A DNA stretch of 64,000 nucleotides from a virus, in IMG/VR virus record IMGVR_UViG_3300030333_006551, positions 1 to 64,000 of that record, one strand, 5' to 3'. Shown here piece after piece: positions 1 to 64,000 of the stretch. The stretch's first letter is position 1. The number at the start of each line of letters is the position of its first letter. The notes beneath the pieces were generated by a model. The model saw nothing but the letters and a program-made list of their open reading frames with translations, was not told the DNA's origin and ran no database searches. The position numbers and the translations under genes were made by a program.

Positions 1-1507
1 TGCTAATTCTGCCCCTGGGGCTGTATCTGTACTTCAGATGATTAATGAGGTAGGTGAACATGTCCGTGCTGGTAAGAATCGTAGAACTGCTCTTATGGGT
101 ATCCTTAATGTTACCCACCCTGATCTACTTGAGTTTTTGTCTGTAAAGTTAGATCAAGGACAACTCAATAACTTTAATATTTCTGTTGCGATTACCGATA
201 GGTTCTTGGAAGCAGTGGAGTTGGACGAGGAGTGGTACTTCTCCTTTAATAACAAGGAGTATCATTCATATGAGATGTTGCGTAACAATGATGAAATTAT
301 TTATGTCATTGGTTTAGATGAAGAGGACGCAACAGCCCGAGCAGAAAACTTTCACAAAAAAGACTGGAAAGATACTTTTGTTTGTCAGGGTCGTAAAGAC
401 ATTAAAGCCAGGGACTTATGGGATCTAATTTGGAAAAATTCCGTAGAATCTGGAGATCCTGGTATCTATAACATCGACTTGGCTAATAAATATACTAATG
501 TGTCGTATTTTGAAAGCCTTGATTCGACCAATCCTTGTGGGGAAATATCGCTCCCATCCTATGGAAACTGTTGCCTCGGTAATATTAATCTCAGCAATAT
601 GGTGCTTGATGACGGCACTGATGTTGATTGGAAGAGATTGGCTAAAACTGTTCGTACAGGGATTAGGTTTTTAGATAATGTTCTAACGGTCAACAATTTC
701 CCTACTGAGGAGTGTCGGACTGTCGCGCAGCGGTCCCGCAGAATTGGATTAGGTGTAACTGGTCTACATTACATGCTTATTAAACTGGGAATTAAGTACG
801 GTAGCGAAAAGTGCCTTGAGTTTTTAGACCGACTCTTTGCTACCATACGAGATGAGTCGTACAAAATGTCGATTTACCTCGCAAGGGACAAAGCCCCATT
901 CGCAGAGTTTGATTACAAAAAGTATCTAAATGAATCTTTTGCAAAAACCCTTCCTGCTCGTATCAGAATGCTTATCAAGCGATACGGGATTCGAAATGCT
1001 GTTATGCTTACTATCCCTCCTTGTGGTACTATCTCAATGCTCCACGGGGTTAGTTCTGGAATTGAGCCGATATTTGCTGCTATGTATAACAGGCGTTACC
1101 GCACTAACAATATTTGGAAGGAGCAATTAGTTGTCGATCCGTTATTCCAAGAGTTTTACGAAAAAGGAGTCCCGCTTGATAACTTTGTCGGAGCCTATGA
1201 TGTTGCGCCCGACGATCACATTAAAGTACAGGCGACGATTCAGAAGTACATCGACTCCTGCATTTCAAAAACAATCAACCTTCCCAGCACTGCGAAAGCT
1301 GAGGACTTTTCTCAAGCCGCTTTGGATTATGCTCCATACCTTAAAGGACTCACGGTTTATCGTGCTGGCTCGAAAGGTAATGAGCCTTTAGAGGCTATAC
1401 CCCTTACTCAAACCAATGTAGATAAATATATGAAGGGTAAGGATATAAAGTCGGAGGTACAGACTGGAGAAATGTGCTCACTTGCAGGCGGGGATTGTGG
1501 TGCTTAA
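1..1507 (+). CDS. nrdJ: Class II (adenosylcobalamin-dependent) ribonucleotide reductase, 5'-truncated by the window edge
   Basis: TNPCGEI active-site loop, RRIGLGVTG, PPCGTIS, SSGIEP and ISKTINLP. KGLTVYRAGS replaces the class I Tyr-Tyr pair, and there is a C-terminal Cys pair (CSLAGGDC). Confidence 0.9.
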   Translation, partial: ANSAPGAVSVLQMINEVGEHVRAGKNRRTALMGILNVTHPDLLEFLSVKLDQGQLNNFNISVAITDRFLEAVELDEEWYFSFNNKEYHSYEMLRNNDEIIYVIGLDEEDATARAENFHKKDWKDTFVCQGRKDIKARDLWDLIWKNSVESGDPGIYNIDLANKYTNVSYFESLDSTNPCGEISLPSYGNCCLGNINLSNMVLDDGTDVDWKRLAKTVRTGIRFLDNVLTVNNFPTEECRTVAQRSRRIGLGVTGLHYMLIKLGIKYGSEKCLEFLDRLFATIRDESYKMSIYLARDKAPFAEFDYKKYLNESFAKTLPARIRMLIKRYGIRNAVMLTIPPCGTISMLHGVSSGIEPIFAAMYNRRYRTNNIWKEQLVVDPLFQEFYEKGVPLDNFVGAYDVAPDDHIKVQATIQKYIDSCISKTINLPSTAKAEDFSQAALDYAPYLKGLTVYRAGSKGNEPLEAIPLTQTNVDKYMKGKDIKSEVQTGEMCSLAGGDCGA

Positions 1508-1768
1508 ATGACATATGTAATACAGGAACCTTGCGTAGGGGTTAAAGATACAGCATGCGTAGAAGTTTGTCCAGTGGACTGCATCCACGAAGCTGAACCA
1601 AAAGAAGATACTTCTAATCTTCCGATGTTTATTCATCCCGAAGAATGCATCGACTGTGGTGCTTGTGAACCAGAATGTCCAGTAGATGCAATAAGGCAAG
1701 AAGATGAGTCGGAAGATAGATGGATCCAACTTAATGCTTTGTTGGCAGACGAGTATGATAACTCTTAG
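1508..1768 (+). CDS. fdxA: Dicluster (7Fe/8Fe) ferredoxin
   Basis: MTYVIQEPC...[10 protein letters not shown] and [13 protein letters not shown] motifs. Confidence 0.93.
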
Positions 1769-2066
1769 TAAAAAAGCACAAGCAGAAGTTAATAGGATTG
1801 TTACCGAACAAAATTTAGGTAGTGTTTTTCTTCGTGTAGGTGTTAAGGGTGGAGGGTGTAGTGGATTTTCATACACTTTAGGTTTTGATGATAATAAGAC
1901 AGAGTTAGATATGCAGTATGGCAATATAATATGCGATCCTAAATCTTTTTTGTATTTGAATGGTACAGAGGTTGATTTTGAGGAAAGCCTTATGGGTAGA
2001 GGGTTTAAATTTGAAAATCCTTCAGCGTCAAAAACCTGTGGTTGTGGGGAGTCATTTAGTGTATAA
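1755..2066 (+). CDS. iscA: HesB/IscA-family A-type Fe-S cluster carrier
   Basis: [15 protein letters not shown] and C-terminal CGCGESF; start moved to ATG 1755 (MITLS). Confidence 0.93.
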
Positions 2067-2165
2067 ACGAGACGATCAAGTAACACGGGACATTATAGTT
2101 TTAGCTTTACTGTATGCTACTTTAGGCTCACTACTTTTATATGGGTTGTTTGAGTGGTTAGGGTA

Positions 2166-2609
2166 ATGGGGTTCTTTCTCAGTTTGTTAACTGCCTGTCT
2201 ACCTCCAATGATGGAGCATACTTTTATGGTGGACTCTGCCATTGAGTGGGTAGCTGATGCGGAGGATAATATTTGCGGCTTAAGCGACCTAAGAATGATT
2301 CGCCAGCCTGGAGTGGTAGATTGGTTAGCTTTAATGAATGCCACATCAGAGATTAAAAAAATTAACAGAGAAGGTATTAAAAGGGACAGCCCTGAGGGTA
2401 TAATATTAATCACAAAAGCAGAAGAAAAATGTAGAATAGCTTGTGTGAAGCAGATGCGTAAAACTAAGGTAGATAGTATGTGGAAAAGGATAACACATCA
2501 AAGTAAGCTTCCTTGGGAGCAAACTGATGCTGTGATTGATATTATAAAGAACGAACAGAAGAAATCTGTATTATTTAAGTGGAAAGCTAAAGGAGCTATA
2601 ACTCCGTAA
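2166..2609 (+). CDS. Hypothetical protein, possible lipoprotein
   Basis: Short hydrophobic N-terminus followed by LTAC. Confidence 0.5.
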   Translation: MGFFLSLLTACLPPMMEHTFMVDSAIEWVADAEDNICGLSDLRMIRQPGVVDWLALMNATSEIKKINREGIKRDSPEGIILITKAEEKCRIACVKQMRKTKVDSMWKRITHQSKLPWEQTDAVIDIIKNEQKKSVLFKWKAKGAITP

Positions 2610-2662
2610 AGAAACAATCTTTTTTTGCCTAACGTAGCCCCTATATAAAGGGGAGAAATACT

Positions 2663-3547
2663 ATGGCAAACTTTTTCGGAACACAACAACCACAAGCTCC
2701 AGGGACATCCCCAGACCGTACCCCCGTTGACTCAAGATGCTATTGCACTGATGTTTGTAATAACGTTATTAGTATAAATGTCAATAAAAAACTACCTGAG
2801 GGTTCTTCAGCGGGTACAGGAGAGTTCACTCAAGCAGGGATGATTAGAAGCATTAAAGTAATGTTTAGTGTAAAGCAGTTTCGTGACTGTACTCTTTGGG
2901 CAGATATTGAGAATCCAGATCAGGAATGTTTTAATTCTTCTACAACAAATGCATCTTCTCCTTTAGGCACTCCTACTGGAGGAGGGATGAGAGAAGCTTC
3001 ATGTAATATTAGAAGCAGCGCCATCATTAAAAAAATCTTAGGTTTCACAGATACAGGAGTTTGTTCTGATATAGCTGAATGTGCAGACAATTTAGATATG
3101 ACTTGTGGTTCTACTGAGCTTGTAGGCCACTGCAAGCAGGAATGCAAAATAAGTATACGGTATGCAAGACCTACTTCTCAACCATTTGGAGAACCACAAA
3201 CTCCTCGCGCTGTAGAGTTTAGAAAAGAATGTGCTGGTAAAGATTCAGGTTGGAAAGATACTGCTGAACAAGCTGGTCTTACCTCAGAAAACGATCAAGG
3301 TATCATTGATATTTTAGAGGATAGTTCTTACTTTGATAACGATGATGTAGTTAACACACAATTTCCTGCTACTATACCTCATGGTACTACATTTGGTAAT
3401 GATTTGGCACAAGATTTAGTATCAGGCGGAAACGATGCATCGAAAGCAATTTGCGGTATGCTTAAGCAAATGCAAAAAGATTGCCAAACAACTGGGTATG
3501 ATCAAATTGAACTTTGCTGCAAGTGTGAAGAAGAGGAAATAGGATAA
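2663..3547 (+). CDS. Cys-rich hypothetical protein (FFG-leader family)
   Basis: GGAG RBS; MANFFGT start; CxCx3C near the N-terminus, CCxC at the end; 17 Cys. Confidence 0.75.
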   Translation: MANFFGTQQPQAPGTSPDRTPVDSRCYCTDVCNNVISINVNKKLPEGSSAGTGEFTQAGMIRSIKVMFSVKQFRDCTLWADIENPDQECFNSSTTNASSPLGTPTGGGMREASCNIRSSAIIKKILGFTDTGVCSDIAECADNLDMTCGSTELVGHCKQECKISIRYARPTSQPFGEPQTPRAVEFRKECAGKDSGWKDTAEQAGLTSENDQGIIDILEDSSYFDNDDVVNTQFPATIPHGTTFGNDLAQDLVSGGNDASKAICGMLKQMQKDCQTTGYDQIELCCKCEEEEIG

Positions 3548-4542
3548 TGGTTTTTTTCGGAGTGCATGGAGATGGGATCCCACCTGGGACAGGCACTGGT
3601 ACAAGAACATGTGAGTGTTTACAGAGATGTACGTTTTCATTTAAGATAACATTAGAAAGCACGAAAGGGATACAAAGGCGAGGCTTTGCAGGTAGATCTC
3701 GCGGTCAGGATCCAGGGGGCCCTCCAGGTGCTGGAAAGCCAAAAACAGACCACCTAGAAGATAGACGGACTGTTATTATTGATGTCAAAAAAAGAATAGA
3801 AGACTTCTGTGTCAATAAAGGAGAGGCTGACCAACTATTAGCACAACAAGGCCCAATTTCCTCCAAACTTCCTGAATGTTTAAAGAGTGCTGATGGTGAG
3901 GTTATTAATAGTTCTCGCGGTAGCGAATTTTCTTTATCCCGAGTGCTAGAGGGAAAAATTGAAAGGCTACGAAAGAAAGAATTTTCTTCTGAATGCTGCG
4001 CTCCTACCTTTGAAGGAGAGCGATTAAAATGCCTTACAGTTTGTAATGGTGTGATTCAATCTCAATCTGAAAATGTAAAATGCGTCGATGATTGTGCAAA
4101 ATTAAAACGAATAGAGAGAAGAAGAAGTGGCGCTATTTCACCTCAGGAAAATGATCCATTCAAAAAAGGCTATAATTGGTCTATCTGTGAAATGGAGCAA
4201 GAAGGAATTAGCCAACACACAAGAACCATTACTTGTACAAATACACATCAAGGTGATAATTTAACACCTCCTCCTGCGTCTCAGACTGATTCTGATTTGA
4301 TTGATGTGCTTGATATGGACGAGATGGATGGAGACGAGACTGAAGGCATGGACTGGATGGGTGACGAAATGACCTCTAGAAGAGATACAAAAAACTTTGG
4401 AAGGAAAGTTCGTAATGCATTGCGCTCAAGTGATTGCGATTCTAATTCCCCAAGTGGTAGGATAAAAAAAGCATTCTGCGCTACAATAGAGGAGTTGATG
4501 TCTGAGTGCGCTGTGTCTGATAAATGCTGCGATTGCTGCTAA
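3547..4542 (+). CDS. Cys-rich hypothetical protein, paralogue of 2663..3547
   Basis: MVFFG start; CxCx3C; C-terminal AFC...C...CCDCC; 20 Cys. Confidence 0.75.
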   Translation: MVFFGVHGDGIPPGTGTGTRTCECLQRCTFSFKITLESTKGIQRRGFAGRSRGQDPGGPPGAGKPKTDHLEDRRTVIIDVKKRIEDFCVNKGEADQLLAQQGPISSKLPECLKSADGEVINSSRGSEFSLSRVLEGKIERLRKKEFSSECCAPTFEGERLKCLTVCNGVIQSQSENVKCVDDCAKLKRIERRRSGAISPQENDPFKKGYNWSICEMEQEGISQHTRTITCTNTHQGDNLTPPPASQTDSDLIDVLDMDEMDGDETEGMDWMGDEMTSRRDTKNFGRKVRNALRSSDCDSNSPSGRIKKAFCATIEELMSECAVSDKCCDCC

Positions 4543-4583
4543 GACTAATATTTAGTTACTATTATTATAGTAGAGGTATTATA

Positions 4584-5048
4584 ATGGCAAAATTCGACTA
4601 TTTATGTAAAGACTGTGGTGTTATTTGGGAGCGCGAGGCTCCTGTAGGGAAAGCTCCTAAAAAAACCAAATGCCCTAAAAAATGTGGTAAATTCGGTAAT
4701 AGGTATTATGGTTCACAACTGCCTAATTTTAACTGGGGGACCGATACTGATTTCCATACTGTGAGGGCTAGGAATAAAGAATACGATCTCAAGGGGATGA
4801 ATAAACAGGAAGCAGACAAATTCTTAAAGGATTCGATTGAAAGGTCAGAAAGAGCGATAAAGAAAGGATGGCAGCACTATTCTAGAGTAACCCCTAATGG
4901 CGAAGAATTCGTAAAGGAAGGCAAAGCTAGAAGGAGAACTGAGGAAGAATTCACAGATGCTATTAATAATGCTAAACAATTGACGAGAGACAACTATAAC
5001 AATGTGGGCCGAGATCCAGGTAAATTAGACTTCGATAAACCACAGTAG
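4584..5048 (+). CDS. FmdB-like zinc-ribbon protein
   Basis: FDYLCKDCG ... KCPKKCG; GAGG RBS before ATG 4584. Confidence 0.65.
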   Translation: MAKFDYLCKDCGVIWEREAPVGKAPKKTKCPKKCGKFGNRYYGSQLPNFNWGTDTDFHTVRARNKEYDLKGMNKQEADKFLKDSIERSERAIKKGWQHYSRVTPNGEEFVKEGKARRRTEEEFTDAINNAKQLTRDNYNNVGRDPGKLDFDKPQ

Positions 5049-5050
5049 AA

Positions 5051-6352
5051 ATGAAATACGATTTTAGCGAGAATATCCAACGAGGTATTCTCTTCCTCTC
5101 CAAGTACAATAGAGATTTTTATCTTCAGATTGCCTCTCTAGTGAAGGAGGAATATTTTGAATTCCCGATTCATGGCAAACTTTTCTCAACCATTAGGATT
5201 CACTACGACAAGTATAGTAGTCTTCCTACTGATGATTTTCTGGTAGAAGAAGTTAAGAATGTTAAAGAAGGTAAGGAACAGCTTTCAGACTATGTTGATG
5301 AGTTACATTACATCAACAGCATGGATACCTCTTCTATTGATAATGTTGAGTTCTATCTGGACATAGTAGAATCTTTTGCTAGAAAAGAGGCTATGAAATC
5401 AGCCATTACTGAAAGTATTGGACTGATGAAGGATGATAAGATTGATGAGATTGAATCCGTAGTCAGAAAGGCGCTAACGGTTAACAGAAATGTTGATTAT
5501 GGACACCTATACTTTGATGGCATTAAAGAGAGGTTTGAGCGTATCTTTATGGAGGCTGAAGGTGAACGCTTTAGCTTGGTTTTTCCGACTCTAAATAGAG
5601 AACTAGAGGGTGGACTTAGCAGAAAAGAGTTAGCTATGGTAGTTGCTCCTCCAGGTGTGGGTAAATCCCTGTATCTTGTTAACCAAGGCGTCCAAGCGTT
5701 GATGGAGAATAAGAAGGTTCTTTACATCTCTCTCGAAATGAGTGAAGACAAAATTGCTCAAAGATTTGATTCTGTAACCACTCTTATCCAGCAGAGAAAC
5801 TTAAAAGAGAAGTACCATATCGTTAGTGAGAGGCTTCAAGTCTTTAAAGACGAGTTTCCCGAGAGTCGTTTGATTATCAAAGAATTCCCTACGGGCTTGG
5901 CAACTGTTAATGCGATACGATCTTTGATGGTTCAGCTAAAGAATTACGAAGACTTTGTACCTGATATTATCCTCTTAGATTATCTGGAGCTTATGCGACC
6001 TACACGCGAAGGATTAGCTGAGTATCAAGCACAACAAAGAATTAGTGAAGAGCTTCGGGGTTTAGCGGTTGAAAATAATATTCTGGTTTGGACTGCAACG
6101 CAAACTAACAGACAGGGAAGATCAGTAAAATTGATTACAGACGCGGAATTGGCTGATGCGTATGGTAAGATTCGTACTTGTGACTATGCCGTATCCTTAA
6201 ATCAAACAGAGGAAGAATTTGATGAAGGTAGGATGCGAGCTTATGTAATGAAATCCAGAAACGGCAAGCAAAGATTTGTTGTTCCTGTTAATATTGATTA
6301 CAGCATACTACGACTAACAGAAGGCGAAGATTATTTCGATGACGAAGAGTAA
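5051..6352 (+). CDS. DnaB-like replicative helicase (T4 gp41-like)
   Basis: Walker A APPGVGKS, YISLEMSE, IIKEFPTG, LLDYLEL, WTATQTNR, KSRNG. Confidence 0.92.
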   Translation: MKYDFSENIQRGILFLSKYNRDFYLQIASLVKEEYFEFPIHGKLFSTIRIHYDKYSSLPTDDFLVEEVKNVKEGKEQLSDYVDELHYINSMDTSSIDNVEFYLDIVESFARKEAMKSAITESIGLMKDDKIDEIESVVRKALTVNRNVDYGHLYFDGIKERFERIFMEAEGERFSLVFPTLNRELEGGLSRKELAMVVAPPGVGKSLYLVNQGVQALMENKKVLYISLEMSEDKIAQRFDSVTTLIQQRNLKEKYHIVSERLQVFKDEFPESRLIIKEFPTGLATVNAIRSLMVQLKNYEDFVPDIILLDYLELMRPTREGLAEYQAQQRISEELRGLAVENNILVWTATQTNRQGRSVKLITDAELADAYGKIRTCDYAVSLNQTEEEFDEGRMRAYVMKSRNGKQRFVVPVNIDYSILRLTEGEDYFDDEE

Positions 6353-6725
6353 TCACATTTTTGATAAAATCAAAGATAACCCAAAGCTTCAAAAAGTTAA
6401 TGTAGGTTGGGCTACTTTTGATATTGTATTTAAGAAAGGTTTAAAATCAGGCTCTTCAAACTGTTGGGGAACCTGTGACTTTGATACCTATCAAATCCAC
6501 CTTGAAGATAAAATAGAATCCGCCCCCGCCCGAGAGACCCTCTTTCATGAGATATGTCATGCATATCTAGAGCTTTGTGGCATGGGTGGTGAAGGTGAGG
6601 GAGAAGATGAAGAATATGTGTATACTTCTAACGAGAGACTGACTATTACAGTCTCCCGAGCAATTATGATGTTTGCTCGACTAAACCCAGAATTATCAAA
6701 GGAGCTTTTATATGAGCAGGGCTGA
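6339..6725 (+). CDS. Small zincin-like metallopeptidase-domain protein
   Basis: ETLFHEICHA (HExxH) motif. Confidence 0.6.
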   Translation: MTKSNHIFDKIKDNPKLQKVNVGWATFDIVFKKGLKSGSSNCWGTCDFDTYQIHLEDKIESAPARETLFHEICHAYLELCGMGGEGEGEDEEYVYTSNERLTITVSRAIMMFARLNPELSKELLYEQG

Positions 6726-7161
6726 TGACTTACTTCTAGCGTATCAAGATTTGGATTGGGATCTGTTTGTAGACATTTCTGATTCTATCATAAAAATTAA
6801 CGACAGAGATATTGATAATGAGCTAATAAAACATGCAAGTCAGTTTTCGTACTATAGTGGACTTTGCGATCTAGCTAAAAAAGATGTTGAGCAATCTTCA
6901 CTAAGAGTTACTCAATTCGCATCTGAAACCAGGAAAGAGTACTCTATCCGCTGTAAAGCTGAGGGGAAGAAAGCTACTGCTAAAGATTTGGATGATTATG
7001 TTTTTTCTCATACTACCTACATAGAATTAAGCACTATTCTTAATGAGTCTATGCATAAACTTAACCTTTTGAAGAGTTTAGTTCAAGCGTTCATCCACAG
7101 AAAAGATATGCTTATTCAGCTTTCGGCCAATGGTCGAGCGGAAAAAAATATATATTCGTAA
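6712..7161 (+). CDS. Probable UvsY-like recombination mediator
   Basis: 149-aa helical protein between the helicase and gp32; C-terminal AFIHRKDMLIQL resembles UvsY-like proteins. Confidence 0.55.
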   Translation: MSRADDLLLAYQDLDWDLFVDISDSIIKINDRDIDNELIKHASQFSYYSGLCDLAKKDVEQSSLRVTQFASETRKEYSIRCKAEGKKATAKDLDDYVFSHTTYIELSTILNESMHKLNLLKSLVQAFIHRKDMLIQLSANGRAEKNIYS

Positions 7162-7229
7162 CAATAATTTAATTAACTGGGTATAATAGCCTAACCAACA
7201 AACTGTCTACTACGACACAGGAGAAAACA

Positions 7230-7973
7230 ATGGCAATTGATTTAGATAAAATTAGAGCTATGCATGAGAAGCTATCCAACCCCACATCGGGAGGCTCTAG
7301 CGACTTTAGCAATAACTTCGTCCAACTTCAAGAGGGGACAACAGTTCTACGGATCCTACCTCCCAAGGAGGACGATCTGGACTTCTACGCGATGACAAAG
7401 ATTCACCGCGTACCTACTAGCGATGGGAATGTTAAGAACATTCATTGCCGTCAGGTTCATGGAGAGCAGTGCCCCATTTGTAACCTTTACTATTCTTTGT
7501 GGAAAGAGCCTACAAAGGATGAGAATTTGGCTCGACAAATTAAAGGTCGAGACCGCTACTACATGAATGTAGTTGAGCGCGAAACAGGTGATGTTAAGAT
7601 TCTTTCAGTAGGAATTATCCTCTTTAAGAAGATCATTGCTGCTATGTGTGATCCTGATTACGGTGATATTACCGATCTTAAGGATGGTCATGACTTTAAG
7701 ATTATTAAAGTTATGGAGGGCCAGTGGCCTAAGTACGACCAGTCTGCGCCTCGTCCTAAGCCTTCTGAAGCTGGCTCTGGGCAAGAGACTGCTGCGTGGA
7801 TGGAATCTCTTCATGATATTTACTCCCTTGTTAAGCTGGAGGATTATGAAGAACTAAAGCAGATCGCTGAAAGCATCAATCCGTTTTCTGCGGTAGAAAG
7901 ATCTGCTAACGATAATCATCAAACTTCAAATGACGCCTCTGATGATGATTATATGAAGAGGCTACAATCATGA
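7230..7973 (+). CDS. Single-stranded DNA-binding protein (T4 gp32-like)
   Basis: MAIDLDKIR start, LRILPP, H..C...CPIC Zn site, RYYMNVV, YGDITD..DGHDF, acidic tail. Confidence 0.88.
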   Translation: MAIDLDKIRAMHEKLSNPTSGGSSDFSNNFVQLQEGTTVLRILPPKEDDLDFYAMTKIHRVPTSDGNVKNIHCRQVHGEQCPICNLYYSLWKEPTKDENLARQIKGRDRYYMNVVERETGDVKILSVGIILFKKIIAAMCDPDYGDITDLKDGHDFKIIKVMEGQWPKYDQSAPRPKPSEAGSGQETAAWMESLHDIYSLVKLEDYEELKQIAESINPFSAVERSANDNHQTSNDASDDDYMKRLQS

Positions 7974-8356
7974 AAAATACTATGTATATGATCAGTTTTG
8001 CAGCTATACTCGGAATGGGCTTAACTTCCTGTTCTATGGTCGAGGGCTTTTTAGGAGAAGGAACTACTGATTCTCCTGGAGGTTTCCTAGATACTCTGTG
8101 GGCTATGTTGAAGGGTTTCCTTCCTAGTCTAGCTGCATGGGAAGGGGTTGGATCTGTTTTTAGCCCAAGAAAGAGGCAACACTACTCTAATATGGTTATG
8201 GCAGTCGTTCCTCTAAATAAGAATGTTGAGTTTGGTGAAGCGATTAAGTCTCTAGGTTCTGGCTTAGGTCTTTCTCATTCCTCAGAGGCAACAAAAGCTA
8301 CTAATGATAAAGAAGTAGCTGATAACAAAAAAGAAGCACTTAAGGAGAAAGCGTGA
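7970..8356 (+). CDS. Putative lipoprotein
   Basis: Signal peptide with LTSC lipobox. Confidence 0.55.
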   Translation: MKNTMYMISFAAILGMGLTSCSMVEGFLGEGTTDSPGGFLDTLWAMLKGFLPSLAAWEGVGSVFSPRKRQHYSNMVMAVVPLNKNVEFGEAIKSLGSGLGLSHSSEATKATNDKEVADNKKEALKEKA

Positions 8357-8577
8357 TGGAAGCAAAAGCTGAAGAATTTCTTAAAACTATGCTTACAGGA
8401 TACACCCAAAATGTGATGCAAGTTACTGACTACATTGCTAATACTGAGCAGCAACTCGAAGGAGCCAAAGCCCAGAAAGCAGATATGGAAGAGAAGGTCG
8501 CAGAGCTTGAAGAACTTTTAGGCATCGAAGAGGATGAGCAAGATTTAGAAGAAGAAACTAATGAAGATGAGGATTAA
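8353..8577 (+). CDS. Small acidic coiled-coil protein
   Basis: GGAG RBS, GTGA overlap with the upstream stop, heptad pattern. Confidence 0.6.
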   Translation: MMEAKAEEFLKTMLTGYTQNVMQVTDYIANTEQQLEGAKAQKADMEEKVAELEELLGIEEDEQDLEEETNEDED

Positions 8578-8607
8578 TCTTTATTAATAAAGATTAATGG
8601 CTATAAT

Positions 8608-8637
8608 ATAGGGAGCTTCGGCTCCCTATATTTTTAT
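8608..8637 (+). terminator. Intrinsic terminator-like hairpin
   Basis: ATAGGGAGC-TTCG-GCTCCCTAT followed by ATTTTTA. Confidence 0.7.
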
Positions 8638-8638
8638 T

Positions 8639-9850
8639 ATGGATAGATTAAAGATACTTGTTGTTCCTGCTAATGATGGAGGGTGTGCTTATTACCGAGC
8701 ATGGGCTCCGTTTCAAAAGCTCCAAGAGTTGTATCCTCATTTGCTAGAAATGAGGTTTGATAAAAATCCCTTAGGGATCATAGAAGAAGGGGAAAAAGCA
8801 GGGCAGTGGAAAGAAGACTGGGACTTCGAGAATATGAAATGGGCAGATGTAGTGTTTGTTCATAACATTTGTAACTGGGGGGCGCAATACACAGGGAGAG
8901 TAATAGGCAAAGCAAAAGAGTTTGGTAAATTTGTTCATTATGATACTGATGATTTGTTAACCGAACTATATGACGGGCATAGGTTAAAGAAGGTATATGA
9001 AGAACAGGGACTGTCAGACATCACAAAATTTTACTACAATAATTCTGACCTTGTTACGGTTACGCAGATAAAGTTTGCTGAGAGAGTTAAAGAGTTTTGT
9101 AGTGGAATTCTTGCAGTAGTAAAGAACGCAATTGATTATAATTTAAATTGTTGGAATGTTCCAAAAGCACCCTCTCCTAGGAAAAGGTTTGTTAGAATTG
9201 GATGGGCTGGCGGAATTCATCACGAAGAGGACGTAAAAGAGTTTGCTGGAGTTCCTCATTTCGTAAACCAAAAAGTTGGGCGAGAGAATGTTAGCTGGGA
9301 CTTTTATGGAAGACCTCCCGTTCCCGAAGGCCAGAAAAAAGATTGGCAGCACGATGTTTGGGATAACTACGAGCGTATTTTGATGCGTGGGTTTAAAGGC
9401 GCTCGAAACTATAATATCTTTAATGCTCTTCCCGCAGATCATTACGGTGCTATCTACTCTCGTATGGATATTGCTATAGCACCCCTTCAAATGAACCCCT
9501 TTAATGATTCAAAATCTGAAATTAAAGTAGCTGAGTGTGGCCGATATTCCGTACCCTTGATCGCTTCAGATGTGGGATGTTACAACGAGACTATTCAGAA
9601 TGGCGTTACTGGATACCTTGTTAGCCCAGAAGCCCCTAAATCTGAATGGGTAAAAGTACTAACTAAAGTTATTAGAGATAAAAAGCATAGAATTAATATG
9701 GGACAAAATCTAAACAAACTTTCAGACATGTACTTCGATTTAAATAAGGTTGCTGTAAAAAGATTAGAATTGTACAGAGAATGCTTTAAAGTTAGAGAAT
9801 ATGACGAGCTATACAAAAAATTAGAAAATTATGAGCAAACCCTTTATTAA
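8639..9850 (+). CDS. Glycosyltransferase, GT-B fold (GT4-like)
   Basis: GCAYYR, YDTDDL, RIGWAGG, DIAIAPL..NPFNDSKSEIKVAE, IASDVG. Confidence 0.88.
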   Translation: MDRLKILVVPANDGGCAYYRAWAPFQKLQELYPHLLEMRFDKNPLGIIEEGEKAGQWKEDWDFENMKWADVVFVHNICNWGAQYTGRVIGKAKEFGKFVHYDTDDLLTELYDGHRLKKVYEEQGLSDITKFYYNNSDLVTVTQIKFAERVKEFCSGILAVVKNAIDYNLNCWNVPKAPSPRKRFVRIGWAGGIHHEEDVKEFAGVPHFVNQKVGRENVSWDFYGRPPVPEGQKKDWQHDVWDNYERILMRGFKGARNYNIFNALPADHYGAIYSRMDIAIAPLQMNPFNDSKSEIKVAECGRYSVPLIASDVGCYNETIQNGVTGYLVSPEAPKSEWVKVLTKVIRDKKHRINMGQNLNKLSDMYFDLNKVAVKRLELYRECFKVREYDELYKKLENYEQTLY

Positions 9851-10625
9851 AATTCTTAGTGGTTGGTCGAACCCTGGAGGATCAACTACCGCTTTCATTA
9901 ATCTATGTAATATGTTTAATGATAATGGGATTGATTGTGTCTTTTATGGTCCCCATGCATGGCATATGGATAAGTGTCGTGCGCTGCCTTTAGATCAGGC
10001 AGGAGCAAATCCTGACGATAATGTTATTTTTCATTTTATAAATGTTGGGAATAAGTATCCTGTGAGGAAGATGGTGTATTCATGCCATGAGACAGATTTG
10101 AGGCCCGTTAAGGAGATCGTCCCTTTGGCTATTTATAACTTTATTCACTATGTCTCTGATTTCCAAAAAGATTGGCATGATGTGGATAAGTCTTCAGTGG
10201 TCATTCCGAATGTTCTTTCTGATCTAAAGAAGAAGTTATACAAGGATAGCAGTGTCGCTGGAGTAATAGGAAGTATAGACTCACATAAGAGACCCCATTT
10301 ATCAATCAAGAGGGCTTTAGAAGATGGGTTTAAAGAAGTGCATTTATACGGGGCTGTAACAGAGGTTGATTACTTTAAAAATGAAGTACAGCCCTTATTA
10401 AATGATAAAGTTGTGTGGAAAGAATACACAGAAGACAAGCAAGCTATGTATGATTCGCTTCATTCTGTATATCATTCTTCCAAGAGAGAAACCTTTAATT
10501 ATATTAAAGCAGAGTGTGAGCAAACGGGAACATCTTACTTAGGGTTAGACGAAAACGATCCTAACGCTACTTATATGGATAAGAAAGAAATCTTAGAATT
10601 ATGGAAGGAGGCATTGGAGCTATAA
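9831..10625 (+). CDS. Glycosyltransferase, GT-B-like
   Basis: PGGST, HET, VVIPN, IGSIDSHKR, SKRETF. Confidence 0.75.
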   Translation: MSKPFIKILSGWSNPGGSTTAFINLCNMFNDNGIDCVFYGPHAWHMDKCRALPLDQAGANPDDNVIFHFINVGNKYPVRKMVYSCHETDLRPVKEIVPLAIYNFIHYVSDFQKDWHDVDKSSVVIPNVLSDLKKKLYKDSSVAGVIGSIDSHKRPHLSIKRALEDGFKEVHLYGAVTEVDYFKNEVQPLLNDKVVWKEYTEDKQAMYDSLHSVYHSSKRETFNYIKAECEQTGTSYLGLDENDPNATYMDKKEILELWKEALEL

Positions 10626-10626
10626 A

Positions 10627-11040
10627 ATGGATGACATCTACAGAAAATATTTACCTACTTTTTCAGAGCTAATTGATAGACTCTCTATTGTGCAATTAAA
10701 AGAAGTTTTTATTCCTGAGAATAAAGATGAGTATAAGATTGAAATAAATCAGATTATGCATGATATTGATCAACTACTTAACAAGCCATCACCTAAAAAG
10801 GTAGATGCTAAGTTTATAAGATCTTTGATTGTTCTCGCCCAAATGAATTTACATATATGGCACAATGAGGCAAATTACAGAAAAGGCATTGATGAAGGGA
10901 ATAATTTAGAACTTACCCACGGTTTAAACGGTATTAGAAATACAGCCAAAAATAAAATCCAGGAGCTTTTTGGAGGTCGCAAGGACTATAAGATTGATTG
11001 CCTTGCTGCTGACTTTAAGGACTGGGAGATTAGTTGGTGA
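10627..11040 (+). CDS. Small helical protein of sugar-modification clusters
   Basis: ELIDRLSIVQLKE ... N..IWH.E ... N..R...KN.I pattern. Confidence 0.5.
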   Translation: MDDIYRKYLPTFSELIDRLSIVQLKEVFIPENKDEYKIEINQIMHDIDQLLNKPSPKKVDAKFIRSLIVLAQMNLHIWHNEANYRKGIDEGNNLELTHGLNGIRNTAKNKIQELFGGRKDYKIDCLAADFKDWEISW

Positions 11041-11774
11041 ATGTTCTTGTTATAGGTGAGACCTGTCAAGATAAGTTTTGCTACGGTGATTGTAGTCGGT
11101 TAGCGCCTGAAGCCCCTGTACCTGTATTTACGCTTATTTCTGAGTTAAACAACCCAGGAATGGCTATGCATGTGCAGAGAAACATTTTATCTCTAGGAGT
11201 TGATTGTCAGATTTTTACTAATAGTAATTGGAAGGATGTACAGAAGGTTAGGTATGTTGATGATCGCACTAATCAGATGTTTATCCGTATAGATAAAAAT
11301 GATGACAAAATTAAGAGAGGAAATGTTTCAGAGATTGATTATGATCAGTATGACGCTATTGTTGTTTCTGATTACGATAAAGGTTTTTTGACGGAAGATG
11401 ATTTAGATTATATCTTCCGTTGCCATCCTGTAACCTTTTTAGATACTAAGAAGGTATTAGGTTCTTGGGCTAGACGAGCTAAGTTCATAAAAATCAACTC
11501 GGTTGAGTATGAGAAATCAAAGCTATCTCTTGATGAAAATTACGATAAAAAACTGATTGTTACTACAGGAAAAAACGGTTGCAGGTATAATAACATAGAC
11601 TACCTTGTAGACCAAGTAGACATTAAAGATGTTTCTGGTGCTGGGGATACATTTTTAGCTGCTTTAGTTGTCGAATACTTAAGAACGCAAGACATAACTA
11701 AGGCTATAGTGTTCGCAAATGAATGCTCCACAAAGGTAGTCCAGAAACGAGGAGTAACAGTAGTAGATGAGTGA
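11037..11774 (+). CDS. PfkB-family sugar kinase, HldE/RfaE domain I (heptose-7-P kinase)-like
   Basis: RLAPEAPVPV, VVSDYDKG, DVSGAGDTF. Confidence 0.88.
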   Translation: MNVLVIGETCQDKFCYGDCSRLAPEAPVPVFTLISELNNPGMAMHVQRNILSLGVDCQIFTNSNWKDVQKVRYVDDRTNQMFIRIDKNDDKIKRGNVSEIDYDQYDAIVVSDYDKGFLTEDDLDYIFRCHPVTFLDTKKVLGSWARRAKFIKINSVEYEKSKLSLDENYDKKLIVTTGKNGCRYNNIDYLVDQVDIKDVSGAGDTFLAALVVEYLRTQDITKAIVFANECSTKVVQKRGVTVVDE

Positions 11775-12780
11775 AAAGATTTTAATTACAGGTGGTGCAG
11801 GCTATCTTGGCTCTGTTCTTGTTCAAAAGTTGATGGAGTCCAAGAAGTCGGCAAGACTTGCTTACCATGACCCAAAGTATAAGGAAAAAGTAGAAACACC
11901 TTCTTTCTATGTGTGGGATACGGTTACAGTTTATGACAACTTAATGTATAAGCAGACCCCTCTTACTAATTATTGCTATCGTGGAGACTTTCAGTTCGTT
12001 CAGGGTGATGTGAGAGATGAGGAAAAGCTGCTCCCTTTAGTTAAAGAGGCAGATGTAATTATTCCATTAGCTGCCATAGTAGGCTTCCCTGCTTGTGAAG
12101 CAGACAAGGAGTTAGCCACTGCGGTTAACACAGATCAGATTGAGTTTATACTAAAAAACAAAAAGCCTTCATGTAAAGTTATATATCCTAACACCAATAG
12201 TGGTTACGGTGTAGGAGAGGCAGGTGTACATTGCACTGAAGAGACACCCCTTAATCCAATTTCTCATTACGGTAAAACCAAGTGTGCCGCAGAAGATGCC
12301 GTAATTAAAGACGATCAGATTGCTTTTAGATTAGCTACTGTTTTTGGTGTATCACCTAGGATGAGGCTTGATTTACTTGTTAACGACTTTACCTACAAAG
12401 CCTACAAAGATGGATACTTAGTTTTATTTGAGTGGCATTTTAATAGGAATTACATTCATGTACAAGATGTTGCCTTAGCATTTATCTTTGCTATACAGAA
12501 CTATGAGTTCATGAAAGGTAACGCATATAACATTGGGCTCTCTGATGCTAATCTTACTAAGTTAGAGCTAACATACAAAATCAAGGAGCATTTCCCTGCA
12601 TTATCGGTCCAATGTGATTCCATTAAAGAGGATCCTGACAAGCGAGATTATATTGTATCCAATGAAAAAATAGAGTCATTGGGTTGGAGACCCTATTACA
12701 CCCTTGATGATGGTATTCGTGAGCTTAAGAAGTGTTTCACTATCTTAGGTCCCAGCTTGAACCAATATACGAACCTATGA
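11767..12780 (+). CDS. NAD-dependent nucleotide-sugar epimerase/dehydratase
   Basis: ITGGAGYLGS, YGKTK, RLATVFGVSPRMRLDLLVN. Confidence 0.92.
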   Translation: MSEKILITGGAGYLGSVLVQKLMESKKSARLAYHDPKYKEKVETPSFYVWDTVTVYDNLMYKQTPLTNYCYRGDFQFVQGDVRDEEKLLPLVKEADVIIPLAAIVGFPACEADKELATAVNTDQIEFILKNKKPSCKVIYPNTNSGYGVGEAGVHCTEETPLNPISHYGKTKCAAEDAVIKDDQIAFRLATVFGVSPRMRLDLLVNDFTYKAYKDGYLVLFEWHFNRNYIHVQDVALAFIFAIQNYEFMKGNAYNIGLSDANLTKLELTYKIKEHFPALSVQCDSIKEDPDKRDYIVSNEKIESLGWRPYYTLDDGIRELKKCFTILGPSLNQYTNL

Positions 12781-13502
12781 CTGAAAAGATAGCAATACTT
12801 CTTCCAACAAGAGGTAGAACCAACTGGCTTAAGCGGTTCTGGGCTTCGGTTAATGAAACCGCAAGATACCCAGCCTATATTACAATGTATCTTTACATTG
12901 ATGAGGATGATTTACAGGGTTTAGCGGGAGCTAAATTTCTGTCCAATGCATATCCTAATAATGTGTTTTTTATGGTGGGTCCACGGATTCTAATGTCTGA
13001 AATGCCAAATAAGTTGTTTGAAATGACCTCCGATGAAAACATCATGTTTTTGGCGGGGGACGATCTTGTAATGAGAACTAGACATTGGGATCGTTTTGTT
13101 ATTGAAGCATTTGAAAAAATCCCAGACAGACTTGCTTTAGTTTATGGCGTTGATGGAGGTGAAACTCAACATCCTCCTGACTTTGCTACACATCCAATTA
13201 TTCACAGGAAATGGTTTGATGTGCTAGGGTATATTAATCCTCCATATTTCTCTTGCGACTATGCTGATACATGGTTAAATGATTTGGCAGATGCAGTAGG
13301 TAGAAAGTATTTACTTCCGATTTACAATGAACATATGCACTTCACACTAGGGAAGGCCGAATTTGATGACACATATCTTGACGGTCGAAAAAGGTTTGCT
13401 AAAGATAATGTTCCTCAGGTATTTGAAAATTTAAGAGACGCGAAAAAGAAAGACATAGAAAAAATTAAAACATATATACGGGAGTTTAAAGATGGCGAAT
13501 AA
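12777..13502 (+). CDS. Glycosyltransferase, GT-A (GT2-like)
   Basis: ILLPTRGR, IDEDD, AGDDL, YADTWL. Confidence 0.75.
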   Translation: MTEKIAILLPTRGRTNWLKRFWASVNETARYPAYITMYLYIDEDDLQGLAGAKFLSNAYPNNVFFMVGPRILMSEMPNKLFEMTSDENIMFLAGDDLVMRTRHWDRFVIEAFEKIPDRLALVYGVDGGETQHPPDFATHPIIHRKWFDVLGYINPPYFSCDYADTWLNDLADAVGRKYLLPIYNEHMHFTLGKAEFDDTYLDGRKRFAKDNVPQVFENLRDAKKKDIEKIKTYIREFKDGE

Positions 13503-14523
13503 GTTACTAGCGGTATACAACACTTGTGGTATATTTAAGAATCCAAGACAGTCGGTTGAGTATATTAGAAGCATTTCCAGCTTGTTAGAGCAAGATCTAG
13601 ATGGAGTCCAAGTGGTGATGTCTAGCTGCCTTAACGATGCAGAAACGCGGAACGCAGTTCGGGAGTATTTTGAGGAAAGTATCTCGTATAATTTTATTGA
13701 AGAGGTGTTACCTGTAAACGCCACATTTAACCACACTGTGTATCAATCAGTTAAAAGGTTTGGTGAGTTTGATAGTTATCTTTATATTGATTCTGGAATA
13801 AAACTTCCTAAGAAGAATATATTTAGTAATATGTATCAAACATTAAACTCTGGTCCGTATTCATTGGTCTCTACCTTGGTGGAGAATGATTTTGCTCCTA
13901 GACATTTAATTGATAAACTATTGAAAAGTGCTGACAATGTGAAGGCTATAAAAAAAGAGGCTAATACTTCTTTAGGTTTCCAAAAAGAAGACATTTTCTT
14001 AGAAGCTGTGGGGGATTCAGACGATACAAATGAGATAGTGATTCCCGTGGGGGAAGCGATTAATGGTCACTTTGAGTTATTCTCTAACGAATACTATAAA
14101 GCATATAATGAGAGGTTAGTTCCTGATATCTTTGCATCGTATTGTACTGAGTCTGTCTATTCTTTTATGTGTGCAGCACTAGGTAAGAACTGGGTTATTG
14201 ATCCTAGAAATATGTTAGAGCATCTAAAAAGTCTGGATGTTGCAAGTGCTGGCTTTGCACCTCATGGGCAGTTTCCATCACATGTAAAGCCTCACCAGCA
14301 TCTGTTTAGATCCCCAAAACCTATCGAGCAAATTTGCGAAGAGGGATACCCTTTAGGCTTTGGATATGAAGAGTGTAACGGTGTACTGATACATGATCCT
14401 GACCATTATGATGATAATGGGTTTTGTAGGAACGAAAACTTGCAAGAGTTTTTAAAGGATAACATGTTCTTAAAGAAGGAGCAGTTAGATTACGATAATA
14501 TTGAAAGTGAGTTCATCGAATGA
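13492..14523 (+). CDS. Putative GT-A-like glycosyltransferase
   Basis: Cluster context; YLYIDSG motif; translationally coupled. Confidence 0.45.
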   Translation: MANKLLAVYNTCGIFKNPRQSVEYIRSISSLLEQDLDGVQVVMSSCLNDAETRNAVREYFEESISYNFIEEVLPVNATFNHTVYQSVKRFGEFDSYLYIDSGIKLPKKNIFSNMYQTLNSGPYSLVSTLVENDFAPRHLIDKLLKSADNVKAIKKEANTSLGFQKEDIFLEAVGDSDDTNEIVIPVGEAINGHFELFSNEYYKAYNERLVPDIFASYCTESVYSFMCAALGKNWVIDPRNMLEHLKSLDVASAGFAPHGQFPSHVKPHQHLFRSPKPIEQICEEGYPLGFGYEECNGVLIHDPDHYDDNGFCRNENLQEFLKDNMFLKKEQLDYDNIESEFIE

Positions 14524-15041
14524 AGTGGAAGGTCTCTTCTGAAAAATTTAAAGATGTGCTTCTATTCAACCCTTCTGTAAGTTATGATTTCAGGGGTGAG
14601 ATATTTACAACCTACAAGGCTGGAGTTTACGAAAAACTGTTAGGTCAAGTTCATTTAGAAGATCCTTTTGTTGAAGATAAAATTTCAATCTCTAGGAAGA
14701 ATGTCCTGCGAGGGTTACATGGCGACCATGTAACCGATAAGTTAGTTCAATGCTTACATGGAGAGATTTATTTAGTTTTAGTTGATTGGCGGGAGGATTC
14801 TCCCACATACATGAAATGGGAATCTTTCCTACTTAACGATAAAAATAAGCTACAGGTTTTAATTCCAAAAGGTTTCTTAAATGGACATCTTTGCTTAAGT
14901 GAGAAATGTATTTTTTCTTATAAACAAACAAGCTATTATAAAGGTGCCGATAAACAGATAACCGCTGCTTGGGATGATCGAAACTTGGGTATTTTTTGGC
15001 CTATAAAAAATCCAATACTTTCAGAGAGAGATGCACTATGA
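14520..15041 (+). CDS. rmlC: dTDP-4-dehydrorhamnose 3,5-epimerase family
   Basis: DFRG, NVLRGLH, KLVQCLHGEI, IPKGFLNGH, WP...PILSERD. Confidence 0.9.
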   Translation: MKWKVSSEKFKDVLLFNPSVSYDFRGEIFTTYKAGVYEKLLGQVHLEDPFVEDKISISRKNVLRGLHGDHVTDKLVQCLHGEIYLVLVDWREDSPTYMKWESFLLNDKNKLQVLIPKGFLNGHLCLSEKCIFSYKQTSYYKGADKQITAAWDDRNLGIFWPIKNPILSERDAL

Positions 15042-16528
15042 AATCAGATTTAGATATACTACTTGTTCATCCTAATGCTTCTAATAAGATCTATCAAGAT
15101 CTCAGTAAAGACTTCTCTGCCATCGAGCCTCCTATTTGGGCTGCTATGATAGCTAAGTTCTTGCTTAATAAGGGGTACAAGGTAGACATTTTAGATTGCG
15201 AAGCTAACAGACTTAATGCAATTGAAGCTGGTAAAATTATCGGTGTTGCCAAGCCTCGCTTTGTGGGTGTAGTGGTTTACGGACAGCAACCCTCTGCTTC
15301 CACTCAGAATATGGTGGGCGCTATAGAGCTTATGAAGCAGGTTGACATGTACGGTATTCCAAGGATTTACTTAGGAGCCCACCCTTCTGCTTTGCCAAAA
15401 AAGACTCTTCTAGATGACAAAAGGGCTTTTGTTTGTGAGGGTGAAGGACCATACACTTTAGATGCTCTGTTACAAGTCGATATATTTAATGAGGAAGAAC
15501 TATCCACCGTTCCAGGGCTGTGGTATTATGATTTGGAAAACGAAGAGATTAAAAACACTAAACCTGCTCCATTAATTACCGACTTAGATAAAGAGCTTCC
15601 TGGATTGGCATGGGATCTTCTTCCCATGGACAAGTATAGAACTTCTAATTGGCATAGCTGGACAAATGAGTGTGATAATCAACCTTTTGCCGCAGTGTAC
15701 ACTAGTTTAGGTTGTCCATACAAATGCACTTTCTGTATGATAAATTCGCCTTTTGGAGGTTCTGGGTTTAGATACTGGAGTCCAGAGGTAATGATTAAAG
15801 AGTTTGATAAAATTGCAGAGATGGGCATTAAAAATGTAAAGATTGCTGATGAAATGTTTGTTCTAAATCCAAAGCATTTCATGGCGCTCTGTGAGCTTTT
15901 AATCGAACGAGATTACGGGTTTAATATTTGGTGTTATGCAAGGGTCGATACCGTAAAAGAGAAGTATCTTAAAACCATGAAGAAAGCAGGTATAAACTGG
16001 GTTGGATTGGGTATTGAGTCGGGAGATGTGGATGTCCGACAAGGTGTTGTTAAAGGTAAGTTCCAAGACTTAAATATTGTAGACATTGTAAACAAAATCC
16101 ATGATCACGGTATTAACATAGGTGCTAATTATATTTTCGGATTGCCCAATGATACAAAAGAAAGCATGCAAAACACTTTGGATCTAGCAATTGCTTTAAA
16201 CACCGATTGGGCAAACTTTTATTGCGCTATGGCTTATCCAGGGTCGAAGTTACATGAGGAGTTTTCCGCAAATAATCCAGAAGTCCTGCCAGAGCATAGT
16301 GATTATCCAGGATGGATAGGGTATTCTCAACATGCGTATGAAACATATAATTTGCCAACAGAAACCCTTACCCCAGGTGAAGTTCTTGCTTTTAGGGATG
16401 AGGCATTTATAAAATACTTCACTAACTCAGATTATGTTTCTCGCATGACTGATAAGTATGGAGCAACTTTTACTACCGAACTAGATCGGATGCTCTCCCA
16501 TACTTTAAAAAGAAAATTTATCGCTTAA
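15038..16528 (+). CDS. Cobalamin-binding radical SAM enzyme (class B methyltransferase-like)
   Basis: N-terminal B12-binding domain (EPP, GAHPSALP, GEG) and TSLGCPYKCTFC; GIESG. Confidence 0.9.
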   Translation: MKSDLDILLVHPNASNKIYQDLSKDFSAIEPPIWAAMIAKFLLNKGYKVDILDCEANRLNAIEAGKIIGVAKPRFVGVVVYGQQPSASTQNMVGAIELMKQVDMYGIPRIYLGAHPSALPKKTLLDDKRAFVCEGEGPYTLDALLQVDIFNEEELSTVPGLWYYDLENEEIKNTKPAPLITDLDKELPGLAWDLLPMDKYRTSNWHSWTNECDNQPFAAVYTSLGCPYKCTFCMINSPFGGSGFRYWSPEVMIKEFDKIAEMGIKNVKIADEMFVLNPKHFMALCELLIERDYGFNIWCYARVDTVKEKYLKTMKKAGINWVGLGIESGDVDVRQGVVKGKFQDLNIVDIVNKIHDHGINIGANYIFGLPNDTKESMQNTLDLAIALNTDWANFYCAMAYPGSKLHEEFSANNPEVLPEHSDYPGWIGYSQHAYETYNLPTETLTPGEVLAFRDEAFIKYFTNSDYVSRMTDKYGATFTTELDRMLSHTLKRKFIA

Positions 16529-16561
16529 AATTTTCTCCCCTCTTCTTTTATATGTGACCCT

Positions 16562-17383
16562 ATGAGTGATTCTAAACGAAAAAAATGTAACATACTTACG
16601 CTTAATAAATATAAGCAAGAAAAAACTAATGCTGTCATGGTTACAGCGTATGATTTCCCACAAGCTCAACTAGCCCAGCAAGCTGGAGTCGATATGATTC
16701 TTGTAGGTGATTCGCTAGGCATGACAACTTTAGGTCATGAAAGCACTATACCAGTTACAATGGATGAAATGATTAGTCATTGTAAGGCTGTTAAGCGCGG
16801 TGCGGATAAAACTTTTCTCATAGGAGATATGCCTTTCCTTTCTTATCAAGCCTCGGATGAGGATGCTGTTAGAAATGCAGGTAGGTTTATTCAAGCGGGT
16901 ATGGATTGCATTAAACTTGAAGGCGTAGCCGAGAGTAGAATCAAAGCCATTTCAGACGCAGGCATTATGGTTATGGGTCACTTAGGTCTAACACCACAAA
17001 GTCAGGCCAAATTAGGTGGACATAGAGTTCAAGGTAAAACGAAAGAGTCCTTTCGTGAAATTTTAGATCAGGCTAGAAGAGTGCAGGAGGCGGGTTGCTC
17101 TTTCTTATTATTAGAAGCGATGCCTGTAGAACCAGCGAGAATGATCGCTGAAGAATTAGACATACCTGTTTATGGGATTGGAGCAGGTAATGAAACTGAT
17201 GGTCAGCTTGTAATCCTGCACGATTTAATTGGTATGTTTTTTGAGTTCAAGCCTAGGTTTGCCAAGAGATATTGCGAAGCAGGTAAATTAATTAGAGAAG
17301 CTTTGGAGGATTATTGCTCTGAAGTTAGGGATGGCTCTTTCCCAAGTGAAGAGCACTTTTATGCACCTTTGGAGGATTTTTAA
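16562..17383 (+). CDS. panB: 3-methyl-2-oxobutanoate hydroxymethyltransferase family
   Basis: VTAYD, ILVGDSLGM, GDMPFLSY, KLEG, MGHLGLTPQS, GIGAG..TDGQ. Confidence 0.93.
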   Translation: MSDSKRKKCNILTLNKYKQEKTNAVMVTAYDFPQAQLAQQAGVDMILVGDSLGMTTLGHESTIPVTMDEMISHCKAVKRGADKTFLIGDMPFLSYQASDEDAVRNAGRFIQAGMDCIKLEGVAESRIKAISDAGIMVMGHLGLTPQSQAKLGGHRVQGKTKESFREILDQARRVQEAGCSFLLLEAMPVEPARMIAEELDIPVYGIGAGNETDGQLVILHDLIGMFFEFKPRFAKRYCEAGKLIREALEDYCSEVRDGSFPSEEHFYAPLEDF

Positions 17384-19279
17384 GTGGAGCAAAAACTTTC
17401 GGATTATGTAATTAACTACCTTGGTGATCTGGGTATCGAGGATATTTTTCTTGTTTATGGAGCAGCGAATGGAGATCTTGTTGACGCATTTGTTAGGGCC
17501 GAAAAGACACGCTATGTTGCGGTAATGCATGAGCAAGGTGGTGGATTTGCTGCCGAAGGGTACGCAAAAATCTCTGGAAAGCCTGGAGTAGTTATCGTAA
17601 CAAGTGGACCAGGAGGTCAGAACCTCGTTACCTCTATGGGTAATTGCTTCTATGATTCCGTGCCTTGTGTGTTTATTACAGGTCAGATTAACTCTAAGTT
17701 CCTTCGCCCTTCCGAAGAAATCCGACAGATTGGATTCCAGGAAACAGACATGGTAGCTATTGCAGAGCCTGTCACTAAGTATGCGAAGATGATTACAGAG
17801 CCTGAAGAGATTAGATATGAGCTAGAGAAAGCTATTCACTTAGCCACTACTGGTCGCCCAGGACCCGTACATCTAGACATTCCTCTAAATATACAAAAGG
17901 CTATGGTTGATCCTGATAAGCTTATTGGGTTCAGTACACAGACTAACAACTCATATAATGAAGAAGTTATTCTTAAGCAAATAGATACCTACTTAGACGA
18001 TCTAGTCACTAGTGAGCGTCCTTGCTTGATGATAGGTAATGGGGTTCGTCTAGCAGGTGCTGAGAATGACATTCTGGACTTAGGGCGTAAGCTCAAGATT
18101 CCCGTATTTCCTACTTGGAACGCTCTCGATATTATTTGTTCTGACTACGAGTATTATGGTGGTAGAATCGGGACCTATGGTGGTGCTGGAAGAAACTTTG
18201 GAATCCAAAATACCGATTTACTATTAGCTATCGGTAGTCGGATTTCAGGGCGAATTACGGGCGGTAACATTCATAGCTTTGCTAGAGAAGCTAAGAAGTA
18301 TATGGTTGATGTAGACGAACCCGCGCTACAACCACACTTACAACAAGTGCCTTTTGATGAGTGTATTTTATCTGATGCCAAGCTGTTTATTAAACTGTTA
18401 ATGGATAGGATTGATGAGAGAAATATTACTATTCCTAATTTCGATTGGTGGGTTGATAAGGTTAAAGAGTGGAAAGTAAAGTACGACCCTGTAACTTCTG
18501 ATATGTTCGATGAGAGTGATATTGTTCACCCTTATGCTTTTATGCGTATTCTCTCAGAGGAGATGAACTCGGACGATATTCTTGCAGCAGATTGTGGGGG
18601 TAACATTGTAGTAACCAATCATGCTTTTGAAACTAAGACGGGTCAGAGGTATTTTACTAATAACGGCAACTCTCCTATGGGCTTCTCCTTTGCAGGAGCT
18701 ATGGGCGCATGGTTTGCTTCCGATAAAAAGCAAAATGTCGTTTGTGTTATTGGTGACGGTGGAATGAACATGAACATTCAGGAACTTCAAACTCTGAAAA
18801 ATTATGGAGTTAAGTTAAAGACGATTGTACTTAATAACAACATCTACGGGATCACTAAAGCTTACCAGGAAGTTAACTTTGAAGGTAGAAGCGAAGCCTG
18901 TGGGCCTAAGGGTTATAACCCTCCCGATTTTGTAAAAATTGCTAAAGCTTATGATATTGAGACTATCGAGATCAAAGAAGGTAAGTACGACAAAGTAAGA
19001 CACCAGATTAGAGAGCTTTTAGCAGCAGATGGGCCTGTTGTTTGTGATGTTAACTGCTTTGAATATCACACTTATGAGCCTAAGATTGTTGGGTGGGACA
19101 CGCCTATTGAAGATATGTATCCTTGGCTTCCAAGAGAAGAGTTCTTAGCCAACATGTATATTAAACCTTTGGAGTGTTCTGTTAATAGAGATGTATCTAA
19201 GAAACCTTCTGGATCCTCTGGTTTAGTTGAGAAGAAAGAAGAGAAGCATTCTGCTTTTGCGGAGTCGAACATTGCCTAA
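17384..19279 (+). CDS. ThDP-dependent enzyme, acetolactate-synthase-large-subunit-like
   Basis: HEQGGGFAAEGY, TSGPG, GFQETD, GRPGPV, GDGG...NN ThDP motif; GTG start. Confidence 0.9.
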   Translation: MEQKLSDYVINYLGDLGIEDIFLVYGAANGDLVDAFVRAEKTRYVAVMHEQGGGFAAEGYAKISGKPGVVIVTSGPGGQNLVTSMGNCFYDSVPCVFITGQINSKFLRPSEEIRQIGFQETDMVAIAEPVTKYAKMITEPEEIRYELEKAIHLATTGRPGPVHLDIPLNIQKAMVDPDKLIGFSTQTNNSYNEEVILKQIDTYLDDLVTSERPCLMIGNGVRLAGAENDILDLGRKLKIPVFPTWNALDIICSDYEYYGGRIGTYGGAGRNFGIQNTDLLLAIGSRISGRITGGNIHSFAREAKKYMVDVDEPALQPHLQQVPFDECILSDAKLFIKLLMDRIDERNITIPNFDWWVDKVKEWKVKYDPVTSDMFDESDIVHPYAFMRILSEEMNSDDILAADCGGNIVVTNHAFETKTGQRYFTNNGNSPMGFSFAGAMGAWFASDKKQNVVCVIGDGGMNMNIQELQTLKNYGVKLKTIVLNNNIYGITKAYQEVNFEGRSEACGPKGYNPPDFVKIAKAYDIETIEIKEGKYDKVRHQIRELLAADGPVVCDVNCFEYHTYEPKIVGWDTPIEDMYPWLPREEFLANMYIKPLECSVNRDVSKKPSGSSGLVEKKEEKHSAFAESNIA

Positions 19280-20519
19280 CATTGATCCTAAATTTCTAAA
19301 GACTTTTGCACAAGAGGTGCAAAAGAATAGTGCCACGCTTAGAGGTTCTTTATATCGAACAGGAAAGGTACTTGATAATAAAGCAAATGTTTTATTTGAT
19401 AGTCTTAACGAATTATCCATTGTTCCTCCTGCCAAGGTAGGTATGTCTGTTGAGAATGCTATGAACCTACAAGACGCGGGACTTAATCTAAAATTTTACG
19501 GTTATTATCAAAGTTTGCTTACTTGGGTTATAGATGCTTATAAACTGGTAGATTCTATGCGTTCTTTAAAGTTATCTACTTTGGAGAACAAACCATTACC
19601 TATAATGATAGATAAGCTTTTAATGGAGGGAAAAGAAAGAGATTACGGGGACAAAAAGATATCTCTAATTGTTCCCTCCCGTGAGAGATTAGAACTATTA
19701 CTTCATTTTCTATACACAGCCTGTAAAAGAGCTAAGAGCATAAAAAATATTGAAATTATTTTGGTGGTGGACCATGATGATCATTCTGGTTTAGACACTA
19801 CTCCTTTACATGAGGTTCACAAAACCAACGGTTTAGCGTATCATGATTTTGTGGATGCATCTTGTGTAACTTATCGAGATAGGATTGAGTCCTTTTTAAA
19901 GAATACCTCTTATGGGGATTGTGTTAAGATTATTGATCGCGCTAGTTCTTCACAAAATAACAACGAGGAGTGTTATAACTTTGGTGCTAGTCATGCAACA
20001 GGGGATTTAATTTGGGCGTTGGGTGATGACTGCGAGATTCTAAATAATGACTGGGATGATACTATTCTAAAGCATTCTATGGAGTTTGAAGAGAGATTAA
20101 ATTACCTCTTCGGAGGCTCTGAATCAGACTGTGCTTATTATATAAAAGTAAGTGATGGCAGTCATGAAGGTGACTCTGGGAAAGCTTTGTCTGTCTGCGC
20201 TTTTCCTGTAATATCAAGAAGCAGCTATGACAAATTAGGTTTCTTAGCTTTGAGAGAATTTTATTGCTGGCTGGCTGATTTTGCACTCTATGAAGTCTAC
20301 TCTAACTCTAAGATACCTCGTATTTTTAATCTTTCTTCTGAAATCCAGGTAGCACATTACTCCCACCTCAGCACAATAGAAGAGAATAAAAGAGGCGAAG
20401 ATGACATAAATAGGAAGATAAACTTATATACTATGAATGCTGGATCTATGCAATATAAAGAGTTCATAGAAACAAGATTAGCTGTGCATGTCGCGGCTTT
20501 AGATGAAGGTGTAGAATGA
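19272..20519 (+). CDS. Glycosyltransferase, GT-A (GT2-like) with N-terminal extension
   Basis: ISLIVPSRER, VVDHDD, LGDD, WLADFAL; resembles 12777..13502. Confidence 0.65.
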   Translation: MPNIDPKFLKTFAQEVQKNSATLRGSLYRTGKVLDNKANVLFDSLNELSIVPPAKVGMSVENAMNLQDAGLNLKFYGYYQSLLTWVIDAYKLVDSMRSLKLSTLENKPLPIMIDKLLMEGKERDYGDKKISLIVPSRERLELLLHFLYTACKRAKSIKNIEIILVVDHDDHSGLDTTPLHEVHKTNGLAYHDFVDASCVTYRDRIESFLKNTSYGDCVKIIDRASSSQNNNEECYNFGASHATGDLIWALGDDCEILNNDWDDTILKHSMEFEERLNYLFGGSESDCAYYIKVSDGSHEGDSGKALSVCAFPVISRSSYDKLGFLALREFYCWLADFALYEVYSNSKIPRIFNLSSEIQVAHYSHLSTIEENKRGEDDINRKINLYTMNAGSMQYKEFIETRLAVHVAALDEGVE

Positions 20520-21442
20520 ATAAATTAAAACTATATGTGTATCCTAATGCTAAGGATCATGTTCATGATCAGGATCCCAAGTATATTAACTGTGTTCCGT
20601 TAAGTAAGAAAGGGTTAGAAGATCATTGTGAGTTAGTTGGGCCTGAAGAAGCTGACTACTTTTATATGGGTCAGTTTGCTGATGTGAACAATCGACCTAA
20701 CCCTGATGAGTTTCAGTATTTTGAGGGGAACGAAGAGAGGCACATAGTTGATCTTGAGGGAGAAGGAGGTATTCTTATTCCTGAGTGGTTGCATGGATCA
20801 ATCATAACCACCAACGGTCCTTTGAAGGAATATTCTCACATAAAAAAGCTGTTTGTTCGTCCTACTTTCTCACATCTCCTGCTGGACATAGTGAATGGTG
20901 AGCCTGAGCATTTCGAGATCCCAGAGGAAAGATCCTTTGGTTTTAAAGGACTACCTAATCATGCAGTACGGTATTTGTTGTTTAATTCTTTATACCAAAC
21001 GCAGAAACATTGGCATCTTCCAGTACATATTTACCCTAACAATGTTTGGGGTGGGCCTATGGTCGAAGGTTCGGATCTAAGGAAAGAATACACAAAGTTA
21101 ATGACCGACCACATATTTTCATTATGTCCTAGAGGGATAGGCATTGATAGTGTTAGAGTTATAGAGACTTGTTACTTTAATAGAGTGCCTATTATAATTA
21201 CAGATAAAGATTATTTCTTAGTGGGTGAGCATAAGGTTAATGTAGATGATTTTGCTTACAAGGTTTTAGTTCCTGATTTGTCAGAGCAAAATCTAATAGA
21301 TCAATTAACAGAGATATACGATAAGCCCAAGGAAGAAATAGAAGAAAAGTCAAATAATGCGAGGAAGTATTTTGATACGGTAATTAGAGATTACTTCGCA
21401 GACCCTACAAAAGAATTTATTGATTGGTTACATGGCAAGTAA
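20516..21442 (+). CDS. Exostosin-like (GT47) glycosyltransferase
   Basis: KLYVYP start, PEEADYF, FSLCPRGIG..SVRVIE...RVPIII. Confidence 0.75.
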   Translation: MNKLKLYVYPNAKDHVHDQDPKYINCVPLSKKGLEDHCELVGPEEADYFYMGQFADVNNRPNPDEFQYFEGNEERHIVDLEGEGGILIPEWLHGSIITTNGPLKEYSHIKKLFVRPTFSHLLLDIVNGEPEHFEIPEERSFGFKGLPNHAVRYLLFNSLYQTQKHWHLPVHIYPNNVWGGPMVEGSDLRKEYTKLMTDHIFSLCPRGIGIDSVRVIETCYFNRVPIIITDKDYFLVGEHKVNVDDFAYKVLVPDLSEQNLIDQLTEIYDKPKEEIEEKSNNARKYFDTVIRDYFADPTKEFIDWLHGK

Positions 21443-22625
21443 AATATTTAATCCCAAAGCTAAGATATTAGCTAATGCTGATAGGGTACTTGATTTCTTC
21501 GAGCACGGTGTAGCCGCACCTATCCTGGTAGAAATTGATCCAAGTAATGCTTGCAACCATGGTTGCTATTTCTGTATCTCCTCATACATTCACCTTCCTG
21601 AATCAGTAGATTTGAAAACATTCGACAGGTCTATCATGACTAGGGATGTTCTGTTAGATGTCTGTAGAGATTTAATTGATCTGAACACTAGAGCTATCAA
21701 TTGGACAGGAGGTGGAGAGCCTACAATTAACCCTGCATTAAAAGAAGCAATCGAGTTTGTAGGTGAAACCTCAGATATTAAGATGGGAATATTTACCAAC
21801 GGAACCTTGTTGGATAAGTATGACCTTTTTGATACTTTTGTGGATCACATGACATGGGTTCGTTTTTCAGTTGATGCTGGAAGAGAAGAAACTTATAATT
21901 CGGTACGCAGAGTTAAAGGGGGACAAAACTGGAAGAAGATGCTAAGTAATCTTTCCAAACTAATTAAAACTAACAACGAAAAGGGTAAGAAGATTGATAT
22001 AGGTGTTGGTTTCGTTATCACTCCCGACACATACACAGAAATAGTAGACTTTGCTAAGGTTTTCGCTGAGTACGATGTTGATTACTGCCAATTTAAGCCT
22101 GAGATCGTTAATAGGGAACGCGAAGACGGTCAACAAAGGGAACAGGAGTTTTGGTATAATGAGGTAGAGCCTCTTCTTGAAGAAGCCAAGAGCATTCTAG
22201 GAAGTAAGTTTCAAATCAATGGGTATAAGCTTTCTGATTTAGAAGAAGATCCTGATCTTTATGGTAGAAGTTATGAAAAATGTTTGGGATCACAAATTCA
22301 GCCCTGTGTCGGAGCAGATGGTCATGTTTATGTTTGTACCAATCATAGAGGTTATGAAGAGTATAGTTATGGATCATTATATGAAAAATCTTTTCTTGAT
22401 ATCTGGGGGGATATGCAAAAGCGTCGAGAAGTTATGCATCGAATTGAAGAGGAAGAGTGTTTCTCTAATTGCACTCAATTGTGTAAACCTCATGAAAGCA
22501 ATAAAGCAATGTGGAAGTTGTACAATGAGTACAACGAAAGTGAAGATAAAGAAGTATACAAAAAGGATCTCCTTCAGTTAGGAGATATTCAGAAAAAGGA
22601 GATTACTCATCCTGAGTTTATTTAA
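21432..22625 (+). CDS. Radical SAM/SPASM-Twitch protein
   Basis: CNHGCYFC, TGGGEP, TNG, C...GADGHVYVC...YGSL..C..C. Confidence 0.9.
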   Translation: MASKIFNPKAKILANADRVLDFFEHGVAAPILVEIDPSNACNHGCYFCISSYIHLPESVDLKTFDRSIMTRDVLLDVCRDLIDLNTRAINWTGGGEPTINPALKEAIEFVGETSDIKMGIFTNGTLLDKYDLFDTFVDHMTWVRFSVDAGREETYNSVRRVKGGQNWKKMLSNLSKLIKTNNEKGKKIDIGVGFVITPDTYTEIVDFAKVFAEYDVDYCQFKPEIVNREREDGQQREQEFWYNEVEPLLEEAKSILGSKFQINGYKLSDLEEDPDLYGRSYEKCLGSQIQPCVGADGHVYVCTNHRGYEEYSYGSLYEKSFLDIWGDMQKRREVMHRIEEEECFSNCTQLCKPHESNKAMWKLYNEYNESEDKEVYKKDLLQLGDIQKKEITHPEFI

Positions 22626-22627
22626 TT

Positions 22628-23767
22628 ATGAAAAAAAGAATTGAATTTGGCGAATTAAGAATAGGCACAGAAGCAAAGATGAATCTTTTGGACTGTGTAT
22701 CCAAGGATTGGGCATCATCAGGGCCTAAAGTTAGAAAGTTTGAAGAGAAATGGGGCAAACTATTTAACTACAAGTACAACAAAGCTCTTAGCTCAGGCAC
22801 CGACGCAGTAATGAACTTAGTTAGCTCGCTGTATGAGTTTGGTGCAAAGCGAGGAGACGAGGTTATAGTTCCCGCTCTAAGTTTTATTGCAACTGCAAAT
22901 GCTGTTTCGATGGCTGGTTTTACTCCTGTTTTCGTAGATATCAAGAGAGACACTTTGAATATTGATCCTGATAAGATCGAAGCAGCCATTACACCTAAAA
23001 CCAAGGCAGTCTTAGTTGTTCACACAATGGGCGTTCCTTGTGAAATGGATAAAATTAAAGAGATAACAGATAAGCATGACCTAATGTTATTTGAAGATTG
23101 TTGTGAAGCTCACGGTGCCCAATACAATGATAACTACATTGGCACTTTTGGTGATGGGGCTGCATTTAGTTATTATGTGGCTCACTTAATTTGTTGTGGT
23201 GAGGGAGGTATGGTGTCTACCAATAATAAGGAGGTAGCTGAGGCTGTACATTCTACTCGCACTCATGGCAGAAAGAATGGGGATCTTTATTTCTCATTCG
23301 ATAGAATAGGCTACAACTCCAAGATGAATGACTTAGAAGCATCTCTAGGTTTAGAAGGAGTTGGTCAGTTTTGGCAGACATACCGAATTCGTAAGACACA
23401 TCTCTTTTATCTTCTTAAGGAAACTGCAAAATATCGTGAGTTCGCATACTTTAATGAACAGCCAGATGGCACAGATGTATGCCCTCATGGGTTTAGTGTA
23501 GTTCTAAAGGATGAAAAGTATAACATTAACCGTCTATGTGAGGTTTTAGATAATCATGATATTCATTGGAAGCGTAATTTTGGATCAACTCCAACACAAC
23601 ACAAGGCGTATGAATTTATGGGCCACAAGCTTGGAGATTTTCCTGAGTCAGAGTATGTTGGTACAAACGGAATCCATGTAGGGGTACACCAGTATCTAAG
23701 CATGGAGGATTTAGAAAGAATGGCAGCAGCCTTCTCTGAATTTTTTGAGGAATTAAATGAAGCCTGA
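22628..23767 (+). CDS. DegT/DnrJ/EryC1-family PLP-dependent sugar aminotransferase/dehydratase
   Basis: SSGTDA, GDEVIVP, FEDCCEAHGA, SYYVAHLICCGEGG; His at the usual Schiff-base Lys position suggests a ColD/E1-type dehydratase. Confidence 0.85.
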   Translation: MKKRIEFGELRIGTEAKMNLLDCVSKDWASSGPKVRKFEEKWGKLFNYKYNKALSSGTDAVMNLVSSLYEFGAKRGDEVIVPALSFIATANAVSMAGFTPVFVDIKRDTLNIDPDKIEAAITPKTKAVLVVHTMGVPCEMDKIKEITDKHDLMLFEDCCEAHGAQYNDNYIGTFGDGAAFSYYVAHLICCGEGGMVSTNNKEVAEAVHSTRTHGRKNGDLYFSFDRIGYNSKMNDLEASLGLEGVGQFWQTYRIRKTHLFYLLKETAKYREFAYFNEQPDGTDVCPHGFSVVLKDEKYNINRLCEVLDNHDIHWKRNFGSTPTQHKAYEFMGHKLGDFPESEYVGTNGIHVGVHQYLSMEDLERMAAAFSEFFEELNEA

Positions 23768-24104
23768 ATACCATAAGAAAGGATGGGGTTATGAGCTTTG
23801 GATCCATAACGATGATAAATACTGTGGAAAGCTTTTGTTTTTTGAGAAGGGTAAGAAGTGTTCATACCATTACCACAAGATAAAGGTGGAAACATTCTAT
23901 CTCCAATCAGGTAAGATGCTTATTAAGTATGGAAACATTGATGACATTGATGTTGCTTTTGAAAAGCTATTAACTCCAGGCGATGTATTCGAAATTCCCA
24001 GAGGGAGACGGCATCAGATGATTGCGTTGGAAGACAGTGAGTTATTTGAGTTCTCAACACAGCATTTTGAGGATGACAGCTATAGAGCAGTAAAAGGAGA
24101 TTAA
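23757..24104 (+). CDS. Cupin-fold sugar isomerase-like protein
   Basis: KGWGYELW, SYHYHKIKVETF, RHQM, EFST. Confidence 0.8.
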   Translation: MKPEYHKKGWGYELWIHNDDKYCGKLLFFEKGKKCSYHYHKIKVETFYLQSGKMLIKYGNIDDIDVAFEKLLTPGDVFEIPRGRRHQMIALEDSELFEFSTQHFEDDSYRAVKGD

Positions 24105-24106
24105 TT

Positions 24107-24325
24107 ATGCCCGTATACAATTGGCATTGTAAAAGATGTGACATGGTTTTTGAGATATTCCAGACTATGACTGAGAGGGACGAAGAGCCTCCTACCCATT
24201 GTCCTGAATGTGATCCTGACATACTAGAAGAGGAGGGAACTCTTCATCAGGTACATTTTAGTGGGAGTCTTCCGAAGTTTAAAATTACTGGAGAAGGGGC
24301 TTACTACCCTGATCGAATGCAATGA
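24107..24325 (+). CDS. FmdB-family zinc-ribbon protein
   Basis: MPVYNWHCKRC...CPEC...F...G.G.Y. Confidence 0.8.
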   Translation: MPVYNWHCKRCDMVFEIFQTMTERDEEPPTHCPECDPDILEEEGTLHQVHFSGSLPKFKITGEGAYYPDRMQ

Positions 24326-24663
24326 TTGATTTAGATGACCCGCCCCCGCCGTGGAGAGCGGCAATAAAAGAATCACAAAAATCACAACACCGATTTAAAA
24401 TCGGGGCAGCCATAGCAAAGGGTAACAAGGTGTTAGTTAAAGCTCATAACACCAGAAAGACGCATCCCGTGTATGGGTCTGGAGAATATAATACTCTTCA
24501 TGCTGAGAGTCATGCTATTTATAAGGCAATTAGATCTGGGATTGATCTAGTTGGGACCACTATATACATTTACAGGCACAACAACAACTTAGCCAAGCCT
24601 TGTCCGTGTTGTATGGGTTTAATTCATAAGCATGGTATTAAAAAAATAGTATATAGTGGGTAA
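24322..24663 (+). CDS. Cytidine/deoxycytidylate deaminase-fold protein
   Basis: HAE ... KPCPCC Zn motif. Confidence 0.8.
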   Translation: MIDLDDPPPPWRAAIKESQKSQHRFKIGAAIAKGNKVLVKAHNTRKTHPVYGSGEYNTLHAESHAIYKAIRSGIDLVGTTIYIYRHNNNLAKPCPCCMGLIHKHGIKKIVYSG

Positions 24664-24668
24664 TAATT

Positions 24669-25229
24669 ATGAGTAACTTTTTTGGAACGGGAGCCGCAGC
24701 AACGAGCGAGTTTTTTCCTCCTGACGATAGACTTCTCTATGGGTCTTGCTGCAAAAAAACTGATATTCGTGTTACAGCAGACACTAATCCAGATGGGGAA
24801 GGAGGAGAAGGACCAGAAGTTCATTACTCTTGGGTTGCCAGGGTGTCATGTTCTTGCTATATGGATTTTTATGTAGACACGACCATGCATCGAGTGTATC
24901 GTGACACCAAAACTTGCCCTAAAGACATAGGGAGTAGAGGTTTAAGTCGATCCACTGCTAACGAAAGTACTTTTTATTATAGAAAGACAACTTACGATCA
25001 TTGTTGCTATGGGTGTACTTCTCCTGAATTTCGTATTCTGCCTCATAACCCCAATGTTGCAGGTGAGCCTCTTCCGTCCTGTGAATGTGAAAGATTACAT
25101 GTGGCAGAAGAGGAAGGAACTGTAATAGAGCCTTGGAGAGGCTTAGATGATGTAGAAAGCACCTGTGAGTCGATAGTTGAGGGGGTTGCCTCCCGTGCTG
25201 TCGCTGGAGCATCATGTTCCGATTGTTGA
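24669..25229 (+). CDS. Cys-rich hypothetical protein (FFG-leader family)
   Basis: MSNFFGT start; 13 Cys including CxC motifs. Confidence 0.65.
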   Translation: MSNFFGTGAAATSEFFPPDDRLLYGSCCKKTDIRVTADTNPDGEGGEGPEVHYSWVARVSCSCYMDFYVDTTMHRVYRDTKTCPKDIGSRGLSRSTANESTFYYRKTTYDHCCYGCTSPEFRILPHNPNVAGEPLPSCECERLHVAEEEGTVIEPWRGLDDVESTCESIVEGVASRAVAGASCSDC

Positions 25230-25302
25230 TTGATATCCGCAAAAGTCAAATCATTTAGGTAATATACAGAGGACTAAATAAGTCAAATGTCTATAATAGT
25301 AC

Positions 25303-26289
25303 ATGGATCAAGCTGTACTTAAAAGACTAAAAAACGCTGGCTTACTGTCGGAACAAGTCCCCGATCTGGGGTTCGTATCTACTGGGAACTACGCTCTCAA
25401 TAAGATCATCTCAGGAGATTACACTAAGGGCATCCCGATTGGGATGATTACTCAATTCCATGGTGAGTCTTCTACAGCAAAGACTGTTTTTGCTACGCAC
25501 ATTTTAAAAGAAGCTCAGGTTAAGGGTTATTATTCTATCCTTGTTGATAGTGAGAATGCATACAACTCAGAGTTTGCACAAAGTTTAGGTATAGATCCTA
25601 AGAAATTAATCTACTCTGCACCAGAGACCCTAGAGGATAGTTTTCAAGTTCTTGAAGATACTATTCTGGCTATTAGGGAGACTGACCCTGATACGCCTAT
25701 TGTTGCTGCATATGATAGTATTGCTGTGTCTCCTTCTAAAGCTGAGTATGAGGCTGATAGTTATGAAGGGAATAATATGCAGGGAGCAGTAAGGGCAAAG
25801 GCTACGGGTGCTTGTCTTAGAAAGATTAACCCTTTGTTGCGTAAGCATAAGGTTGCTTTGGTTGTAATTAACCAAATTAGGAATAAAGTTGGAGTAATGT
25901 ACGGTAATCCTGAGACGATGGCAGCAGGAGGTAAGTCTTTAGAGTATTACCTAGGAGTTAATCTTAAGTGCGTGTCTAACAAGACCAGCGATCTCATAAA
26001 GGATGATAACAAGAATGTTATTGGCATTATGGGTAGAGTTAAGAACACAAAGAACAAATGCTCAATCCCATTCAAGGAGTGCGAATTTGAGCTTGTATAT
26101 GATAAGGGCTTGAACCCCTATGCAGGGTCGCTCAAGCTGCTAGAGGCTGATGGCCTCATCTCCCGTTCGGGAGCTTGGTACTCTGTAGTAGGCACAGACA
26201 AGAAATTCCAGTCTAAGGACTTTCAAGATCTGTTGCAAGCCGAAGATTCACAAGAGTTTGCGCCGATACGAAAATTATTTCAAAATTAA
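25303..26289 (+). CDS. uvsX: RecA/UvsX recombinase
   Basis: STGNYALN, GESSTAKT, DSE, YDSIA, INQIR..VGVMYGNPE..AGG, KNK. Confidence 0.9.
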   Translation: MDQAVLKRLKNAGLLSEQVPDLGFVSTGNYALNKIISGDYTKGIPIGMITQFHGESSTAKTVFATHILKEAQVKGYYSILVDSENAYNSEFAQSLGIDPKKLIYSAPETLEDSFQVLEDTILAIRETDPDTPIVAAYDSIAVSPSKAEYEADSYEGNNMQGAVRAKATGACLRKINPLLRKHKVALVVINQIRNKVGVMYGNPETMAAGGKSLEYYLGVNLKCVSNKTSDLIKDDNKNVIGIMGRVKNTKNKCSIPFKECEFELVYDKGLNPYAGSLKLLEADGLISRSGAWYSVVGTDKKFQSKDFQDLLQAEDSQEFAPIRKLFQN

Positions 26290-26290
26290 C

Positions 26291-26319
26291 TTGAAACTAC
26301 ATAGTTAATCCCCTATAAT
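26291..26319 (+). promoter_or_regulatory. Sigma70-type promoter, leaderless transcript
   Basis: TTGAAA-17 nt-TATAAT, ATG 6 nt downstream. Confidence 0.65.
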
Positions 26320-26325
26320 ATTGCG

Positions 26326-26553
26326 ATGGAAAAAAACAACACATTCGATTTCTTCACCAGCCTGATAGATCAGGCATTCAACAAGGCGTTCGGTAAGGAC
26401 GAGCTTATTGAGGAGCCTGAAACCCAAGACCTCCCTTATAGTAGCATTGAAGAGTATACCCAGCAGACGGGTAAACGATTCAGACTTACTAAAGAGGAGA
26501 AAACTTTGGGTCTGACTAGAGAAGAAGCCTTTTATTTACGATTTAAAAACTAG
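26326..26553 (+). CDS. Hypothetical protein
   Basis: ORF directly after the promoter. Confidence 0.55.
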   Translation: MEKNNTFDFFTSLIDQAFNKAFGKDELIEEPETQDLPYSSIEEYTQQTGKRFRLTKEEKTLGLTREEAFYLRFKN

Positions 26554-26564
26554 GAGATTTATTT

Positions 26565-27335
26565 ATGTACGGAGTTATTACTAAAGAAACTATGCCTTCT
26601 GTCTTTTCTACCACTAGGTCGGATCGACTTTCGGACAAATACTCATTCATTCCCACTACCCGCATCCTTGATGTTCTCTCTGAGGAAGGTTGGGTTCCTA
26701 CTTCTGCTCAACAGGTTTCCAGCCGAACAGATGAGGAGCGTCAACACGCAAAGCACCTGATTCGTCTCAGGCATGAGGATACTGCTGTTTGGGATGGTGA
26801 AGGTAAGGTTGGGGATACATTCCCTGAACTTGTGCTGTTCAACTCCCATAATGGAAGGGCTAACTATCAGCTTAGGTTCGGCCTTTACCGTATGATCTGC
26901 TCTAATGGCATGGTTGTGGGTACTGAGCATCTTGCACCTATTCGGATTCGCCACATGGGTTACTCTGACGATCAAGTTGTTGATGCGTCTAAGAAGTTCA
27001 TTGAGTCTGCCGAGCGCATTCTTGATGTGGTTGATGATTGGAAAGGTATTCAGATGGACAAGAAGCAGGTCGCTAGTTTCGGTCTTGATGCTGCAAAGTT
27101 GCGTTTCGAGAACCCTGATGAGATGACAGTTAATAGTGTTCTTCAAACGCGCAGAATGGAGGATGCTGAAGACAACCTTTGGACTGTCTTCAACAGGGCA
27201 CAGGAAAACCTGATCCGTGGAGGATTTATGGTTAATGGCGGTAGACGGTCCTCTAGGACGATTACTTCTATCGACAAAAACCTTGAGATTAATACTGAAT
27301 TGTGGGATTTAGCCTCCAATTACTCTAAAAATTGA
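26565..27335 (+). CDS. DUF932/DUF945-family protein
   Basis: SDKYSFIPT, KHLIRLR, LFNSHNG, GLYRMICSNG, LWTVFNRAQENL. Confidence 0.85.
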   Translation: MYGVITKETMPSVFSTTRSDRLSDKYSFIPTTRILDVLSEEGWVPTSAQQVSSRTDEERQHAKHLIRLRHEDTAVWDGEGKVGDTFPELVLFNSHNGRANYQLRFGLYRMICSNGMVVGTEHLAPIRIRHMGYSDDQVVDASKKFIESAERILDVVDDWKGIQMDKKQVASFGLDAAKLRFENPDEMTVNSVLQTRRMEDAEDNLWTVFNRAQENLIRGGFMVNGGRRSSRTITSIDKNLEINTELWDLASNYSKN

Positions 27336-27342
27336 AGTACCA

Positions 27343-27381
27343 ACCGTCCAAGATACCTAAATATCTTGGACGGTGTTTTTT
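27343..27381 (+). terminator. Intrinsic terminator hairpin
   Basis: ACCGTCCAAGATA-loop-TATCTTGGACGGT followed by GTTTTTT. Confidence 0.75.
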
Positions 27382-27711
27382 ATGGACAACGACTCGCAGT
27401 TTAGAAAACCAGTATTTGTTGATGTTGAGGGCCTGTATCTTACTCAGGCTCAATTACAGTTCTTCCTCAATAGAAGAAAGGGGTACGAGCATATTAAGAA
27501 AAATTCGCCACAGTTTAAGGAATACTTTTCAAAGTGTTTAATTTATAACTTTGTGTGGGATTTAATGGAGTCAGATCCTAGTGTTGCTCAATTGTGTTGG
27601 GATGTAAAATCTGAAACTGTAGTTTTAAAGTTCCCTCATAATGGTATTATTATGAGGGAATTGTCTAGGAATGATTTGTTAGGCCCCATAAATATTATCG
27701 AAGATAATTAA
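27382..27711 (+). CDS. Hypothetical protein
   Basis: ORF packed into the operon. Confidence 0.55.
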   Translation: MDNDSQFRKPVFVDVEGLYLTQAQLQFFLNRRKGYEHIKKNSPQFKEYFSKCLIYNFVWDLMESDPSVAQLCWDVKSETVVLKFPHNGIIMRELSRNDLLGPINIIEDN

Positions 27712-27712
27712 T

Positions 27713-27949
27713 ATGAATTACCTAAAGTATTTTGTTTTTTATACGCTAGAGCTTATAGGCGCAACTCTTAACTTTCTAGCCTCTATTTTTTGCCTGTATC
27801 CTAAACTAGAATTAGGTATGGCTTTTTTAATTAAAATGGAAGGAGTTAGGGTCTATAAACAGAATGTATCTCGGGCAGAAAAAAGAGAGGAGTATGCTAA
27901 TGAGGCAGAAGATCTCTTGAGAGAGGCTAAAAGGTTATCTAATGAGTAA
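27713..27949 (+). CDS. Hypothetical membrane-anchored protein
   Basis: Hydrophobic N-terminal half. Confidence 0.5.
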   Translation: MNYLKYFVFYTLELIGATLNFLASIFCLYPKLELGMAFLIKMEGVRVYKQNVSRAEKREEYANEAEDLLREAKRLSNE

Positions 27950-28136
27950 ATCATATAAATTCAGAGGAGAGGTCAATCATTCCTTTTCTAAGAAAAAGAA
28001 AAAAGTAAATGTAAAAGAAAGAGTGGAAGATGTTACAAAAAAAGAGAACAATAACAGCGATCTAGACGATTTTGATCGTTATTCAGAATGGGAAGATGAT
28101 GGAGATTTTGAAAAGTTCACAAGAAAAAAGTGGTAG
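27942..28136 (+). CDS. Small hypothetical protein
   Basis: Overlapping-start coupling. Confidence 0.45.
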   Translation: MSKSYKFRGEVNHSFSKKKKKVNVKERVEDVTKKENNNSDLDDFDRYSEWEDDGDFEKFTRKKW

Positions 28137-28237
28137 TCCAGAGTTTACTTTGGACTGGTTTAAGTTATTTCCTTGGGAGGTAACTAATAAAGATTTCGAA
28201 GAAATTTTAACATATTATGTAGATAAAAGGATAAAGG

Positions 28238-28573
28238 ATGCCAAAAGAGTATCAGCTAAAGCGCGGAGTTCTAGACGCAAATAGACTACAAAAACACGCT
28301 AAAAAGATTATTGATGACGCTACTGAGGATAGAACATTAGCCTTAGAAGCGTACCGCTATTTTAAAGAGATGGTGGATGAAAACCCACAAGATTCTGTTG
28401 CAAAATCACAGATGGTGGATTGTTTAAAACTGGCACAAACCTCAAAAGCAAATATTGTTAAAGTTATGGATTTGGTTGTTAAGATAGACTCAATGAAAGA
28501 GAAGGAACAAGGGTCAAAAACTTCCATGGCTAATGTGTTTAGTCACTTAGAAAACTTATCAAAAAATGACTGA
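28238..28573 (+). CDS. Hypothetical helical protein
   Basis: Coupled to the downstream ATPase gene. Confidence 0.55.
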   Translation: MPKEYQLKRGVLDANRLQKHAKKIIDDATEDRTLALEAYRYFKEMVDENPQDSVAKSQMVDCLKLAQTSKANIVKVMDLVVKIDSMKEKEQGSKTSMANVFSHLENLSKND

Positions 28574-29891
28574 TAGTTATAAAATTTACTGCAAAGAATT
28601 AGACGAGATTGTTTCTGTTAAGATCTTAGCCCCTGAAGAGGAGATTCTTTTATACGAGGAAACGAAACAAAAGTTCCTATCTAGCCCCAACTCCATAAAA
28701 GTTATGGATTACAAAAAATCCATAGTAGATCTGTTCATGTTAGATTTAGAGACTTTTTATATTGGGGAAGATGATTATAAGAAGGCTGGGGTGTATGAAG
28801 ACCTTATTTCCGCTCTATATACAACTATAGTGGAGGCTTATCCTCATTTCGAGTTTGAGTTCATCTGTTTCGACATTAATGCCAATTTTGCTATCAATAA
28901 CGCAAATGAGTTATTTAAAAAATATATAGGAAAAACACATATTGACCAGCGACCACAAGTGGGAAACGAAAAAACATACCCTTTATCAACTCTGTCCGAC
29001 ATTCAAAGGATAGAAAAGCACCTAATAAGCTCTGTTATTGGGCAGGAAGAGGCTATAGAAGGTATTATGAGTTCGCTTAAGTTGTTGGCTACGGGTTTGG
29101 ATACTTTTAGTTCTTACTTTTTTATCGGACCTACAGGTGTCGGCAAAACCAAATTAGCTAAAGCGTTGGGTGAGAAGTATAGTGGTAACTTTTACAAGAT
29201 TAACTGTGGGGAGTTCGCTTCTTCACATGATTACGCTAAGTTAATTGGGGCTCCTCCAGGTTATGTTGGTCATACAGAGACTAGTATTTTAGCTGAAAAA
29301 GCTGATGTATCGAACAAGTGGATCTTCCTCTTTGATGAGATAGAGAAAGCACATCCCAAATTTTATGATTTCTTATTGTCCCTTTTGGATGATGGTACTG
29401 TAACGGATAATATGGGAAAGGTGCTTGATTTTTCTAAGTCTATTTTTATCTTTACATCCAACCAAGGCTTGAATGATACTAAGATAAATAAAATGCTTGT
29501 AGGCTTTGATAAGTCGCCTGTAGACTATGAACAGAGCAAGGATCAAGTATTAGAGTCCGTTAAGAAGAATTTTAATCCAGAATTCTTAAACCGTATTGAC
29601 CATTTCATTTTCTTTAACCAATTGTCGCAAGATAACTTACGAGAAATAGCCAAAATGGAGCTTAAAGACATCCCAATTCGGAAAACTAAATCTCTTCTTG
29701 ACTATATAATTACGAATGGATATTCAAAAGAATATGGAGCGAGAAATATAAATAGATTTATTCGTAACAATGTTTCTGTTAAGGTAGCAGATGCTATTCT
29801 AGAGAAGAGGGTCCCTGAAAAGGATGGGAATCTTTATTCATCAAAGATCGTGGATAACGAACTTATTATCATAAAAACTAAGGAATTTTAA
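28566..29891 (+). CDS. ClpA/ClpB-family AAA+ ATPase (single D2-type module)
   Basis: VIGQEEA, GPTGVGKT, KLIGAPPGYVG, FDEIEKAHP, FTSN, PEFLNRID, YGARNI. Confidence 0.9.
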   Translation: MTDSYKIYCKELDEIVSVKILAPEEEILLYEETKQKFLSSPNSIKVMDYKKSIVDLFMLDLETFYIGEDDYKKAGVYEDLISALYTTIVEAYPHFEFEFICFDINANFAINNANELFKKYIGKTHIDQRPQVGNEKTYPLSTLSDIQRIEKHLISSVIGQEEAIEGIMSSLKLLATGLDTFSSYFFIGPTGVGKTKLAKALGEKYSGNFYKINCGEFASSHDYAKLIGAPPGYVGHTETSILAEKADVSNKWIFLFDEIEKAHPKFYDFLLSLLDDGTVTDNMGKVLDFSKSIFIFTSNQGLNDTKINKMLVGFDKSPVDYEQSKDQVLESVKKNFNPEFLNRIDHFIFFNQLSQDNLREIAKMELKDIPIRKTKSLLDYIITNGYSKEYGARNINRFIRNNVSVKVADAILEKRVPEKDGNLYSSKIVDNELIIIKTKEF

Positions 29892-29892
29892 A

Positions 29893-30051
29893 ATGGGTGG
29901 AAGATCAAGAAGATTAAGAAACGCAGCAAGGAAAGCAGGAAAGCCTGTAGCTAAAGGCCGAGCCATGATAGAGGTTGGCGTTGCTGATGCTCCTGTAGTC
30001 GCTAAGGCAAAGAAAGCTACCAAAAAGAAGAAAGCTACCAAAAAGAGCTAG
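29893..30051 (+). CDS. 52-aa Lys/Ala/Arg-rich basic peptide
   Basis: Hand translation MGGRSRRLRNAARKAGK...AKAKKATKKKKATKKS; AGGA RBS. Confidence 0.55.
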   Translation: MGGRSRRLRNAARKAGKPVAKGRAMIEVGVADAPVVAKAKKATKKKKATKKS

Positions 30052-30188
30052 TTTCTTTATTACTTTTCGGGGTATAGGCATATAATATCTTGCACGGGGC
30101 AACTCAGCCTTGGCAATCGTTCTTTAACATTAAGAAGAGGGAGTGCTTCAATGATCTTGCATACAACCAGCACTCCCTCTTCTACTTC

Positions 30189-30266
30189 GGGCAAGTAGCT
30201 CAGACAGGTTAGAGCGCGGTTCTTATAAAGCTGAGGTCGCTGGTTCAAGTCCAGCCTTGCCTACCA
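30189..30266 (+). tRNA. tRNA-Ile(UAU)
   Basis: Cloverleaf: GGGCAAG/CTTGCCT, anticodon loop CT-TAT-AA, GGTTCAAGTCC, encoded CCA. Confidence 0.88.
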
Positions 30267-30409
30267 GATACGCTAAGATTAGCTGATCGTGAGAGAGGCT
30301 GTCAGAACCGAAATCTTAGCAGGGAGGGGCTACGCGGGGTCTTTCGGGACTCTGCGCCCCTCCATTTTATTTCATAGAAAAAAATAACTAAAACGAAGTA
30401 AGGAAGGAA

Positions 30410-30485
30410 TCCCCGATAGCTCAGTTGGTAGAGCATTTGGCTGTTAACCAAAGGGTCCTAGGTTCGAGTCCTAGTCGGGGAGCCA
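30410..30485 (+). tRNA. tRNA-Asn(GUU)
   Basis: TCCCCGA/TCGGGGA, loop CT-GTT-AA, G73, CCA. Confidence 0.95.
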
Positions 30486-30493
30486 AATTAATT

Positions 30494-30748
30494 ATGTATG
30501 AGTGGAAAATCAGAGTCGCTAAAAGTTTGCGTGAGTTAGAAAAACTGGTAGAAGAGGTTCAATCCGAAGGATGGACTATTGAGAAGATTGATGTAAAAAG
30601 TGTTTGCGTAGTAGCTTACAGAACTAAGAGATGTAAAAATAAGCTATTATTGGAGCAACAGGATGAAGGATACATTGATCCTGCCGATAAAACATACCCT
30701 GCTGGGTTTGAGTGGGATCGTGGGGATTACGGGCAACAAAGTCTATAG
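30494..30748 (+). CDS. Hypothetical protein
   Basis: ORF MYEWKIRV between tRNAs; the longer start in the track overlaps tRNA-Asn. Confidence 0.5.
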   Translation: MYEWKIRVAKSLRELEKLVEEVQSEGWTIEKIDVKSVCVVAYRTKRCKNKLLLEQQDEGYIDPADKTYPAGFEWDRGDYGQQSL

Positions 30749-30795
30749 TGCATAGTTACATTTTTAGAAATAGAAAAAGACTAGGTGCTATCTAT

Positions 30796-30872
30796 GGGAC
30801 GATAGCCCAATCGGCAGAGGCAACAGACTTAAAATCTGTCAAGTGTGGGTTCGAGTCCCACTCGTCCTACCA
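30796..30872 (+). tRNA. tRNA-Leu(UAA) with short variable loop
   Basis: GGGACGA/TCGTCCT, ACAGA-CT-TAA-AA-TCTGT, 5-nt variable region, CCA. Confidence 0.9.
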
Positions 30873-30878
30873 AATACA

Positions 30879-31085
30879 ATGCAAGAATACCAACAATTAC
30901 TGTTTGATTTCGCTGTAGAACCTCCTGTAAGGTTTCATATACAGAGATCTAAAAACGCACCCATTGAAATTTGGGAGTATACTGATATCCTTGGAGCAGT
31001 TGAGCGAGGAAAGTATGTGATACTCACTTTAAAGGATAAGAGTTCCTTTATTCCAAGGTCCTGGGTAGTAAAAGTTGAGCAGTAG
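30879..31085 (+). CDS. Hypothetical protein
   Basis: ORF MQEYQQLL between tRNAs. Confidence 0.45.
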   Translation: MQEYQQLLFDFAVEPPVRFHIQRSKNAPIEIWEYTDILGAVERGKYVILTLKDKSSFIPRSWVVKVEQ

Positions 31086-31098
31086 TAAATTCTCGTAA

Positions 31099-31175
31099 GC
31101 TCCCGTAGCATAACAGGATAATGCAACGGACTTCTAATCCGTAGATTTCAGGTTCGAATCCTGACGGGAGTACCA
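31099..31175 (+). tRNA. tRNA-Arg(UCU)
   Basis: GCTCCCG/CGGGAGT, ACGGA-CT-TCT-AA-TCCGT, CCA. Confidence 0.93.
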
Positions 31176-31187
31176 CTATAATAGACG

Positions 31188-31268
31188 GAAGCCCCGCAAC
31201 ATGAGGAAAAGTTCTTTCCCCCAGAACTAGTACCCGTTCACAACATAACGCTATGCTTGCGGGGCTTC
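31188..31268 (+). ncRNA. Putative small structured RNA
   Basis: 12-bp perfect terminal stem GAAGCCCCGCAA/TTGCGGGGCTTC, just downstream of a TATAAT. Confidence 0.35.
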
Positions 31269-31286
31269 ACTTATAATATATAAATT

Positions 31287-31628
31287 ATGTACGAATATAA
31301 AATAAAAACGATAGATCACCTTGTTGATGGTGATACCTTTGATTGTACCGTGGACCTTGGATTTAATATCTCACATAAAATCAGGGTGAGGATGTACGGA
31401 ATTAATACTCCAGAAAGCAGAACTAGGGATCTGGAAGAGAAGGCTAGAGGTCTAGCAAGTAAGAAGAGACTCAGCGAATTGCTTGATGACCCAGAGCTTG
31501 TACTGAAGACTGCTAAAAAGGGTAAGTATGGAAGATACCTTGGCATTGTCTATTCTAGTGAGCATAACATTAACTCCCAAATGATCGAAGAAGGTCACGC
31601 AGTAGAGTATTACGGTGGAAAGAGATAA
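31287..31628 (+). CDS. Thermonuclease (SNase-like)
   Basis: VDGDT, DLGF, RMYGINTPESRT, GKYGRYLG. Confidence 0.88.
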   Translation: MYEYKIKTIDHLVDGDTFDCTVDLGFNISHKIRVRMYGINTPESRTRDLEEKARGLASKKRLSELLDDPELVLKTAKKGKYGRYLGIVYSSEHNINSQMIEEGHAVEYYGGKR

Positions 31629-32034
31629 GCTAGATAAAACTTACATGAACATGGCGAGGGAGTTGGCAAAGCTCTCACATGCTCAAAGAAGGAAAGTAGG
31701 TTGTTTGATTGTAAAGGATACACATATCATATCAGAGGGCTTGAATGGAACTCCTAGGGGTTTTGATAATAGTTGCGAATATGTTGACCATGTGGACCAC
31801 TACTACACCAAGCCAGAGGTCTTACACGCAGAATCAAATGCCATTACGAAACTTGCTCGCTCTACTAATTCATCCGAAGGCGCAACACTATATGTTACTT
31901 GTTGCCCTTGTTTTGATTGTGCAAAACTCATTATTCAATCAGGTATAGAGAGAGTCGTGTACGATGAACCGTACAGTAAAGGTGATGGTCTTACCTTATT
32001 AAAAAAAGCTGGAGTTAAGGTTGAAAAATTATGA
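31615..32034 (+). CDS. dCMP deaminase
   Basis: RRKVGC, NGTPRGFDN.CE, HAESNAI, PCFDCAKLIIQSGI. Confidence 0.92.
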   Translation: MERDKLDKTYMNMARELAKLSHAQRRKVGCLIVKDTHIISEGLNGTPRGFDNSCEYVDHVDHYYTKPEVLHAESNAITKLARSTNSSEGATLYVTCCPCFDCAKLIIQSGIERVVYDEPYSKGDGLTLLKKAGVKVEKL

Positions 32035-32405
32035 TGAATAGTTCAGTAGAATCCACAAAAATGTATGTTAGTGGCCCGATTACTGGTAATAGCACTTGTG
32101 AAAAAGATTTTGAAGATGCTACTAAAAGTTTATCGTCCGAAGGATATGATGTAGTGAACCCGATGCTTATTTGCCCTCCTGAAAAACTCAAGTTCGATCA
32201 CCAAAGGGAACAGGCGGAGAATCGCGGTAATTGGAACTATTATATGCGTGAAGCTATTAAAAAACTAGTCATATGTGACGAAATTTATATGTTGCGCGGA
32301 TGGGCAAGTAGTAAAGGGGCAGTTTTAGAGAGACACATAGCACAAGAACTTAACATGCCTGTAAGATATCAAGAAGCAGAAGAATTAAAGAAGTTAAATG
32401 GTTAA
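32031..32405 (+). CDS. DUF4406 / nucleoside 2-deoxyribosyltransferase-like protein
   Basis: YVSGPITG, VNP, CDEIYMLRGWASSKGA.LE. Confidence 0.8.
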   Translation: MMNSSVESTKMYVSGPITGNSTCEKDFEDATKSLSSEGYDVVNPMLICPPEKLKFDHQREQAENRGNWNYYMREAIKKLVICDEIYMLRGWASSKGAVLERHIAQELNMPVRYQEAEELKKLNG

Positions 32406-32561
32406 GAAACAACAAAATAAGCAACCTTATGAGCATTGGCTTGGTTGGTTTCATAAACAAGCTGATGCAGTAGAGTTCGCCAAAAAGCATGGAGGTTCCG
32501 TAGTCTGGAGAAAAAGACAGCGTAACAAATGGAAGCATTGGGCTGTCGTGGAGTTTAAATA

Positions 32562-32936
32562 ATGACGAAAGTATTAAAAACAATTTTTGGTCTGACCGTA
32601 ATAGCCTGTATGATGATGCTTATGATGAGCATGGACAGGCCAGTAATCAAGAAGCTAGGCACATACAGAGGGGATCATTTCCCAGGTTTTGCAGAGTTTC
32701 GGGTGCAAGAGATTGAGTGGGATGATTATGGTGATCTTATGCTTATGGGAGAGCCTTACGATGTCCTCCTCAATGTAAACTACATCACCAAAGCATATCG
32801 TTTCGAGGATGCTAAGGAGACGGACTACTCTACTCTTATCTTCACCGAGTATAGTGAGAAGCCCATCCTTCTTCGTCAAGAGTACAAGGATGTTGTTAGT
32901 TCAATCAGGCGTGGAATGGAGGCCCAAGTTAAATGA
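32562..32936 (+). CDS. Hypothetical membrane-anchored protein
   Basis: N-terminal hydrophobic helix, GGAG RBS. Confidence 0.55.
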   Translation: MTKVLKTIFGLTVIACMMMLMMSMDRPVIKKLGTYRGDHFPGFAEFRVQEIEWDDYGDLMLMGEPYDVLLNVNYITKAYRFEDAKETDYSTLIFTEYSEKPILLRQEYKDVVSSIRRGMEAQVK

Positions 32937-33240
32937 GCAGTAATTATAAGTTTAATATTGGAGTCTTGATTGGTGCTTTTCTTTTTGCGGCTCTGCTCTT
33001 GTGCAGTAGTTGTATCTTTGTTAGAGTTGTGAAGCCTACTGAGCAGCCTGCTCCTTGTTGTGAAGAAGAACTCCCTCCCTTGAGTCCCTTTGATCTTATC
33101 TCCGAGGAGTAAATAATGAAGATTGAAATTGAAAGTAAGAAAATGCAGTTTCTGCTTGGCCTGTTTTTAGGTTGCGGAGCTATGAGTTATGGAATCATGT
33201 TTGTTACTTATGTTTTATGGTTTTTGGGAATGATTGACTG

Positions 33241-33438
33241 ATGGAAGATCTTAAGAAGAAAAGAGAAGAACTGGAAAAGAAGTATCGTCGTATGTTCGAC
33301 GCTCACTCATCTAAGTATAGTAAGCATATTGCTAGTGAGGGAGAGTATAGGGACTCTGCACAAAAGATAAAGGATCTTTATAAGGAGCTTTACGAAGTCG
33401 CTCTACAGTTGGGAGATCCCCTTCCATATTGGGTGTAA
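33241..33438 (+). CDS. Hypothetical protein
   Basis: ORF in the packed operon. Confidence 0.5.
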   Translation: MEDLKKKREELEKKYRRMFDAHSSKYSKHIASEGEYRDSAQKIKDLYKELYEVALQLGDPLPYWV

Positions 33439-33654
33439 TGGCACAGCAATATTGGCTTCACGATTGCGCTTGCGAAATGTTACAGGTAAAAGAACTGCCT
33501 ATAGCCTTGCGTAATCATCTTGATGATATAGAGTGGTATGCTAGTTCAATGTTAGGCTCTATACAGTCACGGCAAGTAGTCGCTACTATATTAGCACAGT
33601 ATGTGATGACTCAACGACTGGAAAGAAAAGTCAAATTATTGGAGGATAAAATTA

Positions 33655-33969
33655 ATGAAACAGAGTAATAAGTTTGCAGATATTGCAGATAGTGTAGCAC
33701 ATACAGTATATGTAAAACAGGAAGCGTATGGTGATTCATTTGGAAAGAGTGGCGAATGCCTCAGACAGATGTACCCAGATGGGATTCAGTCCGAACAATA
33801 CGATGATCTCCTCACTATTACGAGGATTCTTGATAAACTGTTTAGGATTGCCAATAATCCTACTGCTTTTGATGAAAATCCCTATCGAGATATTGTTGGA
33901 TATGGATTATTAGGTATGAATCGGCACTATAATAAAAGTGACCAGTTAATGGAGGAATATAATGACTAA
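33655..33969 (+). CDS. Hypothetical protein resembling phage nucleotide-modification-associated helical domains
   Basis: KQEAYGDSF ... DKLFRIA ... DIVGYGLL pattern. Confidence 0.5.
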   Translation: MKQSNKFADIADSVAHTVYVKQEAYGDSFGKSGECLRQMYPDGIQSEQYDDLLTITRILDKLFRIANNPTAFDENPYRDIVGYGLLGMNRHYNKSDQLMEEYND

Positions 33970-34183
33970 AGAAGAAGCAAAAGATCTTATTGATCGGATT
34001 GATGAGATGGGTATTATGAACCCAGCATATTACAAACTTGGTTTGAATGATGAGCCTAATAAGCTACGGTTTATGGATGACTATGCCAAGCAAGCACAAT
34101 GGATTACTGATGCCTATGCAGCCTTATCGTCTTATTGGAATAGTAGTGCAGCAAAGCCTTCGAAATCCACTAAGACAAACTAG
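33962..34183 (+). CDS. Hypothetical protein
   Basis: GGAGG RBS. Confidence 0.5.
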   Translation: MTKEEAKDLIDRIDEMGIMNPAYYKLGLNDEPNKLRFMDDYAKQAQWITDAYAALSSYWNSSAAKPSKSTKTN

Positions 34184-34590
34184 CAGTTCCACTTACGGAG
34201 TGCTTTATTAATACGAGAGTCGGGATTATTGGCAGTTTTCGCACCAGTAAGCCTTCTCTTCATGCCACCCATCCGAGCGCAGAAGGACTTTCTGCGCTTG
34301 GCTTTTTTACTACCTTTCTTTAGTTTAGAAGGCTTGGTAGTAACAGCCATGCTTAATTTAGAACCGGGATTAGCTTTTCTATAAGATGCAATACCTTTTT
34401 TATTCAACCCGCCTTCTGGGTTTTTTCCTGCCTTTCTCTGCCATGCTGGTGATTTTTCTACAAGGAGGTTAAACACTCTTTCGAGGTATGTTCCTTCTTT
34501 TATGCATGATCCGGGTGAGTAAGGAACTGACCCAGGTTTAGGTTTGTAGCCTCTCCAACAGCGAGATTTTTTCTTTTTTTTGTTTGCCAT
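34180..34590 (-). CDS. Basic protein conserved in T4-like phages (DUF6321-like)
   Basis: CWRGY; AWQRKAGKNPEGGLN, RRKSFCARM, SRINKALRKWNC; CTATATA late-type motif upstream. Confidence 0.75.
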   Translation of the reverse strand: MANKKKKKSRCWRGYKPKPGSVPYSPGSCIKEGTYLERVFNLLVEKSPAWQRKAGKNPEGGLNKKGIASYRKANPGSKLSMAVTTKPSKLKKGSKKAKRRKSFCARMGGMKRRLTGAKTANNPDSRINKALRKWNC

Positions 34591-34618
34591 TTGTGACCTC
34601 TTCTGTTATTATATAGGC

Positions 34619-35119
34619 ATGAACATTTTCGTACTCGACAATAATCCCTCTATCGCAGCCTCCATGCATTGTGATAAACATGTTCCCAAGATGATTCTTG
34701 AGACAGCCCAGATGCTGTCCACGGCTCACCATGTTTATGATACACCACAAGCTCCTCTTGTCTACAAAAAAGCGCATCTAAATCACCCCTGTACCGTCTG
34801 GATTCGTGAATCAAAAGCTAACTACGGCTGGGCTTGGACCTTGTACCATGAGCTTCTGGTTGAGTTTAGGAAGCGTCGAGGCAAGTATCACAAGTCTGGG
34901 GAGCTTATTCATGACCTTGCCCACACGCCCTCTGAGATGCCCAACATAGGCCCCACGCCCTTTGCCCAAGCCATGCCTGACGAGTACAAGCAAGAGGACG
35001 CTGTGGAGGCTTACAGGGCCTACTACATGGGCGATAAGGCTGTCTTTGCCAAGTGGGAGTGGCCCACAGCCAAGACTCCCTACTGGTGGAAAAATTCTGA
35101 AGTTTCACTTGCATCTTAA
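34619..35119 (+). CDS. Pyrimidine-dimer DNA glycosylase (DenV-like family)
   Basis: MNIFVLD...HCDKHVPKMILETAQMLSTAH, HLNHPC..W, FAQAMPDEYK, AYRAYY. Confidence 0.8.
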   Translation: MNIFVLDNNPSIAASMHCDKHVPKMILETAQMLSTAHHVYDTPQAPLVYKKAHLNHPCTVWIRESKANYGWAWTLYHELLVEFRKRRGKYHKSGELIHDLAHTPSEMPNIGPTPFAQAMPDEYKQEDAVEAYRAYYMGDKAVFAKWEWPTAKTPYWWKNSEVSLAS

Positions 35120-35136
35120 GGATCCTGTGGTATAAT
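35109..35136 (+). promoter_or_regulatory. Sigma70-type promoter, leaderless transcript
   Basis: TTGCAT-16 nt-TATAAT (with upstream TG), ATG 6 nt downstream. Confidence 0.65.
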
Positions 35137-35142
35137 AGGCGC

Positions 35143-35331
35143 ATGACGAAAACGAACGAGCAAATGCTGAGAGAGAAGTGGCCTGATAGGGCCAAGAAGG
35201 CAGCTAACGGCAGTCGCAAGGAGGCTATATACCTCATGTGCATCAACTGTATTGGCTCCTCTCAAGAGGCAAGAAAGTGCGAAAGCGTCGAATGTTTCCT
35301 TCACCCCTACAGACCTGGGAGTAACCGATGA
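35143..35331 (+). CDS. Small Cys4 zinc-binding protein
   Basis: AIYLMCINC....EARKC....CFLHPYR. Confidence 0.6.
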   Translation: MTKTNEQMLREKWPDRAKKAANGSRKEAIYLMCINCIGSSQEARKCESVECFLHPYRPGSNR

Positions 35332-35507
35332 AAAAGTACATGGTTCTAGTTCCTGAAGTACATGTCTCTTACCGAGAGGTGGAGGCAGAAAACGAGGCGG
35401 ATGCCATAGAGTTAGCTATGGGAAATATCGTCAGTACAGAAGTTGATTTTAGTTATTCTTACACCTTAGAAAATGATATCGAAGTTCAGGAGCGAACCGA
35501 TGAGTAA
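35328..35507 (+). CDS. 59-aa acidic protein, paralogue of 36573..36752
   Basis: Hand translation MKKYMVLVPEVHVSYREVEAENEADAIELAMG. Confidence 0.6.
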   Translation: MKKYMVLVPEVHVSYREVEAENEADAIELAMGNIVSTEVDFSYSYTLENDIEVQERTDE

Positions 35508-35691
35508 AGAAATCACCAAATCTTTGTACGAGAAAGCATCCTGCTGGATGGCAGACTTTGAGGACTCGTCTCTTTTAGAGGAGAATATGCCCAAAGAAGA
35601 TGTTGAGCAATTTCTTCTAGACGAAGCGTTCGACATCATGTACCAACTTTATCTCATCTACCAAGAGGAGGAGGATCAGAGCGATGACTAA
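35500..35691 (+). CDS. Small acidic protein, paralogue of 35684..35899
   Basis: Shared ITK.L..KA..WM ... L..EA.DI...L pattern. Confidence 0.55.
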   Translation: MSKEITKSLYEKASCWMADFEDSSLLEENMPKEDVEQFLLDEAFDIMYQLYLIYQEEEDQSDD

Positions 35692-35899
35692 AAAGTTAGA
35701 AGAGAAGATTATCACTAAAGAACTCCATGCCAAAGCCATGGCATGGATGCAACAGGAAAGGCTAAGGGGAGTCGAGCAAGTACCCGATGCTTGGCTTGTG
35801 GAGGAAGCTGCTGATATTCTGTTTGAGTTGAATCAATGCTATAATGGAGCCATGAGCAGTTTTGTATACGACGAAGAGACAGGAGAGGTTTATTACTAA
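35684..35899 (+). CDS. Small acidic protein
   Basis: GGAGG RBS; paralogue of the upstream ORF. Confidence 0.55.
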   Translation: MTKKLEEKIITKELHAKAMAWMQQERLRGVEQVPDAWLVEEAADILFELNQCYNGAMSSFVYDEETGEVYY

Positions 35900-36327
35900 T
35901 GAGTAAACTTAGGAATGGAAAGCTGAATCATGGTGATCGTGTTGAGATCTACCGCAACCTTCACAACGATACCTTCTCTATTCGCAGAAACGGTAAGGTA
36001 GTAAAACACCTTGCGAACTGGCAGAGAATCTTCCTGAAAGATGTTAAGTTCGCTGTGCAACCTGCTGGTAGAGAAAAAGTGCGTCGAGAAGGAAAGAAGA
36101 ATGTTCACGCATTTATTAGAGGGACTTACCTCGCTCCTTCGACCTTCCCGCACACTACCTCTGAGTTCAAAGCTAAGTGTACTGAGTGGGTTACTTACAA
36201 CCCGTACCAGAACGATCATTTTACCGCTACAGTTACTGACCCTGAAACCACTTTTACCAGTTACCAAGATGTGCATGAGGCCAAGTTGGTAACTCTTACC
36301 TACGGATATGTTTATGCCGCACTCTAA
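35899..36327 (+). CDS. Conserved phage hypothetical protein
   Basis: YRNLH..FSIR, V.PAGREKV.REGKKNVHAF, VTYNPY pattern. Confidence 0.65.
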   Translation: MSKLRNGKLNHGDRVEIYRNLHNDTFSIRRNGKVVKHLANWQRIFLKDVKFAVQPAGREKVRREGKKNVHAFIRGTYLAPSTFPHTTSEFKAKCTEWVTYNPYQNDHFTATVTDPETTFTSYQDVHEAKLVTLTYGYVYAAL

Positions 36328-36572
36328 ATTACCCCTAGACCAAAGAGCTACCCAGATCCATGAAAGGATGGGATTTCATTGGGACGCTCTGTGTAATGCT
36401 GCTTCTGAGTTGTACGCATTAGAAGAACACTATGATCTGCGTGAGGACTCTATCCAGATGATAGAAGAGACTTACAACAGTATGTATGAGCAACTTCAAA
36501 ACTTGAAGTACGATATTGATGACGCTGAGAACTGGATGTTCAATGGCTACAGCCTACAGGAGATTGATGAAG

Positions 36573-36752
36573 ATGAAGAAGTATGAAGTATGTGTTCCCG
36601 AAGTTCACAATTCTTACAGGATTGTAGAAGCTAACTCTGAGGAGGAAGCTATTGAGCTTGGAATGGGAATGGACGATCATTTCTTTGAGTATTCTCACAC
36701 TTTAGAAGAAAATGTTACAGCACAGGAGATTAGTGAAGATGAAGATCAATAA
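36573..36752 (+). CDS. 59-aa acidic protein, paralogue of 35328..35507
   Basis: MKKYEVCVPEVHNSYRIVEANSEEEAIELGMG. Confidence 0.6.
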   Translation: MKKYEVCVPEVHNSYRIVEANSEEEAIELGMGMDDHFFEYSHTLEENVTAQEISEDEDQ

Positions 36753-37119
36753 TTGTATTCAACTCTTAGATGAGTGGAGTGGGGGAGGTCAAGCTGATGC
36801 TGAGTGGCACGCTAAACAAATCATGGAAAAGTATATCTTCAAGTATACTGAGTGTGGTTGTGTTTTTGATGCTGACGATGATGGAGTGACTGTGTGTGGC
36901 TATGCAGAAGGCTCTGACGCTGATCTCGCTCCTTATTACTTGAAGTGGGGCTTCACTATTGAGGAATTCAATGAAGCTCTCAATGAGGCAGACATTGATG
37001 GAGTAGAGGAATGGGAACGAGTAAACCAATGGGATGATGAAGATGATCTTGCAGAGGTCATGGGATACGAGGGACAAAAAGAGAACTACGAGGACCACAA
37101 AGATAAGGATGGAATGTAA
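36739..37119 (+). CDS. Hypothetical acidic protein
   Basis: Packed operon, GGAG upstream. Confidence 0.5.
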   Translation: MKINNCIQLLDEWSGGGQADAEWHAKQIMEKYIFKYTECGCVFDADDDGVTVCGYAEGSDADLAPYYLKWGFTIEEFNEALNEADIDGVEEWERVNQWDDEDDLAEVMGYEGQKENYEDHKDKDGM

Positions 37120-37379
37120 TGGATACTGAATTATCAAAATACAAGAAGGCGTTAGAGCTATTCACAGAGGATCTGAAGCATTTAGGTGAGGTAGATCATA
37201 GTCTTTCTGTATTCCTTACTGATGAGACTGAGTGCTTTGATGACTGCCCAGAGATTGATAAGGCTAGAACTTTAATTCAAGAAGCATACGAGATTATTGA
37301 GGATTACCAAAAACTACAACTCTTATGGGTTGAGGATCAAACTTTATGGGTTGAGGAACAAACTAAAGATGAACATTAA
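37119..37379 (+). CDS. Hypothetical protein with a 7-aa tandem duplication
   Basis: LWVEDQT-LWVEEQT. Confidence 0.5.
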   Translation: MDTELSKYKKALELFTEDLKHLGEVDHSLSVFLTDETECFDDCPEIDKARTLIQEAYEIIEDYQKLQLLWVEDQTLWVEEQTKDEH

Positions 37380-37704
37380 CGAAAACAAGTGGATTGAAAA
37401 CCATACCGAGGATACTATGGATTTTTACAACATGAGAAAACCGATGATTGACGAAACACTATTTAACACAGAGCGTTACGATGTTTTGCGTGAAAAAATG
37501 GTAGATGAGCTTATGGAAGATCAGATGGCTATGCCTACTCACACTCTTCTGTCCATGCTGGAGGAATTCGTTTGGGATATGTTTCACAATATGGATGACG
37601 ATCAGTTGCAGGATATGTTTGATAACTTGAAGCAAGATGAAGTGGACCCTGATGGGATTACAGATATGTTTGAACCTACAGTAGTGGAGGATAAGACGGA
37701 ATGA
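37369..37704 (+). CDS. Hypothetical acidic protein
   Basis: GAGGA RBS before ATG MNINE. Confidence 0.5.
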   Translation: MNINENKWIENHTEDTMDFYNMRKPMIDETLFNTERYDVLREKMVDELMEDQMAMPTHTLLSMLEEFVWDMFHNMDDDQLQDMFDNLKQDEVDPDGITDMFEPTVVEDKTE

Positions 37705-37991
37705 ACATCTTTGTAGATATAGATGAAACAATATGTTTTTATGAGGGAGAAAGATCTTATCCTGATGCAACTCCTTGGTACGAAAGCATAGCTAAAATAA
37801 ATAAATTATATGATGAAGGGCATCATATTGTCTATTGGACTGCAAGAGGATCAGCAACAGGAGTTGATTGGAAGGATCTTACTGAAAAGCAACTCTCTGA
37901 CTGGGGAGTAAAACACCATGAACTTCGTATGGGGAAACCCTCCTATGATCTTCTCATTTGTGATAAAACAGATAGAATAGAAAACTTATGA
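37701..37991 (+). CDS. HAD-superfamily phosphatase (capsule-biosynthesis type)
   Basis: VDIDETI, WTARG, GKP.YD..ICDK. Confidence 0.85.
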   Translation: MNIFVDIDETICFYEGERSYPDATPWYESIAKINKLYDEGHHIVYWTARGSATGVDWKDLTEKQLSDWGVKHHELRMGKPSYDLLICDKTDRIENL

Positions 37992-38383
37992 AAAAGGTCT
38001 GGGTTAACGGTTGCTTTGATGTCCTACATCGTGGACACATCGAGCTATTTAGATTTGCTAGTGTGTTGGGCGATGAGCTAATGGTAGGTCTTGATTCTGA
38101 CTCTAAGGTTACGCAAGACAAGGGAGAGGGTAGGCCCATAAACATTCTTAGTGATAGAATATTTATGCTACGAGCTATTAAATATATTGATGCAGTTACT
38201 TACTTCGATTCAGCAATTGACCTAGAAAGAGCCATTAAGTATTATTCCCCAGATATTATGGTTGTAGGATCAGATTGGAAAGGTAAGACAATTGTAGGGG
38301 AACAATATGCTAAGAAGGTAGTGTTCTTTGATAGAGTGGGAGACTACTCCACAACTAATATTATAAATGGAGCTAGTAACTAA
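37988..38383 (+). CDS. Nucleotidyltransferase, HldE/RfaE domain II-like
   Basis: NGCFDVLHRGH, GLDSD..V...KG..RPIN, GSDW, YSTT. Confidence 0.88.
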   Translation: MKKVWVNGCFDVLHRGHIELFRFASVLGDELMVGLDSDSKVTQDKGEGRPINILSDRIFMLRAIKYIDAVTYFDSAIDLERAIKYYSPDIMVVGSDWKGKTIVGEQYAKKVVFFDRVGDYSTTNIINGASN

Positions 38384-38590
38384 TCATGATCTGTCATGTA
38401 ACTCTCCTAGATATGAGTATGGGACTTATTATACTAGCCAGCATCATGCTCATCACTAACATAGTTACGGTATACTTTACTTTCACTACATGGTATAGTA
38501 GAAATGACGGGAATTCACGCAAGAGAGAAATACCCGTTTACTACAATGAACAAGGTAAACTAACTATAGATGATAAGGAGATAAATAAGG

Positions 38591-38833
38591 ATGCAGATAT
38601 TTAGATACTTAGTTATCTTCTTCTGGTTAGAAGCAATTATAGTATTATCTCTAGGATGCACCGCGCCTAGAGAGCGTAGAGGTGATTGGATGGAGCATTT
38701 AAACTCCAAAAAATTTACTTATAATCCTCCTATGATCCATTGGGATAGAAACAATTACTACTCTCATGAGGAGTTAAGGGCGATCTGGAAAATAAAAATG
38801 GATAGAATTCTTGAGTCTTACTCGGAGGAGTAG
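38591..38833 (+). CDS. Putative lipoprotein
   Basis: Hydrophobic stretch ending SLGC. Confidence 0.45.
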   Translation: MQIFRYLVIFFWLEAIIVLSLGCTAPRERRGDWMEHLNSKKFTYNPPMIHWDRNNYYSHEELRAIWKIKMDRILESYSEE

Positions 38834-38844
38834 CTAAATATAGT

Positions 38845-39336
38845 ATGCGATGGGTATTAGTACATTTTTTAGCTTTTGTTGTCATAACACAATTCTTGAT
38901 GGGATGCACAACTCCTACCAAGGCTCTTAACTTTCTCACTCCTGATCGAATTGGGATAGGAAGAACAAAGGGCGTTATGTCTATGGAAGGTTTCTCTCAT
39001 GGACATTATAGTGGTGGTTATGAAGATGGATGGCATCATGGAGAAGAATGGGGAGAAACATGGTCTCGTAGTGAGTTTTCAGGAGAGTCTGAAGCTGATA
39101 TGATTTGGTTTGAGTGGGATTTCCCCCAATGGGAAGAGCCTAACGACTATGACCTTTATTTGCGCGAGAGAGTTAGGACACTTAGCTTAGAAAAAGACCT
39201 AATAATTGCAGAGAGGCAGTTAGAGAAAAGAGATAAAGCAATAGATAAAACCATTAACAGAATAGATAACATTCTCGACTGTACTCCAGCAGAGAGGGAA
39301 GCTGAAGGTATGTGGCCTAAGAAGCTAACGGAGTAA
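38845..39336 (+). CDS. Putative lipoprotein
   Basis: Signal peptide ending LMGC; CTAAATA just upstream. Confidence 0.5.
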   Translation: MRWVLVHFLAFVVITQFLMGCTTPTKALNFLTPDRIGIGRTKGVMSMEGFSHGHYSGGYEDGWHHGEEWGETWSRSEFSGESEADMIWFEWDFPQWEEPNDYDLYLRERVRTLSLEKDLIIAERQLEKRDKAIDKTINRIDNILDCTPAEREAEGMWPKKLTE

Positions 39337-39340
39337 AATA

Positions 39341-39961
39341 ATGGTAGATCCTAGTACAAGAGTTCAGTTTGGTCAATCAGATAGAGATCTTGGAGATAAG
39401 ATATGTTACAAGATTCTAACTTTTCAAGGTAAGTATAAGCAAGAGGTAATTTCTGTATCACCAAATGGATATACCAAGTACAACCTAGTATTTACAGACT
39501 TAAAATTTGTGTGGGAGTGTACATGCTTAACTCCAGAGGAGCGGGATGAGATGAGAAATCGGTATAGAACAAATCTTGTTCCTCTTCCACCAACAACTGG
39601 ACCTACTGCACAACCCGCTGGAGAGAACTATTGGCAGCAGAGAGAGTTCTCTTATGTTATGGAGATTGAGCCTACTGATGTTTTCTGTGATCCTAATCGC
39701 CGCGCTGACTTCCTCTCGCCATGTGAAGGTAAAATAGAGTGTAGTTTGCCTGATAAAACTATGGAACTTCCTGGAATGTGTGAAGGTAAGAACTGCGTAG
39801 ACAGGCACATTCCTATAACTTTGGGAACTATGTTTTTTAGATGTAACTGTAGAGACAGGGTAATTGATGTTGCGAGAGAACTTCGTAGAGATAACTCATG
39901 TCCTAAAGGCTTTAATGATGGTTCTGATTTAGAGTGTAAAGCTCCAGAAGACAGTAAGTAA
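39341..39961 (+). CDS. Cys-rich hypothetical protein
   Basis: QFGQ leader, 12 Cys with CxC motifs; GGAG RBS. Confidence 0.65.
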   Translation: MVDPSTRVQFGQSDRDLGDKICYKILTFQGKYKQEVISVSPNGYTKYNLVFTDLKFVWECTCLTPEERDEMRNRYRTNLVPLPPTTGPTAQPAGENYWQQREFSYVMEIEPTDVFCDPNRRADFLSPCEGKIECSLPDKTMELPGMCEGKNCVDRHIPITLGTMFFRCNCRDRVIDVARELRRDNSCPKGFNDGSDLECKAPEDSK

Positions 39962-40060
39962 TTTTCACTTTGTCCTTGCTTTCGTAGAGCATCTATGGTA
40001 TAATAGTGCCTGAAATCAGGAAATCACCCGAATACACAAATAACTTTCCGCGCATAATAT

Positions 40061-40627
40061 ATGACCACAATCACTAGCGATCAATGGGATCTCATTGAAA
40101 AGAAGTACGGTAGACTCATTAGTAAGATCTGCCATAACATTACAGGCGATATTGCAATTGCCAATTACGACGATAACCTTCAAGACCTAAGACTAGCAGC
40201 TATGGAAGCAGTTAATGGCTTTGCAAGAAAAGAAGGATTAGAGTTCGATGAGTTTTGGGATACAGAAGGTTTTAATAAGTATCTCAAGACTTGCCTCTGG
40301 AACTTGAAGAACAAGAAAGGAGCCAATATCACGAAGAAGTATCCTGTAACCAAGAACACGGTGGATATTAATAAATTCGCGGAGATCTTGATAGACGAGA
40401 GACAAGATACTAGTGGTATTGATCTAGGTATATCTATCGACCAGATTGCTTATAAGTTTACAGATAGACAAAAGATAGTAGTAGATGCAATCACTAAGGA
40501 TCCAACACTACTAAAGCCTAATGGTAAGGTAAACATCAAGAAACTATCTGAACAACTGAATCTTACATGGTTAGAGATCAGAAAAGAGATTGTTTCCCTA
40601 TCTGAGATCCTCCAAAATAAACTATAG
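40061..40627 (+). CDS. RNA polymerase sigma-factor-like protein
   Basis: Region-2-like DDNLQDLRLAAMEA...F..YL...LWN and a C-terminal HTH; upstream TTGCTT...TATAAT promoter. Confidence 0.6.
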   Translation: MTTITSDQWDLIEKKYGRLISKICHNITGDIAIANYDDNLQDLRLAAMEAVNGFARKEGLEFDEFWDTEGFNKYLKTCLWNLKNKKGANITKKYPVTKNTVDINKFAEILIDERQDTSGIDLGISIDQIAYKFTDRQKIVVDAITKDPTLLKPNGKVNIKKLSEQLNLTWLEIRKEIVSLSEILQNKL

Positions 40628-40646
40628 GTCATAAAGGACCAAAGGT

Positions 40647-41396
40647 AAAAGTCAAATTAGAGAACCAAATATGATGTATTTTATATACGATGAGAACTAC
40701 TTAGATGAGAATGATGACTTCAATTATGTGATGTCCCCATGCTTCGAGAGCTTTGAGAAAGCAGCTAGTTATGGTATACGCCAAGCAATAAGAACAGACA
40801 AGAAGATAGTCACACTCATAACAGACCAAGGTATGATAATTACCTTCTGGAACCCACACCTAGAAGACCCACAAGAACCTGGACATAAGATGGGTACTAT
40901 CAATCATACCTTTAAGGAGTACCTACCCAAATGGTATAAAAGTTATAAGAAAAAGGAACAATTGAAGGATAAAATAGATCCTACTGATATTCCCGATGTC
41001 TGTCCTGAATTTGATGTAGATTAAATAAAAGGTACGATTTATTTAGAATCAATACATAAAAGTCAAATTACACATAGCATATATTATATAATATAAGTAT
41101 AGTGTATTGTTTTTGCTTTACCCAAACACACAAAATAATCTCAGTATGTCCGATATAAAAGTCAAATTAGAATTTAGTTGGAACTTTAATAAGCGCGATT
41201 GGAACGCTAAATTAAAACATTTCAATGAGTTTAAAGCAGAGTTAGAGAATAAGTCTGACTATGATCCTGTTAGTATGTTCTTCTTTCTTAATGATATGGT
41301 GTACCCTGAGCTAGAGCATATAGATGTAACACCCACTTAAGAAAAGTCAAATTAATACATACTTACATACAACTAACATATAAGAAAAGTCAAATT
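40647..41396 (+). repeat. Five direct copies of the 12-mer AAAAGTCAAATT
   Basis: Exact copies at 40647, 41058, 41157, 41342 and 41385. Confidence 0.85.
40671..41024 (+). CDS. Hypothetical protein
   Basis: ORF track. Confidence 0.5.
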   Translation: MMYFIYDENYLDENDDFNYVMSPCFESFEKAASYGIRQAIRTDKKIVTLITDQGMIITFWNPHLEDPQEPGHKMGTINHTFKEYLPKWYKSYKKKEQLKDKIDPTDIPDVCPEFDVD

Positions 41397-41465
41397 GATG
41401 TGAAATTATATCACCGATGGCCTATCATATAGTGGCAATGATCTGATAAGATCATGGTTATCTCC

Positions 41466-41501
41466 TAAGCACAATCATTTTATTTTAAATGATTGTGCTT
41501 A
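41466..41501. repeat. 15-bp perfect inverted repeat
   Basis: TAAGCACAATCATTT-TATTTT-AAATGATTGTGCTTA. Confidence 0.85.
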
Positions 41502-41553
41502 TTTATGTGTACACTCTGACTATAATAAGATCCCAAAGCTACCCTCTACCTAA

Positions 41554-41590
41554 GGCATCATTCTCAATTTAGAGAGTGGTGTCTTTTTTT
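41554..41590 (+). terminator. Intrinsic terminator at the end of the plus-strand block
   Basis: GGCATCATTCTC...GAGAGTGGTGTC followed by a T run. Confidence 0.55.
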
Positions 41591-41730
41591 ATCTCATTCT
41601 CAAATAATCTGATTTGCTCTAAACCATTGTCCCTACGGACTTTAGTTAGAACTTGCATTTACCATATATTTTATCATGCCAAGTTTAGATAATCAAGAAC
41701 AAAGTCCGATTTATTTAGAACCCGTTGTCG

Positions 41731-41780
41731 TAAGTCCTTGTCGATTCTACACTTATGGCGGGACGGGCCGCCCCGCGAAG
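41731..41780. repeat. Bipartite cassette-boundary repeat, copy 1
   Basis: TAAGTCCTTGTCGATTCTACACTTA + 11 nt + GCCGCCCCGCGAA. Confidence 0.9.
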
Positions 41781-41788
41781 GGGGAAAA

Positions 41789-41986
41789 TCAAGTCTTTTC
41801 TGGGTTTTTTCTAATGGGGGAGCATTGTTCGTCACAATCGTCACACCAGTAGGAATCCAATCTTTGCAGCCAAGAGGCTTTGTCCTCAAATCCGACTTCA
41901 TCGCGAGCACCGAGGGCATTCATAGGGAGGAACATGCTCCACTCTTGGCTCACATTCTCCCCGTTACACTTTTCACATATCCACAT
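41789..41986 (-). CDS. Small zinc-finger protein
   Basis: MWICEKC ... WCDDC; GGGGG RBS. Confidence 0.55.
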   Translation of the reverse strand: MWICEKCNGENVSQEWSMFLPMNALGARDEVGFEDKASWLQRLDSYWCDDCDEQCSPIRKNPEKT

Positions 41987-41994
41987 GATTCCCC

Positions 41995-42636
41995 CTAGTG
42001 AGATAGGAACTTGACGGTCTTTTGAGTGGTCCAGCATAGCGCACAGTCAGCACAGCTCTTGACCTTTCCAGTTTGCTCAGGGCAAACAAAGTGCTCACCC
42101 TCAAAGGATTCATCCGCAGCGAATAGGTGGTCCGCAGCATACGCTTTGTTCCGAGAGAATCGGATCACACAACGCTCAGAGAATCGGTTGTTGATGAGCC
42201 AGATGCGCTCACCGATGATGCTATCCTCTTCTCTAGCCGTATAGCCAAAGAGAGCCAGCTTGGGATATTCAAGTAGCATCTCTTCCCAGAACTTCACATA
42301 GTCCACAGAAAAGAAATCACCTAGAACATGCAGACGGATCACGATACCGTCCTTGTGCTTTTCCATGAGCTTATCTATCTCACGATGCAGAAAGAGGTCG
42401 ATGTTCTGGATCTTATAACGGTGTGCGAATGGCATGTTATCACCGTAGCAGTCGTTCCAATGATGGCAGGACTCGGGGCAAGTTGTCCTCTCTTCTAGGG
42501 TGAGAGAATATAGACGCTTCCCTGCCCACTTACCACGGGTAATGCGGAATCCTAGCTTTTTGTTGTTTGATCCAGGCTTGAGGAGACCAGTCCTAGGGTC
42601 CCGCAAGCTCTTCTGATATCGGCTCTTAGTCTTCAT
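41995..42636 (-). CDS. GP88-like Cys-rich (putative Fe-S) phage protein
   Basis: TCPESCHHWNDCY, IRLHVLGDF, GYT, CPEQTGKVKSCADCALCW. Confidence 0.7.
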   Translation of the reverse strand: MKTKSRYQKSLRDPRTGLLKPGSNNKKLGFRITRGKWAGKRLYSLTLEERTTCPESCHHWNDCYGDNMPFAHRYKIQNIDLFLHREIDKLMEKHKDGIVIRLHVLGDFFSVDYVKFWEEMLLEYPKLALFGYTAREEDSIIGERIWLINNRFSERCVIRFSRNKAYAADHLFAADESFEGEHFVCPEQTGKVKSCADCALCWTTQKTVKFLSH

Positions 42637-42643
42637 GGCGTAC

Positions 42644-42672
42644 ATTATATCAGGTCATCAGGGGTATTGCAA
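42644..42672 (-). promoter_or_regulatory. Sigma70-type promoter, leaderless transcript
   Basis: TTGCAA-17 nt-TATAAT, ATG 7 nt downstream. Confidence 0.75.
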
Positions 42673-42698
42673 CACAAAACAGGAAAAACTTTTCGCCG

Positions 42699-42752
42699 TA
42701 AGTGCTTGTGGATTCTACACTTACACGCGAACGCGCCGCCGCGCAAATGCGA
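42699..42752. repeat. Bipartite cassette-boundary repeat, copy 2
   Basis: TAAGTGCTTGTGGATTCTACACTTA + 11 nt + GCCGCCGCGCAAATGCG. Confidence 0.9.
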
Positions 42753-42767
42753 TTTGCAAGGATAAAA

Positions 42768-42848
42768 TGGTGGAGGTGCAGGGAATCGAACCCTGGTCCG
42801 AACGAGTGCCGTGTAGGCTCTAGCCCGTCGAAACTCCTTTACACCCCC
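42768..42848 (-). ncRNA. Minimal tmRNA-like RNA (tRNA-like domain only, 81 nt)
   Basis: GGGGGTG/CACCTCC-A-CCA with G3.U70, stemless D-loop ending TTCGAC, GGAC before the T-arm CAGGG-TTCGATT-CCCTG; only a short hairpin in place of the mRNA-like domain. Confidence 0.8.
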
Positions 42849-42853
42849 AAGGT

Positions 42854-43190
42854 AGGGTGGGCTAGATGTCGCCACCTAGCCAACTGGCCCGAGTTCAGAA
42901 CTCTTGCACCATCACCCCGAAGGGCGGGAGGCCACACTCAGCGGAGTGTTTCCGTTTACCATCTCTTTATAGGTGTGGCCTCCCTGCCTGTTCCCGAAGG
43001 CTACTCGCTTTCTTTTACTTCGTCCCTGATCAAAGGGCGAAGGTGGGGAGGGGGCTAGGCATAAAGTTTGCGATCACCCCTCTCCGAAGGTGGGGAAGGG
43101 GATAGGCTTCTATGGTTTGCATCACCCCTCCCCGAAGGTGGGGAGAGGTAGCAAGACGGTAAACCGCACTTTTACATGCTACCCCTCCCC
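42854..43190 (-). ncRNA. Array of small stem-loop RNAs separated by (A)CCTT(C) linkers
   Basis: Self-complementary units at 43140-43190, 43092-43133, 43045-43085, 42923-42988 and 42854-42918. Confidence 0.6.
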
Positions 43191-43196
43191 GATCAC

Positions 43197-43418
43197 TCAG
43201 CTAACCCCTTGGGTAGCCTTGTGGGCAGCCGTAGCTCCCTGATGCCTACCTGTCCACTCATCGGTGGGAAGAAGGCGACGAAGAGACTTGTAAGCCTCAA
43301 GCGCATGGTCAGACTCGTAAGAGCCCTGCTTCCAGAGGTCAGCGAACAGTTCGCCAACTTGAACGGAAAGACCTTGAATTTTGGCCTCCGTGGTGTTGTA
43401 CTCAAAAGATGAGCGCAT
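43197..43418 (-). CDS. 73-aa hypothetical protein heading the ncRNA cassette
   Basis: GAGGA RBS before MRSSFEY; promoter TGGACA...TATAAT at about 43488-43517. Confidence 0.55.
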   Translation of the reverse strand: MRSSFEYNTTEAKIQGLSVQVGELFADLWKQGSYESDHALEAYKSLRRLLPTDEWTGRHQGATAAHKATQGVS

Positions 43419-43527
43419 AGTGAAATCCTCTTGCAAGAGAGAAACTGAAGTGGGAGTAACTAACACAGACTCCCGATCTGTGAGCCCTATTATACCACGG
43501 GCTAGGTGGATTGTCCAGCGAAAAACG

Positions 43528-43836
43528 CTAGAAATAATACTCATCGGTTCCCATCCCAGCAGAGCCTAGGGCGTCATCATCAGCCCACTCATTGTCCCAC
43601 GGGTCAGACTCAGGCTCCTCCTCACCTCCGAAAACCTCATCTTGGCAGGACTGGCACATACCAGAGATCTGGTACTCCTTGCGGGACACATCATCCCTAA
43701 AGGATGTTGCAATGATGCCTTGGGCATCACAGGTTACACATGTGCCCTCACGGACACAGGTGGCACGGTCCTTGCCGTTGAAGATGATTTCAGAGAGGAG
43801 GGCGTCGATCTGCGGTGCTTTGTATGTCGGTTCCAT
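43528..43836 (-). CDS. Small Cys-containing protein with acidic tail
   Basis: CVTC ... SFRD..S.KEYQISGMCQSCQD; DDALGSAGMGTDEYY; leaderless promoter at 43844-43871. Confidence 0.65.
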   Translation of the reverse strand: MEPTYKAPQIDALLSEIIFNGKDRATCVREGTCVTCDAQGIIATSFRDDVSRKEYQISGMCQSCQDEVFGGEEEPESDPWDNEWADDDALGSAGMGTDEYYF

Positions 43837-43897
43837 GGAGACCATTATACCAGAACACAGGGGCGGATCAAGAGAAATTTTGAGAAACTTTTTGGCC

Positions 43898-43945
43898 TAA
43901 GTCCTTGTCGATTCTACACTTACGGAGGTTGCCGCCGTCGCCCAA
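43898..43945. repeat. Bipartite cassette-boundary repeat, copy 3
   Basis: TAAGTCCTTGTCGATTCTACACTTA + 11 nt + GCCGTCGCCCAA. Confidence 0.9.
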
Positions 43946-44052
43946 TCGGCCAATAGAGGCCAACTGAGGGGGGTTATTAGCTGATTCGAGCGTCTAACCA
44001 CATGAAAAGGAGCCCCATGCAGTAGACGAAGAGGATGAACCAGTAGGGACCT

Positions 44053-44382
44053 TCAAGCATTTCCGCGCATCTCTCTACCTTCTTCGGTGAGGGAGAACTT
44101 GAACTCCTCATCCTCGTCACACCAAGACATCTGCATAATGCCATCGTCCACCAGTTGAGAGAGGGTGAGGTCGATCTGGTGACTACCTGCCCTCTCTGTA
44201 ACTTCAGAGAGAAGCTGCTGAGAGCCTTCAGGGAAATCACGCAGAGCCATACGAGCAGCCCATTCGGAAAGCTCTCCAAGCTGGCCCGTGTAGGGCTGGC
44301 CCTCGATGTTCCACTTCTTCATCTCATCCGTGACGGGAGGATGATCGGGGATGGTGATGTATTCAGGTGTTTCAGGAAACAT
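44053..44382 (-). CDS. Hypothetical protein
   Basis: GGAGG RBS; coupled chain of ORFs. Confidence 0.55.
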   Translation of the reverse strand: MFPETPEYITIPDHPPVTDEMKKWNIEGQPYTGQLGELSEWAARMALRDFPEGSQQLLSEVTERAGSHQIDLTLSQLVDDGIMQMSWCDEDEEFKFSLTEEGREMRGNA

Positions 44383-44587
44383 AGGGAGGCTCCTCCATGT
44401 ATGAGAATTCTTTTTTGAGTTCGATCAGTTCGACAGCCTCAGCCACCTCAGCAGCGCAGAAGCCATCCCAGTACATCTCTGTCGCCAGAGGGCCATGCTC
44501 CACCATGTCGATACCAATCGACTGGCAGATGCGTTGAAACTCAGAGAGCTTCATTTCGAGGAAAGTATCCATCAGGAAAGACTCCAT
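44372..44587 (-). CDS. Hypothetical acidic protein
   Basis: Coupled chain of ORFs. Confidence 0.5.
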   Translation of the reverse strand: MESFLMDTFLEMKLSEFQRICQSIGIDMVEHGPLATEMYWDGFCAAEVAEAVELIELKKEFSYMEEPPYVS

Positions 44588-44763
44588 TCAGGGGTTGCGT
44601 TGTTTGCGTCAGCTTCCAGCTTCTCAGCCAGCTCCTCAGCGTAAAAGGTTTCGAGGTACTGCCTAGCCACCTTCTCAGGGTCAGGGCAGGGGAGGTTATT
44701 GTGATTGGTGGAAGTAAGGACACCGCAGAGATGCCAAGCGAACACATTGTCCGACAGTTCCAT
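44572..44763 (-). CDS. Hypothetical protein
   Basis: MELSDNVFAW; coupled chain of ORFs. Confidence 0.45.
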   Translation of the reverse strand: MELSDNVFAWHLCGVLTSTNHNNLPCPDPEKVARQYLETFYAEELAEKLEADANNATPEWSLS

Positions 44764-44780
44764 AGCGAGATTGAAGTAGC

Positions 44781-44924
44781 TCAAGCTACGACCTCGAAAG
44801 GGATGTCCCACACTCCGATAAGACCACGGAAGTAGGAGAGGAAGGAGGTAAGCTCAGACGCATCGCAGCGCACAAGCTCGTCACCCGTGTAGGGATTCTT
44901 GAGGAGGTATTGAGTTGCTTTCAT
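44781..44924 (-). CDS. 47-aa leaderless ORF
   Basis: ATG 7 nt after TATAAT (44932-44937); hand translation MKATQYLLKNPYTG. Confidence 0.45.
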   Translation of the reverse strand: MKATQYLLKNPYTGDELVRCDASELTSFLSYFRGLIGVWDIPFEVVA

Positions 44925-45180
44925 GGTGTCCATTATATCAGGTTTTTGGGAAATGTCCAGAACTTTCTGGGATTTATTTGCTCGCGTCGTAGCAGGGCTG
45001 GCAGATGAGGAGAGCCCACACTAGGCTATCGACCATGTGGGAGAGGGGGAATCGTCGGTCACAGCAGATACAGCGGACCATGTTGTCTTTGTCGCTCATA
45101 CATGTATAAGGGGCAAAACTCGGCAAACCGAAGGTGATTTCTCTGATTTCTTTTGGGTAATCCTAAGGTTTTTTTCGACC

Positions 45181-45234
45181 TAAGTGCTTGTCGATTCTAC
45201 ACTTACAGCGGGAGCTGCCGCCCCGCAAAATGCG
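45181..45234. repeat. Bipartite cassette-boundary repeat, copy 4
   Basis: TAAGTGCTTGTCGATTCTACACTTA + 11 nt + GCCGCCCCGCAAAATGCG. Confidence 0.9.
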
Positions 45235-45244
45235 GCTGTCAACA

Positions 45245-45618
45245 AAAAAACCCCTCGTTCGCAACCTTTTCTTTCCATGGATAAGTGCGTAGAAAAGAAG
45301 CGGGGCGAACCAGGGGCGAGAGGAAAAGGGAGAGAGAGGGACAGGGCTTAATGTATTACCTGCAAGGCTCCATGTTACTGGTTCTGATCACCTACGACAA
45401 ACGGCTATTGCCTTGACCATACCTCACGGATTTCCGCATCGGGTTCTGGCCTGTCTGCACTAGAGAGCAACAAAACTCTTATTATGCGACCCGCATCAGG
45501 ATGCCTCCCGATGCCTCTCCGAATTTCCAACCCCCTGAGAAGGATATCACTCCTCAGAGGCGCTCTGGGCCTAATGTCTATTTATACTCGCCCAGACGAG
45601 TGCCTAGCGTCCTAGGCA
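45245..45618 (-). ncRNA. Putative large structured non-coding RNA
   Basis: No ORF of 60 aa or more; consecutive hairpins at 45601-45618, 45564-45596, 45532-45560 and 45494-45515; long terminal hairpin plus T run at 45245-45316. Confidence 0.45.
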
Positions 45619-45830
45619 GTTAGGTAACGGTGATTACCCTTCGCCACATACTGGCGAGAACGCTTGTACTTGCGGTTCCAAGCGGACTTGGCTCCAGCAA
45701 GGGTGCCAACGAAGCTGTTGCTCCGTGTCGAGAGGTCGAAGATGGTGTAGACAGCGTTGCTGTCCGAACCAACCCGAACCATGACCGCGCTCTGGTTTGA
45801 GCGCACGATAGAAGTGATGTTGTTGAGCAT
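45612..45830 (-). CDS. 72-aa basic hypothetical protein
   Basis: AGGAG RBS; promoter TTGACC-17-TATAAT at 45869-45897. Confidence 0.6.
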   Translation of the reverse strand: MLNNITSIVRSNQSAVMVRVGSDSNAVYTIFDLSTRSNSFVGTLAGAKSAWNRKYKRSRQYVAKGNHRYLTA

Positions 45831-45893
45831 TTGCTCTCCTAGTAAGGGGTTTCGTTGAATGAGGGGCCATTATACCATGACCCCCCATGAAGG

Positions 45894-46286
45894 TCAAGCC
45901 TCAAGTGCGAGAAAAACATCTTCCTCGCTGATTTCCTTTCCGCTTGCAATATCCGAAGTGAGAGTAGACAAGGCAGCACGAAGCGCAGCCTTACGAGCCT
46001 TAGACACAGCGATCACCTTCTCAGCGTTAGCCTTCGCATTCTCAATAGATGCGATACGGGCCTCCGCCTTGGCGATGCGGGTGTCGAAGTTCTGCGGACC
46101 CTTAGAGAATCCTTTACGAGCCATAAGCTCGACCTTCTCAACCTCCTTGATCTCCTGAAGGAGAGGGGTGAGAAGCGGGTTAGATTTGGCCTCAGTCTCG
46201 GCCTGTTTGGCTTGCAGCTTGGCAAGCCGCGCCTCTGTCTCAGCGATAAGCTGATCGGGCGTTTTGCGTTTACGGGTTTCGTTCAT
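45894..46286 (-). CDS. Ala/Lys-rich coiled-coil protein
   Basis: Leaderless promoter TTGATC-16-TATAAT at 46294-46321. Confidence 0.65.
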   Translation of the reverse strand: MNETRKRKTPDQLIAETEARLAKLQAKQAETEAKSNPLLTPLLQEIKEVEKVELMARKGFSKGPQNFDTRIAKAEARIASIENAKANAEKVIAVSKARKAALRAALSTLTSDIASGKEISEEDVFLALEA

Positions 46287-46347
46287 GTGGAGCATTATAT
46301 CATAATCTGGAACGAGATCAAGACCTAATCCAAAGAAATATCGGTCC

Positions 46348-46401
46348 TAACCCCTTGTGGATTCTACACTTACGGCCAGCCGCGCCGCCCACCCAAATGC
46401 G
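46348..46401. repeat. Bipartite cassette-boundary repeat, copy 5
   Basis: TAACCCCTTGTGGATTCTACACTTA + 11 nt + GCCGCCCACCCAAATGCG. Confidence 0.88.
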
Positions 46402-46479
46402 ACATGCAAGAAAAAAAGGGGAGAGGATTGATGAAAGGTAGAGCCAGTAGCCTAACCTGAGGCCCCCTCCCCCCGAATG

Positions 46480-46803
46480 CTATGCCTCCATCGTGTTCCA
46501 CTCATCGTGGAGGTGGGAGTTCACGCAGATATCACGCTCGATACCTAGGCCCATGGGGAGACTGAGAGACTGAAGCTCAGAGAGGCTGAAGTAGCCCCAC
46601 TCTGCGCCACCGAAGCCCAGATCCACACGACCGAAGAAGAGCCAATCGCCCTCTGCATTCTCGGAGCCTTCGTAGACTTCCCAAGTGCCCACACCTACAG
46701 GGTTGAAGAACTTGACCACGATCTCTTTCTGATCGGTGGGGATGTCTTCGGTGGAGTAGAGAGGGGGAAGAGCCTTCTTGATTTTGTCTGTGAGTAGTTG
46801 CAT
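46480..46803 (-). CDS. DUF2958-family protein
   Basis: MQLLT....ALPPLYSTE, VKFFNPVG..TW...E, FFG.VDLG..AEWGYFSLSEL, IERD. Confidence 0.8.
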   Translation of the reverse strand: MQLLTDKIKKALPPLYSTEDIPTDQKEIVVKFFNPVGVGTWEVYEGSENAEGDWLFFGRVDLGFGGAEWGYFSLSELQSLSLPMGLGIERDICVNSHLHDEWNTMEA

Positions 46804-46894
46804 TAGAGAATACCTATAAGGGTGAGAATTGCGCCACTTGTGATGGCAAGAAAGAAAATTGCGCCTTCGATGGCGTCTCGTCTTGATCGGGTCA

Positions 46895-47104
46895 TTATCC
46901 GCGCTCCTTGTCGTTCCAGAAGTCTGCCCAGATCTCGCGCTCTTCACGCGCAAGCTCATCGCTGAGGTGCTGATACCAATCATCGTAGTCAGCATCTCCC
47001 ATCTCGGACTCGTCAGCCATGGCCTCTAGGACTTCGCGCTCCTCACGCACATCGTCCACCATGTCTCCTAGGATCTCGTTCCATTCTGTGCTGTGCTTGA
47101 TCAT
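46895..47104 (-). CDS. Highly acidic 69-aa protein
   Basis: Leaderless promoter TTGCAG-17-TATAAT at 47111-47139. Confidence 0.6.
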   Translation of the reverse strand: MIKHSTEWNEILGDMVDDVREEREVLEAMADESEMGDADYDDWYQHLSDELAREEREIWADFWNDKERG

Positions 47105-47128
47105 GGGTGTATTATACCTTGTTTGGAG

Positions 47129-47368
47129 TCAGTCTGCAAGAAATTTCTTGCGAATTTGGATAGCTCCACGGTGGTCCTGCCACTCACGCAGCAGTTCGTT
47201 CACCGTGATATCTTTGTCGAAGTGGATATCTTCCCAGACTCCACCTTCCACCTGCATTATCTCATGAGCAGAGGCTAGAGCCCCTGCATAGGTCATATGG
47301 AGGGTCTGAACCAGAACACCTTCATAGTCCTCACGAAGCTCAACAGTGTAGATTTCTCTGTTTTCCAT
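47129..47368 (-). CDS. Hypothetical protein
   Basis: Leaderless promoter TTGCCT-17-TATAAT at 47375-47403. Confidence 0.6.
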   Translation of the reverse strand: MENREIYTVELREDYEGVLVQTLHMTYAGALASAHEIMQVEGGVWEDIHFDKDITVNELLREWQDHRGAIQIRKKFLAD

Positions 47369-47540
47369 GCGTGTATTATATCAGGACTAGGCCCTAGAGG
47401 CAAGTACAAAGCATGATTTATATTGAGACATCCTAAGCACTAGGAATACCCAATGTTTGGCGGAGGATTTCGCAAAGGACTATAGGATTCCCCATTTGCG
47501 CCACCCGTATACATCGTACAAGTATTTCTAAGTTAACACT

Positions 47541-47614
47541 AAAAAAATTTTCAAAAAAAATTTTCAAAAAAATTGGACTTAGTTTTTGGGACTCCTAATT
47601 TGTTGGGACTCCTA
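47541..47614. repeat. A-tract tandem repeat and short direct repeat at the divergent strand switch
   Basis: AAAAAAATTTTC-AAAAAAAATTTTC-AAAAAAATT and two copies of TTGGGACTCCTA. Confidence 0.75.
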
Positions 47615-47623
47615 TATAACTAT

Positions 47624-47998
47624 ATGAAAGCATACGAAAAAATTTATAGGTTTTTAACGGAAGACACCCCATCTAAAACTGAGGTTTCTGTTAAGAAGGC
47701 TTTAGGTTGGAAAACAAGACCTGAAGATGATCCCAACATCGATCCAGGTACAAAAAGAGTTAGAATTCGAAAACGCAAGAAACAAAGACTTGGATCTATT
47801 CTAGCTACGGGGGGCGTAAAAAGACTTGCAAGAAAGGCTAAGAGTTCAGTTTACACTGATACTGAAGCAGAAGCAGTAGAGCACATGCTTAAACATAAAA
47901 AGGAACAAGGAAAAAAACGAAAGGCAGAAAAAGCAGAGGCTTTCGCGCGAACGAAAGCATTTACGTCTGGATCTTATCCACAACAAAGAGGTAAGTAA
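47624..47998 (+). CDS. Basic putative internal head protein
   Basis: MKAYEKIYRFLTE leader; CTATATA upstream. Confidence 0.6.
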   Translation: MKAYEKIYRFLTEDTPSKTEVSVKKALGWKTRPEDDPNIDPGTKRVRIRKRKKQRLGSILATGGVKRLARKAKSSVYTDTEAEAVEHMLKHKKEQGKKRKAEKAEAFARTKAFTSGSYPQQRGK

Positions 47999-48390
47999 TG
48001 AACGCATACGAAAGAATTTATACATTGTTAACAGAAGCTAAAAGCCCAGCTTCTCATGGCGCAGATGTCTTTCATAAGAAGCTAGGTAATGCTGGTCCTG
48101 GAGAGACCAAAAGAGCCGAGGCTGCTCTTAAAGCCAGCAAGGAAGCAACGGAGCGAAGAAGAAAAAGACAGGAAGCAGTTAAGTTTAAAAGAGGTCAAAA
48201 GATCTTTGGAAAGTACAAAGGATTTGTTCCTGGCACACCTGAAAGTAGACCTACTGCTGCATCAGAACCAACGAAACCTCGTATTAAGGGAGGGCATCAA
48301 GATTGGAGTTATAAAACCACTACGACCAAAGGTGGGGAAAAAATTAAGTGGAAGAGGCTTGGAAATAGTGGTCAATGGATTAGAGCATGA
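47998..48390 (+). CDS. Basic putative internal head protein
   Basis: MNAYERIYTLLTE leader. Confidence 0.6.
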   Translation: MNAYERIYTLLTEAKSPASHGADVFHKKLGNAGPGETKRAEAALKASKEATERRRKRQEAVKFKRGQKIFGKYKGFVPGTPESRPTAASEPTKPRIKGGHQDWSYKTTTTKGGEKIKWKRLGNSGQWIRA

Positions 48391-48665
48391 TGAACGCATA
48401 CGAAAGAATTTATAGTCTATTAACAGAAGAAGGCAGGTCCAACCCACAACTAGACTATATTCTCAAGTCTAAAGAAAATGTAATGAGTGGAGCTACTAGA
48501 GCATTCCGTAGAGGAGCCACACAAGCTAAGAAGACAGGTAAAGGCAACAGAGGAGAGGATAAAATTCTTAATGTTCCTAGAACCTTTAAAGCAATGTTAA
48601 GAAGAGGTCGTAAGGCTAGACAACAAGGTAAGATGAGAAAATTTGTAAAGGATGTAACACCATAA
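48387..48665 (+). CDS. Basic putative internal head protein
   Basis: MNAYERIYSLLTE leader. Confidence 0.6.
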   Translation: MMNAYERIYSLLTEEGRSNPQLDYILKSKENVMSGATRAFRRGATQAKKTGKGNRGEDKILNVPRTFKAMLRRGRKARQQGKMRKFVKDVTP

Positions 48666-49231
48666 TGAATACATACAAAAAAATTCGCGGCCTCCTAACG
48701 GAGGCGCAAAACATTCCTAGGAGAGGATTTGTGCAACAGCATCGTGATGACACAAGAGGAAAGGGTCAACCAAAAGGAGCTTTCTCTGTGCAAATGGCGA
48801 AAGATGATATGGCTGTTGACGCTGAAAAGGATGCGCTAAAGAAGCAGGATAGAATGAGAAACTTTATTTCTAAGTTGGGTAGCGCGATGTTCAGAACAAA
48901 AAGAAGAGCACACTTGCAAAAAATGAAGGCTGCTGGTATTGCTGATGCTAAGGAGAGTAATATGAAAGGATACGAGAGATTATATGAGATGATTCTTGGA
49001 GAAGGTAAAATGCAATCACGCGATTACGCTGGTCATGAGGGAAGAATGAAGGGTCATATGGCTAGAATCCAAAATGATCCTAGATTTGAAGAGCCTGATC
49101 CTAAAGCAAAAGCCCGAGGTGCAAAGGGTGCCCAAAAAACAAATAAGAAAGGTAAAAGCCAAAGTCGTGGATCGAATCCTCAAGAATATGGCGATTTTGG
49201 TGGTGAAACTAGAGGGGAAACACGAAGGTAA
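48665..49231 (+). CDS. Basic putative internal head protein (two fused units)
   Basis: MNTYKKIRGLLTE leader and internal MKGYERLYEMILGE preceded by AAGGAG. Confidence 0.6.
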   Translation: MNTYKKIRGLLTEAQNIPRRGFVQQHRDDTRGKGQPKGAFSVQMAKDDMAVDAEKDALKKQDRMRNFISKLGSAMFRTKRRAHLQKMKAAGIADAKESNMKGYERLYEMILGEGKMQSRDYAGHEGRMKGHMARIQNDPRFEEPDPKAKARGAKGAQKTNKKGKSQSRGSNPQEYGDFGGETRGETRR

Positions 49232-49713
49232 TGAAAAACCTTTTAATAGTCTCAACTTTGCTTTTTCTAACTAGTTGTAGCACTATTAAACATGCTATCG
49301 GCGGTGCTGTAGGAGGGGGAGCAGTTGCTGCGTTTATTCCTGAACCTGCGGCTGTAGCTGCTGGTGCTGCTGGAGGCGTGATGGTGACAGAGCTTATTAT
49401 GCCTTCACAAAGTCCTGCTGCTGTAGTTGCTCAAGTAGCAGGTGCAGGTCCTGTACAAGGGACTACTGCTTCTACTTTACACGAAACAGGCGGACTGATT
49501 AAAACAATAGGCTATTGGTATTTAATCCTCTTTGTATTCTTACCTCTCTTTAGTAAGAAAGGTCGGACTTGGTTTAAGAAGTTTGGTTCTATTCATAATA
49601 CTGTATCACAAGCTGATATTGATGCGCGAGACGATGAACAAGATAAAGTTATGAAAGAGAATATAAAGCGTATCGAAGCTTTAGAAGAACTTGCCAAAAA
49701 AATGAGGGGTTAA
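49231..49713 (+). CDS. Glycine-zipper lipoprotein with a transmembrane helix
   Basis: LTSC lipobox, GGAVGGGAV/AAGAAGG, hydrophobic YWYLILFVFLPL, coiled-coil tail. Confidence 0.6.
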   Translation: MKNLLIVSTLLFLTSCSTIKHAIGGAVGGGAVAAFIPEPAAVAAGAAGGVMVTELIMPSQSPAAVVAQVAGAGPVQGTTASTLHETGGLIKTIGYWYLILFVFLPLFSKKGRTWFKKFGSIHNTVSQADIDARDDEQDKVMKENIKRIEALEELAKKMRG

Positions 49714-49714
49714 A

Positions 49715-50185
49715 ATGCGCTCTACTTGGCGAGAAACTATTGAACCTAGATTTAATCCTTGTTATCAAAAAGTGGATTCTCAAGCCTGTGCTATTGTATC
49801 TATTTACACTCAAATTATTAACGGTTTAGTTGTTCAAGGAACTGAAATTACTGTTGAAGTTCATAGAGAAGGGAAGTGTACTTGTGAAGGTCCCGAGAGA
49901 AGTGATTTATCCCCTGGATTACCTTTAGATGCTCCATCAAGAACAAAATTGGCCGAATGGTGTTTTTCTTGGACTGATGTTAAAAAGAATGGACAATTTT
50001 GTTCTTGTCCTGATAACTGTAAGGGTGAGTTTCCTATGTCTACCTGGAGTGATACCGTAAGAATTGCGGGTCTTGTGGGAAAAACTTTTGCTGATGTTGA
50101 TAGTACTGGAATAGTGTCTGGTTGGGTTGAGAAACTAGCCAAATTATCTATACCAACTCTCATATGTTGTGAGAACCCCTTATAA
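49715..50185 (+). CDS. Cys-rich hypothetical protein
   Basis: 10 Cys with CTC, CSC and terminal CC. Confidence 0.6.
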   Translation: MRSTWRETIEPRFNPCYQKVDSQACAIVSIYTQIINGLVVQGTEITVEVHREGKCTCEGPERSDLSPGLPLDAPSRTKLAEWCFSWTDVKKNGQFCSCPDNCKGEFPMSTWSDTVRIAGLVGKTFADVDSTGIVSGWVEKLAKLSIPTLICCENPL

Positions 50186-50484
50186 CTAAGGGACTATTAA
50201 AAAAATCGGCGGCCCTACGGGCTATGTAAATGTAAAAATAATACGACTGTAATATATCAAGGAAACATATATACAGTAGGTTAGATTATGAACGAAGTTA
50301 GAAAACAACGCACCCTTCCTTTGGCATGGCTTAAAAAAATTACTTGGCCTGAGGATCAGACGGATATTAAGAGAGCTTTTGGTAGTGCAGAATCCGTTGT
50401 ATGGCATGCTATTTATGAATGGCATCCTAGAAGAGCGTCAGGAGGCTGAGGGGGCAATTAACCCCTCCAGTTGGAGGAACATTT

Positions 50485-52137
50485 ATGAGTTGGGGAAATG
50501 TAAACGAGAACGCACCTTGGGGCAGTGAAAAGCAAACTACAAGCCCAAATTGGGGTAGTGAAACCGAATCTTTAGGGTGGATTGCAGCAGATGAGCCAGC
50601 CCCAGATAGAACAACAGCTAAAAAATGGTGTTGTTATAAGCATGGTAGATGGGTTGTTGTAGGGTGTGGTCCTGGCATGGGTTGTGGGGGTCCAGGGCCT
50701 ACGGAAGTTAAGTGGGATGAAAGTTGGTACTGTAAAGAGTGCATCCCCAGCGATAATTGCGAATGTGTACATCGTAGTAAAAGTGCTTGCGAAGCTGCCT
50801 GTAAGGAGGAAGATGATGATAGAACACGAATTCCTGATCCTTGGTATGGTGGAGGTTATAGTCCAGACAACTATGAGGATTGGAATTTAGGCTATTGTAT
50901 TCCTTTTAGATGTATGTCCTTAAATGGCGGAACTAATGGGGAAGGATTTAATCCATTTGGAATACATCGCGGTGAGGGGATAGAAGATCTTGAAGCTCAA
51001 CGACAGCATTTGGAAAATCAGATGACAGTTTTACGAGCTTTAATGAGACCAGAAAGCCAGATGAATGAGAGGCCATGCAATCAAGGTTGGCCCAATAGAC
51101 CTCCTGGACAAGGTGTTAATGGAGAGGGCGGTCCTTGTTCCCCTAATGGTTATTATGGTGTGAGAGGCGATCCTGGTCCCGTAGATCCTGGATTAAACCT
51201 GAATGGTACAGCGCATGGCTGCTTACAGATTAGACAACCTTATTGGTTTGATGCTCAAAAGTTTTATGCAAAAAAAATCGGAGCGCCTACAGACTCTCAA
51301 AGGCTAAATGGACCTCCTTCTTGTCCTCAAAGGTATGATTATCCTGATCCTGAAGAAACTAACGGTCGGCCTGAAGGTTATGCGTTTATAGAAGCTTATG
51401 AAATTAGTTGTGGTAAACTATGGAGTGGGGCGTATAAAGATATAAGTCCTAATGCAACCGCAGCGCAGCTTAGATTTGCAATTCCCCCTGGAACATTTCA
51501 TATGCCTTATACTAATCCGAATATTGGCTCCTATAGAAATAGAACCATTCAAGTCCAAAATTGGAATCAAAGGCATGAAAGTTGTGATTTTGTCCCAGGA
51601 CCCTTAGATGCTGCTTGGGTTAATCCTAGAACAGGTAAGGATGGAGATCAATACCCTGTTCCTGAGTATAATGATAATACATACAATGATAAAAAACATT
51701 GGTCTTTCAAAGCAGGTATGGGAGAATGGAGTAAACAGTGCGCTTGTGATTATAGTTTCTGGATTGCTGGTTTATACATGATGGAGTGGGAAGGCGAAGG
51801 GGTTCATCGAGGCATTTCCTATTGGTGGAGTGATCCTGGTAAATTTTCGCCTTCGGATATTGTTAGATATCACCATTTAGGTGGGACGGATGCTAGAAAA
51901 GGCCAACCTTCAGCGGGATGGAACTCTATCGGAAAAGGGAATGATGATTGGCATCAGTGGCAAGCTCTACTACAATACGAAGAAGAAAAATGTGGCGAAG
52001 CTGATCTTACTAGTGATTCTTGGAAAGCTTGCGCGGACGCAGCTAAAGCACAATACTTTGGTAATAGTAGAAGTGAGGATCTTCCTCGGACTCAAGGGGA
52101 GAACTACGGTTCTCTATATAGACCTCACCACCACTAA
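50485..52137 (+). CDS. Cys/Gly/Pro-rich protein with a probable lysozyme-like (i-type/destabilase) domain
   Basis: ALMRPES, GD.G...AHGCLQIRQPYWFDA, C..DYS..I...Y, IVRYHHLGG. Confidence 0.55.
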   Translation: MSWGNVNENAPWGSEKQTTSPNWGSETESLGWIAADEPAPDRTTAKKWCCYKHGRWVVVGCGPGMGCGGPGPTEVKWDESWYCKECIPSDNCECVHRSKSACEAACKEEDDDRTRIPDPWYGGGYSPDNYEDWNLGYCIPFRCMSLNGGTNGEGFNPFGIHRGEGIEDLEAQRQHLENQMTVLRALMRPESQMNERPCNQGWPNRPPGQGVNGEGGPCSPNGYYGVRGDPGPVDPGLNLNGTAHGCLQIRQPYWFDAQKFYAKKIGAPTDSQRLNGPPSCPQRYDYPDPEETNGRPEGYAFIEAYEISCGKLWSGAYKDISPNATAAQLRFAIPPGTFHMPYTNPNIGSYRNRTIQVQNWNQRHESCDFVPGPLDAAWVNPRTGKDGDQYPVPEYNDNTYNDKKHWSFKAGMGEWSKQCACDYSFWIAGLYMMEWEGEGVHRGISYWWSDPGKFSPSDIVRYHHLGGTDARKGQPSAGWNSIGKGNDDWHQWQALLQYEEEKCGEADLTSDSWKACADAAKAQYFGNSRSEDLPRTQGENYGSLYRPHHH

Positions 52138-52158
52138 ATAAACATAAGGAGATATTTC

Positions 52159-52866
52159 ATGGGATCAACAAGTTTTGGAACTGCTGCTACAACACAAACT
52201 ATGGTTTGTTTTGAAGATAGGTATTGGGAAGGAAGCTGGGAAATTCAACGGCAGTCAGTAATAGATAGAAGAGGTCGAAATGTTATATGGACATACGAGA
52301 TGAAGCTTGAAGGAACATTTCATCAAGAATGTTATTGCGTACCTGGAGATGAGGCAGAGAATCCACAACCACCTAAATGGAAAGATAAAGATGTTTATAA
52401 TGACGTTACAGACGTAGAGTTTGAAGAAGGTTCAAATGAAACTGATCCTTTTGAGGTGGGAACATTAACAACTGCGAAAGGTGAAATACGTTTCCGTCCC
52501 GCTGGTTATCCTAAGCGTAAGGGTGATTGCATTGTACTTCCTGAAAATCCCTATGTTGGCGCTCCAAGAAGAAAAAATTGCAATTGTTTTAAAGATCAAC
52601 GCTGGAATTTCAGGTGGGTGTTTCAAATCGACGAAAATCCAGAAGACCGCTCTCTCCACCGTAGTACTTCAGAACGCGCCAAAAGAAGAATACAGATAAA
52701 AGTTTATGAAGCCAGTAGGGAGGGAGCTGCTGATCTTAGCTCTGAAGCTGCTGATGCTAATGATGATCCTTTTAACCACCCTAATAATGGTGGAAGTTTT
52801 TCTGACCCTAACAGTAATTTCTTAGGTTGTAGCTGTACCGAATTTGTTGATGTTTTCGGAGTTTAG
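52159..52866 (+). CDS. Cys-rich hypothetical protein (FG-leader family)
   Basis: MGSTSFGT start, three CxC motifs; CTAAATA and AAGGAG upstream. Confidence 0.65.
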   Translation: MGSTSFGTAATTQTMVCFEDRYWEGSWEIQRQSVIDRRGRNVIWTYEMKLEGTFHQECYCVPGDEAENPQPPKWKDKDVYNDVTDVEFEEGSNETDPFEVGTLTTAKGEIRFRPAGYPKRKGDCIVLPENPYVGAPRRKNCNCFKDQRWNFRWVFQIDENPEDRSLHRSTSERAKRRIQIKVYEASREGAADLSSEAADANDDPFNHPNNGGSFSDPNSNFLGCSCTEFVDVFGV

Positions 52867-52868
52867 AC

Positions 52869-53204
52869 ATGAGTGACTATGTAGTTTTGCAATTTCAAGG
52901 TGGTGGTCCAAGTGAAGCCACAATGATTGATGTTACAGATGCCTATCCTGGTGTAGGTGAGAAAAAAGGCGATAGAATCTCAGAGAAGAGCAATAAACAT
53001 AGACCTTATTCGAATTGGTTAAGTGGCAGATATGAAGGAGGAGCGCAACCCAAAGACATTTTTGGATCGGACTGGAATTCTAATACTTATGAGTATGAGC
53101 AAGGCCCTACAATTTATATTGTAGTTGCAGGAGAAAAAAACAGTAGAAGACGTAGGTTTACTAGAATCAAGGGAACAGGTAGTCATAATCCAAGAGGTAA
53201 TTAA
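52869..53204 (+). CDS. Hypothetical protein
   Basis: GGAG RBS. Confidence 0.55.
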   Translation: MSDYVVLQFQGGGPSEATMIDVTDAYPGVGEKKGDRISEKSNKHRPYSNWLSGRYEGGAQPKDIFGSDWNSNTYEYEQGPTIYIVVAGEKNSRRRRFTRIKGTGSHNPRGN

Positions 53205-53280
53205 ATTTATAAGTAACAATATTTAGAGCTTGCCTAAATATATTGGTAGGGTGCTTAGAGAAAATTAAATAGGTGTTATT

Positions 53281-53667
53281 ATGGTAGACAAACCAATGGT
53301 TGACAATAAAGGGTATATAGATGTTCAATCTGCTCTCAAATTAAAAGAAGCAGAGGGACGAGTAGAAGTTGATAAGTTAAATGCAGAATCAGATGCTAAA
53401 TTTAGAGAACTATTAATTCGTGAAAGTGCAAAGGAAACAGCTTCAAAACACTTAGCAAAATTTGCAGGGTTTTATTTAACTTTCCTAGTTTGCACATTTA
53501 TTTTTTCAATACAATTTGTTCCCGAAACTAGTATCGCAGTTGTTGCTGGTTTAATTACGCTTGTCGTGACTAATTTATCGACCATTCTTAAAGGAATTGT
53601 TGAGAATGGCGATAAAAACGAAGAAGAGCTTCATGAAGAAGCCAAGAAAAGAGGATATATGAAATGA
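53281..53667 (+). CDS. Two-TM membrane protein (holin-like topology)
   Basis: Two adjacent hydrophobic helices with charged termini; CTAAATA upstream. Confidence 0.5.
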   Translation: MVDKPMVDNKGYIDVQSALKLKEAEGRVEVDKLNAESDAKFRELLIRESAKETASKHLAKFAGFYLTFLVCTFIFSIQFVPETSIAVVAGLITLVVTNLSTILKGIVENGDKNEEELHEEAKKRGYMK

Positions 53668-53864
53668 ATTGGTTTTGGGGATTTTGGTTTAAAGATAAAT
53701 TTAGAACACCATTTTCTGTTTATAAAATGAGCTTTGCAGAACTTATTATTTTAGCAGGTATGTTTTTCGGTGTGGGTTATGCTTTAACACTCGGTGTGCA
53801 GAAGTTATTAGACTTACGCACATCTTTTAAAGGAACTGCTGTTGAGGCAGTAGAAGGAGAATAA
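53664..53864 (+). CDS. Small single-TM protein
   Basis: LIILAGMFFGVGYALTL. Confidence 0.5.
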   Translation: MNWFWGFWFKDKFRTPFSVYKMSFAELIILAGMFFGVGYALTLGVQKLLDLRTSFKGTAVEAVEGE

Positions 53865-53865
53865 T

Positions 53866-54081
53866 ATGAATTGGCAAAATAAATTATACAAGAGTTTAAC
53901 TGAGACTCGTGCTAGGTACGGTGGTATGGTCGGATACTCAGGTGGCGGTGGCAGCAATAAGCCTGGAGTAATCATGAGTATTGAGACCGATAAGGATGGA
54001 AACAAGTTTGTAGTTAAAAAAGATAAAGAAGGAAATGTAGTTAGTAGAAAACCAGCAAAATCATTACCTAAAAAGAAATAA
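53866..54081 (+). CDS. Basic putative internal head protein
   Basis: MNWQNKLYKSLTE leader. Confidence 0.55.
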   Translation: MNWQNKLYKSLTETRARYGGMVGYSGGGGSNKPGVIMSIETDKDGNKFVVKKDKEGNVVSRKPAKSLPKKK

Positions 54082-54087
54082 ATTGTG

Positions 54088-54240
54088 ATGCATTGGGAAC
54101 AAAAAATACTTGAAAACATTTTAGATGTAGCTACTAGTAAAAAACCGATAAAAAGATCAAGAGGTTCTATTCGTGACAAGCTATCTCCTACTATGCAAAA
54201 AGTATGGGATAAGGCACAAGCTCGTAAAAAAAATAAATGA
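54088..54240 (+). CDS. 50-aa basic putative internal head protein
   Basis: Hand translation MHWEQKILE... Confidence 0.5.
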   Translation: MHWEQKILENILDVATSKKPIKRSRGSIRDKLSPTMQKVWDKAQARKKNK

Positions 54241-54392
54241 AATGGCAACAAAAACTTCTTGAGAGAGTAAAAAATCCCTGGGCTATATGTACAGACTCTG
54301 TTGAGAAAACGGCTGGACCAGGAAGAAAAACCTGGTCAAAAGCCGCAAAATCTCGTTATGAGAGATGTGTTAAAAAAGTGAAAGCAAAATGA
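54237..54392 (+). CDS. 51-aa basic putative internal head protein
   Basis: Hand translation MKWQQKLLERVKNPWAICTDSV...RYERCVKKVK; ATGA coupling on both sides. Confidence 0.55.
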   Translation: MKWQQKLLERVKNPWAICTDSVEKTAGPGRKTWSKAAKSRYERCVKKVKAK

Positions 54393-54721
54393 ATTGGAAA
54401 GATAGATTATTAACTGAGATTACAAAAGCGGAAGAACAGCCAGAAAGAAAAATGTCAGGAGCTACACGCGCATATAAGAGAGCTTTTTCTAAATCTTGGA
54501 AACAAGGAGGGAAAGCAGGAAAACTTGTTTACAAGGCAGGCGAGGGAGAAAAGTCAGGAAGCTATATAGGAAAATTGCATGCCGCTACTATGCGAACGGT
54601 GGCTGACAGATTAAGAGCACAATCAACAAAAAATTTAGACACTGCGATTAAATTGAGACCTCTTATACCTCAATCAAGAACAAGACAGCAAATAAGATCA
54701 AGAGATGTTAAGTTACGATAA
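54389..54721 (+). CDS. Basic putative internal head protein
   Basis: MNWKDRLLTE leader. Confidence 0.55.
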   Translation: MNWKDRLLTEITKAEEQPERKMSGATRAYKRAFSKSWKQGGKAGKLVYKAGEGEKSGSYIGKLHAATMRTVADRLRAQSTKNLDTAIKLRPLIPQSRTRQQIRSRDVKLR

Positions 54722-54992
54722 TAGTTGGAGTCAGGACAATAATATGCCAATAAGAATGCGAATAGAGATTGCTTTATCTGATTTAATAAACAATTGTATT
54801 TCATTAGAAAAGAAGCTAAAAGAAGAAGGCTTCATTACTAAATAAAATAGAGGATTATTATGAAACTAAAAAGATTTATGATTCCCCGAGTAGCCAATTG
54901 CTGAAAGGGAGCATAGTTGTTTAGTTAAACAATAATTTATATTAGTTTTTGTCTATTTTAACGCCTAAATAAAATAGATATGGAGATAACAC

Positions 54993-55859
54993 ATGACTAG
55001 CACAAAGACAGCAGCACCATTTTATAAAGCATGGCCTGGAGGAGTAGATCAGACAACGCAGTCTCTTGCGACTTCTGGTGATACTTCGGGTCTTGGGGAT
55101 CTTTCTGGTCCTTGGTTTATTGAGACACAATCATTAAATTATAACTACTTACGAGTTCCTATTGGAAGTGTATCTTCTATGTCAGTAGGATTAAGCAGCA
55201 TAACTATGGAAGGAAAAATTGATAAAACTGTCCTTCTTATTATTGCTGATTGTAACTACACCGCAGTAAGCAGTAATACCTTTTTTGCAACTTCAAGCTT
55301 CCAGCAAGCGCAAGATTTTATTGTGCAATCCGTGAGTGCAGACGCTAACGGGGAAACATACGGAAGTTCACTAGCTGTGGGTGCTTTTGGTCCCAGGGGT
55401 CGTGTAATTACAGACCATCCATACTACTCAAGAAAGCCTTATGTGGAGGGTAGGGATATTATACAAACTCAAAGTTCTAGAGGAGCAATGAATTTTGTAG
55501 CCGTTTCTGTTTCCTCAAATAACGGAGTTTCAATCCCTGTTATTTTAAATGAGTATCAGTCACTAGAGGATCTTATGACGCCTGAACATGCACATTCTTG
55601 GAACACTATGATGGGCGCAAAAGGCACTCTTCTTGGTGTTGAATCACAACCTCAACTTGGTCTCAAGTTTGGTGGATATAGTGTACAGTTAGATACAATT
55701 GACGATGTTCGTGTTACAACAGATGAAATTGGAAGATTATTTAAAGATGGGCACTTAACAGATGGCGCAGGTAGACCAGCAGGTACTGAACATCATGGCG
55801 CTGGAATGCATAATGTTTCGGTTAATATGTATGATTATACACATCACAACTGGACATAA
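54993..55859 (+). CDS. Putative virion protein, paralogue 1 of 4
   Basis: SGP..IETQSL.Y.Y.RVP, TSSF.Q.Q.F.V.SVSAD..G.TYG; ends HNWT. Confidence 0.65.
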   Translation: MTSTKTAAPFYKAWPGGVDQTTQSLATSGDTSGLGDLSGPWFIETQSLNYNYLRVPIGSVSSMSVGLSSITMEGKIDKTVLLIIADCNYTAVSSNTFFATSSFQQAQDFIVQSVSADANGETYGSSLAVGAFGPRGRVITDHPYYSRKPYVEGRDIIQTQSSRGAMNFVAVSVSSNNGVSIPVILNEYQSLEDLMTPEHAHSWNTMMGAKGTLLGVESQPQLGLKFGGYSVQLDTIDDVRVTTDEIGRLFKDGHLTDGAGRPAGTEHHGAGMHNVSVNMYDYTHHNWT

Positions 55860-55923
55860 TAATTTACACAAAATAAAGCTAGACAACACTAGATATATTA
55901 GGAGAACAATTTAGGAGACTTTC

Positions 55924-56766
55924 ATGGTATCACCACTAATTAGAACCTCAGCCCCTACAAACGCCACTGGAGCAGGTTTATTTATGAGTTCGGGCATTGG
56001 ACCTGTTTCTGGTGTTTCTGGCGTTGGAGCATTTTCAGGTCCTTTCCTTATTAAGGAGCAATCATTAAACTATGATTATGTTAGAGTTCCTTATGGTTAC
56101 TTAAGTAGCGTTGTTTTAAGTTTAAGCGGTTCAACCTGGACAGCAACTAATACAGGTTCTGTTCTTATGATTAGAGCTACCGCAAATGTAAATACAAGAA
56201 AAAGCTATGAGTGGTTTGAGACATCATCTTTTGTCCAAGGACAAAGATTCTCTATAGAAGCTGCAAGTGCGGATTCTCAAGGGAACACTTATTGTAACCA
56301 AACTCCATCCGATTGTGGGTTATCAGTGTTCTCCAGCACTTATGGTCCTGTTGGTAGAGTTTATACTAGCCAAAAATACTATAAGAGAGAGCCTTGGATT
56401 GAAGGGCAACACGAAGAATATGATGATACTGTTGTAGGTTATAATTATCAAGCTTACAATGATAATGAAGGCGTTCCTGTAGTAGGGAGTGTGAGAAATC
56501 CTGTAGATGCAGAATTTGTTTGGGGAGATTTTAAATCCACTTTTGCTACGGATACCATTGATGGAGAGTCAGGGTATACAGCACAGATGTGGACAGAAAT
56601 TGCATCTAAAACAGGCCCTTATTCCTACGGTCAGGATCTTGTAGATGATGTAATTTTAGGAACAGATGCAATTGGCGATGCTTTAAATTTAGGTGGATTG
56701 TTTTCTCAAACAGGTGAACAAGTCGCATTATTCAATTATCGTTGGTTACGACACGATTGGACTTAA
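55924..56766 (+). CDS. Putative virion protein, paralogue 2 of 4
   Basis: Same motifs; ends HDWT. Confidence 0.65.
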   Translation: MVSPLIRTSAPTNATGAGLFMSSGIGPVSGVSGVGAFSGPFLIKEQSLNYDYVRVPYGYLSSVVLSLSGSTWTATNTGSVLMIRATANVNTRKSYEWFETSSFVQGQRFSIEAASADSQGNTYCNQTPSDCGLSVFSSTYGPVGRVYTSQKYYKREPWIEGQHEEYDDTVVGYNYQAYNDNEGVPVVGSVRNPVDAEFVWGDFKSTFATDTIDGESGYTAQMWTEIASKTGPYSYGQDLVDDVILGTDAIGDALNLGGLFSQTGEQVALFNYRWLRHDWT

Positions 56767-56778
56767 TAGGAGATTTAT

Positions 56779-57888
56779 ATGGCAACATTAGTTAGAACAC
56801 CTGTAGCAAAAAAAATAAACGCAGCGTTTTCCCCTGGATTTTTAACTTTTTCCAGTACAGGACCTGTCTCTGGTGTTTCTGCTGTTGGGTATTTTTCTGG
56901 TCCACACTATGTTGAGACACAAACTTTAGAGATTTCCTACAAAAGAGTACCACGATTTAAATTTGATCATGAAACTTTAAATTTAAGTTCAGTTACACTT
57001 TCTCCTCATTACTTGGGTACACATTTGTTACTAAAAATCAGACCCAGAGTAACAAAAGAAAAAGTTTATGATTGGTATGAAACTTCTTCTTATACACAGC
57101 CACAAAGATTTACGGTTTATTCAGTAAGTGCAGATGATCAGAGTGGTCAAACTTATGGAACTCCAGCCGCTGGGACACTTTCTGTTAAAGGAGATATATT
57201 AACAACTCAGCCTTGGTATTTTAGAAGACCATGGACAACTAAAGATGATACTGATAGTGCAACTTGGACAACTAACGGGGTCGTAACTCCCCAGAGATAT
57301 GCAGAAGCATTAAGACCCCATCCAAACCATCCAGGGTATACAGGACTTCCTGGAGTTACAAGTCCAGGCTACGCACTCCAAGCATTTAGCTATAGACCTT
57401 TTGCTAATGATATGACAACCGATTGCTATAAAGATGCTTTAATTGGTCCTGAGTACCCTAACTCTACGCATCCACCATTCTTTGATGTTGTCGGTTTAAC
57501 TAATGTTAATTTTTGGCATACTATTGCGGGTGAAACATTAGGAGACTCCGAAGTTCAAACCACATACGGCACTCCTACCAGGTCTGGGGATGACACATGT
57601 CTTCCTCCAGGTCAGATGGGGCCAACTTTTAGAGCGAATGCTATTGTAGATAACCATATGCTTGGTAATAAATTAGGAGCCTACAGTAGTGAACAAGATA
57701 ACACGGCAGATGTACAAATACTAGTTGACGGTATTGCTGATATTATTGCAAAACAATGGAATGATGGTTCTGTAGCTTTTGAATCTAATTACTTTGTTGG
57801 TCCTTTGTTACAACAACCTTACACTGGGCGTTGGCAAAGTTTAACAAATACTGAATATAGTAAATCAAGACATTATTGGGGTAATTAA
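56779..57888 (+). CDS. Putative virion protein, paralogue 3 of 4
   Basis: Same motifs; ends RHYWGN. Confidence 0.65.
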   Translation: MATLVRTPVAKKINAAFSPGFLTFSSTGPVSGVSAVGYFSGPHYVETQTLEISYKRVPRFKFDHETLNLSSVTLSPHYLGTHLLLKIRPRVTKEKVYDWYETSSYTQPQRFTVYSVSADDQSGQTYGTPAAGTLSVKGDILTTQPWYFRRPWTTKDDTDSATWTTNGVVTPQRYAEALRPHPNHPGYTGLPGVTSPGYALQAFSYRPFANDMTTDCYKDALIGPEYPNSTHPPFFDVVGLTNVNFWHTIAGETLGDSEVQTTYGTPTRSGDDTCLPPGQMGPTFRANAIVDNHMLGNKLGAYSSEQDNTADVQILVDGIADIIAKQWNDGSVAFESNYFVGPLLQQPYTGRWQSLTNTEYSKSRHYWGN

Positions 57889-57891
57889 ATT

Positions 57892-58878
57892 ATGGCAACA
57901 GTAGTAACAAGTCCCGTATCAAAAAAAATAAACACAGCGTTTTCACCTGGATATTTAAGTTTTTCTAGTACTGGTCCAGTATCAGGTGTTTCTAGTGTTG
58001 GGTATTTTTCTGGTCCACACTATGTAGAAACTCAAACATTGACATTTGCATATAAGCGAGTTCCTTACTTTAGATTAGTGGAAGGAAATGTAAGTCTAAG
58101 TAGTATGAATTCTGAGTTAGATTGGATGAACACCGTACTTCTTATTCAACTTGACAAGGTTCTCGTAACAAAAGAAAAGGTATACGACTGGTACGAAACT
58201 TCCTCATATATTCAACCCCAAAGATTTACACTATATTCTGTAAGTGCAGATGAAACGGGTCAAACTTATGGAACTCCAGCCGCTGGAACGATGAGTGTTC
58301 AAGGCATAGTTGATACCACACAACCTTATTATTACAGAAGACTTTGGGATGATAGCATTGATAATGAATCTGATATGGGTACTTTCCCCTTAATGGTAGA
58401 ATCTGGGGCGTTTGGAGGGTCACTAGAAGCCTATCAGGGTGATGGATATAATTACCTTATGGCAAATCACCTTAACTGTGGAGTTAGTGCATCACCCGAG
58501 CATCCAATGGATTGGATCAATATAAATGAGCCTCAATTTCGACATTCTATAACCCAATCACAAGGAAATATTAGCTTATTAGCTGCTAGTAACAAATGGA
58601 CTGGACATAGAAATTGCTTTGGAGATCATTTCCCTAACGGTGGATATATTCCTACAAATATAGGAATAACTACCGTTCTTGGTTTGAAACCAGGAACATA
58701 TTCCTCGGATCAAGATGACCCAGGGGATGTTCAGGTTTTAGTTGACAGTATCGGACAACAAATATCTGTTGATATAAGTCAAGGTGGTAATAGCATTGTT
58801 AGATTTGTCAGATCACCTGATGCATTAGGGGTTTGTAACCCTGAGTATGTTCCTGGAAGACATTACTGGGGTAACTAA
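57892..58878 (+). CDS. Putative virion protein, paralogue 4 of 4
   Basis: Same motifs; ends RHYWGN. Confidence 0.65.
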   Translation: MATVVTSPVSKKINTAFSPGYLSFSSTGPVSGVSSVGYFSGPHYVETQTLTFAYKRVPYFRLVEGNVSLSSMNSELDWMNTVLLIQLDKVLVTKEKVYDWYETSSYIQPQRFTLYSVSADETGQTYGTPAAGTMSVQGIVDTTQPYYYRRLWDDSIDNESDMGTFPLMVESGAFGGSLEAYQGDGYNYLMANHLNCGVSASPEHPMDWININEPQFRHSITQSQGNISLLAASNKWTGHRNCFGDHFPNGGYIPTNIGITTVLGLKPGTYSSDQDDPGDVQVLVDSIGQQISVDISQGGNSIVRFVRSPDALGVCNPEYVPGRHYWGN

Positions 58879-58996
58879 ACTGCGGCGAAGACTTCCCAGG
58901 AATAAAGATCCTCGGTACTGGGAAAAGCGTAATGCTTTTACGAAAAAACTCAAGCGAATTAGGATTGCTGAGTCGAAGAGAAAGTTAGGTAAGCAC

Positions 58997-59686
58997 TTAA
59001 ATAGAGACAGGAAGCCTACCTTCTGTCATTTTTAGAAATGCTGCTCTATTTTGATGCCAAGAATCTCGCCCTGCTAACTCTCCTCTAGATTGATGTAGAA
59101 CTGTAATAGGTACAGTATAGTTTCTTAATCCTCTATTATGGGCTTTGTATGTGTATAAAATATCATAAAAATCCCATTCACCTATAAATCTTTTTGGTTT
59201 TTGTAACCCTATTAACTTTAGTGTTTTTGCAGTTGCTACCAGAAATAATCCATCCATAACAACTGCTTGCCCGTAATTACCATAAAAAGTGGCATCAGCG
59301 GAGGATATATCTTCCCCATGTAGTACATAACCAGTGTGTCTATGTTGTTGCCACAAAGATTGATCCCACCACACAGCGGTTTGTCCTAGTGTTTTTGTCC
59401 CTGCAACACCTAAAAAGCCAGTTTTGGGGTTTTTTAGGTTACTTTCGATTATCTCTTTAAATACTTGAGGACTTGTTGTTATTTTTATATCATCATGACA
59501 GAGTATAATAATATCAGAAGGATCAAGTTTCTCACTATGTAGCGCATTATCATATGCAGCAAAGATAGAGTCTTCGCCCACTAAGATTTTTACCTTTGTA
59601 TCAATACTAGATAAATAGGAGACTAATTCTTTTGTAGTGTCTGTTAAGTCACTAGATCTAGTACAAATAAAGGCGTAATACTGCAT
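58997..59686 (-). CDS. Glycosyltransferase, GT2-like
   Basis: SIFAAY, ILCHDDI, GFLGVAG, VMDGLFL, WDFYDI, HQS.G. Confidence 0.8.
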   Translation of the reverse strand: MQYYAFICTRSSDLTDTTKELVSYLSSIDTKVKILVGEDSIFAAYDNALHSEKLDPSDIIILCHDDIKITTSPQVFKEIIESNLKNPKTGFLGVAGTKTLGQTAVWWDQSLWQQHRHTGYVLHGEDISSADATFYGNYGQAVVMDGLFLVATAKTLKLIGLQKPKRFIGEWDFYDILYTYKAHNRGLRNYTVPITVLHQSRGELAGRDSWHQNRAAFLKMTEGRLPVSI

Positions 59687-61244
59687 GTCATATAATAGAA
59701 GCGAAGAAGAACTTTTACTAGAGGAATTTAATAAATGTAAAGAAGACCCCATTTATTTTATTTGTAACTATATAAAAGTTACACACCCTGTTCGTGGTTT
59801 AGTTCCTTTTGAATTATATCCATTCCAAAAGTTAATTTTACAGAATATAGAAAAACACAGATTTAATATTTTAAGAAAGTTTAGACAGGCAGGATGCACT
59901 ACTATTTCGGCTGCCTACTCTTTATGGATGGCAACCTTTCAGACACACAAATCAATTGTTATTTTGTCGGTAGGTGATACGGAATCCACAGAGGTTCTTG
60001 ATCGAATAAAGATTATGTATGAAGAGCTTCCTTTATTTTTACAAGCAGGAATTGTAGAAAGTAATAAACACACTTTAAAATTAAAGACACATTCAATAAT
60101 TAAGTCGAGGCCCTCAGGCAAACAGTCAGGACGATCACTTGCGGGATCGTTCTTGGTTATTGATGAAGCGGCATTCATTGAAAATATTGATTCTATTTGG
60201 GCTGCTGTGTACCCAATTATTTCAACGGGTGGAAGGGCCTTTGTTCTGTCTACAGTTAATGGCGTAGGTAATTGGTATTATGAAACATATAATGATGCCA
60301 TGGCAAAACGCAACTCATTCAATGCTATTGACATTAATTGGAAGCAACACCCTGAATATAGTCGAATTTTAGGGTATGACCATTTGTATGAAGCTATGGA
60401 GCGTCGGGATCCTCCTATGAATATTGATGATTGGGAGAAAGTCACACGATCAAATATGCCATTAAAAAAATGGCTGCAAGAGTATGAATGTGAGTTTTTA
60501 GGAACAGGAGATACATTTATTGAAGGTAGTATTCTTACATCATTACGAGATAATGTAAGCGAAGATTACTATAGAAAATATAACAACCGTATGCGTATCT
60601 GGCAGGATCCAGATCCTTCTTATGAGTACATTATAGGGGTTGATACCGCTTTAGGTCGAGAATTAGATTATTCAGCATTTCAAATTATGAATACTTATAA
60701 TGGCGAAGTTGTAGCTGAATTCTATAGTAATAAAACTCCAATCAATGAATTTTCAAAAATTTTAGCAACAGAAGGCATGCAATATAATACAGCGTTAATG
60801 GTTATAGAAAGAAATACCATAGGAAACAATGTTATTGATTGGCTATATAATCAATATGAGTATGAAAATCTATGGCATGACGAAAAAGGCCATCCAGGAT
60901 TTCAAGTAACTCTTAAAAATAGGGACCAGATTCTTGCTGAATTAGAAGAAGCCATCCGAACTAACATGATTAAAATTAACTCAGAAAGAACCCTAAAAGA
61001 GCTTAACTCTTTTGTACTAACTGAATCAGGTAAAGTTGCTGCTGAAAAAAATAGCCATGATGATCTAATTATGAGTTTAGCTTTAGCTGTTCATGGACTA
61101 AATATATATGTAGAACATTCGCATGTTGAATTTAGAAGAGAAAAACCGTTTAAAAAAGATCCCTTATTCCCTTCTAGTGGAAAAGGTAAATTTAGAACCT
61201 TTAATGGTATGACAGAGGAAGATATAAAATGGCTGATAAGCTAG
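59685..61244 (+). CDS. Terminase large subunit (T4 gp17-like)
   Basis: DPIYF, F.LYPFQ, RKFRQAGCTT, VIDEAAFI, STVNG, QEYECEFLG, GVDTA..DYSAF, IERN, HDDLIMSLA. Confidence 0.95.
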   Translation: MSYNRSEEELLLEEFNKCKEDPIYFICNYIKVTHPVRGLVPFELYPFQKLILQNIEKHRFNILRKFRQAGCTTISAAYSLWMATFQTHKSIVILSVGDTESTEVLDRIKIMYEELPLFLQAGIVESNKHTLKLKTHSIIKSRPSGKQSGRSLAGSFLVIDEAAFIENIDSIWAAVYPIISTGGRAFVLSTVNGVGNWYYETYNDAMAKRNSFNAIDINWKQHPEYSRILGYDHLYEAMERRDPPMNIDDWEKVTRSNMPLKKWLQEYECEFLGTGDTFIEGSILTSLRDNVSEDYYRKYNNRMRIWQDPDPSYEYIIGVDTALGRELDYSAFQIMNTYNGEVVAEFYSNKTPINEFSKILATEGMQYNTALMVIERNTIGNNVIDWLYNQYEYENLWHDEKGHPGFQVTLKNRDQILAELEEAIRTNMIKINSERTLKELNSFVLTESGKVAAEKNSHDDLIMSLALAVHGLNIYVEHSHVEFRREKPFKKDPLFPSSGKGKFRTFNGMTEEDIKWLIS

Positions 61245-62998
61245 AAGAAGAACAACTTAATGAAACTGTAGGTGAAACCACATTTGATGTAGGTTCTGGG
61301 CGTGTAGGACCATATTTTTATCCTAGAGGATTTCTTGGGAAGTTTTTCGCAAGATTTTTTGCTACAAGAGCCCAGCCTGCTGTTGTAAAAGAACTTGAAT
61401 ATGACAAACCTTCAGCATCTAAAGGTGATACAATTATACATGATGCACCTGGACTTAAGCCACAACCTGGGGTGCCACTTGCAATCAGTAGGGCTACACC
61501 TGTATCACAAGAGGCAGAGTTAAACCGTAAAAAACGATATAAATCATATGAAAGTATGGATGAGTACCCTGAAGTAGGGTCAGCATTCGACATTTATGCT
61601 GATGATTGTACGCAAAGAAACACCAAAAATGAACGCTGGTCAATTAAATCGGATAGTCCTGAGGTAGTCCAGGAAGTAATGGAGTTATTTGATAGAATTA
61701 GACTAGATCGAGTGTATTGGGATGTTACCCGTAATGCGGTAAAATTTGGTGATTGCTTTTTAGAAACTATTGTGGATGAAAATAACTACACCGCAGGAGT
61801 TCAAAGAGTTAAAATTCTTAATCCTAATTTTATTGTAAGAGTAGAAGATAAATACGGCTATTTAAATAATTTTCTCCAAGAGATCCCAGAGAAATCTAGT
61901 TGGGAGGGTATGGTAAATAATTCGTATGAGTCTCAAAAAACCCAAAAATATATTGAGCTTGATAAGAACCAGATTGTTCATTTTAGATTATTTACTTCTG
62001 ATCCTAAATTTTATCCATACGGCAAATCTATAGCGTCTATGGCAATCCAAACCTTTAAGTCTCTTAAATTAATGGAAGATGCTATGCTTATTTACCGATT
62101 AGCACGGGCACCTGAAAGGCGAATTTTCTACATTGATGTAGGAAACTTACCCTCTGGTAAAGCAGAAATGTTTATTGAACGAGTTAAGGAGAAATTCAAA
62201 AAAGAAAAATACTTTAACCGTGGAGGCTTAGATGAGCGTTATAACCCATTAAGCGCAGATGAAGATTTCTTTGTTCCAGTAAAAGGGAATAACCAAGGAA
62301 CAAAAATTGAGACCCTACCTGGAGCGCAGAATTTGGGGGAAACTGGTGATGTTCAGTATTTCCGTGATAAGCTCTTAGCAGCCCTTAAAATACCTAAAGA
62401 TTTCGTTGTTGAAAAAGATAAGTCTCCTGAGCGAAAAGCTAATCTTTCTCAGTTAGATGTTAAATTTGCTAGAACAATTTCTAGAATTCAACATGCGATG
62501 GAATTGGGACTAGAGCAGATCGCTAGAACTCATTTAGGGTTTAAAGGATTTCCAGATAGCCTTGTTAAAGACCTTAGAATAGAATTACCTGATCCTTCTG
62601 ATATGTTTACTAAGAGGAAGTTGGAAATTGATGAAGCCAAACTTAGAATTATTCAAGGAGTAACTTCCACTGGTTTATTTCCTAAAGAGCATATCTATAA
62701 AGAATACTATGATATGAGTGAGGGAGAAATTAAATGGATCAAAAATCAGCTAAAACAAGAAGCAAAAGAAATGGCTGAACAGCAGGAAGAGATGAATACA
62801 ATTTCTCCTGGCGCAGGTGATCTCAATCAAGGGAACCAGCCAGCAGCAGTACAAAATACGCAACCTATGGCTGGTCCATCGGAAGATAAGATAGATTTGT
62901 CATCTATAAAAAAACGTCTAATCACTGAGAAAGGCGTAGACAGTGCAGAGGTAAAAACCATAAATCGCATCATAAAAAGATTAAACCAAAATAAGTGA
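61229..62998 (+). CDS. Portal protein (T4 gp20-like)
   Basis: MEDAMLIYRLARAPERRIFYIDVGNLP..KAE, EDFF.P, TKIETLPG.QNLG, YFRDKL..ALKIP. Confidence 0.95.
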   Translation: MADKLEEEQLNETVGETTFDVGSGRVGPYFYPRGFLGKFFARFFATRAQPAVVKELEYDKPSASKGDTIIHDAPGLKPQPGVPLAISRATPVSQEAELNRKKRYKSYESMDEYPEVGSAFDIYADDCTQRNTKNERWSIKSDSPEVVQEVMELFDRIRLDRVYWDVTRNAVKFGDCFLETIVDENNYTAGVQRVKILNPNFIVRVEDKYGYLNNFLQEIPEKSSWEGMVNNSYESQKTQKYIELDKNQIVHFRLFTSDPKFYPYGKSIASMAIQTFKSLKLMEDAMLIYRLARAPERRIFYIDVGNLPSGKAEMFIERVKEKFKKEKYFNRGGLDERYNPLSADEDFFVPVKGNNQGTKIETLPGAQNLGETGDVQYFRDKLLAALKIPKDFVVEKDKSPERKANLSQLDVKFARTISRIQHAMELGLEQIARTHLGFKGFPDSLVKDLRIELPDPSDMFTKRKLEIDEAKLRIIQGVTSTGLFPKEHIYKEYYDMSEGEIKWIKNQLKQEAKEMAEQQEEMNTISPGAGDLNQGNQPAAVQNTQPMAGPSEDKIDLSSIKKRLITEKGVDSAEVKTINRIIKRLNQNK

Positions 62999-63056
62999 TT
63001 TTTTCTGGTTTAAATAAGCATATATAACATAGTGCTTTACATTAAGGAAATTAATT

Positions 63057-64000
63057 ATGTTTGACCATATTTTTGAAAATCGCAATAAGAAGCTCGTTAA
63101 TATACTAAAGATAGCTGATTATTTAGGCAGATCTCTTAGAGAGAATATTGAAGTATTCTCTATTAACGACTCCACTCAGGAAGCTATCTTTATCACGGAA
63201 AGTGACAAAATCGTAAAAGGTAATTACGATTTCTCTCAGGGCATCTCTCTGCAAAACATTATAATTGAAGATTCAGATGTCTTCCTTGATGAAGAGCAGT
63301 TCGATACTTTTGTATCCTCAAAGGTTTCTAATTTTATTCAGAATATTTATGAAGAAGATTTCGCAGATGCAGATGATTCTTTTGATAATATTCTTAGCCT
63401 TTGGGAAAATAGAGCGAAATTCTTTAAAGTAAGAAATAATCTTCTTGAAAAAACTGCAAAGTTACATGAAAGACAAGGGATTATTCGTTCTGACAGCTAC
63501 CAAAAGCTAGTTGAGGTTGCTCCTTTAGTTGTTGAATTTTTAGCAGAAAATAGAGAAGCTATAGAAAGTATTCCTGAGGTTAGAAATTCAATTATTTTAT
63601 CAAACACTATATCTAAAGCCTTCGATTGCCCTAGAATTGAGTACGATAATTTACAAGAACAGCAAAGTTATGTTGTTGATGAAGGGCATCAAAAAAGTAT
63701 TTATGAGATGATTTGCAGTCAGGAGCTTGTTCGTAAAGAGTTGTACGAAACAAAGCAAAATTTCGCCTCAATCTGGGTTAATGAGGAAAAGATTTCGAAC
63801 TTAGCAGGGTGTATTTTTGATCCAAATGAAGAGACAATCGAAAAACATCTTGTAGAGGCCATAGAGCAGGTTCCATATTTGGCCTTAGCATCTAAAAAAG
63901 AGCTTAGAACTGTGATAATGAATAGTTTAGAGCTTAGAGAATCCTCTTTAGTTTCTAAAAAGGATCTAAACAGCTTTGTTTCTTACCTTTTTGAAGCTAA
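63057..64000 (+). CDS. Large hypothetical protein of the head module, 3'-truncated
   Basis: AAGGA RBS, reads MFDHIFENRNKKL...; appears open to the window end (absent from the track because it has no stop). Confidence 0.65.
   Translation, partial: MFDHIFENRNKKLVNILKIADYLGRSLRENIEVFSINDSTQEAIFITESDKIVKGNYDFSQGISLQNIIIEDSDVFLDEEQFDTFVSSKVSNFIQNIYEEDFADADDSFDNILSLWENRAKFFKVRNNLLEKTAKLHERQGIIRSDSYQKLVEVAPLVVEFLAENREAIESIPEVRNSIILSNTISKAFDCPRIEYDNLQEQQSYVVDEGHQKSIYEMICSQELVRKELYETKQNFASIWVNEEKISNLAGCIFDPNEETIEKHLVEAIEQVPYLALASKKELRTVIMNSLELRESSLVSKKDLNSFVSYLFEA

Follow-up and report, generated by a model that had tools for sequence, protein, structure and literature searches.

In phages of the T4 type, hyperplastic genome regions contain PeSLs, in which a strong sigma-70 promoter is combined with a stem-loop and between copies of which recombination takes place, as set out by Arbiol et al. 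2010 (PMC2839356) and Comeau et al. 2014 (PMC4122927). Here we describe a repeat in the window, that is, the whole stretch of 64,000 nucleotides analysed from virus record IMGVR_UViG_3300030333_006551. Genes of the T4 type for portal, terminase, head and sheath proteins are present, and the source phage is a marine cyanophage of that type. The preliminary description had likened the repeat to PeSLs, and the comparison is apt: a putative stem-loop is followed directly by A/T-rich sequence and a strong early promoter of sigma-70-like type, the copies stand between small uncharacterised genes where the genome, with its T4-type structural genes, is hypervariable, and insertions, deletions and replacements between relatives are linked to the module. 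In contrast to PeSLs, a 25-bp palindrome-like box, the most conserved element of the module, separates stem from promoter; leaderless mRNAs are predicted in place of the Shine-Dalgarno sequence that PeSLs carry; there is no U-tract in the stems; the island stands 10-14 GC points over the backbone; and the box takes a different form in each of the many uncultured marine lineages that have the module. A conserved, putative protein-site component is new with respect to PeSLs, whose authors had only speculated about one. The idea behind PeSLs, that regulatory sequences serve as recombination patches, is extended past the T4-type phages of enterobacteria and Vibrio.

Stoperators of cluster A mycobacteriophages are about 13 bp long, asymmetric and orientation-dependent, occur genome-wide and are bound by the immunity repressor of these temperate phages. 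They are repressor sites that also end elongation at many places in the phage genome (PMC9283540). The box resembles them in its many copies, its location in short intergenic spaces, a lineage-specific consensus that is uniform in each genome and a putative action on transcription; unlike them, it is 25 bp long and palindrome-like and stays within the early island, and the ORFs of its phage include neither an integrase nor a recognisable repressor. The sites of phi29 p4 lie near -71/-82, and class I CAP sites near -61.5/-71.5/-82.5/-92.5. With these the box shares the arrangement of an inverted-repeat site whose centre precedes the start by some 70-95 bp, on one helix face and adjoining an UP-like tract, but sequence and length differ, and the analogy is one of spacing alone. 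Integron attC and pdif sites are likewise same-orientation repeats around unrelated small cassettes, with a 6-8 bp centre and array-specific variants. Here, in contrast, the phage genome yields no integrase, covariation between the arms is absent, the centres differ within arrays, each cassette has its own promoter and the breakpoints are not limited to the site.

Box copies in the early island

The GC-rich early island (41700..47410, minus strand), delimited by composition profile, ORFs and promoters, consists of small self-promoted units transcribed leftward. Its GC content is about 52%, against 38% for the genome; its ORFs lie on the minus strand, and eight minus-strand promoters are predicted within it. 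The repeat reported earlier is real: five boxes lie on the plus strand at 41731..41755, 42699..42723, 43898..43922, 45181..45205 and 46348..46372, with spacings of 968, 1199, 1283 and 1167 bp. A 19-nt core pattern, with at most 3 mismatches, gave five matches in the window, where 0.05 (sd 0.22) were expected by chance and 0 of 100 shuffles gave five. Scanning the whole genome (129,906 bp) returned the same five copies only, with no match on the reverse strand and none for the reversed control.

The 25-bp core as originally written matches all five copies. Copy 1, TAAGTCCTTGTCGATTCTACACTTA, lies at the left edge of the island, copy 2 reads TAAGTGCTTGTGGATTCTACACTTA, and copy 5 carries the alternative left arm TAACCCCTT, in which TAACC replaces TAAGT. 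The central 7 nt are of two kinds, GTCGATT and GTGGATT. Each box is followed by a GC-rich tail; that of copy 1 (41756..41780, plus strand) consists of 11 variable nt and then GCCGCC, with a short stem possible, and equivalent plus-strand tails lie at 42724-42748, 43923-43947, 45206-45230 and 46373-46397. The gap of exactly 11 nt between core and GCCG(C/T)C holds in 5/5 copies. The AA(TGCG) ending attributed to the repeat is found in the copies at 42699, 45181 and 46348 but not in those at 41731 and 43898.

The view that the repeats bound self-promoted cassettes was borne out, as was the unrelatedness of the cargo between copies, which comprises a GP88-like protein (Pfam E 1.5e-6), a DUF2958 protein, small ORFs, a tmRNA-like RNA and a Pistol ribozyme. 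The two best-conserved island proteins, ORF72 and ORF133, gave predicted folds with mean pLDDT of 79 and 91, respectively, and no PDB fold match at E <= 0.001.

Spacing and symmetry of the box

The eight predicted sigma-70-like promoters of the island score 9-11 out of 12, and in each a TG precedes the -10. The one next to box 1 (41668..41696, minus strand), with a TG-extended -10, is 34 bp from the box, while those next to boxes 2, 3 and 5 (42644..42672, 43844..43871 and 46294..46321, all minus strand) confirm the distance of exactly 26 bp to the minus-strand -35 hexamer given for three copies. The box-2 promoter consists of TTGCAA, 17 nt and TATAAT, includes the TG and has an ATG 6-7 nt past the -10. 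Downstream of box 4 there is no canonical promoter. The remaining 4/8 promoters, all predicted on the minus strand, have no box: the first (rightmost) of the island at 47375..47403, and three internal ones at 45869-45897, 44932-44959 and 43489-43517.

Relatives supplied a larger sample. Six box copies lie on a phage contig that comes from the single-cell genome of a Prochlorococcus, and at least one phage of the box group has been found with a Prochlorococcus cell; box arrays were also found on about 24 marine metagenome contigs and in 22/82 GP88-anchored viral loci. The family is spread over many uncultured marine lineages. A predicted leaderless-type promoter lies within 150 nt of 115/160 distinct boxes, the other 45 having none. 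From box end to -10 the gap is 48-50 nt in 65 cases, 55-60 in 26 and 66-70 in 12, and more rarely 31-44 nt (6) or over 100 nt (4). Taken modulo 10, 94/111 of the gaps of up to 100 nt leave 8, 9 or 0, and the box centre thus falls near -73, -83 or -93. These discrete spacing classes look like helical phasing, and common descent of entire modules may account for part of the pattern; the spacer sequences differ from lineage to lineage, and single-linkage clustering at 65% identity placed 102/111 of them in one cluster.

The box is also directional. A promoter follows 81/99 boxes of standard orientation only, 0/19 inverted-only and 0/6 fully palindromic ones (counts that include near-duplicate contigs). 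Orientation is therefore tied to transcription, as a stoperator-like site would require, yet the site is palindrome-like and 25 bp long. Among 102 extended -10 promoters, 74 have an ATG or GTG start codon 6-7 nt past the -10, which leaves no room for a leader and sets them apart from the Shine-Dalgarno-bearing PeSLs; the mRNAs from box-linked promoters are thus predicted to be leaderless. Read on the minus strand, the repeat supplies the upstream half of a composite module lying between genes, with one or more GC-rich stem segments closing one unit, then the 25-bp box, an A/T-rich UP-like tract, a near-consensus sigma-70 promoter with extended -10 and, 6-7 nt later, the ATG of a putative leaderless mRNA.

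The inverted arms around a 7-bp spacer proposed for the window copies are confirmed in relatives, where the box of many lineages is a 9-7-9 palindrome with hardly a flaw, as in TAAGTCCTT/GAAAACA/AAGGACTTA at L069. The box is much better conserved than its cargo: boxes, whose copies were partly found by pattern, differ by 0-5/25 nt, whereas identity between contigs is 45-76% for the cassette proteins. The left arm and outer ends are kept even between lineages that share only 30-60% protein identity, the invariant TAA and TTA at the ends being partly a product of the search rule. The inner right part differs by lineage and is uniform inside one genome, a pattern compatible with gene conversion or with a co-evolving phage protein. 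Over 128 distinct boxes, Watson-Crick complementarity at mirror positions 4-9 is as frequent as independent variation predicts (for example 63 observed versus 69.1 expected, and 51 versus 47.1); the arms thus vary independently, and a hairpin is therefore not under selection. A folded site of the integron attC type was rejected on this pairing result. In 16 arrays with at least four boxes, variation was highest at the central positions 11-15 and lowest at 1-3, 8-10, 17-19 and 23-25, and a variable centre between conserved flanking positions is the pattern of a dimer operator. As in dimeric operators, both half-sites of the box are conserved around a centre that tolerates change, and their helical phase relative to the promoter is fixed.

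We consider it somewhat under an even chance (about 0.45) that the box is the operator of a probably phage-encoded regulator and doubles as a homology patch for shuffling. Of the three possibilities first raised, operators of one early regulator best fit the phase-locked spacing, the independent arms and the variable centre. The box would be a duplex DNA site for a dimeric protein, with inverted half-sites TAA-NNN(N)-CTT around the centre, and the bound protein would work on the adjacent early promoter via the polymerase. Since the promoters are so strong, it would most plausibly time early transcription or shut it off, and not activate it. A site at -73 is unusual for a simple repressor. Being conserved and present in several copies, the 50-110 bp module would also offer a patch at which homologous exchange and gene conversion can act, shuffling cassettes and homogenising the copies within a genome, which is what has been proposed for the PeSLs of T4-type phages. 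The anatomy, family, spacing classes and arm independence of the box are observed, as are the recombinase absence and mosaicism described below; protein binding, the identity of the protein and the direction of regulation are our inference. Neither a box-binding protein nor a repressor gene was recognised among the phage ORFs and island families. The preliminary description had also suggested a search of candidate hosts, where the palindromic box matched 6/201 host-family genomes versus 8 for the reversed control; this is chance level and makes a host regulon unlikely.

If the box is an operator, one protein would govern the whole early programme of a widespread ocean phage group, and the box would be a handle for finding it. 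The module bounds independently expressed early genes and so allows a simple harvest of such genes from metagenomes. Independently expressed early genes are the usual home of host-takeover and anti-defence functions.

Alternatively, though we think it unlikely, the box could be a roadblock or insulator at which a bound protein halts polymerases arriving from the upstream unit, like the stoperators of mycobacteriophages. It would then serve the end of that unit, giving a termination that GC stems without a U-tract cannot. Consistent with this, the box always comes directly after GC-rich stem-forming segments that have no T-run, the first island promoter, with no unit upstream, has no box, and there are both promoter-less boxes (45/160) and inverted box pairs flanking one GC segment. 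A roadblock, however, does not require a phase-locked distance to the next -10, stoperators are asymmetric whereas the box is palindromic, and the corresponding repressor gene was not found among the phage ORFs and island families.

Cassette exchange

Identical cassette order in relatives, with no breakpoints at the repeat, had been named as the outcome that would tell against recombination. This is not what relatives show, since cassette content differs and similarity often ends at the module; breaks occur elsewhere too. Between the two complete phage genomes, G000 and G001, cassette content and order differ, and many of the difference ends lie inside promoters or genes. The module itself shows mosaicism: among 630 instance pairs, 15 share the promoter-side flank only and 4 the other side only. 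In 15/15 of the former the similarity switch lies 25-65 nt past the box start and never within the box, the crossover position being only coarsely placed because the whole module is conserved. These data indicate that the box also marks sites of gene-unit exchange.

One candidate for the agent of this exchange is a tyrosine recombinase, either a host Xer-like or an unrecognised phage enzyme, for which the box would be the core site and which would move cassettes in integron or pdif style. The 9-7-9 inverted-repeat geometry in many lineages speaks for it, as do same-orientation copies at the boundaries of cassettes whose content varies among relatives. Two arm types, TAAGTSCTT and TAAMCCCTT, are found in all combinations, as expected of hybrid sites. 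The sites of chromosomal integron arrays are lineage-specific and homogeneous within a genome, and the boxes resemble them in this. But the absence of a recombinase noted for the window extends to the rest of the genome, where the tyrosine recombinase looked for was not found: six-frame searches of G000 and G001 with PF00589 (Phage_integrase) and PF00239 (Resolvase) gave 0 matches at E <= 1, control genomes being positive, and none was present among 149 ORFs or 25 island families. Tyrosine recombinases require matching overlap regions, whereas the centres differ among copies of one array (L076, L080, L087 and L088). In addition to the switches outside the box and the G000/G001 difference ends in promoters and genes rather than boxes, arm variants track the flanks inconsistently, host-family genomes are not above chance, and the phase-locking to promoters is unexplained. 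We therefore regard such a core site as doubtful, and the integron-like site originally envisaged does not fit arms that lack hairpin covariation, variable centres, breaks not limited to the box and the missing recombinase. A broader version, in which the 9-7-9 site is a dedicated integron-like platform native to lytic phages of this large group, where self-expressed, leaderless early-gene cassettes would enter, leave and pass from phage to phage, served by a novel enzyme or a hijacked host Xer-type one, is likewise improbable on these comparisons; the cassettes would probably carry host takeover or anti-defence genes, and the site would double as a promoter control point.

Still less probable is that no dedicated protein exists and that the box is a self-propagating homology patch or REPIN-like repeat, its copies being similar only via frequent gene conversion. 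Box and GC tail do evolve in concert within genomes: identical box and tail stand at unrelated junctions within one genome (L028 and L032), and the tail differs between L030 and L038 though both flanks are homologous. The island GC excess of 7-12 points over the backbone in 19/19 loci with flanking sequence would perhaps reflect biased conversion. Within-genome conversion is, however, insufficient to explain the conservation of the left arm and outer ends across lineages, and the discrete promoter spacing points to selection.

The GC-rich tail

A foldable GC-rich segment is present at every module. The least probable reading, in which box and GC stems form an RNA-level signal (for processing, 3'-end stabilisation or antitermination), is disfavoured, since the box arms lack covariation, RNAalifold on box plus tail gave no consensus structure, tail folding barely beats shuffles (mean z -0.6; 15/36 above 0) and sequence conservation far exceeds structure conservation. 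In its favour, the island is rich in structured RNAs (the Pistol ribozyme and the tmRNA-like domain), and the tail folds in each copy, the minus (transcribed) strand being the more stable in 30/37.

A repeat shared by a family of phages

The preliminary description had placed five copies of a 25-bp palindrome-like core, hereafter the box, at 41731, 42699, 43898, 45181 and 46348, and we recovered all five there, with the same spacings of 968, 1199, 1283 and 1167 bp. Scanning the window with the 19-nt core pattern, allowing up to 3 mismatches, gave 5 sites against 0.05 expected by chance, a number reached in none of 100 shuffles. The whole 129,906-bp record yielded the identical 5 sites; its opposite strand and the reversed control had none. 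In 5/5 copies, 11 nt separate the core from the GCCG(C/T)C motif of the GC-rich tail.

The repeat is real and extends far beyond one genome. An exact-pattern scan of viral contigs returned one relative, a 130.6-kb contig (G001) from a Prochlorococcus single-cell assembly, which carries six copies and whose island of early genes spans the contig ends. The scan of metagenome contigs returned 26 loci, about 24 of them with true copies and the same flanking architecture. Lone degenerate-pattern matches in L029, L050, L060 and seven other viral contigs lacked the flanking features and were taken as chance. Anchoring independent of the repeat used two island proteins, GP88 (80 viral loci) and ORF133 (4 loci). 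On 82 anchored loci we used a relaxed rule that allowed no more than one change in the left arm and required a CTTA, GTTA or TTTA end followed by a GC-rich tail. It found boxes in 27, at least three boxes being present in 22; the box-bearing loci include all those with GP88 identity of at least 54%. An unbiased repeat search of one related locus (L077) confirms the family without the relaxed rule: in its top repeat family, GC stem and box occur together six times, and the promoter forms the second.

Many lineages carry the box as a nearly perfect 9-7-9 inverted repeat, such as TAAGTCCTT GAAAACA AAGGACTTA in L069. Most arrays mix two arm types, TAAGT(C/G)(C/G)TT and TAA(A/C)CCCTT, which take either side and occur in every combination. 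Positions 16-19 differ by lineage and are uniform inside each genome. Several contigs carry one GC segment flanked by two inverted boxes. Degenerate boxes with 6-9 changes were seen at junctions for which relatives have good ones (L039, about 780-825; L044, 1089-1113; L037, 1210-1234); the middle of the L039 box reads better inverted, with its ends unchanged.

The window DNA had no match in the GenBank phage collection. In GenBank phages, GP88 homologues reach no more than 40% identity and come from T7-like roseophages, in which they are the first early gene; in CRP-361 and CRP-114 (OR420750.1 and OR420740.1), gene 1 encodes a GP88-family protein of 38-40% identity. This position supports a role of the family that is early and directed at the host. 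No boxes were found in the GP88-bearing T7-like roseophages. The searchable literature held no description of such a box, its strings matching unrelated primers and microRNAs only, and none appeared in cyanophage papers on leaderless or early promoters, early genes, intergenic palindromes or cassettes; in PMC12801897, "leaderless" is present in one reference title only.

Coupling of the box to the downstream promoter

The promoter scan found eight sigma-70-like minus-strand promoters in the island, all with TG ahead of the -10 element. The 26 bp described between box and -35 holds in three copies; one lies at 34 bp, and 45181 is the one copy lacking a canonical promoter. Since the ATG lies only 6-7 nt past the -10 element, the early mRNAs are predicted to be leaderless. 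The same distance past an extended -10 was found in 57 + 17 of 102 family promoters, which predicts leaderless early mRNAs family-wide, including 41668-47403 on the minus strand.

Enough flanking sequence was available for 160 distinct boxes, and for 115 of them a leaderless-type promoter lay no more than 150 nt away. Box and -10 were 48-50 nt apart in 65 cases, 55-60 in 26, 66-70 in 12, 31-44 in 6 and above 100 in 4, with almost nothing between classes. Of the distances up to 100 nt, 94/111 fall in residues 8, 9 or 0 modulo 10, and single-linkage clustering merged 102/111 spacers, so that the spacing classes may share ancestry and need not be separate lineages. The spacer keeps its length while its sequence differs widely between lineages. 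With these spacings the centre of the box would lie on one helix face, beside an A-rich UP-like tract and at about -73, -83 or -93. Such geometry is that of regulators contacting the polymerase alpha subunit, as at CAP class I sites and with phi29 p4. A promoter followed 81/99 boxes in standard orientation versus 0/19 inverted ones.

Our main reading, to which we give a probability of about 0.45, is that the box is a putative operator coupled to the downstream promoter, doubling as a homology patch. The pairing is incomplete, as 45/160 boxes have no promoter within 150 nt and, in the window, one half of the island promoters lack a box. A roadblock or insulator, which would use the same kind of protein site, seems to us an unlikely function. 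Two other promoter assignments were rejected. A promoter for a phage single-subunit RNA polymerase (box plus G-rich stretch, plus strand) did not fit, as no such polymerase is present among 149 ORFs and the relatives' box is palindrome-like. A second minus-strand sigma-70 promoter (TAGAAT, with GGCGGC 17 nt upstream) has elements that are not kept in other lineages.

Exchange at the modules and the nature of the site

The window phage and G001 differ in which cassettes they carry and in what order, one small gene lying in different cassettes; G001 has additional cassettes, and several junction regions are replaced. Among 630 instance pairs, 15 share the promoter-side flank only and 4 the other flank only, and in alignments similarity stops at the box or the GC tail. 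Identical box and tail at unrelated junctions of one genome (L028, L032) point to conversion. In four public runs the DNA contigs are broken up over the island, with joints that swap promoter-box-tail segments, one of them skipping from 43994 to 46498. Their summed depth, which is not a copy number, is several-fold higher across the island than in its flanks.

Dedicated site-specific recombination at the box could account for such exchange, but we consider it improbable. No tyrosine or serine recombinase was found in either complete genome, box centres are unequal within arrays, and arm variants track flanks inconsistently. The similarity switch fell inside the box in 0/15 pairs, a test blurred by the conserved module, and many of the differences that separate the window phage from G001 have their ends in promoters or genes. 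Exchange at the box modules is instead like that described for PeSLs (promoter-early stem-loops), the boundary modules of T4-type phages; in PMC2839356 and PMC4122927, crossovers map to several module parts and the authors leave a helper protein open. The unit of GC stem, box, A/T tract and promoter is best filed as a PeSL-kind boundary module with new features, namely a palindrome-like box as putative protein site, predicted leaderless starts and a GC-rich island.

A homology patch working without any protein is very unlikely in our view. Three tests favour a double-stranded DNA protein site over a folded nucleic acid. In a set of 128 distinct boxes, mirror positions were complementary about as often as independent arms would make them (observed/independent: 63/69.1, 71/77.0, 51/47.1, 59/55.3, 57/59.0 and 56/57.0). 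In 16 arrays with at least four boxes, variation was highest in the centre (positions 11-15) and lowest in the arms. Against shuffled versions of its variable half, the GC tail folded only a little better (mean z -0.6; 14/36 below -1 and 15/36 above 0). Together these speak for the box being a putative double-stranded DNA protein site, and a signal at the RNA level is the reading we credit least. A covarying GC-tail hairpin, our first impression, was dropped when no consensus structure was found, as was an intrinsic terminator, a T-run after the stems being absent on both strands. The more stable fold was on the minus strand in 30/37 copies and on the plus strand in 6, a mixed result for assigning the strand of the fold from G-U pairs.

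The palindromic box was found in 6/201 host-family genomes versus 8 for the reversed control, and in the single-cell genome itself it was no commoner than that control. A host regulon is unlikely, since the box is at chance in these genomes, and a binder encoded by the phage or delivered with the virion is favoured on this genomic evidence. By-eye comparison with consensus sequences of NtcA, LexA, CRP, CIRCE, Pho box and IHF sites gave no fit. Searches of the island proteins against Pfam and PHROGs returned nothing DNA-binding. As candidate binders, ORF72 and ORF133, the island's two most conserved proteins, had predicted folds that matched nothing in the PDB at E <= 0.001; the GP88 profile reached E 0.58 at best against PDB sequences, and the Atlas gave GP88 clusters only. 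A 188-aa flank protein, sigma-like by eye, had no Pfam or PHROG match and is unlike the sigma-70-like cassette protein of L090.

Setting and cargo of the island

The window phage has T4-type portal, terminase, head and sheath genes. The window, covering the first 64 kb of the record, is about 38% GC with nearly all genes on the plus strand, and the island, at about 41.7-47.4 kb, is about 52% GC and read leftward. Box-bearing islands were 7-12 GC points above the adjacent backbone in 19/19 related loci with flank (L066-L097). This excess may reflect early genes tuned to host codon usage, or GC-biased conversion. The phage has tRNAs for A/T-ending codons at 30189-31175.

Island cargo comprises a GP88-family protein, a DUF2958 protein and small ORFs. 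A full-length Pistol ribozyme (45526-45601, minus strand; 69.6 bits versus a gathering score of 34.5) occupies non-coding sequence at the tail of the box 4-5 cassette, immediately downstream of the conserved 72-aa ORF. An 81-nt tmRNA-like RNA (42768-42848, minus strand) matches both ends of the Rfam model with 308 model positions skipped; it consists of the tRNA-like domain alone and ends in CCACCA, and by our own reading its third acceptor pair is a G-U. The element also lies ahead of a box in G001, L037, L039, L042 and L044. Upstream of it on the minus strand, 43037-43145 holds a C-rich/G-rich hairpin (CACCCCTC..GAAGGTGGGGA) repeated in tandem as three units of about 47 nt, which are mostly missing from G001.

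Just ahead of the island are two strong terminator-like hairpins with T-runs (41466-41501 and 41552-41585, plus strand), which would protect the island against rightward read-through; one has a 15-bp inverted repeat without mismatch. Further left, a second repeated motif, TAAAAGTCAAATTA, lies on the plus strand at 40646, 41057, 41156 and 41321-41399, upstream of plus-strand genes, with a counterpart on the opposite strand in the L077 and L069 flanks; it is possibly the promoter type of non-early genes. Directly right of the island, 47573-49231 (plus strand) holds four to five tandem paralogous genes (repeat family D3) for very basic proteins, all starting MNAYE(R/K)IY..LLTE.

Follow-up and report, generated by a model that had tools for sequence, protein, structure and literature searches.

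Mini-tmRNAs that lack a tag are a barely charted class of phage RNAs and are thought to interfere with ribosome rescue in the host. Tandem noncoding RNA is exemplified by ToxI, whose repeats are identical 36-nt units cleaved by their own toxin, and by the pseudo-ToxI arrays of phages, in which the copy number differs between isolates. In T4-type phages, genes are shuffled by regulatory cassettes termed PeSLs (promoter-stem-loops), which operate in recombination and regulation at the DNA level and are located between genes. The "species 1 and 2" RNAs of phage T4 are stable RNAs co-transcribed with the T4 tRNAs. The multimeric tRNA precursors of T4 and the stable RNAs co-transcribed with them are processed by RNase P, and the non-tRNA substrates of bacterial RNase P include pre-4.5S RNA, the C4 antisense RNA of phages P1 and P7, phage M3 RNA, and synthetic hairpin-loops (PMC11143913). 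A report on mycobacteriophage DS6A describes a TLD-only tmRNA and states that a molecule similar to it strongly inhibits tmRNA, perhaps via titration of SmpB (Hudson, Lau and Williams 2014, PMC4131195).

We analyzed the first 64,000 nt of a viral genome of 129,906 bp (IMG/VR record IMGVR_UViG_3300030333_006551; hereafter the window). On its minus strand, a hairpin array of ~350 nt (43196 to 42849) lies between a small gene, ORF73 (43418 to 43197), and an 81-nt mini-tmRNA gene (42848 to 42768). ORF73 encodes a conserved, helical protein of 73 aa (56 to 95% identity in a 12-sequence alignment; AlphaFold2 model with a pLDDT of 85.6) that has no match in Pfam, PHROG, PADLOC, or Atlas and no fold match in the PDB (best Foldseek E value, 2.1). 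A sigma-70-like promoter is located upstream of it at 43517 to 43489 (TGGACA, 17 nt, and TATAAT, with a TG; 11 of 12 hexamer matches). Scanning of the minus strand revealed no promoter or terminator inside the array and no further promoter-like site until 42672, which makes the single transcription unit proposed in the initial annotation likely. The mini-tmRNA consists of the tRNA-like domain alone, with a G3:U70 pair, an encoded CCA, and no tag reading frame. It is matched over 42848 to 42768 by Rfam model RF00023 (63.6 bits, model positions 1 to 374 within 81 nt), and ARAGORN found no tmRNA in the window, consistent with the absence of a tag. The surrounding GC-rich island is composed of small gene cassettes split by a repeated promoter-plus-hairpin element of ~100 nt; none of its eight proteins matched any PADLOC family, and a search for a phage-encoded CCA-adding enzyme, RNA ligase, SmpB, and RNase P RNA found none of them. 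In 7 of 13 viral loci, ORF73 is preceded by Pistol ribozymes.

Read along the minus strand, the array contains three copies of a hairpin termed D1, two small hairpins (D2 and D3), a long hairpin (D4), and a branched, tRNA-shaped module (D5), followed by the mini-tmRNA. A conserved spacer, GUGAUC (43196 to 43191), separates the ORF73 stop codon from D1; in most relatives it reads GUGAUGUC, GUAGAUC, or similar, with 6 to 9 nt. We recovered the three D1 units exactly where they had been described, with a 5' arm of the GGGGAGGGG type, a 3' arm of the CCUCUCCCC type, and ACCTTC after each. Unit 1 (43190 to 43140) is a hairpin GGGGAGGGGU...ACCUCUCCCC with a 14-bp stem and a loop containing GGUUUACCGUCU, which is complementary to the D4 loop; linker ACCUUC follows at 43139 to 43134. 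Unit 2 (43133 to 43092) has an unrelated loop and is followed by the same linker (43091 to 43086), and unit 3 (43085 to 43045), a diverged duplicate of unit 2 with shared flanks 91 to 96% identical, is followed by an ACC tail (43044 to 43042). The "one small hairpin" previously placed after these units proved to be two conserved modules: D2 (43041 to 43019), whose base UUCG...CGAA is conserved while its interior varies, and D3 (43001 to 42986), with a GCCU/AGGC stem and the conserved loop UCGGGAAC. A conserved A-rich single strand, GUAAAAGAAAGCG, runs between them (43018 to 43006). In the minimum-free-energy fold, the 3' arm of D3 overlaps the outermost pairs of D4 (42984 to 42926), a hairpin formed by GGGAGGCCACAC / GUGUGGCCUCCC that carries GAUGGUAAACG in its loop and has its arms (GGGAGGCCACAC / GTGTGGCCTCCC) inside 42988 to 42923. 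Its tail and linker read GCC-CUUC (42925 to 42919) instead of the ACCTTC that had been described. D5 (42918 to 42854) has a closing helix GGGGUG/CACCCU and two inner hairpins, a layout shared with the mini-tmRNA, but neither the tRNA nor the tmRNA models of Rfam matched it at an E value of ≤10; its tail and linker, ACC-UU, occupy 42853 to 42849. A 5' G-run together with a helix ending in ACC or GCC characterizes D1, D4, and D5, as had been suggested for most units, whereas D2 and D3 have neither feature. The ACTTC leader reported for the tRNA-Ile at 30189 was borne out, and a hairpin also precedes this tRNA at the equivalent place.

A 441-nt stretch folded at -194.4 kcal/mol, versus -161.6 ± 6.2 kcal/mol for shuffled sequences (z = -5.27; 0 of 100 shuffles as good). 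A repeat search recovered a period of 47 to 57 nt and inverted arms in the array, and CCCCACCTTCGG, with up to two mismatches, occurred 6 times in the window versus 1.76 expected, with 5 of the 6 occurrences at 42846 to 43143 on the minus strand. Base pairs in 49 distinct helix-plus-ACC units comprised 390 Watson-Crick pairs, 43 G:U, 2 A:C, and 6 others, and the excess of G:U over A:C therefore indicates selection on the structure of the RNA transcribed from the minus strand. Stems covary in relatives: D3 does so across 19 distinct versions, D4 differs from that of its closest relative (L142) by compensatory changes from G:C to A:U and from A:U to G:U, and the D1 of locus L145 carries three double changes. 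The units are thus real RNA structures, as the initial annotation had supposed. For D2, the covariation is seen in 22 hairpin strings listed from relatives, several of which include an upstream D1. Stems were tabulated sequence by sequence, since MAFFT misaligned the variable hairpins of 21 D2-D3 segments and RNAalifold consequently returned 0 pairs. In the 29 distinct D2-D3 segments listed, the linker UUC(G) is paired at the base of D2 (UUCG...CGAA), and the junction between ACCUUC and G is therefore not an obvious cut site there. The view of the array as a polycistron of tRNA-mimic RNAs is accordingly supported by the ends of D1, D4, and D5 but not by D2 and D3, nor by the linker UUC, which is paired inside D2 in most relatives.

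We then looked into the distribution of the array. Relatives of ORF73 are encoded in 458 metagenome stretches, the best 80 of which gave 68 distinct intergenic sequences; the counts below rest on the 58 distinct complete leaders, all from marine metagenomes, obtained from these best 80 of 458. The same modules were found in the same order between an ORF73 homologue and a mini-tmRNA, and ORF73, the hairpins, the mini-tmRNA, and a GP88-like gene are syntenic in viral contigs. Leader length ranges from 77 to 352 nt, and no version larger than that of the window, which combines three D1 copies with D5, was seen. The A-rich strand and D3 are present in 49 of the 58 leaders, GGUAAAC in 29, and D5, a 69-nt insertion relative to L142, in 3; in the 9 leaders without D2-D3, D1 alone precedes the mini-tmRNA. 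D2-D3 was always upstream of a mini-tmRNA in the loci examined, and three ORF73 loci without a downstream mini-tmRNA (L017, L018, and L019) lack D2-D4 as well. ACC follows D1 in the window and in all 10 viral loci that have a D1, and the tail of D4 is GCC in the window and ACC in L142. Immediately before G1 of the mini-tmRNA, the 58 leaders carry CUUC (32 cases), CUUU (12 cases), or CCUU (7 cases). None of 4227 Rfam families matched the array at gathering thresholds, and lowering the stringency to an E value of ≤10 gave just two chance-level matches (flavivirus stem-loop, E = 0.21; snoRNA, E = 3.5) and no match from the tRNA clan within 42849 to 43196. Among 50,697 phage records, blastn found no match to the region, and our literature searches on phage tmRNA listed no title or abstract concerning such a structured leader. 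This leader family of marine phages is apparently undescribed.

Constant stems with variable loops, first noted among the units of the window, also distinguish natural strains from one another. Near-identical phages differ in the number of D1 units, from one to three, and have exchanged loops: the order is u1-u2-u3 in the window, L343 (99% ORF73 identity) combines u1 with a different loop, and two units are present in L351 versus a single one in L344. A DNA contig from run X2 carries one unit with a 33-nt loop in place of units 2 and 3, and in two contigs from run X3 the start of unit 2 joins the end of ORF73 directly, as expected of a form without unit 1. A weak joint from 42978 to 43085 in run X3, with a shorter side of 29 letters, was not relied on. 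The assembled contigs of RNA runs X16 and X17 contained parts of ORF73 relatives, one relative of the array, and a generic tmRNA 3' end; a 167-nt RNA-library contig spans the D1/D2 junction of a relative uncut, with DNA carry-over being possible. Some D1 loops in relatives have only 4 to 6 nt, and those of single-unit relatives range from 4 to 47 nt or more. Pairing of the unit 1 loop with the D4 loop (11 pairs, 1 of them G:U) was rejected as a family feature, as the anti-D4 word was found in 1 of 65 leaders, in the lineage of the window; the complementarity could be due to chance or to an inverted duplication.

Several identities were discarded. tRNA models recognized no T-arm, T-loop, or cloverleaf in the array, and ARAGORN gave only four tRNAs, at 30 to 31 kb. 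D1 is not an intrinsic terminator, being followed by ACCUUC with no U-run, and the scan found no minus-strand terminator in the array; the GGGGAGGGG/CCUCUCCCC stem with a U-run is the terminator at 46472 to 46418 and is also found in L019. A tmRNA tag frame composed of the A-rich strand and GCG was rejected, since variants differ by 1-nt indels that change the frame, and the frames end, as judged by eye, after 2 to 24 codons. The loops had been considered as possible guides, and our search of the phage's own genome found four complements of 12 to 13 nt, versus roughly 5 expected by our own estimate, i.e., chance level. In IMG/VR, the exact arm-linker-arm pattern gave a single locus, L002, a chance match in GC-rich coding DNA without an Rfam hit. 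The pattern CTTCGGGGGTG...TTYGAC gave at least 120 loci; among the matches listed, earlier loci included, at least 11 have a mini-tmRNA and at least 114 do not, and 60 of the latter that we inspected were mostly chance hits in coding sequences, plus one permuted tmRNA (L057). With CCCACCYTTCGGGGGYG in genomes, 0 of the at least 120 loci listed had a tmRNA behind it, and the leader may still have a bacterial origin.

We tentatively propose that the array is a cis-acting modular leader, or 3'-UTR, of one transcript joining ORF73 and the mini-tmRNA, a reading that we prefer while giving it somewhat less than even confidence. The transcript would start at the promoter and run through ORF73 and a structured noncoding leader into the mini-tmRNA. 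The order of the modules in this family-wide leader is constant: D1, D2, the A-rich strand, D3 (CGGGAAC loop), D4 (GAUGGUAAACG loop), and optionally D5. The D1 stem is that of this phage's terminators, with ACC replacing the U-run. Host RNase P would cleave at the pyrimidine leader, between CUUC and G, and release the mini-tmRNA, and the hairpins would stay attached to the ORF73 message, where they would block exonucleases at the 3' end and also serve as insulators that let each domain fold separately. E. coli RNase P is not known to prefer C at leader position -1, which counts against this cut. The three D1 copies may have arisen by recombination between identical arms, a route that would also swap loops and alter the copy number among near-identical phages. 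The conserved single-stranded motifs would probably be bound by some factor. Against a purely stabilizing role, the sequence-level conservation of GUAAAAGAAAGCG, CGGGAAC, GAUGGUAAACG, and the ACC tails exceeds the needs of a passive 3' stabilizer and points to an added function.

Two further observations sit less well with a cis-acting leader. The strict ACC after each D1, even before another hairpin, fits discrete acceptor-like units better, and the complete replacement of loops between strains could reflect selection for diversity instead of neutral recombination. RNase P might cut at every G-run and, with 3' trimming, yield several stable mimics of the tRNA acceptor helix. These would act in trans, perhaps by luring away host enzymes or toxins that recognize the acceptor ends of tRNAs, or by partnering with ORF73. 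We consider this doubtful. The three D1 copies, D4, and D5 do start with a G-run and end in a helix followed by ACC or GCC, D5 is branched like the mini-tmRNA, and hypervariable loops on constant stems in near-identical phages resemble diversifying cassettes. The tRNA genes of the phage encode their CCA, which makes a CCA-reading RNase P plausible, and hairpin-loop substrates with a 3' CCA, 4.5S RNA, and the phage C4 antisense RNA are known substrates of RNase P (PMC11143913). Against such mimics, D2 and D3 lack both end features, the linker UUCG is paired as the D2 base in the listed relatives, and one relative's D1/D2 junction was uncut in the RNA-library contig, subject to the same possible DNA carry-over; moreover, no unit has a T-loop or matches a tRNA model, the phage has none of the four processing and partner factors searched for, D1 loops of 4 to 6 nt leave no guide sequence, and loop complements in the genome are at chance. 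A bolder version, which we regard as improbable, makes D1 a set of strain-variable cassettes of acceptor-end-mimic RNAs, exchanged among phages through recombination at the constant arms, released by RNase P together with an SmpB-titrating mini-tmRNA, and acting as trans decoys or adaptors. Their targets would be host factors that recognize acceptor helices or the 3' ends of tRNAs, such as defense nucleases, nucleotidyltransferase toxins, or RNA-decay enzymes. If true, it would define a new class of phage counterdefense RNA, diversified by an arms race.

The functional element could instead be D2, the A-rich strand, D3, and D4, forming a noncoding RNA with D1 and D5 as accessories. Such an RNA might sponge a protein, act as a riboregulator, or be an unrecognized ribozyme or aptamer, working together with the mini-tmRNA on, e.g., the ribosome-rescue or RNA-decay machinery of the host. 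We judge this unlikely. It would account for invariant single-stranded motifs beside covarying stems (with ORF73 70 to 99% identical, about 55 to 65% in the viral loci), for the position of D2-D3 upstream of mini-tmRNAs, and for the joint absence of mini-tmRNA and D2-D4 in three loci, and it suits an island rich in structured RNAs, Pistol ribozymes among them. However, 9 of the 58 leaders manage without D2-D3, no Rfam family gave a credible match at an E value of ≤10, no candidate partner was found, and the tag frame fails. A DNA-level or repeat element (a mini-CRISPR, solitary repeats, REP/MITE-like palindromes, or a ToxI-like array) is largely refuted and has a very low probability. The junctions can be read as palindromic "repeats" of ~25 nt (3' arm, ACCUUC, and 5' arm) around "spacers" of 22 to 33 nt that differ between strains, and strains differ in copy number, which is also true of the pseudo-ToxI arrays of phages. 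However, relatives with one unit have a lone hairpin with a loop of down to 4 to 6 nt and no repeat-spacer-repeat, and the array ends in half "repeats," which excludes a CRISPR array or a solitary repeat unit. The linker-plus-arm motif occurs in 12 of 221 loci, at most once per locus, and is confined to 42.8 to 43.2 kb of the genome of the window, and the only related hairpins are U-run terminators; the scatter expected of REP/MITE palindromes is absent. A type III antitoxin like ToxI is contradicted by units that are not identical repeats and have unrelated loops and by the lack of PADLOC matches among the island proteins, and the G:U to A:C ratio favors RNA over a DNA cruciform.

In one widespread lineage of marine phages, mini-tmRNAs are thus accompanied by a conserved, modular structured leader, which offers a defined, short RNA system (150 to 350 nt) for studying how phages mature and regulate such RNAs. 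It bears on whether RNase P can punctuate arrays of non-tRNA hairpins and on why RNA hairpins turn over like cassettes in natural populations of viruses. Should the hairpins act in trans, they would represent a new type of phage RNA effector.

Among described systems, the TLD-only tmRNA of DS6A is the counterpart of the 81-nt gene in the window, which likewise has no tag and consists of a tRNA-like domain of alanine identity; the excerpt of the DS6A report deals with the tRNA-like domain itself and is silent on a structured leader (PMC4131195). Like the T4 precursors, the array has G-started helices, (R)CC(A)-type tails, short linkers, and a terminal tRNA-type RNA, and RNase P is the expected processing enzyme. 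It differs from them in that most of its units are hairpins, either plain or branched, that have neither a T-loop nor a D-arm; in addition, the transcript begins with a protein gene, acceptor-like ends are missing from two modules, and processing is predicted. D1 and D4 share with the non-tRNA substrates of RNase P a long hairpin, a 5' G, and a discriminator plus CC after the helix, whereas the array lacks the encoded terminal A (ACC-UUC), is tandem and strain variable, and is cleaved only by prediction. As in ToxI and pseudo-ToxI arrays, we found tandem phage noncoding RNA of variable copy number, but with constant stems, unrelated loops, and no ToxN-like gene according to PADLOC. Finally, the ~100-nt promoter-plus-hairpin repeats between the gene cassettes of the island are reminiscent of PeSLs, and the D1 swaps fit exchange at short conserved sequences; unlike PeSLs, the array consists of RNA structures within one intergenic region.

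The array lies on the minus strand between ORF73, a 73-aa small-protein gene, and the mini-tmRNA (42768-42848, minus strand), an 81-nt match that spans positions 1 to 374 of the tmRNA model and contains the tRNA-like domain only. It opens with three tandem hairpins of a type termed D1 (43190-43140, 43133-43092, and 43085-43045; u1, u2, and u3), which have constant arms (GGGGAGGGG-type in 5', CCUCUCCCC-type in 3') and unrelated loops, with ACCUUC behind each unit. These are followed by hairpin D2 (43041-43019), an A-rich single strand (43018-43006), hairpin D3 (43001-42986), the long hairpin D4 (within 42988-42923), and the branched unit D5 (42918-42854), next to which come ACCUU and the mini-tmRNA. 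This minus-strand reading bears out the three D1 hairpins, the long hairpin, the branched unit, and the mini-tmRNA of the initial annotation, and also its single "small hairpin," except that the latter actually comprises two modules, D2 and D3, with the A-rich strand between them. The stretch folds much better than shuffled sequence (z = -5.27; 0 of 100 shuffles equally good), and, in agreement with the earlier failure to recognize a named family, it matched none of 4,227 Rfam families, even at an E value of ≤10. We also noticed that the u1 loop (43154-43164) could form 11 pairs, one of them G:U, with the conserved loop motif of D4 (42954-42964) and is perfectly complementary to D4 of the closest relative, L012, which itself has no unit 1; the 11-pair match is restricted to the lineage of the window (1 of 65 leaders).

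We then searched for relatives. Of the 13 IMG/VR loci with ORF73 homologues, 9 gave an Rfam hit for the mini-tmRNA, and 7 had a Pistol ribozyme ahead of ORF73; a GP88-like gene came next in 14 of 18 loci checked. In the viral loci, the gap between ORF73 and the mini-tmRNA usually corresponds to one module: a D1 hairpin with ACCCUUC (L003, L011/13, L014, L021, L097, L146, L165, and L178), a covarying version of D1 (L022/L145), the set of D2, A-rich strand, and D3 (L004/23, L016, L154, L159, and L020), or D4 alone (L007/12, the closest relative). Scanning metagenome contigs yielded 458 stretches encoding ORF73 relatives, the best 80 of which (70 to 99% identity) gave 68 distinct intergenic sequences; leaving out 3 of less than 40 nt and 7 without a locatable mini-tmRNA start, we obtained 58 complete distinct leaders of 77 to 352 nt, counting 9 nt of the ORF end. 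The order of the modules is constant: stop codon, 6- to 9-nt spacer, D1, ACC, D2, GUAAAAGAAAGCG, D3, D4, (A/G)CCCUUC, optional extra modules, and mini-tmRNA. The A-rich strand with a GGGAA-loop hairpin behind it occurs in 49 of the 58 leaders, GGUAAAC in 29, and D5 in 3. The array of the window is thus not unique but is the most expanded version (three D1 units plus D2 to D5) of a family-wide modular leader. A further module type, UUGGUGUGGAC...UUGAUCA.GUG..UCGACGGA, lies just before the mini-tmRNA in L404 (~1120-1180) and L410 (~1460-1510) and, in some metagenome variants, takes the place of D5 or comes after it, so that the repertoire exceeds the five types of the window. Several relatives also carry 100 to 300 nt of additional GC-rich, apparently structured noncoding sequence between the mini-tmRNA and the next promoter cassette (L156, 2206-2400, equivalent to L016, 3379-3540; L151, 2053-2400, equivalent to L023, 3369-3690; L143, 2287-2390; and L155, 2032-2300), which matched no Rfam family at the gathering threshold.

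Covariation in relatives, proposed at the outset as a test of the array, is present in the stems of D1, D2, D3, and D4. The MAFFT alignment misplaced the variable hairpins, so RNAalifold detected nothing in it; pairs and stems were counted from per-sequence stem tables. The 22 D2 hairpin strings listed by script, several of which also span an upstream D1, share the base UUCG...CGAA and have at least 8 different readable interiors. D3 exists in 19 distinct versions, with stems such as GCCU/AGGC, UAGCU/AGUUA, UAGCCU/AGGUUA, UGAGCU/AGCUCG, and UGAAGG/CCUUCA closing an (A/U)CGGGAAC-type loop. Relative to the 95%-identical neighbor L142, the D4 stem shows one G:C-to-A:U and one A:U-to-G:U change, and the D1 helix of L145 is preserved despite three double changes. 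Across 49 distinct helix-plus-ACC units, we counted 390 Watson-Crick, 43 G:U, 2 A:C, and 6 other pairs. A DNA cruciform or an RNA of the opposite strand would give equal numbers of G:U and A:C; the large excess of G:U therefore demonstrates that the structure is selected in RNA of the ORF73/mini-tmRNA strand.

The D1 block varies among phages whose ORF73 is 88 to 99% identical to that of the window: L343 has u1 and uX (a D1 unit with another loop), a u2-like unit accompanies uX in L350 and L351, and L344, L347, and L376 have uX only. The same variation was seen independently in public sequencing runs. In run X2, a 514-nt DNA contig matches both flanks almost throughout (0 mismatches on one side, 5 on the other) and carries one unrelated 33-nt loop, that of uX, in place of 43051-43124; in run X3, the match of two DNA contigs stops at 43135, and the next 16 letters are the end of ORF73, as expected without u1. 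The window and L142 differ by two clean indels, one of ~215 nt (three D1 units, D2, and D3) and one of 69 nt (D5), the latter flanked on both sides by linker-plus-G-run words. These variants and indels suggest that the 9- to 14-nt constant arms behave as recombination handles, through which whole units or loops would be exchanged.

The source record (129,906 bp, complete by CheckV; the window is its first 64 kb) is a distant T4-like marine phage, whose portal protein shares ~35% identity with its counterparts in Microcystis phage Mel-JY01 and Flavobacterium phage immuto, and all 20 sequencing runs containing parts of the window were marine, seawater, or unspecified metagenomes. The array sits in a GC-rich minus-strand island (~41600-47500; 48 to 52% GC versus roughly 35 to 45% elsewhere), oriented opposite to the remaining genome and assembled from small cassettes that each have a separate sigma-70-like promoter. 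Besides the GP88-like gene, the island encodes a DUF2958 protein and several small family-less proteins, and a Pistol ribozyme (45526-45601, minus strand; 69.6 bits) lies ~2.3 kb upstream of the array. The cassettes are spaced by five conserved intergenic promoter elements of ~100 nt (41743, 42711, 43910, 45193, and 46360, minus strand), each with GTAAGTGTAGAATC; a GC-rich segment comes first, then a GUAAGUG...CACUUAC hairpin that includes TAGAAT, and last a TTG..-17-TATAAT promoter. Relatives have diverged versions at matching places, and we take the element to resemble the promoter-stem-loop cassettes of T4-type phages. Near the ORF73 homologue of L157, an IMG/VR contig (~1000-2200 and far end), long GGCTATGGC-type repeat runs on both strands would specify proteins rich in Gly-Tyr-Gly-Asp.

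A promoter scan revealed one sigma-70-like promoter upstream of ORF73, no promoter or terminator within the array, and no promoter of the mini-tmRNA's own. ORF73, leader, and mini-tmRNA would thus form a single transcript, which host RNase P may cut at CUUC|G. The pyrimidine word ending the leader before G1 is CUUC in 32 of 58 cases, CUUU in 12, and CCUU in 7. The likeness to the tRNA-Ile leader pointed out initially holds, as the first tRNA of the phage is indeed preceded by a hairpin and ACUUC (30130-30188, plus strand; 12-bp hairpin and leader UCUACUUC). The phage tRNAs have an encoded CCA, and we found no RNase P RNA, CCA-adding enzyme, SmpB, or RNA ligase of the phage's own. RNase P processes pre-tmRNA and hairpin substrates (PMC11143913). 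L057, L005, and L009 carry phage tmRNA genes of the two-piece (circularly permuted) type; the L057 junction from 3' ACCA to 5' GGGGGUG is CTTC only, the same format as the array linkers.

We tentatively prefer a function of the leader in cis, in which the hairpins would shield the ORF73 message at its 3' end and keep the folding domains insulated, a factor would bind to the conserved loops, and the D1 copy number would drift by recombination. The initial annotation had instead proposed discrete RNAs mimicking tRNA acceptors. ACC strictly behind each D1, the G-run at the start of the units, and the tRNA-like shape of D5 fit that proposal, but D2 and D3 lack such ends, the linker UUCG is paired as the D2 base in 29 listed D2-D3 segments, and a 167-nt contig from an RNA library, in which DNA carry-over is possible, crosses the D1/D2 junction of a relative uncut. 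The array as observed was confirmed and extended to a family. Its interpretation is supported in part: the real, conserved RNA units stand; separate acceptor mimics appear doubtful. We consider it unlikely that the D2-D4 core is an independent RNA acting in trans, and DNA-level readings, at odds with the pairing bias, are highly improbable.

Other candidates were rejected. The linker-plus-arm word is over-represented at the array site and, in the whole 130-kb genome, occurs nowhere else, so the array does not consist of dispersed REP/MITE repeats, whose scattered copies had been named as a refutation. A CRISPR array or solitary repeats were dismissed, single-unit relatives having one hairpin with loops down to 4 to 6 nt, as was a tmRNA tag frame, the variants disagreeing in frames and stops; a ToxI-like array was likewise rejected. 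The D1 hairpins are not intrinsic terminators because they have no U-run. D1-type stems with a U-run do form terminators at 46472-46418, after tRNA-Ile (GGGAGGGG/CCCCUCC stem; 30313-30360, plus strand), and in L019, and G/C-run stems appear to be the standard terminators of this phage. The idea that the loops are guides fared poorly in the phage's own genome, where their complements are not above chance.

The mini-tmRNA is of a published kind, exemplified by the "TLD only" entry for mycobacteriophage DS6A, and inhibition of tmRNA has been described for a similar molecule (PMC4131195). Reduced tmRNA is also found in jakobid mitochondria (PMC3590771), and full two-piece tmRNAs have been described in marine myophages (PMC9004378). 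The ORF73 protein is predicted to fold as a helical hairpin, and our searches returned no related fold or family for it. AcrIIIA1, a small phage protein working with t(m)RNA fragments (PMC11662646), offers a loose precedent for a partnership between ORF73 and RNA, although nothing here ties the two proteins together. Among the papers listed in our searches on phage tmRNA, none dealt in its title or abstract with a structured leader of such an RNA. The array is a real, conserved, modular RNA leader with unusual strain-level variability, apparently undescribed so far. It comes closest to phage tRNA precursors punctuated by RNase P and to the hairpins that this enzyme accepts as substrates (PMC11143913), and we rate it as belonging with RNase P-type cotranscripts and structured leaders.
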